Source of the DNA: a virus | Taxonomy: Duplodnaviria; Caudoviricetes | Reading direction: 5' to 3' (one strand) | Length of the DNA: 29,498 bases | Virus record (IMG/VR): IMGVR_UViG_3300020042_004974 | Location: 1-29,498 of that record | Shown here: positions 1 to 29,498 of the stretch, piece after piece | How the letters are laid out: every line of letters begins with the position of its first letter | Position numbering within the stretch: position 1 is the stretch's first letter | Notes under the pieces: generated by a model | What the model was told of the DNA's origin: nothing | The model's input: the letters and a program-made list of their open reading frames with translations, nothing else | Database searches by the model: none | Translations under genes and position numbers: made by a program

Positions 1-244
1 TCCTAAAGATTAGCTCATTAACCAATTGATTGAATCTATCAAATAAAAACTTCTTCTTATTATACCAAAAATACACATGGCCCGCATTTAATGTGTAGAT
101 AAGAGATACTCTACCGGATTGATACCCGTTTACAGAGTTTAATGTCCGCTTAAGAGAGCCATGAACCATTGGCAACTCCCTATACTCTGCCATCAAATGT
201 TGGTCAGAAAGCAAAGTAACATCGACGGTGTTGATCCGTGTCAC
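1..244 (-). CDS. denV: Pyrimidine-dimer DNA glycosylase / endonuclease V (3' end runs off the window)
   Basis: Not in the ORF track. GTG at 244 translates to MTRINTVDVTLLSDQHLMAEYRELP...YTLNAGHVYFWYNK, matching the T4 DenV pattern MTRIN...DQHLMAEYRELP...LGAGHV.FFY.K. Catalytic Thr2 and Glu23 are at identical positions. Confidence 0.95.
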   Translation of the reverse strand, partial: MTRINTVDVTLLSDQHLMAEYRELPMVHGSLKRTLNSVNGYQSGRVSLIYTLNAGHVYFWYNKKKFLFDRFNQLVNELIFR

Positions 245-312
245 CTATTACTTACCTAAATGGTGGACAACTATGGTGGGACCAATTACACACACAAGCG
301 CCAATAGTTCAA

Positions 313-558
313 TCATTCTTCAACTCCGAAATGTTTTTTGATAAGATTACGATACTTGGTTTGAAATAACATTTCCTCTGGTGTATACTGATTGCCTAAT
401 TGCATACGCAGGCAAGTATCAGCACATTCCAAAACAATCAACTCGGCAAACACAGATAGGTGTTGATCAGTACCGGCCAATACACTCCATCCAAAAGATT
501 TATCCTCAAACAAGCCAATCTGAGCGTGTTCAGCAAGTTCTCGAATTCTCTCGTTCAT
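313..558 (-). CDS. Small MNERI/HFGVEE-family protein, copy A
   Basis: 81 aa with blocks MNERIRELAEHA / FAELIVLECA / IKKHFGVEE shared with other ORFs in the window. Confidence 0.85.
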   Translation of the reverse strand: MNERIRELAEHAQIGLFEDKSFGWSVLAGTDQHLSVFAELIVLECADTCLRMQLGNQYTPEEMLFQTKYRNLIKKHFGVEE

Positions 559-668
559 TATTTCAACTTACCCATAAGTTTAGCAAGCATTTCCATAGCC
601 TTTTCCGTTTGCTCTGTCTGATGCTTCAGTCTATCTTCAAGAAATTTAATGTATTCGTCTTTACTCAT
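558..668 (-). CDS. Hypothetical 36-aa protein
   Basis: Manual translation MSKDEYIKFLEDRLKHQTEQTEKAMEMLAKLMGKLK; ATGA and TAATG overlaps with both neighbours; GGAG upstream. Confidence 0.65.
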   Translation of the reverse strand: MSKDEYIKFLEDRLKHQTEQTEKAMEMLAKLMGKLK

Positions 669-823
669 TGTTCAACTCCATATTGTTCCATCCATTCTAT
701 TAAAATTTTCCTTGCTTCCTGTCTAGAAAGATTAAAACGATCTTCAAGCCATGGTGCAGCGCCAAACATATTTGTGACCCCACTCTCTCGGAGAAAATCA
801 AGATATTCATAGTATTCGTTCAT
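665..823 (-). CDS. Small phage protein (LRESGVTNMFGA type)
   Basis: Manual translation MNEYYEYLDFLRESGVTNMFGAAPWLEDRFNLSRQEARKILIEWMEQYGVEQ; ATGA-coupled on both sides; GGAG RBS. Confidence 0.8.
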   Translation of the reverse strand: MNEYYEYLDFLRESGVTNMFGAAPWLEDRFNLSRQEARKILIEWMEQYGVEQ

Positions 824-1026
824 TCTTCAACTCCGAAATGTTCTCTAATCAAATCACCCTGTGTCTTACCACCTTCGGCAAGTATCCAATCAACTTTACC
901 AGCACATTCTCGTACAATCAACTGAGCAAACTTTTCTTTATCAAAGTCCCAACACACCCCATCATGGGCCAAAGGATCGATGTAGGTAGTAGCCTGTTCA
1001 GCAAGTAGTTTAATCCGCTCATTCAT
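820..1026 (-). CDS. Small MNERI/HFGVEE-family protein, copy B
   Basis: 68 aa; MNERIKLLAEQA / KFAQLIVRECA / IREHFGVEE. Confidence 0.85.
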   Translation of the reverse strand: MNERIKLLAEQATTYIDPLAHDGVCWDFDKEKFAQLIVRECAGKVDWILAEGGKTQGDLIREHFGVEE

Positions 1027-1622
1027 TGCTCAACTCCGTAATCATCTTTCAACATAAAACCCAACCTATCTCCGGCTGCACTAGGATAGAACTGATCTCT
1101 CCATACAGGGATAATAGTAGTAGCTTGGTGATTAGCAAAGTCATCATTGTATCTAAAATGGACTTCAATCACCCTACCTCCTATCACTTCCACATTAAAC
1201 CACTCATATCTGTCTGCAACAGTCTGTAATATGATTGGCAACGTGAAGATATCCTCAATCTTTGTCCAATGACTGAATCTATCCAACCTCAACGGATCAC
1301 TCCTGAACCCCTCGACTGCTAGCACTTGCTTACCCCAATTGTAGTCAAAGCTCAAATGACGACCGGTAAACAGCTCGCACCAGAAATATCCATCAGCAAT
1401 AGAATCTGAGTCCAAATACTGTACCGTAGCACCAGCTGACATCATTCTTATATTGACAACAGGCCTCACTACATACTGGCCAGCAATTGTTGGCGCAATG
1501 CCAGCTGGACCACAAAGATATCCCAGCTTCTTTGCTAAGATTAGTTTATCAACACACCAAAGATCATCTACAGCTATGCTACCAAATACATCTGCATCCC
1601 CTATTTGAGGTAACTTGACCAT
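1023..1622 (-). CDS. Phage protein, possibly ATP-grasp-like
   Basis: 199-aa ORF; 'VVRP' and C-terminal 'NVEVIGGRVIEVHFR' resemble ATP-grasp metal-binding strands. The fold is an inference. Confidence 0.55.
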   Translation of the reverse strand: MVKLPQIGDADVFGSIAVDDLWCVDKLILAKKLGYLCGPAGIAPTIAGQYVVRPVVNIRMMSAGATVQYLDSDSIADGYFWCELFTGRHLSFDYNWGKQVLAVEGFRSDPLRLDRFSHWTKIEDIFTLPIILQTVADRYEWFNVEVIGGRVIEVHFRYNDDFANHQATTIIPVWRDQFYPSAAGDRLGFMLKDDYGVEQ

Positions 1623-1679
1623 TTAATACTTTCCCGATGCCAATAATATCTTACAAATTGTTTCTAACATTTCGCTCCT

Positions 1680-1799
1680 CTACGCCATCACAATAGCAAT
1701 TGCTGCCAACATAAAAATCAGCACAGCACCTACAATAGGCAAGATGATGTGCATGTACTTTACTACTTCCTCAACAGGATCGGGTTCGTGGTCATTCAT
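1680..1799 (-). CDS. Small single-pass membrane protein (39 aa)
   Basis: Manual translation MNDHEPDPVEEVVKYMHIILPIVGAVLIFMLAAIAIVMA; ATGA overlap with the upstream gene. Confidence 0.7.
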   Translation of the reverse strand: MNDHEPDPVEEVVKYMHIILPIVGAVLIFMLAAIAIVMA

Positions 1800-2098
1800 A
1801 TCTTGGGTCCAGTAAATATATAAGTGCTCGATCCACCAGTACCCAACACACACGCTATTGTATCATCAAACTGAATTAATGTCCACGTCTTTGTATCATC
1901 ATTGACAAATAAACCATACTTTGACATTACAGCATCGGATTCTGTACCAACCCATATTGGCTTTTCTTTGTAATCGCTACCACTCAGTCCCCGTAGCATT
2001 ACTTCTGTACTAATACACTCTACAGTTTTTTGTAGGTTGATAGTTTGTGCAGCCACATATCCAAATACTAGTGCCAGCAAAAATAGTATGTATTTCAT
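1796..2098 (-). CDS. Hypothetical exported protein with two Cys
   Basis: Signal-peptide-like MKYILFLLALVFGYVAA; C-terminal TWTL...ACVLGTG. Confidence 0.75.
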   Translation of the reverse strand: MKYILFLLALVFGYVAAQTINLQKTVECISTEVMLRGLSGSDYKEKPIWVGTESDAVMSKYGLFVNDDTKTWTLIQFDDTIACVLGTGGSSTYIFTGPKI

Positions 2099-2141
2099 CT
2101 AGTTAATTAAGATCCGTAAAAATAATATCGCTTTAATTATT

Positions 2142-2363
2142 TCATTCATGTTCAACACCGTTTGCTTTGTCTATTAGATATTGGGCATGATCTCCATTGA
2201 TAGGTGTGCCTTTTAGAACAAGGTAATCATGCATCGCCATCATAGCATTACTAAACCAAGCCACCATGTCAACGTCAGTTAAGTCCGGATTACTTTCATA
2301 AAAAAACTTTGCCCATGCTCTCGCATCTGGATTGGTGTGTATAGTCATATCATAATCACTCAT
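2142..2363 (-). CDS. Hypothetical protein
   Basis: 73-aa ORF, ATGA-coupled, ends GVEHE. Confidence 0.75.
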   Translation of the reverse strand: MSDYDMTIHTNPDARAWAKFFYESNPDLTDVDMVAWFSNAMMAMHDYLVLKGTPINGDHAQYLIDKANGVEHE

Positions 2364-2584
2364 TCTTCAACTCCAAAATGTTCCTTGATTCTCATACCGT
2401 TTGTTTTAGTAATATATCCGCAACCGACTGAATTGGATCTCTCCGTATCAGCAATCCCGGCACACTCTTTCACAATCAATTGGGCAAACTCTTGTTCGAA
2501 CTCATCCGACAACCGGTATGCCCAACTACTACCCATTGGTTTAATTCTGGCCTCATCAGCAAGTTGCTTGATCCGCTCATTCAT
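2360..2584 (-). CDS. Small MNERI/HFGVEE-family protein, copy C
   Basis: 74 aa; MNERIKQLADEA / EFAQLIVKECA / IKEHFGVEE. Confidence 0.85.
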   Translation of the reverse strand: MNERIKQLADEARIKPMGSSWAYRLSDEFEQEFAQLIVKECAGIADTERSNSVGCGYITKTNGMRIKEHFGVEE

Positions 2585-2793
2585 TTAATATTATACCGAT
2601 TGAAGATCTCTTTACGAAGATTGTATGCTTGCTCTACTCTCAATTCCGTACTATCATAACAAAACTGAGCTAAGTCTCTTATCACCAACTCAGCAAACTT
2701 GGACGTAAACGCTTCGTCTAGTGATCTTGATTCTGTTATCAACTCACGCTCAGCCCAAGCTTTCTCTACCAATTGTTTGATCTTTTCATTCAC
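2581..2793 (-). CDS. Divergent MNERI-family protein, copy D
   Basis: 70 aa; MNEKIKQLVEKA / KFAELVIRDLA / IFNRYNIK. Confidence 0.8.
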   Translation of the reverse strand: MNEKIKQLVEKAWAERELITESRSLDEAFTSKFAELVIRDLAQFCYDSTELRVEQAYNLRKEIFNRYNIK

Positions 2794-3038
2794 TTTGTAG
2801 GACCACCATAGACCTGAGACTCTAACTGAGCAATACGCTCATTTGCTCTACGCAAACTGTTATTTGCATCATTGAGTTGTTGTGACAAAGCCTTTATTGC
2901 TTCACCCATTGCTAGGATTGCTTTTGTCTCTTGTTCCTGTACTGTTTCCATGGTATTTCCTAATCCATAAACATAATTACGTTTTCTATCGAACTCAAGC
3001 TGTGCTTCATGCGTTCCCAGTTTAAATTCTTGGGTCAT
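2790..3038 (-). CDS. Hypothetical coiled-coil protein
   Basis: ORF track gives 2790..3059; likely start is MTQEFK at 3038 after AAGGA; heptad-like C-terminal half. Confidence 0.7.
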   Translation of the reverse strand: MTQEFKLGTHEAQLEFDRKRNYVYGLGNTMETVQEQETKAILAMGEAIKALSQQLNDANNSLRRANERIAQLESQVYGGPTK

Positions 3039-3039
3039 C

Positions 3040-3738
3040 TCATTCCTTCTTATCGCCAAACAACTGTAGTAGGCTTAGGAAGATATTAATGAAATCAAGA
3101 TATAATGTCAACGCACCTTGTACTTCTACAGACGGACTAGAATCGACACTGACCATTTCTCGGATCTGTTGTGTATCATATGCAGTAAGACCCATGAAGA
3201 TAACAATTGCTAACGCACTGATCACCATCTGCATTACACTACTGCCAATAAAGATATTGATGATACTAGCAATGATGATAGCAATTAATCCAACAAACAT
3301 AAACTTACCTAGACTATCCAAACTACGTTTAGTAAAATATCCATAAAAGCTCATCGTTCCGAATAGGACACTCGCTCCCATAAACGCACTAAAGATACTT
3401 GCCATCGTGTATACAGCAAAGATCACAGCAAAGCTAAGTCCCATGATCGCTGCAAACCCTGCTAGCAATAGGATAGCAGTTTCCTTTGGTGGGTTCTTAT
3501 TAAGAGCAAAGCTGATTCCAAATACAGCAACCAACGGTGCAAAGATTACTACCCAATGCATCACCCCCGTAAAAAAGAACTTAACCAATTCCGGATTAGT
3601 TCCCACAAACAAACTAACAACCATACTGACTAATGTCGCAAGTCCCATGTAACCATACACACGGCCCATTGCTTGATTAATTTCACCAGCAGTCCTATAA
3701 CTTGCAAATTCATTACCTGAATAGTTTATACCAAACAT
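3040..3738 (-). CDS. Bax inhibitor-1 / YccA (TMBIM) family membrane protein
   Basis: About 7 hydrophobic segments; hallmark GLTAYDTQQIR and ALTLYLDFINIFLSLL; AAGGAG RBS. Confidence 0.93.
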   Translation of the reverse strand: MFGINYSGNEFASYRTAGEINQAMGRVYGYMGLATLVSMVVSLFVGTNPELVKFFFTGVMHWVVIFAPLVAVFGISFALNKNPPKETAILLLAGFAAIMGLSFAVIFAVYTMASIFSAFMGASVLFGTMSFYGYFTKRSLDSLGKFMFVGLIAIIIASIINIFIGSSVMQMVISALAIVIFMGLTAYDTQQIREMVSVDSSPSVEVQGALTLYLDFINIFLSLLQLFGDKKE

Positions 3739-3801
3739 ATCGATCTCCTTAAATTAATTTCGACTTCCTACTTAAAAACGTTGACTGTATACTTAATGTT
3801 A

Positions 3802-4041
3802 TCACTTCACACCAAAATGTTTAAGCATGTGCAATGCTTGCGCTTCAGACTCGGGATAGTTGTCAATGATGAAGTCGGCGCATTTGGTAATAACCAAATT
3901 GGTTAGTTGATCTGCATCTACTTTAGGTGGAACATACTTAACGATGATCCCTTCTTGGAACGGCAGCTTGTTTCCATCTAACGGAAGTATATCAGATTGC
4001 TTGGTAGCTTGCTCTACGAGCTTCTTTACATCATCTATCAT
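3802..4041 (-). CDS. Divergent MNERI-family protein, copy E
   Basis: Start reassigned to ATG 4041 (ATGA overlap): MIDDVKKLVEQA / LTNLVITKCA / LKHFGVK. Confidence 0.75.
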   Translation of the reverse strand: MIDDVKKLVEQATKQSDILPLDGNKLPFQEGIIVKYVPPKVDADQLTNLVITKCADFIIDNYPESEAQALHMLKHFGVK

Positions 4042-4154
4042 ACCAAATAACCAATTAGCATTCCAAATGCAAATGCTACTAATGACACATACAACAGCGA
4101 TATCGGATACCACACATGGTCTTCCATAATTTTGACTAACCAACTAATATCCAT
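4038..4154 (-). CDS. Small membrane protein (38 aa)
   Basis: Manual translation MDISWLVKIMEDHVWYPISLLYVSLVAFAFGMLIGYLV; TGATG and ATGA overlaps with neighbours. Confidence 0.65.
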   Translation of the reverse strand: MDISWLVKIMEDHVWYPISLLYVSLVAFAFGMLIGYLV

Positions 4155-4495
4155 CATCTTGATATCCTCAGTTCTGCGTCAGGATTATCTTTGCATGCGT
4201 TGTAGTATTGATGAACGAACTTAACGAGTCCTTGATAATGTCCCCATCCGTTTTCTGGATTGAATTGATTGAAATAATCAGGGTCGGTTACCAACACTCT
4301 CCACCCCGTATGCAGACACTCAACAATCTCGCGAGCATAAACATATCCATGCTCATCTGGCCGCCAGAGAATATCATATAACGTTCTTCCCTCACCAACG
4401 TCAACAGCCTTGGCCATCTCACCAAGGTTATGAGTGATGTTAGCACTATACACAGATGTGGGTTGCGTTACCATTAAATCAACATCTAAACTCAT
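4154..4495 (-). CDS. Hypothetical phage protein
   Basis: 113 aa; ANITHNL...LWRP...FNPENGWG pattern. Confidence 0.8.
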   Translation of the reverse strand: MSLDVDLMVTQPTSVYSANITHNLGEMAKAVDVGEGRTLYDILWRPDEHGYVYAREIVECLHTGWRVLVTDPDYFNQFNPENGWGHYQGLVKFVHQYYNACKDNPDAELRISR

Positions 4496-4581
4496 ATTAT
4501 ATCCACATTACTGGTTGTTAAGTGATATACCAATGCAAGCAGCATTAGTACAATTATAAAATATTCAATAAGGTTCTTCAT
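4492..4581 (-). CDS. Small hydrophobic peptide (29 aa), probably leaderless
   Basis: MKNLIEYFIIVLMLLALVYHLTTSNVDII; ATG 6 nt after a -10 box; ATGA overlap with the next gene. Confidence 0.5.
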   Translation of the reverse strand: MKNLIEYFIIVLMLLALVYHLTTSNVDII

Positions 4582-4587
4582 GTCTAT

Positions 4588-4616
4588 ATTATCCATTCTA
4601 AACACAATAATGACAA
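4588..4616 (-). promoter_or_regulatory. Sigma70-like early promoter
   Basis: TTGTCA-17 bp-GATAAT in an intergenic gap. Confidence 0.7.
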
Positions 4617-4699
4617 CTAGCTATTATATATCCCAAAATTCGAGATATACTACATAATTTGTCTTCCACTGGAAAGAGGTTGGATACTATAGTATTATA

Positions 4700-5062
4700 C
4701 TAGGAAAAGTCTAATCCAAACTCACCAGCACTATCCTTTAGCTGATCAATATCCCGACTATAATGCTCGGACAACAGCTCAATGTAAGCACCCACAAACC
4801 TAGGGCCATGCTTATCTCTCTCGATGAAGTGAGCACATTCGTGTATCACACTCCACTTTGTTCTACTGAACTTCGGCATACAGATCTGTCTAATAGAATA
4901 CTTTGCACATGGTGACCTTCTTGCTCTTCCGTCCGTTACTTCTATAAACGGAATTATACTAGAAGCAAGTTGTTGGCATTGATCGAGTGTTAGGATTGTA
5001 TCATCCCACTCATATTCCATCCTCTCCCACTTATACAACTTACTGCGTTGATAGTCTCTCAT
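4700..5062 (-). CDS. Zincin-like (SprT/M48-type) metalloprotease domain protein
   Basis: VIHECAH (HExxH) followed by HGPRF. Confidence 0.75.
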   Translation of the reverse strand: MRDYQRSKLYKWERMEYEWDDTILTLDQCQQLASSIIPFIEVTDGRARRSPCAKYSIRQICMPKFSRTKWSVIHECAHFIERDKHGPRFVGAYIELLSEHYSRDIDQLKDSAGEFGLDFS

Positions 5063-5207
5063 TTATTTCTCTGATTTTGTCTGAATGGCAGTGTTTAAAC
5101 ATCTTACAATAATATTCAAAACGACGAGGCTCGTGTTCCGGATTAGGGAGATCGGGCCAACATTCAATCATTACATCTAGTATTGCTTGTGCTTTCTCGT
5201 CTGTCAC
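5040..5207 (-). CDS. Hypothetical 55-aa protein
   Basis: GTG start in a GTGA overlap; MTDEKAQAILDVMIECWPDLPNPEHEPRRFEYYCKMFKH...; fills the gap in the ORF track. Confidence 0.7.
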   Translation of the reverse strand: MTDEKAQAILDVMIECWPDLPNPEHEPRRFEYYCKMFKHCHSDKIREINERLSTQ

Positions 5208-5644
5208 TTTAATTTCTCAGCTACAACTCTATCACCAGCATCATCGCCAAACGACATATTCTCTCTATGGATGATGATTAAGTCCTTTCTTGCAAGCGAC
5301 TCAATTGTTAGGTATGTAATAAAGATGGCAACCCTTGCTCTTGCTGTTGCAATCATCTCCTTCTCATCGGAATACTCATTAGGTATACCTTCAGCAGCTG
5401 CTAGCATTTCAGGTATTAGAACCAACTCTTCGAAGTGACAATTATCCTCATCATCAGCAATATCAAGTAACAGCTCAATATCTTGATCTGATATATCTCT
5501 CATAAAGTCTCCCACAACAAGGTATGGGTTCTTTATAATATCAATTGCTAATAGACGTGTAACGGGAAGGAATGATTTATCTTCGGAGACTTTATCGAAT
5601 CTAATTGACATACTATCTTTTTCGCTCATAACCGTTCCTTCCAA
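5204..5644 (-). CDS. Hypothetical acidic protein
   Basis: 146-aa ORF in operon context; start may be the internal MSEKD. Confidence 0.75.
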   Translation of the reverse strand: MEGTVMSEKDSMSIRFDKVSEDKSFLPVTRLLAIDIIKNPYLVVGDFMRDISDQDIELLLDIADDEDNCHFEELVLIPEMLAAAEGIPNEYSDEKEMIATARARVAIFITYLTIESLARKDLIIIHRENMSFGDDAGDRVVAEKLK

Positions 5645-5647
5645 AAC

Positions 5648-5845
5648 TTATTTCGACTTACGTGCAAACCGCACACCACCAAACGATCCACCGATTAACA
5701 ATGATGCTAACCATGTTTCGAATGTATACTGAATGTTTGCTACTGGGAATATTGTATTGACACACCAGATCCAAACAAATGGACCAAATATTACAATGAA
5801 TGCCACCAGTGCAACAATTGCTAGAATTTTAAACGTATCAGACAT
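5648..5845 (-). CDS. Small two-TM membrane protein
   Basis: Likely start MSDTFKILAIVALVAF after AAAGG; two hydrophobic segments. Confidence 0.7.
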   Translation of the reverse strand: MSDTFKILAIVALVAFIVIFGPFVWIWCVNTIFPVANIQYTFETWLASLLIGGSFGGVRFARKSK

Positions 5846-6041
5846 TTTCAAACCTTTCATAATAATCATACTTAATACCAAAATGCTCAGCAATTAATCT
5901 TGCTAACTCTTGCTCGACGTGTTGTGCTTGACCTAAATCAAATGTAGTCCTCACACCTGGGTAATTAGGAACCTTGTCGGACCTAATAATTTTAATACAT
6001 TGCTTAACTATAAGCAGTTCATCGTTCGTTAATTGACGCAT
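5838..6041 (-). CDS. Partial or derived MNERI-family protein, copy F
   Basis: Start ATG 6041 after GAGG/AAGGA; contains LIVKQC and IAEHFGIK but lacks the N-terminal block. Confidence 0.6.
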   Translation of the reverse strand: MRQLTNDELLIVKQCIKIIRSDKVPNYPGVRTTFDLGQAQHVEQELARLIAEHFGIKYDYYERFENV

Positions 6042-6591
6042 TCCTTTTATCCTCACATGGCTGACAATAGGTATGAACCCAACCCCCACCTCTACGCTTG
6101 CCTGGATTGCCACACGACTCACAAGTGACTCCTGTCATTGATTCGGCTAGGGTAACCATTCCGCTAATATAATCATCGCCACCAGTGTAGTAGAAACGTA
6201 GCGTACCAAACTTCTCTTTGACCTGATCTAGAGTTACTTGAGGACACTCAGCCGGTACATCTCTCAACTCAGCTTTATGGTCAATAATGCTTTGACGGAG
6301 CTCATTGTTCCACTTACTTGGGTCGTGATATATTTGATCGAACTTAGTCCAGTCAGCAGGAATCCTTTGAGCATCAATGATTGCTTGGTTGTGTGCAATT
6401 GCTCTAGCTCGTTGACCATTCTTCCAATCAATGTGGTGTTGGATGTTACCCATTAGTTGATCTAAGATGTTGAACCAACCATCTCCACAATCGAATCCCC
6501 AACACATACAAGTTTCTTGCATGGGCTTATTACGATTAACCATCATCTTAGGATACTTCTCGCATAGAAGTTTGTCTAAATCTAAATTCAT
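6019..6591 (-). CDS. Hypothetical phage protein with C-terminal zinc finger
   Basis: CGDGWF...QVKEKFGTLRFY...CESCG...YCQPC. Confidence 0.85.
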   Translation of the reverse strand: MNLDLDKLLCEKYPKMMVNRNKPMQETCMCWGFDCGDGWFNILDQLMGNIQHHIDWKNGQRARAIAHNQAIIDAQRIPADWTKFDQIYHDPSKWNNELRQSIIDHKAELRDVPAECPQVTLDQVKEKFGTLRFYYTGGDDYISGMVTLAESMTGVTCESCGNPGKRRGGGWVHTYCQPCEDKRNASINER

Positions 6592-6813
6592 CTAGCCTCC
6601 ATAATACTTTATCAATAGGTCCATTGCTTTAATCAGCTTCATGTTGTTGACTACATCATCCGGATGTAACCAATATCCAGTAGGATTATTATCGTCCTTT
6701 GGATTGGCTTCCCATTGATCTAACTCCGATTGAAGGTATCTACGAGCCTCGATCAAGTTGGTCTTTGTAATCCCGTCAGCGACTTCAAAAGGAATTGTCA
6801 GGTCAGGTATCAT
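6592..6813 (-). CDS. Hypothetical protein
   Basis: Likely start MIPDLT at 6813; WLHPDDV motif. Confidence 0.7.
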   Translation of the reverse strand: MIPDLTIPFEVADGITKTNLIEARRYLQSELDQWEANPKDDNNPTGYWLHPDDVVNNMKLIKAMDLLIKYYGG

Positions 6814-6814
6814 A

Positions 6815-7036
6815 TTAATGTGTAAACATCGGTTGTGGTTTATCAAATTGCTTACTCTGTATAGTACTTAGCAGCTTATGAAAATCATCCTCTGAGCCTG
6901 TCTCTCTGCATGCCCATATCAAACGCGCATTGAATACAGCAGCAAGAGATAGCGGTGCTATTTGATGTTTATTTGACAAGGACGCTAAAATTTCATCAAC
7001 TTCGCGTGTAATTACAATTAATTGATCGTGGGTCAT
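6815..7036 (-). CDS. Hypothetical protein, first gene after an early promoter
   Basis: 73 aa; AGGAG RBS. Confidence 0.75.
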   Translation of the reverse strand: MTHDQLIVITREVDEILASLSNKHQIAPLSLAAVFNARLIWACRETGSEDDFHKLLSTIQSKQFDKPQPMFTH

Positions 7037-7060
7037 AAAATTCTCCTATCATTGTACACG

Positions 7061-7089
7061 ATTCTACAGTAAAACTACACGAATGTCAA
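7061..7089 (-). promoter_or_regulatory. Sigma70-like early promoter
   Basis: TTGACA-17 bp-TAGAAT. Confidence 0.85.
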
Positions 7090-7113
7090 CAGCCTAAATA
7101 TAAAGGCCATAAT

Positions 7114-7121
7114 CATAAATA
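7114..7121 (+). promoter_or_regulatory. T4-type late promoter (gp55-like sigma)
   Basis: CATAAATA, one mismatch to TATAAATA, upstream of structural genes; a second CTAAATA at 7094-7100. Confidence 0.7.
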
Positions 7122-7129
7122 GTACAAAA

Positions 7130-7226
7130 TACACACCTTAGGACCGTTATCTTGCAAGTGTGTACAAATGGAGGCCCCTGCCAACTACATCGCATAACGC
7201 CATTTGCGAGAACATAAGTGGGGCAC
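7130..7226 (+). ncRNA. Candidate structured RNA in the late leader (family unassigned)
   Basis: Six complementary segment pairs within 97 nt, including loop-loop pairings (see findings). Confidence 0.55.
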
Positions 7227-7247
7227 TAATTCAATAAGGAAAAAGAG

Positions 7248-7586
7248 ATGGCAGCCGATAATACAATCGATCTAGTAATCAATCAAAAGGCAAGTTTTGA
7301 AGTAACGTTCACAGTTAAAGAAGCTAACACTGCTCTTAACTTGACTGGATATACTACTTCTGCTAAACTAAAGACTGATTTCAATACACCAGACAGTCAG
7401 GCTATTACTTTTACTACAGCAGTTGCCAATGCTGCAGCTGGTCAAGTGACCATGTCACTAACACCAACCCAAACAGCCAACCTTAGTCTGCAACGCTACT
7501 TCTACGATTATACTATTACAGCTAATACTGGTTTTAAGACTCGTATTGTTGAAGGTACTGTTAAGGTAAGTGGCGGGGTGAGCTAA
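7248..7586 (+). CDS. Virion structural / baseplate-tail adaptor-like beta protein
   Basis: LVINQKASF..LNLTGY..GQVTMSLT..T..L..RYFYD..RIVEG.V.V pattern typical of BppU-N-like phage proteins; AAGGA RBS. Confidence 0.7.
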   Translation: MAADNTIDLVINQKASFEVTFTVKEANTALNLTGYTTSAKLKTDFNTPDSQAITFTTAVANAAAGQVTMSLTPTQTANLSLQRYFYDYTITANTGFKTRIVEGTVKVSGGVS

Positions 7587-8872
7587 TGACTACAGTTACA
7601 ACTACCCTCGTATCGGGTCAGAATGCACACGTTGGTGTTGTATCAAGCCGTGGTGAATATTCAGTAACTGTTAACAGTGGTGTACAAGGACCAACTGGCG
7701 CCAATGGCGTAAGCATTACTGCTGCTAACGTTGTTAGTGGTAATCTTGTTCTCACACTTTCCAATACATCAACGATAGATGTTGGAGGAGTTGTTGGAGC
7801 TAACGGAGCTAACGGATCGAATGGAGCTGCTGGTGCTAATGGTGTTAGTATTACTGCCGCTAACGTTGTTTCTGGCAATCTTGTATTAACATTTTCCAAT
7901 ACATCTACTCTTAATGTAGGAGCAGTTGTTGGGGCAAACGGTACTAATGGCAGTAACGGGACTAATGGAACAAATGGTACTAACGGAACCAATGGAACGA
8001 ATGGCACTAACGGAACAAACGGAGTTAGCGTCACAGCAGCAAGTGTTGCAACAGGCAATCTTGTAATTACATTATCCAATACATCAACAATAGATGTAGG
8101 TTCCGTAGCTACCAACGTTGCTGCTCCATACGCTTGGACTAACACTCAATCATTTTCTAACTCAGTCACATTTAGTGGTAGTGCGGTTGTTCCTTCTTCT
8201 AACACATTAGGAACAGCTCTTGGTTCTACTACTCAGCGTTGGGTGTTGATTGCAAACACCGGAACATTTAGTGGAGCAGTATCAGGTATTACAACACTAG
8301 CAACTGGTAATACAACCATCACCGGATTTGCTAACGTCACTACTACTATTCAGGGTGGTTCTACTTTAATAATTGCTGGTGCAGCTTCTGGCATTACTAC
8401 TCTAGCAGCTGGCAATACTACTATTACTGGTTTTGCTAATGTGTCGTCTACTTTGCAAGTAACTGGAGATACAACACTATCAGCTAACTTGACTGTCACT
8501 GGTAACGTGGCTGGCAACACAGCAGGCTTTGCAATCGGTTATAGGGATATACCACAGAACTTTACAAACACATCGATGACGTTAGCGTTAACCGATGCTG
8601 GTAAACATATCCTTACTCAGAACTCTGGTGCATCTACTCAAACGATTACTATTCCACCAAACGGTACAATAGCATTTCAAACAGGAACAGCTATTACAAT
8701 CGTTGTTCAATCAGCTGGAACAATAGCAGTAGCAAACGGCGCTGGCGTGTCAATGTACCTTACTGGTAACAGCACTGCTAAATCGACCGTAACTCTCAGC
8801 TCCTATAGTATGGCAACCCTACTGAAGATTGGTACAAATTCCTGGATTGTTAGCGGTACAGGAGCTACTTAA
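7586..8872 (+). CDS. Tail fibre-like protein with collagen-like Gly-X-Asn repeats
   Basis: G/T/S/A/N-rich; GxN triplets; internal repeats; C-terminal IGYRDIPQN...DAGKHI...ATLLKIGTNSW domain. Confidence 0.8.
   Translation: MTTVTTTLVSGQNAHVGVVSSRGEYSVTVNSGVQGPTGANGVSITAANVVSGNLVLTLSNTSTIDVGGVVGANGANGSNGAAGANGVSITAANVVSGNLVLTFSNTSTLNVGAVVGANGTNGSNGTNGTNGTNGTNGTNGTNGTNGVSVTAASVATGNLVITLSNTSTIDVGSVATNVAAPYAWTNTQSFSNSVTFSGSAVVPSSNTLGTALGSTTQRWVLIANTGTFSGAVSGITTLATGNTTITGFANVTTTIQGGSTLIIAGAASGITTLAAGNTTITGFANVSSTLQVTGDTTLSANLTVTGNVAGNTAGFAIGYRDIPQNFTNTSMTLALTDAGKHILTQNSGASTQTITIPPNGTIAFQTGTAITIVVQSAGTIAVANGAGVSMYLTGNSTAKSTVTLSSYSMATLLKIGTNSWIVSGTGAT
7697..8106 (+). repeat. Three ~30-aa NGVS.TAA.V..GNLV.T.SNTST..VG units separated by Gly-X-Asn triplets
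   Basis: Visible in the translation; degenerate 9-bp tandem array at 7931-8023. Confidence 0.9.
8282..8443 (+). repeat. Duplicated 19-aa unit SGITTLA(T/A)GNTTITGFANV
   Basis: Copies at 8282-8338 and 8387-8443. Confidence 0.85.
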
Positions 8873-9582
8873 TGGGCGGCATTATGCAAACGCTGCGTGG
8901 AAGCTTTAGCGTTGCAGCCAGTGGTCCAACATTAGTTATGGACTTGGATGCTGCAAACTATTCAGCTATTCCTAGTAATGGTACAACGATAGCGGGAACG
9001 GGTGCTTACACTATCACAACATTAAATGCTGGTAGCAGTATGTCATGGGCTGCTACTAACGGAGGAATATTTCGTAAGACTTCAGCTACTGCCACAGACA
9101 TGCTAACGTTCGGTCCAAATTATTCGTCAACCACTCAGGCCTATAGTGTAATGATGGTCTATAGATCGGTATCGGGCACGGCAGGCAGATTGTTGAATGC
9201 TAACACCGCAAGCCCAGACTGGTTAATGGGACTATGGGGCAGTGGTGCTGGCGTACAAGACATTTTCTTCAATGGAGCATTTGTGGGTAGTAGCAGTACA
9301 GCTCAAAACGGCTCTTGGAGATTTGGGTGGTTTACATTCAACGGAACCAATACTACAAATGCCTATGCCGCCGGTAGCACTGCACCAACAACCACACATG
9401 GAACTAGAGCCGGTACTGGTGGATTTAATGGATTGAGGTTGTTTGGTAGATTCAGTACCACTACAACAAACGTGGAAAATGTGACGGCCGATGTTGGTCT
9501 AGTCAAATTGTGGAGTGGTGCATTGACTCTTGCTCAGATACAAGCTGAGCATGCAACATATAAAACAAGATTTGGGTATTAA
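8872..9582 (+). CDS. Concanavalin A-like / LamG lectin domain virion protein (putative receptor binding)
   Basis: N-terminal LVMDLDAANYS and C-terminal VGLVKLWSGALTLAQI..EH..YKTRFGY, typical of phage LamG proteins. Confidence 0.8.
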   Translation: MGGIMQTLRGSFSVAASGPTLVMDLDAANYSAIPSNGTTIAGTGAYTITTLNAGSSMSWAATNGGIFRKTSATATDMLTFGPNYSSTTQAYSVMMVYRSVSGTAGRLLNANTASPDWLMGLWGSGAGVQDIFFNGAFVGSSSTAQNGSWRFGWFTFNGTNTTNAYAAGSTAPTTTHGTRAGTGGFNGLRLFGRFSTTTTNVENVTADVGLVKLWSGALTLAQIQAEHATYKTRFGY

Positions 9583-9588
9583 TAAATA
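9582..9588 (+). promoter_or_regulatory. T4-type late promoter
   Basis: ATAAATA ending 5 nt before the ATG at 9594. Confidence 0.65.
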
Positions 9589-9593
9589 ATGCT

Positions 9594-11711
9594 ATGGACA
9601 TAGAAACTCGCAAGAAAATATCCCGGGCAATGAAGGGGAAATCGAACTTTGAAGGGCATAAACATACGCATGCTTCAAAGATTGCCATTGCTTTCTCACA
9701 GGAAGGCCATAAAAACGCTAAAGATCATAAGTGGGCTGTTGATAAAGAGACGGGGAAAGAAACACGTATAAAGCCTGGCGCACACCTTCCTAGAGGGAAT
9801 AAATGGGGTCGCACAGCTGGGTTTAAAGAATGGATCAAGGAAGAAGTGTTGTTGGAAAAGAAAAAGGTTGCAGATGCTATCGAGGACTTTACTCAATTTG
9901 CAAAACAACACCTTAATTTAGATTCTCTTCCGCAGATAGATCTCAACTACGATTTAGAAGCAGCAGAGAAGTTTGGTGCTTTTGGTGGTTATTATCCAGA
10001 AGAGCAGCGTATTGAATTGAACGTTGCTGGTAGACACACAATGGATATTCTTCGTACGCTTGCACACGAGCTTGTTCACTACCGTCAAGGATCAACCGAG
10101 CCTTTGCCAGAGGATGCTGGTGATACCGGATCCCCATACGAGAACGAAGCAAATGCATTGGCCGGTGTTATGATGAGAGAGTATGGCCAACAAAACGCTG
10201 GTATGTTTAGTGAGAATTTTATTGATGGTCGTAATCCACAAGACAAAGGTGATGTGGCTCGCCACGGTTTAAAAAACAAAACTATGGCTCAATTGAAAAA
10301 GATTAGAAGTTCCAAAACAGCAACTCCAAGACAAAAACAATTAGCACATTGGTCTATCAATATGCACAAAGAGAGTGTTGTGATGGAAGATTTGCGTAAG
10401 TGGTTTAGAGAAAAATGGGTCCGTATGGACACTAAGGGTAACATTAAGGGTGATTGTGCAAGAGAGCCTGGAGAGGGGAAACCCAAATGTTTACCGTTAG
10501 CCAAAGCTCAAGCGATGGATAAAAAAGATAGAGCTACTGCTACTCGTAGAAAGAGAAGAGAAGATCCAAATCCTGATCGTCAGGGAGCTCCGATCAACGT
10601 AAAGACAGAAGAATATAATAACTCTGTCAAGAGATTAGAAGGTACAACAAGTCTTGCTAAGATCTATAAAAAAGATACACCAGGTCAAACAAACAAGACT
10701 CTGAAAGAGCAAAACATGAATGGCTATAATAATTGGAACAATGCTGAGCCCGTAAAGTATGCTAAACATCTAGAAAAGTTCTTTGGTAAACCAAAAGAGC
10801 TTACAGACAACAGAGCTATCTGGCATGATGTTGATAGCTTCAAAAGAATTGAAGTGTTAGATGAATATATTATGCATGCCTCTCCTGCCCCACACCACGA
10901 CTTCGTATACTGCTACCTAGATTTAAAAGTTCCAACCAACTTAGCAAATAAGTTAGCAGAGAGCAGCGAGAGCATAACGATTGACTTTTTAAAGAATGAA
11001 GTTGGGGCTAGATGTGCAAGCTTGGCAGCAAACGCAGTTACATTAAATTATGTTATGGACGTTGTAGAGAAGAAAATAACACCATCTAAACAAGCATATG
11101 AAAAAAGAATTATGGATATGCATGCTATGTTTGAGAATGGAAAGAGGTTTCAGCTTGACTGGTGGCCAGACACAACAAAAGATACAGATCCTAAAAACCC
11201 TTACTACAAACTAACAGAATCTTGTAACCATTCAAAAGAAGAAAATATGATTAACGAAAAGAATGTACCAACCCAACCAGAAAAATGGGCTCAAGCAAAA
11301 GCTCAAGCTAAGCAAAAGTTTGACGTCTATCCATCAGCATATGCTAATGGGTGGGCTGCTAAGAAGTATAAAGCAATGGGTGGAAGCTGGAAGTCGGTAG
11401 CCGAGGCTAGCTCACCAGCACAGCAAGCAGCAATAGCGATTGCCAAAAAGAATGATGAACCCGGACAGAATAAAAGATCTCTAAAACAACTAAGAGAAAT
11501 GATCGGCCAAAAGCCTAAGTGTGATGTTTGTGGTGATAACATGGTTCGTGGAAGAAAGCATGAGTGCACAGTGAAAGAAGCTCGCATGAGTGCTGCTATG
11601 AAACTTCACCGTGCGTTCACAAGAGAACAAGAGAAGTCTGCTGCTTCTCGCGCTCGTGCTGAGAAGTTGCTGAACCCTACACCTCCAGCACCCATCGTTC
11701 CTAAAAAATAA
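9594..11711 (+). CDS. Modular late protein (NUMOD3-like N-terminus, HExxH metallopeptidase-like domain, several basic modules); putative head-packaged protein
   Basis: RKKISRAMKGK; LRTLAHELVHYRQ...ENEANA; LRKWFREKWV...PKCLP; PSAYANGWAAKKYK.MGGSW; CDVC...HEC. Confidence 0.7.
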   Translation: MDIETRKKISRAMKGKSNFEGHKHTHASKIAIAFSQEGHKNAKDHKWAVDKETGKETRIKPGAHLPRGNKWGRTAGFKEWIKEEVLLEKKKVADAIEDFTQFAKQHLNLDSLPQIDLNYDLEAAEKFGAFGGYYPEEQRIELNVAGRHTMDILRTLAHELVHYRQGSTEPLPEDAGDTGSPYENEANALAGVMMREYGQQNAGMFSENFIDGRNPQDKGDVARHGLKNKTMAQLKKIRSSKTATPRQKQLAHWSINMHKESVVMEDLRKWFREKWVRMDTKGNIKGDCAREPGEGKPKCLPLAKAQAMDKKDRATATRRKRREDPNPDRQGAPINVKTEEYNNSVKRLEGTTSLAKIYKKDTPGQTNKTLKEQNMNGYNNWNNAEPVKYAKHLEKFFGKPKELTDNRAIWHDVDSFKRIEVLDEYIMHASPAPHHDFVYCYLDLKVPTNLANKLAESSESITIDFLKNEVGARCASLAANAVTLNYVMDVVEKKITPSKQAYEKRIMDMHAMFENGKRFQLDWWPDTTKDTDPKNPYYKLTESCNHSKEENMINEKNVPTQPEKWAQAKAQAKQKFDVYPSAYANGWAAKKYKAMGGSWKSVAEASSPAQQAAIAIAKKNDEPGQNKRSLKQLREMIGQKPKCDVCGDNMVRGRKHECTVKEARMSAAMKLHRAFTREQEKSAASRARAEKLLNPTPPAPIVPKK

Positions 11712-11714
11712 TGT

Positions 11715-12266
11715 ATGTACAGGATATTTCTTCAGTCTAAGAGGCTGATAGTCGTTGAGTCGACCGAAAAAGAGTTTAGACAGAAGTATCCCGGCCAATA
11801 CGAGCTTATCCAATCGGTTGCTGAGTATGATAACCTCGAGAAGGTGATCGAGCGTTTAACGAAGGATTATAAGGCCCAAGACGTAGTAAGAGACTACAAA
11901 GAGCTTAAGCGTTGGGGATGGAAGTATTTTACGGAAGAGATTCGCCGTAAATGTATTGAAGCTAGGATTGGTAAGCCTAGACCCCTAGAATCAAATGCCA
12001 AGGTCTCTGCGACCATGAAAGGCAAATCCAATTTCGAAGGAAGACGTCATAATCAAATTACAAAGATTATGATCGCATCTAGTCGCTTCGGTAAATCAAA
12101 TATCCAAAAAGGACAACGTTGGTGTCACCATCCCGAATCAGGAAAAGAGTTACGTTGTTTTGAGGAACAAAAGCCAGCAGGATTCAGATGGGGTAGAAGT
12201 CCCGAGTTCAAGGACTATATCAACTCAGCCAAGCGTGTTCGTGTGCTTGTTGATTCGGAGACTTAG
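11715..12266 (+). CDS. NUMOD3-type DNA-binding protein (homing-endonuclease-derived, no clear nuclease motif)
   Basis: KVSATMKGKSNFEGRRH...RW....GKE.R....P.GFRWGR. Confidence 0.65.
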   Translation: MYRIFLQSKRLIVVESTEKEFRQKYPGQYELIQSVAEYDNLEKVIERLTKDYKAQDVVRDYKELKRWGWKYFTEEIRRKCIEARIGKPRPLESNAKVSATMKGKSNFEGRRHNQITKIMIASSRFGKSNIQKGQRWCHHPESGKELRCFEEQKPAGFRWGRSPEFKDYINSAKRVRVLVDSET

Positions 12267-12455
12267 GTCTCTGGTTTCCGACATAAGTTTATTATCAACC
12301 ATTCGAAGCCTTTGCTCCAACCGAATCAATCTCACTAGCAAGTATCCCATTGCTACGACAAGCAGGGTAACAGTCGTGCCCCATCCAGCAATGATGCTAT
12401 AGGTCCATATCCAAAGGTCGGATACATTCGATGTTAGGAATGTAATCGGGTTCAT
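12225..12455 (-). CDS. Small membrane protein
   Basis: 76 aa with one TM segment followed by a charged tail. Confidence 0.65.
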   Translation of the reverse strand: MNPITFLTSNVSDLWIWTYSIIAGWGTTVTLLVVAMGYLLVRLIRLEQRLRMVDNKLMSETRDLSLRINKHTNTLG

Positions 12456-12595
12456 TATGACTCCAAATATTCAAGCAATGTTTGACCAAGCTCTTTACCA
12501 GCTCTGAACGCATCTTTAGCAAAAGCCCACAATACGCCGACTACAATAATCGGTAGAGCTATTGCAAAACAAATACCAGTTATAATTTTCTTCAT
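12455..12595 (-). CDS. Small membrane protein (46 aa)
   Basis: Manual translation MKKIITGICFAIALPIIVVGVLWAFAKDAFRAGKELGQTLLEYLES; coupled on both sides. Confidence 0.7.
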   Translation of the reverse strand: MKKIITGICFAIALPIIVVGVLWAFAKDAFRAGKELGQTLLEYLES

Positions 12596-12840
12596 TCTAA
12601 ATCCAAGTTAGTATACTTCTTTAGTTTTTCGTACTTCTCTTCGTAATAGCTTTCCGTCTTTGTTAAAGAGTACATATCAAACTGATGCATTATATCAAGA
12701 ATGCAAAATAAGTCTCCAAGTTCCTTTTCCAATTGGAAGTGGTTATCCTTCTCGCCAAACCGTATACACTTGCTTGCAGCTTGGATTACCTCGGCACACT
12801 CCTCTTGCAGCAATTGCAAAAGTTCATGCTCAGCGGTCAT
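12592..12840 (-). CDS. MazG-like all-alpha NTP pyrophosphohydrolase
   Basis: LQEECAEVIQAASK...LEKELGDL (EExxE...ExxD); start at the ATGA overlap, 12840. Confidence 0.85.
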   Translation of the reverse strand: MTAEHELLQLLQEECAEVIQAASKCIRFGEKDNHFQLEKELGDLFCILDIMHQFDMYSLTKTESYYEEKYEKLKKYTNLDLE

Positions 12841-13031
12841 GTTATGTTTCGTTTCAGTTTTCGGCATGCTTCTTTCACCTCTATTGGGAAGTCGGGACTA
12901 TTCTCGGAAATACTACAATCGTACCTTACAGTATGTGGCTGATGCATGTTGATAAAAACTATGCCAGTTGCCACAGTAAGCATAATTGCACCAAATATTG
13001 AAATCGCCAACCCATCTTCAAACACGTTCAC
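12837..13031 (-). CDS. Small membrane-anchored protein with two Cys
   Basis: TM segment then YDCSISE.SPDFP.EVKEACR. Confidence 0.75.
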   Translation of the reverse strand: MNVFEDGLAISIFGAIMLTVATGIVFINMHQPHTVRYDCSISENSPDFPIEVKEACRKLKRNIT

Positions 13032-14188
13032 ATGAACCCCACTTTTCTCGAGATTGTTTTGTTAGCGTGTTGTTGCACTTCTCCGTTAAAGATCTCAGCA
13101 ATTGAGTATGAGTCTTTTGTTAGCTTAGCAGGGTCAATGTCAACCTTCTTGGCTAAGGCAACAGCTTGTTCTTTTGTAAGATTATCAAAGTGCAAGATAT
13201 CAAAGCAACGACCTGGTCTCACCAATGCTGCGTCGACATCACGGATCGATGGTAGGTTAGTAGAGAATACCAACTTCTTACCCTTCGTGGTGACTAGTCC
13301 ATCTCCCACATTAAGGAAGCGGTGCATCATTGAATTACCATCGCTACGAGCTTTCAAGAATGTATCAGCATCTTCCATCACCATCACGTTTGCTTCACCC
13401 TCAATAAACTGAGCAAACACATAATCCTTTTCTAGGATAGTAGCATCATATGTAACGACAGCGCTCGATCTTGTATGTTGCAATAGGCCACGGATGAATG
13501 TCGTCTTACCAGTTCCTGGTGGTCCGATCAACAACAGAATTGATGCATCAGACTCGATGTAGCGGTCGTAGTAGTCCTCAATAGACTCCTCACCAAGGAA
13601 AGGATACATCTCAGATAACGGGGTTCTGTCTGTACGAAGTGGTACATTAACAGATGAGCCATCAGATGAGTACATCCACTCGATATACGATTCTGCAATC
13701 TCAAACTCGGAAGAGCATTGTCCTACAAATGCATCGATCTCTTCTCGCGTTCCATACACCTTGATAGTGATCGCGTTGGCATTCAACTCACAAGACATCC
13801 ATGAGGTCGTCTCTTCGTTGATTATAATCATACCACTATTAGAGTAGTGGATTACTCGGTACGGTAATGTACCGTTGTATGTTCGTTTGGCAAAATCAAC
13901 CCACAATAGCTTAGTTGCAATTAAGGTGATCTCTTCCATTAGAGTATCTTTACCCTCACGCTTAAACATAAGTTTAGTTGTGATGTGATCAGATAGGTCT
14001 GATGATGCTAAAAATAATTCGTTTGTATTAGATGACATTGGTTCTTCTCGCCAGGTCCATGATTTGTTAAATTTCTTTGCTCTTCTTCTACGACGAAGAC
14101 TTTTAAATGATTTGGTAGGACGAGTGACTCGCCCTTCATTTAAAATAGCCGCAAGTGCTTTGTCAAGATGTCTTATTATGTCCGACAT
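13028..14188 (-). CDS. AAA+ ATPase
   Basis: Walker A GPPGTGKT, Walker B VMVMEDAD, sensor STN and second region of homology DAALVRPGR. Confidence 0.93.
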   Translation of the reverse strand: MSDIIRHLDKALAAILNEGRVTRPTKSFKSLRRRRRAKKFNKSWTWREEPMSSNTNELFLASSDLSDHITTKLMFKREGKDTLMEEITLIATKLLWVDFAKRTYNGTLPYRVIHYSNSGMIIINEETTSWMSCELNANAITIKVYGTREEIDAFVGQCSSEFEIAESYIEWMYSSDGSSVNVPLRTDRTPLSEMYPFLGEESIEDYYDRYIESDASILLLIGPPGTGKTTFIRGLLQHTRSSAVVTYDATILEKDYVFAQFIEGEANVMVMEDADTFLKARSDGNSMMHRFLNVGDGLVTTKGKKLVFSTNLPSIRDVDAALVRPGRCFDILHFDNLTKEQAVALAKKVDIDPAKLTKDSYSIAEIFNGEVQQHANKTISRKVGFM

Positions 14189-14717
14189 CGATCAATGCTC
14201 GCTTCTCATTAATGTAATATAGCTTGCCTCTTGTACTATGCAAAACACTTGACGTCGCCTCGGGGCTAGTAAGCGCTTCGGTTATACAATCCAAACAGAT
14301 GTCATGTCCGTTCCACCAATGGGTAAGGAAGCGTACATCAATCTTCTTTGTATTGTCACTCAAACCCCAGATAATGTCAACAGTTTTCTTTGTCTCTTTA
14401 CAACATTCACATTGTAGACGTTTTTGGTTCTTTGGGAGGGTCTCAAAATGCTTTTTAATTTCAACCAATAAGCAAGTAGGACACAACGAGTCCTTGGTGT
14501 TGGATATTCCAAGTCTTGACCCACTGCTTACTTTACCCATGTACTCGGGGCGCTTGAAATCCATCCTCACATTGCATGAGGTGCACCGATATGGATTGAG
14601 TTTATACTTTACCGTTCTCCAGAAATATCCTAGATCGGTTTCAGTAGGCATCCATGTTGGAATTGGGATCTTTATATAACGTTGCATCATCATTCTCATT
14701 TGCAAATTCTTCTTCAA
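14163..14717 (-). CDS. Hypothetical protein with four CxxC pairs (start uncertain)
   Basis: CTSC, CPTC, CECC, CLDC. Confidence 0.7.
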   Translation of the reverse strand: MKKNLQMRMMMQRYIKIPIPTWMPTETDLGYFWRTVKYKLNPYRCTSCNVRMDFKRPEYMGKVSSGSRLGISNTKDSLCPTCLLVEIKKHFETLPKNQKRLQCECCKETKKTVDIIWGLSDNTKKIDVRFLTHWWNGHDICLDCITEALTSPEATSSVLHSTRGKLYYINEKRALIDVGHNKTS

Positions 14718-14844
14718 TGTTCGCTCTTAGCAGACTTTCATAATCTTCTAAGAGGTCGTAGTCGGAATAGTCTTCATAGTACTCTCGTTCTTCTCCACCG
14801 ATAGAAGCGATCCTATCGATGAGTTGTTCTCTTAGTGCCTTCAT
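14641..14844 (-). CDS. Hypothetical acidic protein
   Basis: ATGA-coupled start MKALREQ. Confidence 0.6.
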   Translation of the reverse strand: MKALREQLIDRIASIGGEEREYYEDYSDYDLLEDYESLLRANIEEEFANENDDATLYKDPNSNMDAY

Positions 14845-15206
14845 GACCAAGTCCTATGATCTTCTGCTATATGCTCAAGTCCATCATACTCACAGATGTG
14901 CCACTTAACATCGTCTGGTATATCTATGATTGCTAGATCCGAAGCCCATCCCCATGAGTCTTTACCCAACTCTTCGATAACTGCAATCAAATCTGGATCT
15001 GAACGGTCGTCGAAGAAACCATATTCACTGAGATATGTTTCCTCAGACTGAGGACCATCTGCTCTGTAATAATCAAATTCGTTTCCGCGCATTTGATACT
15101 TGGCAGGCACTTTATTAAATGCAATACCTTTGCGCTCTAACAACTTCTCGAAAGCTTGATTCGAGATACCAAAACCACCAAAGCATCTATTAATTACTAC
15201 TTTCAT
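14841..15206 (-). CDS. Hypothetical phage protein
   Basis: MKVVINRCFGGFG.S...R.DPDLIAVIEELG...IPDDV.W.I.EYDG.E pattern. Confidence 0.85.
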   Translation of the reverse strand: MKVVINRCFGGFGISNQAFEKLLERKGIAFNKVPAKYQMRGNEFDYYRADGPQSEETYLSEYGFFDDRSDPDLIAVIEELGKDSWGWASDLAIIDIPDDVKWHICEYDGLEHIAEDHRTWS

Positions 15207-15207
15207 T

Positions 15208-15561
15208 TTAACCTCTTCTCATCCTTGCTACATCATGCGCAGATTCGCTACTAAAAATTGGAACCAAATTAGACTTATGCATTGCTGCAATACCAATCAT
15301 CTGATCGCCAGTATACACCGGACGAGCAGTCTTTGTTGCAACAGCAGCACCACTATTCAATGATTTATGCTGTCGGTGATCGAGCGCTCCAGGACGAAGC
15401 GACATCAGCTTAGGCTCAGCCCAAGGCTTAACAATTTGCTGAGTCCGTCCTTTGTTGTCGGACAGGCCATACTTCTCTTTATACAAATCCCAAGCATCTT
15501 TTTGCTTCTGCTTTTGTTTGCGAGTCTTTTTAGACTGGGTACTCAAATATACAATACTCAT
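15208..15561 (-). CDS. Basic hypothetical protein of T4-like phages
   Basis: VYTG..MIGIA.MHKSNLVPIF...ARMRR; start MSIV after AAGGA. Confidence 0.8.
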   Translation of the reverse strand: MSIVYLSTQSKKTRKQKQKQKDAWDLYKEKYGLSDNKGRTQQIVKPWAEPKLMSLRPGALDHRQHKSLNSGAAVATKTARPVYTGDQMIGIAAMHKSNLVPIFSSESAHDVARMRRG

Positions 15562-15586
15562 AATAATCCTTGAAATGTTCAATACA

Positions 15587-15652
15587 TTATAGGTCTGTTA
15601 ATTGTTATAGATACCGTTCACCCGATATCGTTTGCTTTTAACAGACCTATAA
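15587..15652 (-). repeat. Perfect 15-bp inverted repeat enclosing an inner hairpin
   Basis: TTATAGGTCTGTTAA (15587-15601) and TTAACAGACCTATAA (15638-15652). Confidence 0.9.
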
Positions 15653-15680
15653 CCCCTATACAAGGGCCATAGGAAAATAC

Positions 15681-16169
15681 TTACTTAAATACGCGCGATA
15701 CGTAGTAGTAAGCGTTGGCAAACGTAATGCCAAGTTCCATCTGAATCAGCTTAGCGATATCGCTATGCTTCTTATCACGGTTAGCCTCAAAAATCTCCAA
15801 GGCTTTGGCTTTCTTATCGCCACCACGTTTAGACGTTGCAGTTGCTTCCACGGTACTCTCCTTCATAACAAAACAATAGGGATGATTCACCTTCATATTA
15901 GCGAGCTTCTCATTAGCCTTTGTTAAGGCAAACTCCGGTATGTAGTCTTCACGTTGTAATATTGCTTGCTCAATTAAACATTTTGCAATGATCGCTGCAT
16001 CAATAGTATCACGTACAGGCTTACAACCTAACGCACTAATAATCTGATTGGATGTAATGAATGGGTCGGACGCTTCGGAAATAGCCAAGCTAACATTCTG
16101 AATTGCTCGATTGATCGAACCGTTCGGATTGATATCGTACTTCTTGAACACACCTTGAATATTAACCAT
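15681..16169 (-). CDS. Hypothetical early protein with C-terminal HTH-like domain
   Basis: KKAKALEIF...SDIAKLIQMELGITFANAYYY; AAGGA RBS; first gene after a promoter. Confidence 0.7.
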   Translation of the reverse strand: MVNIQGVFKKYDINPNGSINRAIQNVSLAISEASDPFITSNQIISALGCKPVRDTIDAAIIAKCLIEQAILQREDYIPEFALTKANEKLANMKVNHPYCFVMKESTVEATATSKRGGDKKAKALEIFEANRDKKHSDIAKLIQMELGITFANAYYYVSRVFK

Positions 16170-16202
16170 TCGGTAAATCCTTTATCAGTTAAGGTAGAAC
16201 CT

Positions 16203-16231
16203 ATTTTACACAAGTTTTGAGCAAATGTCAA
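16203..16231 (-). promoter_or_regulatory. Sigma70-like early promoter
   Basis: TTGACA-17 bp-TAAAAT. Confidence 0.85.
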
Positions 16232-16251
16232 CAGGCTATAACTAGCTGATT

Positions 16252-17016
16252 TTACGGTATGTTTTCGAACAGATTGCCTGTTACTACACCTTTTGGGAGT
16301 GGGTTGTTTTCAAAATACTGTCCAAAAGTCTGCTTGACCTTTTCCCTGTACTCTGATGTTTGTTTGGTGAACAATTGGTACTTGTTTTCACCTTCTTCCA
16401 CAGCAATGATAATTGCAATTTGTGGAATGGCAATTGGTTTGACTTCTTTGTATACTTCTTCCAACATAATTGCATATGCTGTTGATTGCAAGAAGTAGTC
16501 CTCAATCCAATCTTCTCTCTTATTAGTCGTTGCTGATTTGAAGTCGACAATTGTATTGACACCCATGAACCGACAGAACATATCTGAGCGGCCAGCTGTC
16601 TTTAGCGTATGAGAGAACAACGCTAGTTCGTTACCATACACCACTTCTACATTCTCATCGAGAACCGGACGTATATGGCTGAACAACTCTATATGGAGCG
16701 GCATATGCTTCCCTAGATAGTTCTCCTTGTTAAGGAGGTAATCCTCGCATATTTGATGGAGTTGTGTCCCTCTATCAGAGGCACGACGGGAGATTCGATT
16801 TGCTTCTGCTTCCCCCACTTTCTTACGCCATCTATCCAGTCCAGCCTTCTTTTCTTGATTACTACCAAGGACAGTGGTTACGGATGGATATAATGCACCA
16901 TCCGGAGTCCAGTAATAGCGCTTGCCATTGATTGTGGTGGAATCAAGATCTATTTGTGGTAGATCTTGACGCTCAAACAATTTACGGTTTTGAGTCTTCG
17001 AGTTGAATCTTTGCAA
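16252..17016 (-). CDS. PD-(D/E)XK exonuclease
   Basis: YPSVTTVL, RGT..H...E, AGRSD...IVDFKS, QSTAYA; true start may be TTG near 16980; adjacent to phoH. Confidence 0.9.
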   Translation of the reverse strand: MQRFNSKTQNRKLFERQDLPQIDLDSTTINGKRYYWTPDGALYPSVTTVLGSNQEKKAGLDRWRKKVGEAEANRISRRASDRGTQLHQICEDYLLNKENYLGKHMPLHIELFSHIRPVLDENVEVVYGNELALFSHTLKTAGRSDMFCRFMGVNTIVDFKSATTNKREDWIEDYFLQSTAYAIMLEEVYKEVKPIAIPQIAIIIAVEEGENKYQLFTKQTSEYREKVKQTFGQYFENNPLPKGVVTGNLFENIP

Positions 17017-17749
17017 GGATATAATCTTTCACTAAACTACTACGAACAATATCATCAGTTGTAAATTCAATTCGTGTGAATGCTTTCATCAAACCAGCTA
17101 CTTCAAAAAACTTTAGTAGGCCTGACTTATCATCACGTTTCTTCAAATCACACTGTCTATAATCACCACACCATATGATCTTTGAGCGATGACCGACTCG
17201 AGTCATAACTGTATCGATTTCTTCATATGTCATGTTTTGCATTTCATCAACAATAATAATAGCATCATCAAAGGTCATTCCTCTAATGAACGATGTTGAG
17301 ATAAACTCAATCGCATGCTGTTCCTCTAGTCGCTGATAAGCATCTCTCCTACCAAACAACGTATCGCATATCTGCATATACGGTTGTCTATAAATCTCTA
17401 ACTTACCTTCTATGTCACCTGGAAGGTGACCAATCTCTCTACCTTGTACAGCAGATCTTACAATAATAACTTTACTAAAAGTATTACCTTTATCTAATAC
17501 TTCTTCTAGTGCTTTATATACTGCAATAAAGCTTTTTCCAGTTCCTGCTACACCATGCAATGCTATAAAATAATCGCCTCGCTTGTATGCGTCATAAAAC
17601 TTCTTTTGGTTATCAGTCAGTGGATCAAACGTCTTCATTTGATCTAATTTTATTTTCAATGGCAAATGTTGTCTTGATGGTTGCTCGTTATATTGGGGTT
17701 GCGTGTCTGTGTTAACTGCGTGTAATGCGTTTGAGCGTTTGCTAGCCAT
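16982..17749 (-). CDS. phoH: PhoH family ATPase
   Basis: GVAGTGKS, IGHLPG, FIRGMTFDDA.IIVDEMQN, GDYRQCD; AGGAG RBS before MASK. Confidence 0.96.
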   Translation of the reverse strand: MASKRSNALHAVNTDTQPQYNEQPSRQHLPLKIKLDQMKTFDPLTDNQKKFYDAYKRGDYFIALHGVAGTGKSFIAVYKALEEVLDKGNTFSKVIIVRSAVQGREIGHLPGDIEGKLEIYRQPYMQICDTLFGRRDAYQRLEEQHAIEFISTSFIRGMTFDDAIIIVDEMQNMTYEEIDTVMTRVGHRSKIIWCGDYRQCDLKKRDDKSGLLKFFEVAGLMKAFTRIEFTTDDIVRSSLVKDYILAKIQLEDSKP

Positions 17750-17778
17750 TTTTCTCCTGCCGATTGGGTTAGTTATTG

Positions 17779-18075
17779 TTATTCGGAGCTCCTCCATTTA
17801 CGGATTGCTCTCTCGGTTTGAACTTGCTTGATAGACTTCTTTCCGTGATTGGATGCTAATGGAGAACCTGGATGGGCGTCAGAGATTTTTGATAGTACAT
17901 CCTTGAACCCACTATCCAACTTTCCAGTAACAGAAACACCCGAGACAATGTTAGGCGCTGTGATCACCCTTACGTGGTCAGGATTAGCGTCTTTATAATT
18001 GTCAAGTTCACTGATGCGCATCATGATGTCAAATACTTCATCAGTGTTTGTATCACGGAAACAATAGATTGGCAT
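17779..18075 (-). CDS. FmdB-like small protein (degenerate zinc ribbon)
   Basis: MPIYCFRD...FDIMMRISELD...NP...GFKDVLSKI...HP; canonical CxxC pairs absent. Confidence 0.65.
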   Translation of the reverse strand: MPIYCFRDTNTDEVFDIMMRISELDNYKDANPDHVRVITAPNIVSGVSVTGKLDSGFKDVLSKISDAHPGSPLASNHGKKSIKQVQTERAIRKWRSSE

Positions 18076-18282
18076 TTACTTCTTAGTTGTCGTACGTGGT
18101 TTGCGTGTTGTGGTAGTAGTAGTTTTCTTAGCAACAGTCTTCTTAGCAGCTGGTTTAACAACCTCAACTACTGGTTCTGGCGTTGGCTCGGGTAGAGTAA
18201 CTTCTACTGCCTTTGGTGTGAATGCTTTGTATATTACATACGCAAAGCCTGCAACTACTACTAAAATTACGATCATTTCCAT
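18076..18282 (-). CDS. Membrane-anchored protein with P/E linker and K/T-rich tail
   Basis: N-terminal TM; AGGAG RBS. Confidence 0.75.
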   Translation of the reverse strand: MEMIVILVVVAGFAYVIYKAFTPKAVEVTLPEPTPEPVVEVVKPAAKKTVAKKTTTTTTRKPRTTTKK

Positions 18283-18295
18283 TTAAGTCTCCTTG

Positions 18296-18475
18296 TTAAT
18301 AATTTTCATCCATAATGACTTTCCAGTCTTTCCGCCTAATAGCTCTATCTACGGCGGTGTTTGCTTTTGCTAACTGCTGTGTCTTCGATTTCTTGGACAA
18401 ATGGCGACTGTCGTCTCCGAAGTCCTTAAACGACTTGTGTGTTTTCTTCGTTTTATGAAGTTCTAGGCTCTTCAT
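18296..18475 (-). CDS. Basic hypothetical protein (59 aa)
   Basis: Manual translation MKSLELHKTKKTHKSFKDF...RRKDWKVIMDENY; fills the gap. Confidence 0.6.
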   Translation of the reverse strand: MKSLELHKTKKTHKSFKDFGDDSRHLSKKSKTQQLAKANTAVDRAIRRKDWKVIMDENY

Positions 18476-18914
18476 CTTGGTTCTGCTCCGCTATAAGACC
18501 TGGGAATGCTTCCTTAATTAGTTTAGCCGTAATTCCTTTATAGGGAATCTTTTTATCTTTAATAGCAACTAAGATCGCTGCATCGCTTGGATGTATTGAT
18601 TCTAATAGTTCTATGTAAAGCGCTTCACGTCTCAACTTAGTAAGGTTAGGATTGCCACCTTTAACAAAAAGATACAAACGACGTACCTCTGACATTAAAC
18701 GTAGCTCTTGTGCGGGGTATGGACATTCTTTGAATGGTGGAGCACCTTCAGGGAGATCCCATACAATTGTCGGGTCGTATGCATAACGTAGAATCGTCTG
18801 CAACGCTGGGTTCTGATATTGACGTAGAAAGTTAATTTTATCTTCCGTCGATTTGAGAGCTGATGCTTGCTCTAGTATTTGAAATATACCTAATCTCATA
18901 TTAAAATTCACCAA
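18453..18914 (-). CDS. Hypothetical T4-like protein downstream of rnh
   Basis: WDLPEGAPPF...RRLYLFVKGG...RE..YIELLE.IHP.DA; start probably MRLG at 18899. Confidence 0.85.
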   Translation of the reverse strand: MVNFNMRLGIFQILEQASALKSTEDKINFLRQYQNPALQTILRYAYDPTIVWDLPEGAPPFKECPYPAQELRLMSEVRRLYLFVKGGNPNLTKLRREALYIELLESIHPSDAAILVAIKDKKIPYKGITAKLIKEAFPGLIAEQNQDEEPRTS

Positions 18915-19761
18915 TATTTTCAGTCAAGGTTTTGAGTTTGAATTTACTAAAATACTCAGCCAACTTATCTTTCGATTTACTAGCTTCGCTATGATACTTC
19001 TCTAAAATAGAATTCATTAGTTCTTCTGGAATCATGTGGAGGTCAATTAAACGCTCATTTCGTTTAAAATTATTTAATTGGTCTGGGGGGAGTACTTTAG
19101 ACAAATCGGCAATGCTAGTAAGATATTCGATTCGTTTGGCTGGCAAAGACTTTTGACGCTCGCCTTCGATGATGCACGTGTCGGAGGACATGATGTTAGG
19201 AATCCCATCTCCTCGATCGCCTTTGAGAATGTGCTCACGTAAATATTTGTGAGGGTTAGTGTTCTTAATTTGCTTTTTAAGAACAGGGTTATACTGCTCG
19301 ACATTTCCATACACTTGTAGTTGTACAAAATCTTTATCACCTGATAAGATTAATATTTTTTCACTTGATTGTAATATAGTACCATATTCGATACACAATG
19401 TTGCAATAATATCATCTGCTTCCGCACCTTCTACTTGCAACACTCTATAGGGCGAGTAATGTTTCAACTCATCCCTAATCTTATTTAGACAATTAAAGAT
19501 TTGATTCCAATCAATTTCTGACTGCGCACGTGCCTTTTTACGATTGGCTTTGTAGTAGGGAAATACCTGCTTACGCCAATACCTTTTATCATCACAAGCA
19601 ATAATAATCTCACCATAGTCAGCAAAGTTTTTACGGAACGAGCGAATGCTGTTCAGAACCATATGCCTGAAAATATCTTCTTCTATCACAGTGTTAGTGT
19701 GATTACCAAGCTGAGCCATAATATTGGCGATCATCACTTGGCTGATATCTATGATAATCAT
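18901..19761 (-). CDS. rnh: T4-type RNase H / 5'-3' exonuclease
   Basis: IIID, YWRK..FPYYKANRK, EADDII, ILSGDKDFVQL, GDRGDGIPN, RNERLIDL. Confidence 0.95.
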   Translation of the reverse strand: MIIIDISQVMIANIMAQLGNHTNTVIEEDIFRHMVLNSIRSFRKNFADYGEIIIACDDKRYWRKQVFPYYKANRKKARAQSEIDWNQIFNCLNKIRDELKHYSPYRVLQVEGAEADDIIATLCIEYGTILQSSEKILILSGDKDFVQLQVYGNVEQYNPVLKKQIKNTNPHKYLREHILKGDRGDGIPNIMSSDTCIIEGERQKSLPAKRIEYLTSIADLSKVLPPDQLNNFKRNERLIDLHMIPEELMNSILEKYHSEASKSKDKLAEYFSKFKLKTLTENIGEF

Positions 19762-19767
19762 TTTGTC

Positions 19768-19796
19768 ATTGTAATCAAATTACGCTAATTAGTCAA
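19768..19796 (-). promoter_or_regulatory. Sigma70-like promoter for rnh
   Basis: TTGACT-17 bp-TACAAT; ATG 6 nt downstream. Confidence 0.75.
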
Positions 19797-20769
19797 CAGC
19801 TTTTTCGGGTAACTTAATATTATGGTCTTCTAAAATTCCACCAAGAAGCGCATTCCACTGGTGTGTACGGTATTGCCAGCTATAGAATACATCAGCATAT
19901 GATTTCTGACCGGCTAAACGCGTCTGTACAGCATCAGTCCAATAGTTCTCAATCCCCATTGCTAGGTGGTTGATCAACGATACAGCATGGTCGCGTTTGT
20001 CTTGTGTCCATTGATACATCCAAGTCCAGTTTGCTGCTGTCTCGTATAATGCACCATAGTTAGGATGTACACATAAACAACCAGCACTCATTGCTTCCAT
20101 CAAAGCCATACATGATGTTTCTAACCAAATGGAAGGGTATGCTTGGATGTGTGCTTCAGCAAGAGCTGCTCTCACTACATCATTCGGTTGATAGCCGTGG
20201 TAATTGATCTTAGGATGCTCTTCACAAAATTTGAATAGGTCCTTGTATGGCTCATCTCGGTCAGCCCATCCATACGCTTTAAACGAGGAGAATACGTCTA
20301 GTTCAATGTTGTCATATCGTTCGCACAATTTATCAAATACAGGAACAAGAATTTCCAATCCACGATGTGGAGTTGTATTGTATATAATCTTGATCTTGTC
20401 TTTAGACTTTTCTTTTGTATAGATTGGTTCAATTGCATTTTGCAATACAACTGACTTATACCATGGAAGTCCGTAGTGCTGTTGGTATTGTTGGAATTGC
20501 CAGTTTGAAACGAAGATCAGTTTCTCAAACTTATTCCATCCACCATTAGCGAGGTGTTGGGATTCTGGATCACCAGGAAGGTCGTGTAGCCAGTACAGTT
20601 CTAGCTTACCGGGGCTAGTTCCACGAAAGCGGCTAGCGGTTATATTAAACTGGTCAAGCAGTTGAGGATCAATACGGTCTTGTAAACCGTACTTCATCAT
20701 CTCAGTACCGCCCATTGCGTTCTTACTCAACTCATCTGTTGCTATTGGCATTATGTTCTCACAAATCAA
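19789..20769 (-). CDS. GT-B (GT4-like) glycosyltransferase
   Basis: MGGTE, WLHD, FVSNWQ, PHRGL, YPSIWLETSCMALMEAMSAG (E-x7-E). Confidence 0.9.
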   Translation of the reverse strand: MICENIMPIATDELSKNAMGGTEMMKYGLQDRIDPQLLDQFNITASRFRGTSPGKLELYWLHDLPGDPESQHLANGGWNKFEKLIFVSNWQFQQYQQHYGLPWYKSVVLQNAIEPIYTKEKSKDKIKIIYNTTPHRGLEILVPVFDKLCERYDNIELDVFSSFKAYGWADRDEPYKDLFKFCEEHPKINYHGYQPNDVVRAALAEAHIQAYPSIWLETSCMALMEAMSAGCLCVHPNYGALYETAANWTWMYQWTQDKRDHAVSLINHLAMGIENYWTDAVQTRLAGQKSYADVFYSWQYRTHQWNALLGGILEDHNIKLPEKAVD

Positions 20770-21043
20770 ATTTTACACTAATAACACTATCTAGGCGAAA
20801 TGATCTCCACGCTTCTTTGTCCAAGTCCCAAACAGCCAGTGTATCGAGGTTTTCTTCTTTAACCCGATCAGTTGTCTTCTCGTGGGGAACAATTACAGCT
20901 TCGGCTAATGTGCAATTCATTTCTCGCTCACTACCATCTTTCTTAGTAAACACAATTGCCATAGGACCCATCCTCAAATGACCTTGAAGCCATTCACGTC
21001 CTTCTTTTGTTGCTAGTGGTTTCTCAAGCATTTCCATAATCAT
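20759..21043 (-). CDS. Small Sm/SH3-like (WYL-like) beta-barrel protein
   Basis: FTKKDGSEREMNCTL...VWDLDKEAWRSFRLD. Confidence 0.8.
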   Translation of the reverse strand: MIMEMLEKPLATKEGREWLQGHLRMGPMAIVFTKKDGSEREMNCTLAEAVIVPHEKTTDRVKEENLDTLAVWDLDKEAWRSFRLDSVISVKFDL

Positions 21044-21234
21044 CTTCCTTTAGTTAAAATCCACGAATCTTTCGAATAGCTCAGTTGCTGCGCACCCCTA
21101 CTAGGAACGTTCAATACCCAATAGTTCTTACCATCAATCTCTTTCTCGTTGACGATATTACCTTTTACAATTTCGTTGTTAAGTTTGTTTTTCAAAACAA
21201 CATCAGGTCTAATTTTATATTGTATGCGTTTCAT
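21040..21234 (-). CDS. Hypothetical protein
   Basis: 64-aa ORF downstream of the tRNA, ATGA-coupled to the next gene. Confidence 0.7.
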   Translation of the reverse strand: MKRIQYKIRPDVVLKNKLNNEIVKGNIVNEKEIDGKNYWVLNVPSRGAQQLSYSKDSWILTKGR

Positions 21235-21247
21235 TTTTTAACAAGAT

Positions 21248-21322
21248 TGGTGGGCCGACCTGGAATTGAACCAAGACTCAAGGCATTATGAGTACCCTGC
21301 TTTACCATTAAGCTATCGGCCC
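21248..21322 (-). tRNA. tRNA with CAT anticodon, most likely tRNA-Ile2 (alternative: elongator Met)
   Basis: GGGCCGA/TCGGCCC acceptor, D-stem GCTT/AAGC, loop CTCATAA, T-loop TTCAATT, encoded CCA. C4:G69 and C5:G68 favour Ile2; paired 1:72 argues against initiator. Confidence 0.93.
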
Positions 21323-21338
21323 CTTGAACGTATCTGCA

Positions 21339-21367
21339 ATGATACTTGATCCTGATTATAAAGACAA
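21339..21367 (-). promoter_or_regulatory. Sigma70-like promoter for the tRNA unit
   Basis: TTGTCT-17 bp-TATCAT. Confidence 0.55.
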
Positions 21368-21372
21368 CAGGG

Positions 21373-21828
21373 TCAGACTACTGCTTTTAACTTCTTTTGT
21401 TTTTGTGAGGTTGATATTCGCTCCCCTTGAGTGTTCAAGATATGCTTCCTATGTACTCTACAAATAACCCAATCATTATAATACAGATCAGGTTTAAATA
21501 AAACAGCTCGTGTTATTTGTTCGTAGGTTTCGTAATAGGAACACTCTCCTTTGGACACGCATAGGTGTAGGATTTCCCGTTTGAATTGATCGTCTCCTAG
21601 ACGTTTGACGTCTTCGTTAAGAGAGATTGATGAGCCAAAGTAACCTTTCCAGTCACTCTCAGCCAGGTAGCGTTTGCGCTTACCTTTTAAGGTTTTGATT
21701 TTTTTGAACCAAAACAATTTCTTACCGACATACATTTTTCCTGTATGTAAGTTTGTAATTAGATAAACAAAGCCGTAGTGAGATTCTTCTGGTGTCTCAT
21801 ATACTTCCCCATTGTAAAGCCATGTCAT
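21373..21828 (-). CDS. Stand-alone GIY-YIG nuclease (Seg-like)
   Basis: YGFVYLITN...MYVGKK...YFGSS...FKREIL...E...YYN. Confidence 0.85.
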   Translation of the reverse strand: MTWLYNGEVYETPEESHYGFVYLITNLHTGKMYVGKKLFWFKKIKTLKGKRKRYLAESDWKGYFGSSISLNEDVKRLGDDQFKREILHLCVSKGECSYYETYEQITRAVLFKPDLYYNDWVICRVHRKHILNTQGERISTSQKQKKLKAVV

Positions 21829-22493
21829 TTAATGACCATTTTTGTTTCCATCAATTCATCGACGAAGGTTAATAATAAGTTGTGGTGTTTTCCACCATTC
21901 CAGTATTTATTTATGTACTGCCAAGGCTTCTCATACCAATAAAGTTGAGCTTCAGGATGACATCCAATCAACCCTATTCTGCCTTTGATGATTGCCATTG
22001 GATCGCCATTAGCATAACGAGCGATCGTTTTAAATTCACTCTCGTCGCCAATTAAAGCACAACCGTCATAAAAATACATCTTCTCTTGCTGACCGTTCCA
22101 ATCAATGGTAGCTACTGTGCCATAGCTTCGTTTAACGTCAGCATTCGGCCTTTTGATGTATTGTACGGCCCTTACATCGCCTATCAGATCGAAGTACCAC
22201 TCATCTGCCCAATACGCTCCCATACAGATGCCAAGATAGTAACCACCATCTTCAATATACTTTGCTATCCGGTTACCAGTTCTTCTCGAGAACAACTTAT
22301 AACAAGAATCTGAATCTCCAACACCACCCGGAAAAGCAATAACCGATACGCCTTCAAAGAAGTTGGGATCGGTTATGTCGTTTCCATCAAACGTCTTTAT
22401 ATTATATTTCGGAGATAGTGCTGTAGTCATTGCATCCACACAATCCTTAGAACAAAAAGGGTGATGTAAGAATAATGCAATGGTGGGTTTCAT
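21825..22493 (-). CDS. Class I glutamine amidotransferase-like protein (BPL_N type)
   Basis: FPGG, YLGICMGAY nucleophile elbow and HPE. Confidence 0.85.
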   Translation of the reverse strand: MKPTIALFLHHPFCSKDCVDAMTTALSPKYNIKTFDGNDITDPNFFEGVSVIAFPGGVGDSDSCYKLFSRRTGNRIAKYIEDGGYYLGICMGAYWADEWYFDLIGDVRAVQYIKRPNADVKRSYGTVATIDWNGQQEKMYFYDGCALIGDESEFKTIARYANGDPMAIIKGRIGLIGCHPEAQLYWYEKPWQYINKYWNGGKHHNLLLTFVDELMETKMVIK

Positions 22494-23482
22494 TATGTTA
22501 GATTTTCTTTAAAGATCTTCCAAGCATTGTCCCAACTCCAACGTTGGCTGCCCTTCAATACACCCTCTCTTCTCAATTGCAAACATCCATCAATGGCATC
22601 GGATAGATTGTCATTCATAAATCCAGTAACGCCTTGCTCAATCACATCCTTTGGACCATCACAAGGAAATGCAGCAACTGGTGTACCACAAGCCATTGCT
22701 TCGATCATTACTATACCAAACGTTTCCCACATACTTGGGAATACAAACACTTCAGCATTGGCATAATATTGGGCTAGATCTATGCCTGTTTTAAACCCTG
22801 TGAAGTGTACGTCGGGATATTGCTTTTTGTAGATTTCCAGCATAGGACCATCGCCTACCATAATCTTCTGATATCCCGGATAATCTAATTTTAAAAATTC
22901 TTCAAGATTCTTTTCTTTACTTACGCGAGAGACGCAAAGTAAATATTTTGCTGGTAATTCTTTTCTGAGTGTAGGAGTAAATATATCCCGATCAACACCA
23001 CGGGTCCAAGGAACAACTTCACCATCAAATCCATGATCCTTGAGATCCTTGACCATTGTATCAGTCGTCGTTAGTACTTTGCCTGAATGTTTATGGAACC
23101 AACGAACGAATCTCCACGTTAGAAATTCAGGAATGCCAAATAGCTTGTGTAATCCTTCAGGGAATTTAGTATGATAAGCAGTATTATGCCTAATGCCACG
23201 TTTTGAAAGATATGCTCGAGCCCACAGACCCAAAGGACCTTCGGTGGCGATGTGGATATGATCCGGATTGATCTCCTCAATCTTCTTGCCCAAGTTCCGG
23301 GGATAGCTAATCTTGACTTCGTTGTAGCCAGGGCAATCAATATAGCTGAAGCTCCTGGGATCAAGATAATCAATGCTATAACCATCGCGAACCGCACACG
23401 CCTCAATGTTTTTATATGTTGTAACGACCCCATTGATTTGATCAGGTAGGTTGTCGGTTACTATCAGTATCCTCTTTGTCAT
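22493..23482 (-). CDS. GT4 glycosyltransferase (Agt/RfaG-like, putative diacylglycerol glycosyltransferase)
   Basis: ILIVTD...QINGVV.T, HIATEGPLG, YHTKFPE, RVSKEKN, FPS.WETFGIVMIEAMACGTPV; start MTKRIL. Confidence 0.9.
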   Translation of the reverse strand: MTKRILIVTDNLPDQINGVVTTYKNIEACAVRDGYSIDYLDPRSFSYIDCPGYNEVKISYPRNLGKKIEEINPDHIHIATEGPLGLWARAYLSKRGIRHNTAYHTKFPEGLHKLFGIPEFLTWRFVRWFHKHSGKVLTTTDTMVKDLKDHGFDGEVVPWTRGVDRDIFTPTLRKELPAKYLLCVSRVSKEKNLEEFLKLDYPGYQKIMVGDGPMLEIYKKQYPDVHFTGFKTGIDLAQYYANAEVFVFPSMWETFGIVMIEAMACGTPVAAFPCDGPKDVIEQGVTGFMNDNLSDAIDGCLQLRREGVLKGSQRWSWDNAWKIFKENLT

Positions 23483-24221
23483 TCTCTTTAGTCCATGTAA
23501 TAATTTCCCACTTACCATCATAGTGTTCAACTAAAGCAGTGCAGGATTCAACCCAATCACCATCATTCATATAAATGATGTCGTTTACTTTTTTTATCTC
23601 AGCGTGATGTATGTGTCCGCATATAACTCCATCAAACCCACGCTTCTTACAATACGCTGCTATATTCTTTTCAAACTGAAACATAAAATCACTTGCTTTT
23701 TTGACTTTATGCTTTAGATACTTACTTAGTGACCAATAACCAAATCCTAGCTTATGGCGGATCCAATTGAACTTAGAATTCCATTCTAGTACTAGATCAT
23801 ATAGCTTGTCGCCAAGAAATGCCAACCAAGGAGCAAGACGAGTAATACCATCAAATAGATCGCCATGTGTAACCAAATAATGTTTTCCATCTATGCCAAT
23901 ATGTTCAGTTTGATTTTTAATTTCAATTAGACCAAACGAAAAACCATACGGTATCATCGGTCTTAAAAACTCATCATGGTTACCAGCAACGTATATTACT
24001 TTTGTTCCTCGCTTTGCATGACCAAGAATCCTACGAACAACGTTTGTGTGGCTTTGTTTCCATCGCCACTTGTTTTGTTGGATTTTCCAAGCATCAATAA
24101 TATCCCCTACAAGATACAAAGTTTCGCAAGTATTATGCTTTAGGAAATTGTTTAGCTTACCAGCCTGACAATCTCTAGTGCCCAAGTGTACATCACTTAT
24201 GAATATTGTCTTGTACTTCAT
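23442..24221 (-). CDS. Metallophosphoesterase, LpxH/PlcP (COG2908) family
   Basis: SDVHLG, GDIID, GNHD, HGD, GHIH, Y.NDGDWVESCTALVE. Confidence 0.92.
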   Translation of the reverse strand: MKYKTIFISDVHLGTRDCQAGKLNNFLKHNTCETLYLVGDIIDAWKIQQNKWRWKQSHTNVVRRILGHAKRGTKVIYVAGNHDEFLRPMIPYGFSFGLIEIKNQTEHIGIDGKHYLVTHGDLFDGITRLAPWLAFLGDKLYDLVLEWNSKFNWIRHKLGFGYWSLSKYLKHKVKKASDFMFQFEKNIAAYCKKRGFDGVICGHIHHAEIKKVNDIIYMNDGDWVESCTALVEHYDGKWEIITWTKENDKEDTDSNRQPT

Positions 24222-24227
24222 GTGAGT

Positions 24228-24234
24228 TATTTAT
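24228..24234 (-). promoter_or_regulatory. T4-type late promoter
   Basis: ATAAATA on the minus strand, 6 nt before the ATG at 24221. Confidence 0.65.
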
Positions 24235-24299
24235 CGTGTTGTTTTCGGATCTTTAAAGATCTTCCCATAGAGAGCCCAAACCATCATCCACTCAAAATT

Positions 24300-24788
24300 T
24301 TATTTTGGTGCGTATTTAACTAGAGTATTAAATATAAGCGTTATCGTAGGTATCACTGTTGCTACGGACGATGAAAAAATCAATAGATTGTCTATTAGAC
24401 CTTGACGTTTCTTTGCTTTGGCTTGAAGTTCTTTAGATTCCTGAGCGGCTCGTTCTTTATACATACGAACCCTCTCTTTCATCATTTCATCCCAAACATC
24501 TTTATTGCCTGACCAAATTAACATTTCCTTTAGTTCTTTTTCCGCTTCACGCAAAGCTTTACTTTGCATAGCAATAGCTAAAGATTTGGACCTAATTTGT
24601 CCATTCGTTATTCCCCTGATTTCACCCAAACAATTGGCTGTGTGTATCTTATCACTGTTCTCAAAGAATGCTCCAAATTGTACATACAAACTTTTAATGT
24701 CTTTACCCATAGCCACAGCTTGTTTAATACCCCCGATAGCTCGTTGAGCCGTTGCAAAAGCCAACTCTATGGATGCAGGATCAATCAT
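24300..24788 (-). CDS. Helical protein with amphipathic 'MIDP' N-terminus and C-terminal hydrophobic segment
   Basis: 162 aa; distant paralog of 26025..26801. Confidence 0.8.
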   Translation of the reverse strand: MIDPASIELAFATAQRAIGGIKQAVAMGKDIKSLYVQFGAFFENSDKIHTANCLGEIRGITNGQIRSKSLAIAMQSKALREAEKELKEMLIWSGNKDVWDEMMKERVRMYKERAAQESKELQAKAKKRQGLIDNLLIFSSSVATVIPTITLIFNTLVKYAPK

Positions 24789-24937
24789 TTTTTAGTTTCT
24801 TTTTTCCACTCCAAGCAAACAACTTTTCTCTCATACACATCACCAGTCCAAGACCACCTGACGCATTTCATTTCTTGCGAGTAGGAATGTGTTGTCAGCG
24901 TAGTTAATACTAATATTGCCAACAACAAGTATTTCAT
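24785..24937 (-). CDS. Small exported protein with a two-Cys Trp-rich hairpin (50 aa)
   Basis: Manual translation MKYLLLAILVLTTLTTHSYSQEMKCVRWSWTGDVYERKVVCLEWKKETKK; ATGA overlaps on both sides. Confidence 0.8.
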   Translation of the reverse strand: MKYLLLAILVLTTLTTHSYSQEMKCVRWSWTGDVYERKVVCLEWKKETKK

Positions 24938-25410
24938 TTTGCTAGAGGATTATCTAATGCTTTTTGTATCTTACTGTCTATCTCTTTACGAATTTGGCGC
25001 ATGTCTTGATCCACTTCTCGGTTGAGTTGTTTACCATCTCGCTCTACTTGCTCAACTACTTTTTCTAATCTACGGACATCTTGCTTCAAGTCGTTCTTGA
25101 TATCTTGAGTATACTGTACAGACTTTTCTGAGTTTTGCATAGTGATTTCCATCTTCTTGTTTAGTTCAGACAAGTCTGGCGCCACATACTCAGCAATACG
25201 CTTCTTCATACCTTGATAATCTTTGTATACTTCAAACGTGCCGTAAAGGCCACCAAGAACGGATGATATAAGGGTTGCAGCAACCATTAGTTTAGCTGGA
25301 GTAAACTCGTAGCCTCCGATTGAGATTACAGTATCCTTACTTGCAAACTTCTTTGCTGCTGCTTCTAACTCATCGACCTTCTTATTAAGATCTACTTTCT
25401 CTTCTGACAT
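24934..25410 (-). CDS. Single-TM coiled-coil protein, short paralog
   Basis: TM then heptads; ends KALDNPLAK. Confidence 0.85.
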   Translation of the reverse strand: MSEEKVDLNKKVDELEAAAKKFASKDTVISIGGYEFTPAKLMVAATLISSVLGGLYGTFEVYKDYQGMKKRIAEYVAPDLSELNKKMEITMQNSEKSVQYTQDIKNDLKQDVRRLEKVVEQVERDGKQLNREVDQDMRQIRKEIDSKIQKALDNPLAK

Positions 25411-25424
25411 AGCTTCCTTCTTCC

Positions 25425-26021
25425 TTAATTGGACAGAGGATTATCCAACGCTTTCTTAATCTTCATATCAACTTCACTTCTCAACGCACGGATTTCCGCT
25501 GTTGTTTCTTTTTGGTTTTTAACTAACTCTTGTGTTACTTCTTTCACACTCTGATCACTATATCTACGAACTTCTTTTAATGTAGTGTCAGATTCTTTTT
25601 TAATTTCTTTAATTGCTTGGTCAGTATCTCTCTGACTAGACTTTGTAGATCTTTCCATATTCTCAACAACAGACTCTACTCTACGAACATCTTGCTTTAA
25701 GTCGTTCTTAATGTTGTTAGTATATTCAGTCATCTTGCTAGTGTTTGCATCTAAGACTTCCATCTTTTTATACAACTCAGTCAAGTCTGGTGTGACATAC
25801 TCGGCTATCTTTTTCTTCATGCCCATGTAGTCTTTATACACTTCGAACGTGCCATAAAGACCACCTAGCAATGAGGAAACTAATGTAAATGCTACCATCA
25901 GCTTAGCTGGAGTAAATTCATACCCACCAATACTAATTACTGTGTCTTTGCTAGCATACTTTTTGACTGCTGCCTCGGCTTCGTCAATCTTTGCGTTGAC
26001 GTCTTTAATTTCTTCTGCCAT
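25425..26021 (-). CDS. Single-TM coiled-coil protein, long paralog
   Basis: Shares ASKDTVISIGGYEFTPAKLMVA and KALDNPL with the neighbour. Confidence 0.85.
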   Translation of the reverse strand: MAEEIKDVNAKIDEAEAAVKKYASKDTVISIGGYEFTPAKLMVAFTLVSSLLGGLYGTFEVYKDYMGMKKKIAEYVTPDLTELYKKMEVLDANTSKMTEYTNNIKNDLKQDVRRVESVVENMERSTKSSQRDTDQAIKEIKKESDTTLKEVRRYSDQSVKEVTQELVKNQKETTAEIRALRSEVDMKIKKALDNPLSN

Positions 26022-26024
26022 GTT

Positions 26025-26801
26025 TTATCTTCCTACGTATATGTGTTTTTGTGATTCTTTTTGTCTCTGTAACTCAGATTTTGGTATCCATCCATTCCCA
26101 TATTGAGGATACTTTTCAATTCTATCTTTAATAACATACAAAATCATTATTCCAACACTACATGCAACCACCAAGCTTCCGATACCAATTAACATATTAA
26201 TGTAAAGCATATGTTTCCTTTGTCTTTCTCTCTTCATATCAATTTCATGCTGTTTCATCTGTCGTATAATGAGACCTTTTTGTTGCTTGCCCATTATTTG
26301 CATCATCTCTTCCACATCAGTATGCAAAGCCCCTAATTCTGAAGGGCTCTGGTATACCATTATTTCGCGCAACTCTGTTCCCATTTGCTCTAATTGCTTT
26401 TTCATTAGAACACGTTGTAAGGCTCTCTTACCTAAACTACTTTCGCCTTGATATACTTCATTCTTACTACGCTTTTCTTCTTCCTCAAAAATTGCTATAC
26501 ACTTATAATAGTTATCATAATAAGCTCCCAGATGTTCGCCAATTTCCGTATAGATTCCTACAGTCTCACCCTCGCGTTTATTTAATTCAATTACGCGATT
26601 CTTTTCCTTTATCAGAGCATTCTTCTGCTCCGTCGTTGGTGGCTTCTCTGGGGGATGCAGTTTTGCAAACTGTTGATCTAAATCTTTGAGAACATCCTTT
26701 ACCTCACCAGCCGCCCCCTTGATGTCTTTATAAAGTTTACACCCTGCCTTTACGGCTGATACTGCCCCATTACAAAGGGCAAATAACGTTAACGGATCCA
26801 T
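26025..26801 (-). CDS. Helical protein with amphipathic 'MDPL' N-terminus and C-terminal TM
   Basis: 258 aa; TM near residues 198-225. Confidence 0.8.
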   Translation of the reverse strand: MDPLTLFALCNGAVSAVKAGCKLYKDIKGAAGEVKDVLKDLDQQFAKLHPPEKPPTTEQKNALIKEKNRVIELNKREGETVGIYTEIGEHLGAYYDNYYKCIAIFEEEEKRSKNEVYQGESSLGKRALQRVLMKKQLEQMGTELREIMVYQSPSELGALHTDVEEMMQIMGKQQKGLIIRQMKQHEIDMKRERQRKHMLYINMLIGIGSLVVACSVGIMILYVIKDRIEKYPQYGNGWIPKSELQRQKESQKHIYVGR

Positions 26802-28711
26802 TATCTACCTTCATATTGTTTCTCCACCATTTCATTATGAAGTCTATCAGTGCCACCAAACATTCTCAAGTTGGCCCGATTGTCAATAGTTTTTTGATTT
26901 CCATAAACTTGATATGGTTTATAGAATTGTTGCTGTACAATTAATTGTTTGCCATAAGCATCAAACCCAGGAGTGAATCCCATTGCTTGAATTACTACAT
27001 TCTGCACAGCTTTCTGAGCTTCTAGATCAGATGCTTTACCCATTTGATTGGCAAGGTCTTTACCCTTTTCTACTGCTTCTGCTTTTGCTGCAGCTTCTCT
27101 TCGTTCTTGGAGTGCTTGTCGAGCAGTTGGTGCTGCCGGTTTATCAGATGACGCTTGAGCAGTACCAGTATTCTGTGACGGAGAACTGCCTCCAGAGCCT
27201 TTCGGAGCATCATCTTTTTTGTCCTCTGATTTTTGTTCTTGTCTAGCGGCTGGTTCAGCATTTGCTGTTTGGGTTGAAGATCCGGATGCAGCTGGTCCAG
27301 GCGAATTCATGGAAGAGGCAACGGGACTATTGCCAGTAGATGCAGCTGGTCCATCCATTCTTGGAGTTGTAATTGCAGCGTTCACGTTACTATCATTTGT
27401 AAGAGCGACACCAGTAGAAACTTGTCCTGAGTTGCTGATCGAAGTTACTGGCTGAGTTGTCGATACATTAGTGGCCCCTGGACCAGAATAACCTGATGTA
27501 GCTGGTCCAGCATTTGAGTTTTGGGTAGTCGATGTGTCACAGCCAACCGTACATCTTGAATCAGCTGGCCCATAACTTATTGTTCCAGAAGATGGAATGC
27601 CCAATACATATCTTCTTGCATATGCGTCTGCATAATTGGGGCATGTTCTGTCATACAATCCATCTAATGTGCATTGTTGTGCTTTATACGCTTCAGCATA
27701 ACCAGTACACGTAGTTGAGTAAAGAGGATTAATGGAACACTGATGAGTTAAGTAGGCAGCTGCATAGCCTGGACATTGTGTATTATATAATGAATTTATT
27801 GAACATTGTTGAGTCAAAAAAGCAGCTGCATAACCTGGGCATGATAGATCAAATAATGCACTTATTGCACATTGTTGAGTTGTGTATGCAGCTTGGTATC
27901 CTGGACATGAGGGCAATGATAGTGGATTAATAATACACTGATCGACAACATTAGTACCACTCAAAGCCCCCCAACTGAACCCAGTCGTTGGACCAGTAAG
28001 TCCCATTCCATTATAGAGTTGAACGTGTTGACCTTGCGATAAATCTCCAGTCATACCAATAGTAACGCCGTGTGTTGAGGAAATAAATGTTCCACCATAA
28101 CGAACATCAAATGCGCCACTATTGTTTATTTTTAATTCAAATGTGTTTCTATTATCTCTTTGGCCATATTGACTTTGATTGTACCACCCATAAGTCATAG
28201 AGTCTGCTGTTCCACGATAGTAGGTAGTATTACCATCGAAGTCAACTAAGTCTGTCCATAATGGCATAATAGAATAATTATGACCAGTGTTTGTGTTTGT
28301 AGTCAAATCTGAACCATGGCAACAGAAAGCGTTGTTCCAAGTTGGCCAACCATTGGTAGGAACTGGCCTTCCAAACTGGACTACCCCGTTGCTATACATT
28401 GTGGATTCGTTAAATGACTGTCCCCAATAAGAAAATTGGAATGGCAATGGAATATTCTTCCACCCATCATCTCCCATTTGAATAAGGGTCGAATCGGTTA
28501 GATTATTAATATTTTGAAGGGGTAGTGCAGCAGAACCCTGACCAACGGTAATGGATAATCCAGAGTCTCCGGGAATTGGAATTGATACCAAACTACCTGT
28601 CCCACCATTAACAGTAGTCACGGTTAGATTAGTTCCAGGAATCAATAGTTGTGCTTGTGCTACTGAAATACTCAGTAAACAACTAAACAAAAGAACAACT
28701 AGAGACTTCAC
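26801..28711 (-). CDS. Exported protein with NIDO-like domain, Cys-rich repeats and low-complexity stalk
   Basis: Signal peptide; GDDG...IPLPFQFSYWGQSF...SNG...IMPLWTDL...NTFE; S/T/A/P/G-rich region. Confidence 0.8.
   Translation of the reverse strand: MKSLVVLLFSCLLSISVAQAQLLIPGTNLTVTTVNGGTGSLVSIPIPGDSGLSITVGQGSAALPLQNINNLTDSTLIQMGDDGWKNIPLPFQFSYWGQSFNESTMYSNGVVQFGRPVPTNGWPTWNNAFCCHGSDLTTNTNTGHNYSIMPLWTDLVDFDGNTTYYRGTADSMTYGWYNQSQYGQRDNRNTFELKINNSGAFDVRYGGTFISSTHGVTIGMTGDLSQGQHVQLYNGMGLTGPTTGFSWGALSGTNVVDQCIINPLSLPSCPGYQAAYTTQQCAISALFDLSCPGYAAAFLTQQCSINSLYNTQCPGYAAAYLTHQCSINPLYSTTCTGYAEAYKAQQCTLDGLYDRTCPNYADAYARRYVLGIPSSGTISYGPADSRCTVGCDTSTTQNSNAGPATSGYSGPGATNVSTTQPVTSISNSGQVSTGVALTNDSNVNAAITTPRMDGPAASTGNSPVASSMNSPGPAASGSSTQTANAEPAARQEQKSEDKKDDAPKGSGGSSPSQNTGTAQASSDKPAAPTARQALQERREAAAKAEAVEKGKDLANQMGKASDLEAQKAVQNVVIQAMGFTPGFDAYGKQLIVQQQFYKPYQVYGNQKTIDNRANLRMFGGTDRLHNEMVEKQYEGR
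27611..27940 (-). repeat. Five tandem 22-aa repeats QC-x9-C(P/T)(G/N)Y..A(Y/F)
   Basis: QCIINPLSLPSCPGYQAAYTTQ and four following copies. Confidence 0.9.
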
Positions 28712-28714
28712 TGG

Positions 28715-29188
28715 TTAGTCCTTGCTCTTAATCTTTTGTGGCTGGCGATCTGGGGCAGATTCCCAAATTGCTTTAGCTGGCTCGCCAATTTTACCATCAA
28801 CTGGACATGGTGTACCAGCATTCATCATCGCCGAGAATACTCGTTCATCTTGACACATGATGGAAACTGCTGCAACTTTCATACCCATGTCATAAATGCC
28901 ACGAGCAAGTTTAAGTCTTTCGCAATTTTTATCAACCATGGTAGAACCAAAGCTGATACCTAAGATTTGAGTTTGAGCTGCTCCGGATACACCCACTGCA
29001 CAGACGTCGGAGTTAATAACCGTAACTGCTGGTGCAACCGCGGTTGGAGGTGGGGATTTTACTGTGGTTGTGCTTGTGGAAGTAGAGTCAGTTGTAGATC
29101 TACTAGTCGAATCAGTAACAATGGGATCAGCCATTGCCATGGATGTAAACATAACAAAAAGCACCGCTGTAGCGATCTTTTTGTACAT
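28715..29188 (-). CDS. Exported protein with four Cys
   Basis: Signal peptide ending AMA; S/T linker; SPPPTAVAP...DVC...DKNCERLKLAR...MC.D.RVF..M..AGTPCP. Confidence 0.85.
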   Translation of the reverse strand: MYKKIATAVLFVMFTSMAMADPIVTDSTSRSTTDSTSTSTTTVKSPPPTAVAPAVTVINSDVCAVGVSGAAQTQILGISFGSTMVDKNCERLKLARGIYDMGMKVAAVSIMCQDERVFSAMMNAGTPCPVDGKIGEPAKAIWESAPDRQPQKIKSKD

Positions 29189-29249
29189 TTTTTAATTCTT
29201 TCGTTTTTTTGTGTTATAAGGAATCTCATAACAAAGTACTGCTTGTACC

Positions 29250-29257
29250 TATTTATA
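29250..29257 (-). promoter_or_regulatory. T4-type late promoter (perfect consensus)
   Basis: TATAAATA in the intergenic gap. Confidence 0.8.
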
Positions 29258-29263
29258 TCAATG

Positions 29264-29452
29264 TCAGAATCTTGTCGTTCCGTCCTCATCATCTTCTTCT
29301 TCATCATCATCTTCCTCATCGATGAGATGATACCCGCAAAATGGGCAGAACTCTGGTTCTACTTCTTCATCATCTATTTTGGTTATTGTGTATTCCGCAT
29401 CACAATTTATACAAAGGATTATATTTTCCTCTTGCTCGTCGTACTGAAACAT
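29264..29452 (-). CDS. Small acidic zinc-ribbon protein
   Basis: CINC...CPFCG with D/E tail; AGGAGG RBS. Confidence 0.8.
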   Translation of the reverse strand: MFQYDEQEENIILCINCDAEYTITKIDDEEVEPEFCPFCGYHLIDEEDDDEEEDDEDGTTRF

Positions 29453-29498
29453 TTTACCTCCTAAATTGTATTAGACCAAACACCTTAAAAATATTGAT

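Follow-up and report, generated by a model that had tools for sequence, protein, structure and literature searches.

A family of phage mini-genes whose segments and neighbouring genes are very probably exchanged at three constant DNA blocks

Variable segments placed between conserved motifs that form the structural core are described for the gp38 adhesins of T-even phages, where segments are exchanged in these motifs or close by and the population as a whole carries a library of interchangeable modules; gp38 itself, a virion adhesin, is single-copy, its motifs are glycine-rich, and its role in receptor binding is known (Trojet et al. 2011, PMC3157838). A second precedent is given by the PeSL cassettes of RB49 and phi1, repeated short elements of the plastic small-gene regions of T4-type phages. 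As described by Arbiol et al. (2010, PMC2839356), the PeSL is an intergenic promoter plus stem-loop element that ends in a Shine-Dalgarno site and start codon, and it mediates the gain, loss and replacement of genes by recombination. Also, mosaic junctions of phages carry short conserved boundary sequences that direct homologous exchange, as PMC3029335 summarises. Finally, the T4 internal proteins Ip1-3 are accessory proteins, small and polymorphic, whose sole common part is an N-terminal motif, the capsid-targeting peptide, and the defence variant that is blocked is described as differing from one protein to the next (Silas et al. 2025, PMC12373910).

Here, we analyse a window of 29,498 nucleotides (the whole stretch of phage DNA under study) that carries a family of mini-genes. 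The evidence strongly favours a shuffling architecture in which two segments, together with neighbouring genes, are exchanged at three constant DNA blocks.

The locus and its gene family

Six co-oriented ORFs on the minus strand belong to one family, three of them complete and three degenerate. The preliminary description had claimed six ORFs with up to three short blocks in common, and this is confirmed by a family HMM that matches six of six ORFs and none of 24,246 reversed-ORF decoys; its seeds, window ORFs plus homologues, took in four of the window ORFs, and ORF 5838 was not among them. Three blocks each are present, at both the protein and the DNA level, in ORFs 313-558, 820-1026, and 2360-2584, and the three degenerate copies have no DNA-level block match scoring >20. 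The features are as follows.

2360..2584, minus strand: complete family gene, 74 aa; block 1 at 2549-2584, block 2 at 2462-2497, block 3/junction at 2360-2389, with segment 1 between blocks 1 and 2 and segment 2 between blocks 2 and 3
820..1026, minus strand: complete family gene, 68 aa; block 1 at 991-1026, block 2 at 904-939, block 3/junction at 820-849
313..558, minus strand: complete family gene, 81 aa; block 1 at 523-558, block 2 at 424-459, block 3/junction at 313-342
2581..2793, minus strand: degenerate member, 70 aa, with blocks 1 and 2 only (HMM E 5.3e-9; block 3 absent, score -2.6)
3802..4041, minus strand: divergent member, 79 aa, with a weak block 1 and a block 3 (HMM domain E 1.1e-3); its start is most likely the ATG at 4041 (79 aa) rather than 4143
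5838..6041, minus strand: partial member with a block-2 remnant, segment 2, block 3, and an extended tail (HMM E 3.1e-4)
2142..2363, minus strand: 73-aa non-family cargo gene flanked by two junction copies
2099..2149, minus strand: 16-codon ORF at the distal end of the cargo gene; it starts like block 1 and is probably a remnant of it
665..823, minus strand: 52-aa non-family gene (family D5), with a block-3 junction at its end (665-679)
1023..1622, minus strand: 199-aa non-family gene (phrog_3577), with a block-3 junction at its end (1023-1037); it is coupled to block 1 of ORF 820
558..668, minus strand: non-family gene of 36 aa, coupled to a junction on one side and to block 1 of ORF 313 on the other

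The GVE(E/Q)-stop ending of the family is, in DNA, a junction (GGAG, 7 nt, ATGA), block 3 doubling as the Shine-Dalgarno-like site and stop/start overlap of the next gene. The same junction terminates the unrelated ORFs 665-823 and 1023-1622 and is found in a degraded form in 2142-2363.

The family comprises 10,351 clusters at 50% identity, with proteins of 56-144 aa. Against Pfam and PHROGs, the six ORFs gave no match except two weak sub-cut-off Pfam matches of ORF 2581; at most 1 of 94 aligned members matches any one family of the libraries searched, and the ESM Atlas returned unnamed viral clusters only. No description of the family was found in a literature search of main texts, largely open-access ones, and "HFGVEE" appears in no paper; supplements of freshwater-phage papers could carry the family as an unnamed cluster.

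The carriers are large freshwater (lake) jumbo phages. Five large carrier genomes tested (317-400 kb) all have gp23 and a RecA-family gene, with 2 to 18 family matches per genome. T4-like phages would be expected to have a RecA-family gene in any case, and the searched ORFs of the 29-kb fragment contain none. A tblastn search of ORF 820 against 50,697 GenBank phages found no cultured carrier, giving one weak partial match (E 0.5). Also, a GTDB scan returned 17 loci, all of them on MAG contigs of mixed phyla and probably binned phage DNA, so that no host can be assigned from them.

Exchange of segments and genes at the blocks

Among 624 unique complete genes, 358 segment-1 and 350 segment-2 clusters occur in 560 combinations, a count that chimeric assembly at repeats could inflate, and most multi-gene clusters have at least two partners (109 of 122 for segment 1 and 106 of 113 for segment 2). 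The check for reassortment of both segments suggested by the preliminary description is borne out by these combinations and by nine four-gamete squares, eight of which contain a queried segment; shared segments are enriched because the loci were fetched with window-derived queries. Reassortment is incomplete: of 593 pairs with a common segment 1, 100 have segment 2 in common as well, with 1% expected if it were free. The segment-2 cluster of ORF 2360 has 24 different segment-1 partners, segments 1 and 2 of ORF 820 have 8 and 24 partners, and those of ORF 313 have 5 and 5. Moreover, segments from different window paralogues are found joined elsewhere (P0081; L256). The estimated number of alleles (Chao1) is at least about 790 and 730 for the two segments. 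They had been called hypervariable, which is true between paralogues and not between phages, where each segment recurs nearly unchanged.

A comparison of genes with one common segment reveals that DNA identity changes from ~0.85 to ~0.3 at each block. Moreover, 530 of 669 collapsed homology breakpoints (79%) lie at blocks, compared with 28% for random positions, a test that is partly built in because any alignment reaching a universal block runs through that block; for matches of at least 300 nt, the breakpoints at blocks are 105 of 161. Also, near-identical strains of the phage have genes gained, lost, or replaced at the blocks. For example, the gene downstream of ORF 313 is replaced at block 3 in L189, the gene upstream of ORF 2581-2793 is replaced at block 1 of that ORF in L190, and the cargo gene 2142..2363 is absent from the close relatives L188, L189, and L190. 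Runs X2 and X4 contain a joint from 2109 to 2356, that is, without this cargo gene, and a go-back joint from 1013 to 815, as mini-circles of the PeSL kind would give, that tandem family genes in other phages explain equally well. Homogenisation of the blocks within a genome is unsupported, identity being 0.796 within loci and 0.786 between them.

Predicted fold, competing explanations and possible function

The AlphaFold models of ORF 820 and ORF 313 have the same three-helix core at a pLDDT of 88 (88.3 and 87.9, respectively) and a pTM of 0.72-0.73. In both, helices 1, 2, and 3 are predicted to be block-encoded and segment 1 to form a beta-hairpin, segment 2 being predicted as a loop or helical extension. 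This agrees with the common small helical scaffold proposed in the preliminary description, and the identity steps, breakpoints, and strain-level replacements agree with its other proposal, blocks as DNA crossover points; the two had been posed as alternatives, and both are supported and not exclusive. Uniform divergence, a lack of reassortment, and a lack of a common fold, named there as observations against the idea, were all contradicted.

Both models have many structural matches among uncharacterised phage models (TM up to 0.76 and 0.82). Among solved structures, a PDB sequence search gave a best E of 0.2, Foldseek against the PDB gave nothing at E 0.001 or better, and VIA-align gave a best Z of 3.8 among 48,161 chains, a value that does not by itself prove a new fold. 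The family proteins are acidic, with a median net charge of -5 (n = 606) versus -1 for 1,625 small control genes, and a membrane segment is flagged in 1 of 624 members.

The segments come as hundreds of alleles, each under purifying selection, with a dN/dS of 0.10-0.14 (DNA-only pairs) versus 1.1-1.9 in a shifted frame, and no diversifying selection is seen within segment alleles. This suggests that diversity arises by recombining conserved modules and not by hypermutation. Such selection is compatible with any conserved function and not with binding specifically. In this regard, the constant three-helix core could have one shared job, be it a common target or a role in oligomers or structure, with the segments merely tuning stability or host compatibility. 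Core residues are strongly conserved, degenerate copies with only part of the core persist, and helix 2 has hydrophobic residues on several of its faces (F33, A34, L36, I37, V38, C41), a sequence feature that suggests a further conserved interface. Nonetheless, distinct functions of the segments fit better with a dN/dS as strict as that of ordinary genes, with the many alleles, and with the finding that two paralogues of one locus seldom have the same segment (9 and 6 of 934 pairs), so that a single job of the core is unlikely.

Rare silent codons are retained in the blocks (CGA, 89% versus 14% background; TTG, 86% versus 24%). The synonymous conservation that had been proposed for checking is present: genes with unrelated segments use the same codon in their blocks with a probability of 0.71, versus 0.50 for a control family nearby whose protein identity is similar. 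This silent-site conservation could be a product of frequent exchange and not selected for exchange. An RNA stem between blocks 1 and 2 that controls translational coupling could also account for it and could coexist with the best explanation given below: the modal sequences of blocks 1 and 2 pair with an energy of -17.6 versus -10.9 kcal/mol for synonymous shuffles (shuffle fraction 0.038, for one of three pairings tested), and one position pair, with changes from G-C to U-A, is paired in excess of 300 shuffles. However, ensemble pairing probability is at most 0.14 (80 genes), four of six tested pairs have no excess, whole genes have no folding advantage over recoded ones (-0.13 +/- 0.84, n = 40), and the stem would leave the breakpoints and block 3 unexplained, which makes it improbable.

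Even less probable is that the blocks constitute a self-propagating recombination and translation-coupling cassette ferrying cargo, the family protein being incidental. Cargo is gained and lost at the junction, 88 of 406 junction-motif sites terminate ORFs that do not score as family, some of which may be missed members, and lone copies of block 1 (9 of 532 sites) and block 3 (28 of 563 sites) occur. On the other hand, frames are kept almost without exception (565 of 567 and 574 of 582 block pairs by DNA-profile detection), the models are confident with one common fold, and the purifying selection on the segments largely refutes it. Finally, protein loops commonly diverge faster than cores, but, unless the chimeras arose artefactually in assembly, ordinary paralogue drift is hardly credible given the reassortment, the four-gamete squares, the step-like identity changes, the breakpoints, and the 123 of 1,989 pairs in which one segment is shared at >=97% DNA identity and its partner is unrelated.

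The best explanation as a whole, which we somewhat favour, is that these are block-exchanged mini-genes whose predicted three-helix products likely bind host proteins early. Exchange would proceed via the phage's own homologous recombination, a UvsX/RecA-type recombinase acting on the 30-36 nt blocks in crossovers between co-infecting, otherwise divergent jumbo phages, and any crossover would give an intact chimera or a translated neighbour because all blocks share one frame. The products would then display their segments to host proteins early in infection, each segment being a putative binding module maintained by selection for its host target; defence or nucleic-acid-binding proteins would be the likeliest targets because the surfaces are acidic and aromatic-rich. 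The chances of a binder role are about even, and an anti-defence or host-takeover role may be proposed.

With respect to timing, the best sigma70-like site (7061..7089, minus strand, 11/12, a consensus match only) lies upstream of the whole minus-strand small-gene cluster, the 28 such sites of the region are not above shuffles (25.5), and strong sites have no more than a slight excess in density near arrays (324 in 1.35 Mb versus 450 in 2.49 Mb), so that early expression is weakly supported. Six RNA runs contain 0.11-0.17 of the region's words.

More tentatively, the family could be an antibody-like two-segment combinatorial library common to freshwater jumbo phages, with constant helices as scaffold and recombination signal and hundreds by hundreds of pre-selected binding modules recombined across divergent phages, neutralising defences or taking over host proteins. 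If true, a small new fold would serve as both protein scaffold and recombination signal. The coding sequence has three roles (protein core, crossover homology, and translation start of the next gene) in a family of >10,000 clusters (50% identity) that lacks a name, a Pfam or PHROG model, and a clear solved fold. Because natural chimeras separate segment 1, segment 2, and core, the function of a small phage accessory gene becomes a factorial experiment. Moreover, if the segments are binders, anti-defence proteins could be sourced from this natural family, which would also provide a new display scaffold of 70 aa.

Comparison with known systems

Diversity-generating retroelements combine a reverse transcriptase with adenine-directed mutational diversification of a variable repeat. 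This candidate was rejected, as a crude reverse transcriptase motif occurs 0 times in 365 loci and the segments are non-homologous modules with a dN/dS of about 0.1. Integron cassette arrays depend on a tyrosine integrase and attC sites; a crude tyrosine-recombinase motif also occurs 0 times within the 365 loci.

Ip1-3, as described, provide a functional model for the binder idea. However, the N-terminal block of the mini-proteins is predicted as part of the fold, and a pattern of the capsid-targeting motif is found in 0 of 624 members; L/I-x-E at positions 8-10 is present in 247 of 624. In contrast to mosaic-boundary sequences as summarised, the blocks form a folded protein core and recur many times per genome.

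As in PeSL cassettes, the blocks mark recombination breakpoints between related genomes. Nonetheless, all three lie inside ORFs and their homology is protein-coding and in frame, and half-genes are shuffled because one block lies mid-gene. Of the PeSL hallmarks, a terminator-like site is found at none of the blocks in positions 1 to 7300 of the window, and a single weak promoter-like match (9/12) touches a block edge (586-557).

As in gp38, variable segments are swapped at conserved motifs. The mini-proteins differ in being of 56-144 aa, multi-copy (2-18 matches per genome), and predicted helical, and their terminal blocks also swap neighbouring genes. Moreover, the blocks are not glycine-rich and have no Pfam, PHROG, or PDB sequence match, which gives no homology to gp38, and no solved structure of any kind, adhesin or other, gives a clear match. 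Then, the mini-protein family works like gp38 or PeSL shuffling but belongs to neither.

A family of three-block mini-genes

The preliminary description had grouped six minus-strand ORFs of the window, named here by their start coordinates, into one family in which up to three constant blocks enclose two variable segments. All six are real and match one HMM, which no reversed decoy matches. The layout is complete in ORFs 313, 820 and 2360; among the degenerate ORFs (2581, 3802 and 5838) block 3 is absent in one and two are divergent or partial.

Of 2,042 candidates from a search with one ORF, 612 were homologues, and a profile search gave 10,351 family clusters at 50% identity. The locus set (364 loci and the window, 365 sequences, 4.2 Mb) holds 1,005 members, every one on the query strand; 806 carry the three blocks and correspond to 624 distinct genes, the remaining 199 being excluded from the segment analyses. 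Each of five large carrier genomes (317-400 kb) has gp23, a RecA-family gene and 2-18 family matches. No cultured carrier was found, nor a Pfam or PHROG family covering the mini-genes, nor a published description in the literature searched, whose coverage was incomplete and excluded supplements. One member lies on a 183-kb MAG contig (L379) binned as Haliscomenobacter, possibly a binned phage.

The window spans the whole of a 29.5-kb virus record, and its RNase H-like gene has about 50% identity to its counterparts in T4-like phages infecting Stenotrophomonas, Synechococcus and Methylophilales. At the DNA level, the region is best represented mostly in freshwater metagenomes. Small minus-strand genes, many coupled by ATGA overlaps, are densely packed at 1-7036. 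Other features are:

248-316, minus strand: 22-codon hydrophobic ORF coupled to the junction (block-3 end) of ORF 313
3040-3738, minus strand: Bax inhibitor-1 family membrane protein (PF01027, E 1e-55), within the small-gene cluster
7586-8872, plus strand: fibre-like protein of 428 aa and low complexity, containing repeats of 9 nt and of 105-135 nt
9594-11711, plus strand: mosaic ORF of 705 aa whose different parts match six PHROGs, including a metalloprotease family
24934-26021, minus strand: two adjoining paralogous coiled-coil-like genes with a common N-terminal hydrophobic segment (repeat D12)

The Bax inhibitor-1 family gene is 100% identical in the loci L188 and L189. In L189 another gene takes the place of the 22-codon ORF, which is bypassed in a contig of sequencing run X1 (joint 244-308). 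A 636-aa gene adjoining the paralogue pair contains three 66-nt cysteine-containing repeats (27732-27908).

Reassortment and exchange at the blocks

Segments 1 and 2 reassort, as had been proposed: clustering at 60% identity gives 358 segment-1 and 350 segment-2 alleles in 560 combinations, with nine four-gamete squares, eight of which involve a queried segment. The Chao1 estimates are at least about 790 and 730 alleles, respectively. For ORF 2360, 120 homologues were listed: about 100 of them (counted by eye) carry its segment 2 beside a different segment 1, and five carry its segment 1 with a different segment 2, of which there are four types; the protein homologue P0081 combines segment 1 of ORF 820 with segment 2 of ORF 2360. 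The two segments remain partly linked: of 593 pairs with a common segment 1, 100 also have a common segment 2, versus 1% under permutation. Some swaps are recent, because the common segment is at least 97% identical at the DNA level in 123 of the 1,989 pairs whose partners differ.

The suggestion that the blocks act as DNA crossover points is borne out by identity steps and by strain-level gene loss and replacement there. At all three blocks, pairs with one common segment fall from about 0.85 identity up to the block to about 0.3 past it; unrelated genes have 0.5-0.9 identity within blocks. Array regions contain 768 of the 941 distinct breakpoints; collapsing leaves 669, and 530 of these are at blocks versus 28% for random positions, a test that is partly built in because alignments pass through universal blocks. 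The strain-level cases are more direct evidence. In L188 and L189, where long matches are 96-99% identical to the window, a 73-aa non-family gene (2142-2363, minus strand) flanked by two junction copies is absent, and the joint without it recurs in two further runs. A different gene follows block 3 of ORF 313 in L189, and a different gene precedes block 1 of ORF 2581 in L190. The downstream gene is not constant in 86 of the 92 segment-2 clusters that contain several genes.

Block 3 ends in GGAG, 7 nt and ATGA, so that a Shine-Dalgarno-like site precedes a stop/start overlap. Of 624 genes, 446 keep the spacing of 7 nt and 466 have a downstream gene that begins at offset -4; two unrelated window genes also terminate in this junction.

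Constraint on proteins and on block DNA

Block pairs taken from the DNA profile alone are in frame and stop-free in 565/567 and 574/582 cases. Within-allele dN/dS is 0.127 and 0.116 in protein-defined clusters and 0.10-0.14 on DNA-only pairs (shifted-frame control, 1.1-1.9); at values near 0.1, the segments are conserved modules and no mutational hot spots. Their described hypervariability holds between paralogues and not within an individual allele.

The proposed small helical scaffold agrees with the AlphaFold models of ORF 820 (94 aligned sequences) and ORF 313 (66), both with pLDDT 88, in which each of the three blocks is predicted to be helical and segment 1 to form a beta-hairpin; segment 2 is predicted as a loop in one model and as a helical extension in the second. 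Each model matches many uncharacterised "uncultured Caudovirales" models, and a PDB search with the ORF 820 model gave no clear match. The proteins are acidic (median net charge -5 versus -1 in small control genes), with D, G, H, W and Y over-represented in the segments.

Synonymous conservation in the blocks is also found. Across 280 genes whose segments are all different, the blocks retain codons that are otherwise disfavoured (CGA 89% versus 14%, GCC 80% versus 21%, TTG 86% versus 24%). Their same-codon probability of 0.71, at a protein identity of 64%, compares with 0.50 at 55-70% identity in a neighbouring control family (194 pairs). This conservation may serve recombination or may result from it; less probably, it reflects an RNA stem pairing block 1 with block 2. 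Block identity is 0.796 within and 0.786 between loci, and blocks no more alike within than between loci point to a pool common to many phages.

Proposed mechanism and related systems

The mini-genes are modular, exchanged at their blocks and under selection as proteins, and a real recombinational library in a very large unnamed phage family is well supported. The blocks would be used by phage-encoded homologous recombination between co-infecting genomes, and nearly every recombinant would be viable because the blocks have a common frame and a built-in ribosome site. The function of the family is more conjectural. By analogy with acidic phage inhibitors in general and with the T4 proteins Ip1-3, which each inhibit a single GmrSD variant (PMC12373910), each segment may be a binding module for a host protein. 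The position among small accessory genes and the same-strand sigma70-like sites, only slightly enriched near arrays, tentatively suggest early expression.

A sister family with the same three-block layout, together with chimeras, is present in the locus set:

L033:9390-9626 and L010:8620-8862: sister small-protein family (other block sequences) and chimera
L010:9403-9819: longer chimeric gene ending in block 2, segment 2 and block 3 of the mini-gene family

The chimera of the two families joins block 1 of the mini-genes to blocks 2 and 3 of the sister family, which has no Pfam or PHROG match above cut-off and weak matches in 35-42 kb phages. The N-terminal part of the longer gene is similar to another modular small-gene family.

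By their defining tests, the family is neither a gp38 adhesin nor a PeSL cassette, and, as far as motif searches can tell, neither an Ip protein nor a DGR. It works like gp38 segment shuffling (PMC3157838), PeSL-mediated gene shuffling (PMC2839356) and boundary-sequence mosaicism (PMC3029335). Among the systems compared, this family alone has a single coding element that serves together as scaffold, as crossover point within the gene and as joint between genes.

Follow-up and report, generated by a model that had tools for sequence, protein, structure and literature searches.

Genomic context of the RNA element

The window, that is, the whole stretch of DNA that was analyzed (29,498 nucleotides), is a 29.5-kb record that originates from a T4-like phage. 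It contains an RNA element at positions 7130 to 7224 (+ strand), located between a leftward gene that starts at 7036 and a rightward open reading frame (ORF) that starts at 7248. The word CATAAATA (7114 to 7121, + strand), which resembles a T4-type late promoter, is found 8 nt ahead of the first stem. A sequence-only reading of this stretch had placed the element directly after a late promoter; the word is present, but it is not significant in the window, where words of this type are not enriched (3 instances of YATAAATA versus 5.0 expected). Among 98 relatives, 11 have ATAAATA in the 60 nt ahead of the element, versus 2.8 in shuffles. No gene on the same strand lies upstream of the window copy, and a divergent sigma-70-like promoter for the leftward genes (7061 to 7089, − strand), matching the consensus at 11 of 12 positions, is outside the RNA. 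The AAGGA ribosome-binding site (7236 to 7240, + strand) is likewise outside the fold, 11 nt after position 7224, which agrees with the spacing given in the earlier reading.

The downstream ORF (7248 to 7586, + strand) encodes an LtfC-like tail fiber assembly protein (PF23926, E value of 1e-5; phrog_3304) and is followed by a collagen-like fiber gene. In L363, L375, and L563, the element directly precedes the orthologue of window ORF 9594, and the three fiber-related genes at 7248 to 9582 appear to have been inserted in the lineage of the window. ORF 9594-11711 is a mosaic of several PHROG fragments, including a metalloprotease-like stretch, and has a short MKGKSNFEG motif in common with the adjacent ORF 11715-12266. 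The window contains a single tRNA gene, with a CAU anticodon (21251 to 21322, − strand).

A conserved fold with one pseudoknot

The RNA of about 95 bases consists of a stem-loop domain and an H-type pseudoknot (stems S1 and S2) with a hairpin arm inside the third loop. In domain 1 (7130 to 7164, + strand), stem P1 pairs 7130-7136 with 7158-7164 in seven Watson-Crick pairs that show covariation and closes a 21-nt loop, inside which many relatives carry an additional hairpin, P2. Stem S1 (7169 to 7183, + strand) pairs 7169-7171 with 7181-7183 (U7169-A7183, G7170-C7182, and G7171-C7181). Stem S2 (7174 to 7224, + strand), which closes the element, pairs 7174-7177 with 7221-7224 and includes C7178-G7218 and U7179-A7217; it is paired in 96.6% of alignment cells, with compensatory changes. 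Arm P4 (7184 to 7216, + strand) occupies pseudoknot loop 3 and carries a hairpin (7190-7194 with 7205-7209) over an internal loop. Its sequence varies while its length is constant, the distance from CUGCC to the loop CG being 13 to 15 nt in 78 of 90 members. The outer S1 pair, formed by the base before GG(C/A)G and the base after CUGCC and exposed by mutual information, is complementary in 92 of 99 elements and occurs in five types (A-U in 36, G-C in 33, G-U in 14, C-G in 5, and U-A in 4).

The alignment was developed from 60 of 112 representatives, which yielded a sequence model; 96 hand-picked loci followed, structure was added, and 100 sequences were realigned (A4). Before fitting to structure, 69.4% of cells were paired versus 60.3% in shuffled alignments; in A4, whose 100 rows were fitted to the structure, the values were 78.8% and 59.9%, and none of 500 shuffles reached the former. 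Partner-swap tests, which are independent of column alignment, support P1, P4, and S2. RNAalifold found almost no structure on a plain MAFFT alignment because stem lengths differ among members. Taken alone, the window strand shows no unusual stability (z = −1.19), and 30 of 200 shuffles fold equally well. Counting flanked pairs inside helices on the + strand, G-U versus A-C combinations number 62:0 in S2, 13:0 in P4, and 9:8 in P1, where the ratio is uninformative; the G-U pairs of S2 and P4, together with the direction of the neighboring genes, identify the + strand as the RNA.

The earlier reading had described a multi-pseudoknot RNA built from six pairings. All six can be drawn in the window, but only three stems hold among relatives: the outer stem (7130-7136 with 7158-7164), the distal hairpin TCGCA/TGCGA, and GCCCC/GGGGC, which is part of the 7174-7179/7217-7224 stem, all of which covary in homologues. 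The inner AGGA/TCTT pairing is present with one G-U, but a hairpin there is possible in just 6 members of a 112-member set that held at least one false member (L409). In the same set, the loop-loop pairing CGTTA/TAACG, although drawable, has its 5-bp form in 20 of 112, with its three variable pairs formed in 35% of cells, and a 5-bp pairing of the AATGG/CCATT type is possible in 3 of 112. These three pairings are predicted features of the window copy and its nearest kin. There is one supported pseudoknot, and its stem S1 had been overlooked. Rfam 15 gave no match at an E value of ≤10 for window positions 7040 to 7300 and the element of 20 relatives likewise had none at an E value of ≤1; together with the covariation among homologues, this upholds the proposal of a structured RNA outside known families.

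Distribution of the family

The sequence anchors suggested earlier as a check did recover homologues, with covariation in A4: they returned at least 120 loci, and about 570 stretches are estimated for IMG/VR. With two further anchor sets, the estimated numbers were about 590 and about 760, the latter including chance matches. A scan with the CUGCC, loop, and AAGUG anchors alone was set aside as mostly chance, with the guide 1 word described below in 27 of 119 rows. The window's own subfamily comprises 18 loci. A profile search found a single copy in 20 of 20 long contigs, including 6 of 6 near-complete ones, and the carriers belong to two distant phage groups, of about 160 to 200 kb and of 320 to 355 kb, with major capsid proteins that share about 35% identity. 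Large uncultured lake phages thus each carry one copy of the RNA in their genome.

Among 185,579 prokaryote genomes (GTDB), 64 pattern matches included three full elements (L387, L398, and L434), all on short phage-like contigs in metagenome-assembled genomes; four Ignavibacteria look-alikes were rejected because they correspond to the codons of a protease gene on the opposite strand. A metagenome scan returned mostly rRNA genes (55 rRNA, 47 other, and 6 elements among distinct rows). Three members used as BLAST queries against 50,697 annotated phage records had short chance matches only, and the element is absent from five cultured T4-like relatives (DLP_6, Melnitz-1, phiN3, Mosig, and S-SRM01); a weak match in Mosig (E value of 0.011) was rejected because it lies on the opposite strand of the Mosig tmRNA gene. 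Permuted tmRNA was found in seven of eight carrier genomes (G047, G049, G051, G052, G053, G055, and G056), and that of G052 is unusually long (L527, 8174 to 8753). The tmRNA of G056 is of a betaproteobacterial type, which points to Proteobacteria as hosts; this genome further encodes 25 tRNAs, a peptide deformylase, and FolE/QueD/QueE-like genes.

Complementarity to 23S rRNA

The main feature of the RNA, which the sequence-only reading overlooked, is its complementarity to 23S rRNA. With Escherichia coli rrlB as the 23S reference and E. coli numbering, a segment reaching from P1 into its loop (guide 1; 7135 to 7150, + strand) is antisense at 16 of 16 positions to 1916-1931, which comprises the H69 loop end, the H69 3' strand, and 1925-1931. 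The distal loop of P4 (guide 2; 7197 to 7204, + strand) is antisense at 8 of 8 positions to 1969-1976. The guide 1 match is the longest to any rRNA on either strand of the whole 29.5-kb window; none of 3,000 base shuffles of the element reaches 16 nt, and the analytic chance is about 1e-4. A random 11-nt loop has at least 8 matches to the 1929-1980 region with a P value of 0.004.

The guide 1 core is near-invariant in the family: when scans used anchors elsewhere in the RNA, 125 rows passed a tail filter, some of them chance rows, and 100 of these 125 have an exact 10-nt core. The distal loops fall into three classes, antisense to 1929-1937 (class 1, the most common), 1969-1978, or 1964-1969, and these account for 108 of 112 members; 1929-1980 is the best-scoring of 339 rRNA windows for distal loops. 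Guide 2 has therefore switched between adjacent rRNA strands, and six close relatives are without the distal loop motif. Guide 1 is longer where guide 2 has moved or is absent, averaging 11.8 nt in class 1 (n = 64), 12.8 nt in the other two classes (n = 25 and n = 4), and 15.0 nt in the six members without guide 2, comparisons for which P values are optimistic since members are related and the counts are sequences, not independent events. A CUA extension covering 1931-1933 is found in 12 of 35 non-class 1 versus 2 of 64 class 1 members. A third guide is present in 18 distinct elements with GGCGUC, which are antisense over 6 to 11 nt to 1825-1835, the strand partner of 1972-1975 in the Rfam model; AGGCGUC has only one site in 23S plus 16S rRNA. 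All of these target strands belong to a single 50S junction, at which the large subunit meets the small one. In addition, 11 of 100 members contain the word TAGTTA, which is antisense to the loop of H69.

The sampled Proteobacteria, E. coli among them, have a conserved target. The Rfam model shows no canonical pair for most of 1925-1944 and 1963-1971. The predicted duplexes of guides 1 and 2 have energies of −26.8 and −11.7 kcal/mol, versus −6.4 for the H69 hairpin. Among 22 substitutions in guide 1, 13 retain a G-U pair and 9 are mismatches; in full elements with a change opposite G1922, three of four retain a G-U pair. Such wobble-keeping changes are ordinary transitions. Further matches of 7 to 10 nt also pile up elsewhere in rRNA because the family sequence is conserved; none is as long, and nowhere else do several separate segments converge on one place.

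Guide 1 lies in a closed loop, which restricts its pairing, and can be masked by an internal CCUAAGG (3 of 99 in A4 and more outside A4). In the masking subfamily (L003, L024, L041, L070, L083, L108, L049, and L276), this word is identical to 23S 1924-1930. In 11 members with both GGCGUC and an ACGCCA-type or related loop, the two can pair mutually. Guide 1 is lost in L719, and both guides have mismatches in L646, with the scaffold kept in each; these two and L269, which keep the pseudoknot while guide 1 or guide 2 is lost or degraded, constitute natural negative controls. No guide variant matching actinobacterial 23S rRNA, such as true compensation for a host sequence would produce, was found (15 hits).

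Several other resemblances to rRNA were observed. In its commonest form, the pseudoknot core is antisense as well to the conserved 16S segments 519-528 (62 of 100) and 348-357 (63 of 100), for example in L245 (798 to 895, − strand); this complementarity is absent from the window copy and may be due to chance, as variants break the 16S matches and keep the internal pairs. The core words GGCGG and CUGCC equal both strands at the base of 23S H68 (1903-1907 and 1833-1837). Two jumbo carriers contain exact 17-nt 16S matches, near position 15160 of L519 (16S 28-44) and near position 7306 of L510 (16S 84-100).

A conserved, exposed seed complementary to a target RNA is what characterizes trans-acting small RNAs, and such a seed is found here. 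From these matches we consider it highly probable that the RNA pairs with 23S rRNA.

Gene neighborhood and transcription

The proteins encoded next to 155 distinct instances form 116 clusters, 72 of them singletons, and the largest cluster comprises 40 downstream genes without a Pfam match. In the closest relatives, the gene that follows the element is GH19 lysozyme-like or is orthologous to window ORF 9594; among the relatives checked, an LtfC-like neighbor recurs only in L378 and its identical copy L542. An AdoHcyase gene is adjacent in four instances. A promoter-like site is found 3' of the element in 27 of 98 members versus 6.7 in shuffles, and a terminator follows it in just 4 of 98. Such a context is better suited to an RNA gene using a borrowed transcript than to an element that regulates a single gene.

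In three lake metatranscriptomes, out of eight RNA runs, contigs run from within the element into ORF 7248 at a depth of 2 to 7, for which DNA carry-over is possible. They represent a low-depth leader joined to that ORF, and no separate abundant small RNA was seen in the three runs; stretches of 6700 to 8000 that lack RNA contig cover carry no meaning. Contigs of two runs both begin at 7145-7146, inside guide 1, which might faintly hint at processing or a reverse transcription stop, and the third run reaches 7131.

These contigs, which connect the element with ORF 7248, would be expected if the element stayed in the phage message and caught the 50S subunit in cis for reinitiation or for loading of a late leader. 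A same-strand gene lies upstream in 96 of 110 members, and P1 starts −10 to +14 nt from the upstream stop codon in 56 of 100, which also suits a tether of this kind. However, phage tRNA genes are packed alike: of 28 examined, 14 have an upstream ORF, and 11 of these start −10 to +10 nt from it, so that closeness to a stop codon was dropped as evidence for a role in cis. The next start is 4 to 153 nt away, often with a new promoter between, the window copy has no same-strand gene upstream, and there is one copy per genome with changing neighbors. The calicivirus termination upstream ribosome-binding site (TURBS) lies at a fixed distance from the restart site, where it pairs with rRNA of the small subunit. 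It resembles the phage element as a viral RNA segment complementary to rRNA close to a stop codon, whereas the phage RNA matches the large subunit, has no fixed downstream start, and occupies a leader position in the window; fixed stop-start geometry of the TURBS kind was not found. A cis-acting tether is therefore unlikely, if the first of the alternatives to be weighed.

Alternative functions and comparison with known RNAs

The RNA could instead guide a phage or host enzyme that modifies or cuts 23S rRNA near 1929-1931, with the pseudoknot as a protein scaffold. The core of the pseudoknot is invariant, beyond what pairing alone explains, the arm has a fixed length, and the two exposed loops of class 1 together cover the continuous stretch 1922-1937, as such a guide might require. 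Against this, guide 2 keeps its register yet targets three sites, and six members are without it; movement among three sites fits a general grip better than chemistry at one base. No RNA-modifying enzyme was found in 65 of the 86 G056 proteins common to a jumbo carrier, a set in which about 25 of the 65 have no Pfam match, SNase-like and HNH nucleases are present, and the 21 left out of the scan are mostly obvious T4 core genes. No partner protein emerged among the carrier genome proteins scanned. Box C/D guides are rRNA-pairing snoRNAs of archaea and eukaryotes, as described in PMC4644070. The phage RNA is like the rRNA-pairing snoRNAs in being a small structured RNA that directs short separate segments against nearby strands of conserved rRNA; it differs from them in its bacterial target, its movable guide 2, the lack of C/D or ACA boxes, and the lack of a partner protein among those scanned. 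Box C is found in 0 of 100 members (CUGA anywhere in 18 of 100). The guides lie in two separate domains, and an ACA 3 nt from the end is found in 0 of 100. H/ACA guides and the folding chaperones U3, U8, and U14 also pair with rRNA. An enzyme-guiding role appears improbable, slightly more so than a cis tether.

The same complementarity, with several guide positions covering one region, would also serve an RNA that shields the H69-H70 region from a host defense toxin that cuts rRNA, and the carriers do invest in translation upkeep (tRNAs and tmRNA). Such pairing would presumably itself disturb the subunit interface, and no such toxin was identified in this analysis, which makes a protective mask very unlikely.

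Nearly the same low likelihood, or one a little lower, attaches to a self-cleaving ribozyme or processing signal acting on its own transcript, with incidental rRNA complementarity. The compact pseudoknot, invariant bases, varied neighbors, and, faintly, the 7145-7146 contig starts would suit one, but the third RNA run extends to 7131, and the convergence of several separate segments on a single rRNA junction would be left unexplained. There is no Rfam ribozyme match, hammerhead and twister loop words occur in 0 of 100 members, and no catalytic core consensus of known ribozymes (hammerhead, twister, pistol, HDV-like, and others) was found. Twister likewise has the short words CUGCC and AAGUG flanking a hairpin arm; the phage RNA differs in that it has no twister loop word, its stem below is closed, and GCC pairs with an upstream GG.

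The earlier reading had proposed a riboswitch or protein-bound operator gating the downstream tail fiber genes. The leader position behind the late promoter-like word, the alternative pairings drawable in the window copy, and the four adjacent AdoHcyase genes would accord with this, but no downstream gene or pathway is constant among the 116 neighbor clusters, the ribosome-binding site lies outside the fold, and neither the alternative pairings nor the SAM-II-like words that it pointed out are conserved (UUGCA..AAAU in 1 of 100 and AAAUG in 2 of 100). A constant position 5' of related genes and an expression platform, which mark riboswitches, were not found. SAM-II and preQ1-II are also H-type pseudoknots, and the loop 3 hairpin recalls preQ1-II; the phage RNA, unlike these, has no Rfam match or gene association and keeps the ribosome-binding site outside the knot. 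A switch for the tail fiber genes is accordingly highly unlikely, and the RNA likely grips host ribosomes instead, to judge from the guides.

A DNA-level decoy, homing site, or captured rDNA relic is scarcely credible: the matched 23S stretch presumably overlaps rDNA sites of homing endonucleases and group I introns, but the segments are split and reordered within a covarying RNA fold whose changes tolerate G-U, and no LAGLIDADG_1 domain was found in eight of eight carrier genomes searched.

A proposed trans-acting RNA on the 50S subunit

The reading that we consider somewhat probable overall is that of a programmable multiguide RNA, encoded by large lake phages, that acts as an anti-association or ribosome-remodeling factor by invading the 50S subunit of the host at the H67-H70 junction. 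It would be the bacterial world's first natural equivalent of the snoRNAs that pair with rRNA, and its guides would evolve by shifting from one rRNA strand to a neighboring one. The more specific proposal, that the RNA acts in trans on free or immature host 50S subunits and prevents their joining with 30S, is held tentatively, as a serious possibility. The RNA would be cut free from a longer transcript, a late leader in the window and the 3' end of the upstream message in most relatives. Its loops would then target adjacent strands of the 23S helix 67-70 junction on 50S subunits whose helices 67 to 71 are loose, either late precursors or subunits after splitting; helices 67 to 71 are unstable in 45S precursors, according to PMC3737534. 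Guide 1 might nucleate on 1922-1929 and then invade the H69 stem, while guide 2 would supply a second grip. Opening of H69 would remove bridge B2a and thereby keep 50S from 30S. The phage might gain by recycling stalled or hibernating ribosomes, by halting the maturation of new ribosomes, or by host shutoff; plain inhibition is hard to rationalize because the phage needs the host's ribosomes. Against action in trans are that only leader contigs were seen, that terminators are few, and that guides are self-masked or decayed in some members.

Artificial antisense agents offer a parallel. According to PMC7038079 and PMC9040758, oligomers directed to H69 and H68 inhibit translation; both also cite the inhibition of E. 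coli growth by peptide nucleic acid (PNA) against H69. Like the phage RNA, these PNAs are antisense to the 50S interface, and they bind 50S (H68); the phage RNA differs in being natural, centered on 1920-1937, equipped with extra grips, and putative in its effect. Its relation to regulatory RNAs is similarly mixed. Bacteria and phages have trans-encoded base-pairing small RNAs, some of them derived from 3' untranslated regions. The phage RNA shares with them a seed of 8 to 16 nt, a single copy, and an own promoter or mRNA end as its source, but it targets rRNA rather than mRNA, carries two or three seeds on a pseudoknot, and mostly has no terminator.

To our knowledge, no natural RNA of bacteria or phages acts by pairing with 23S rRNA, and none was found in the literature searched. 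The same literature gave no description of the RNA. The motif word is absent from one supplement of PMC10085705 and six files of PMC10690425, and the portions of PMC8545117 and PMC10085705 covered contain nothing on the RNA. PMC10690425 is a catalogue of 8,495 anonymous IMG/VR structures, and the fold may be listed without a function in its supplements or in those of PMC5737381. The RNA family is, on its covariation, real and apparently undescribed, and its function is putative.

E. coli 23S rRNA has the conserved target, so that purified ribosomes and a transcript of 95 bases are enough to put the claim to the test, with no need for phage culture. If the RNA binds 50S, phages would control host ribosomes by RNA as well as by protein, and viruses that infect bacteria would have their own analogue of rRNA guide RNAs. 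The natural guide variants would then map the subunit interface strands that an RNA can reach.
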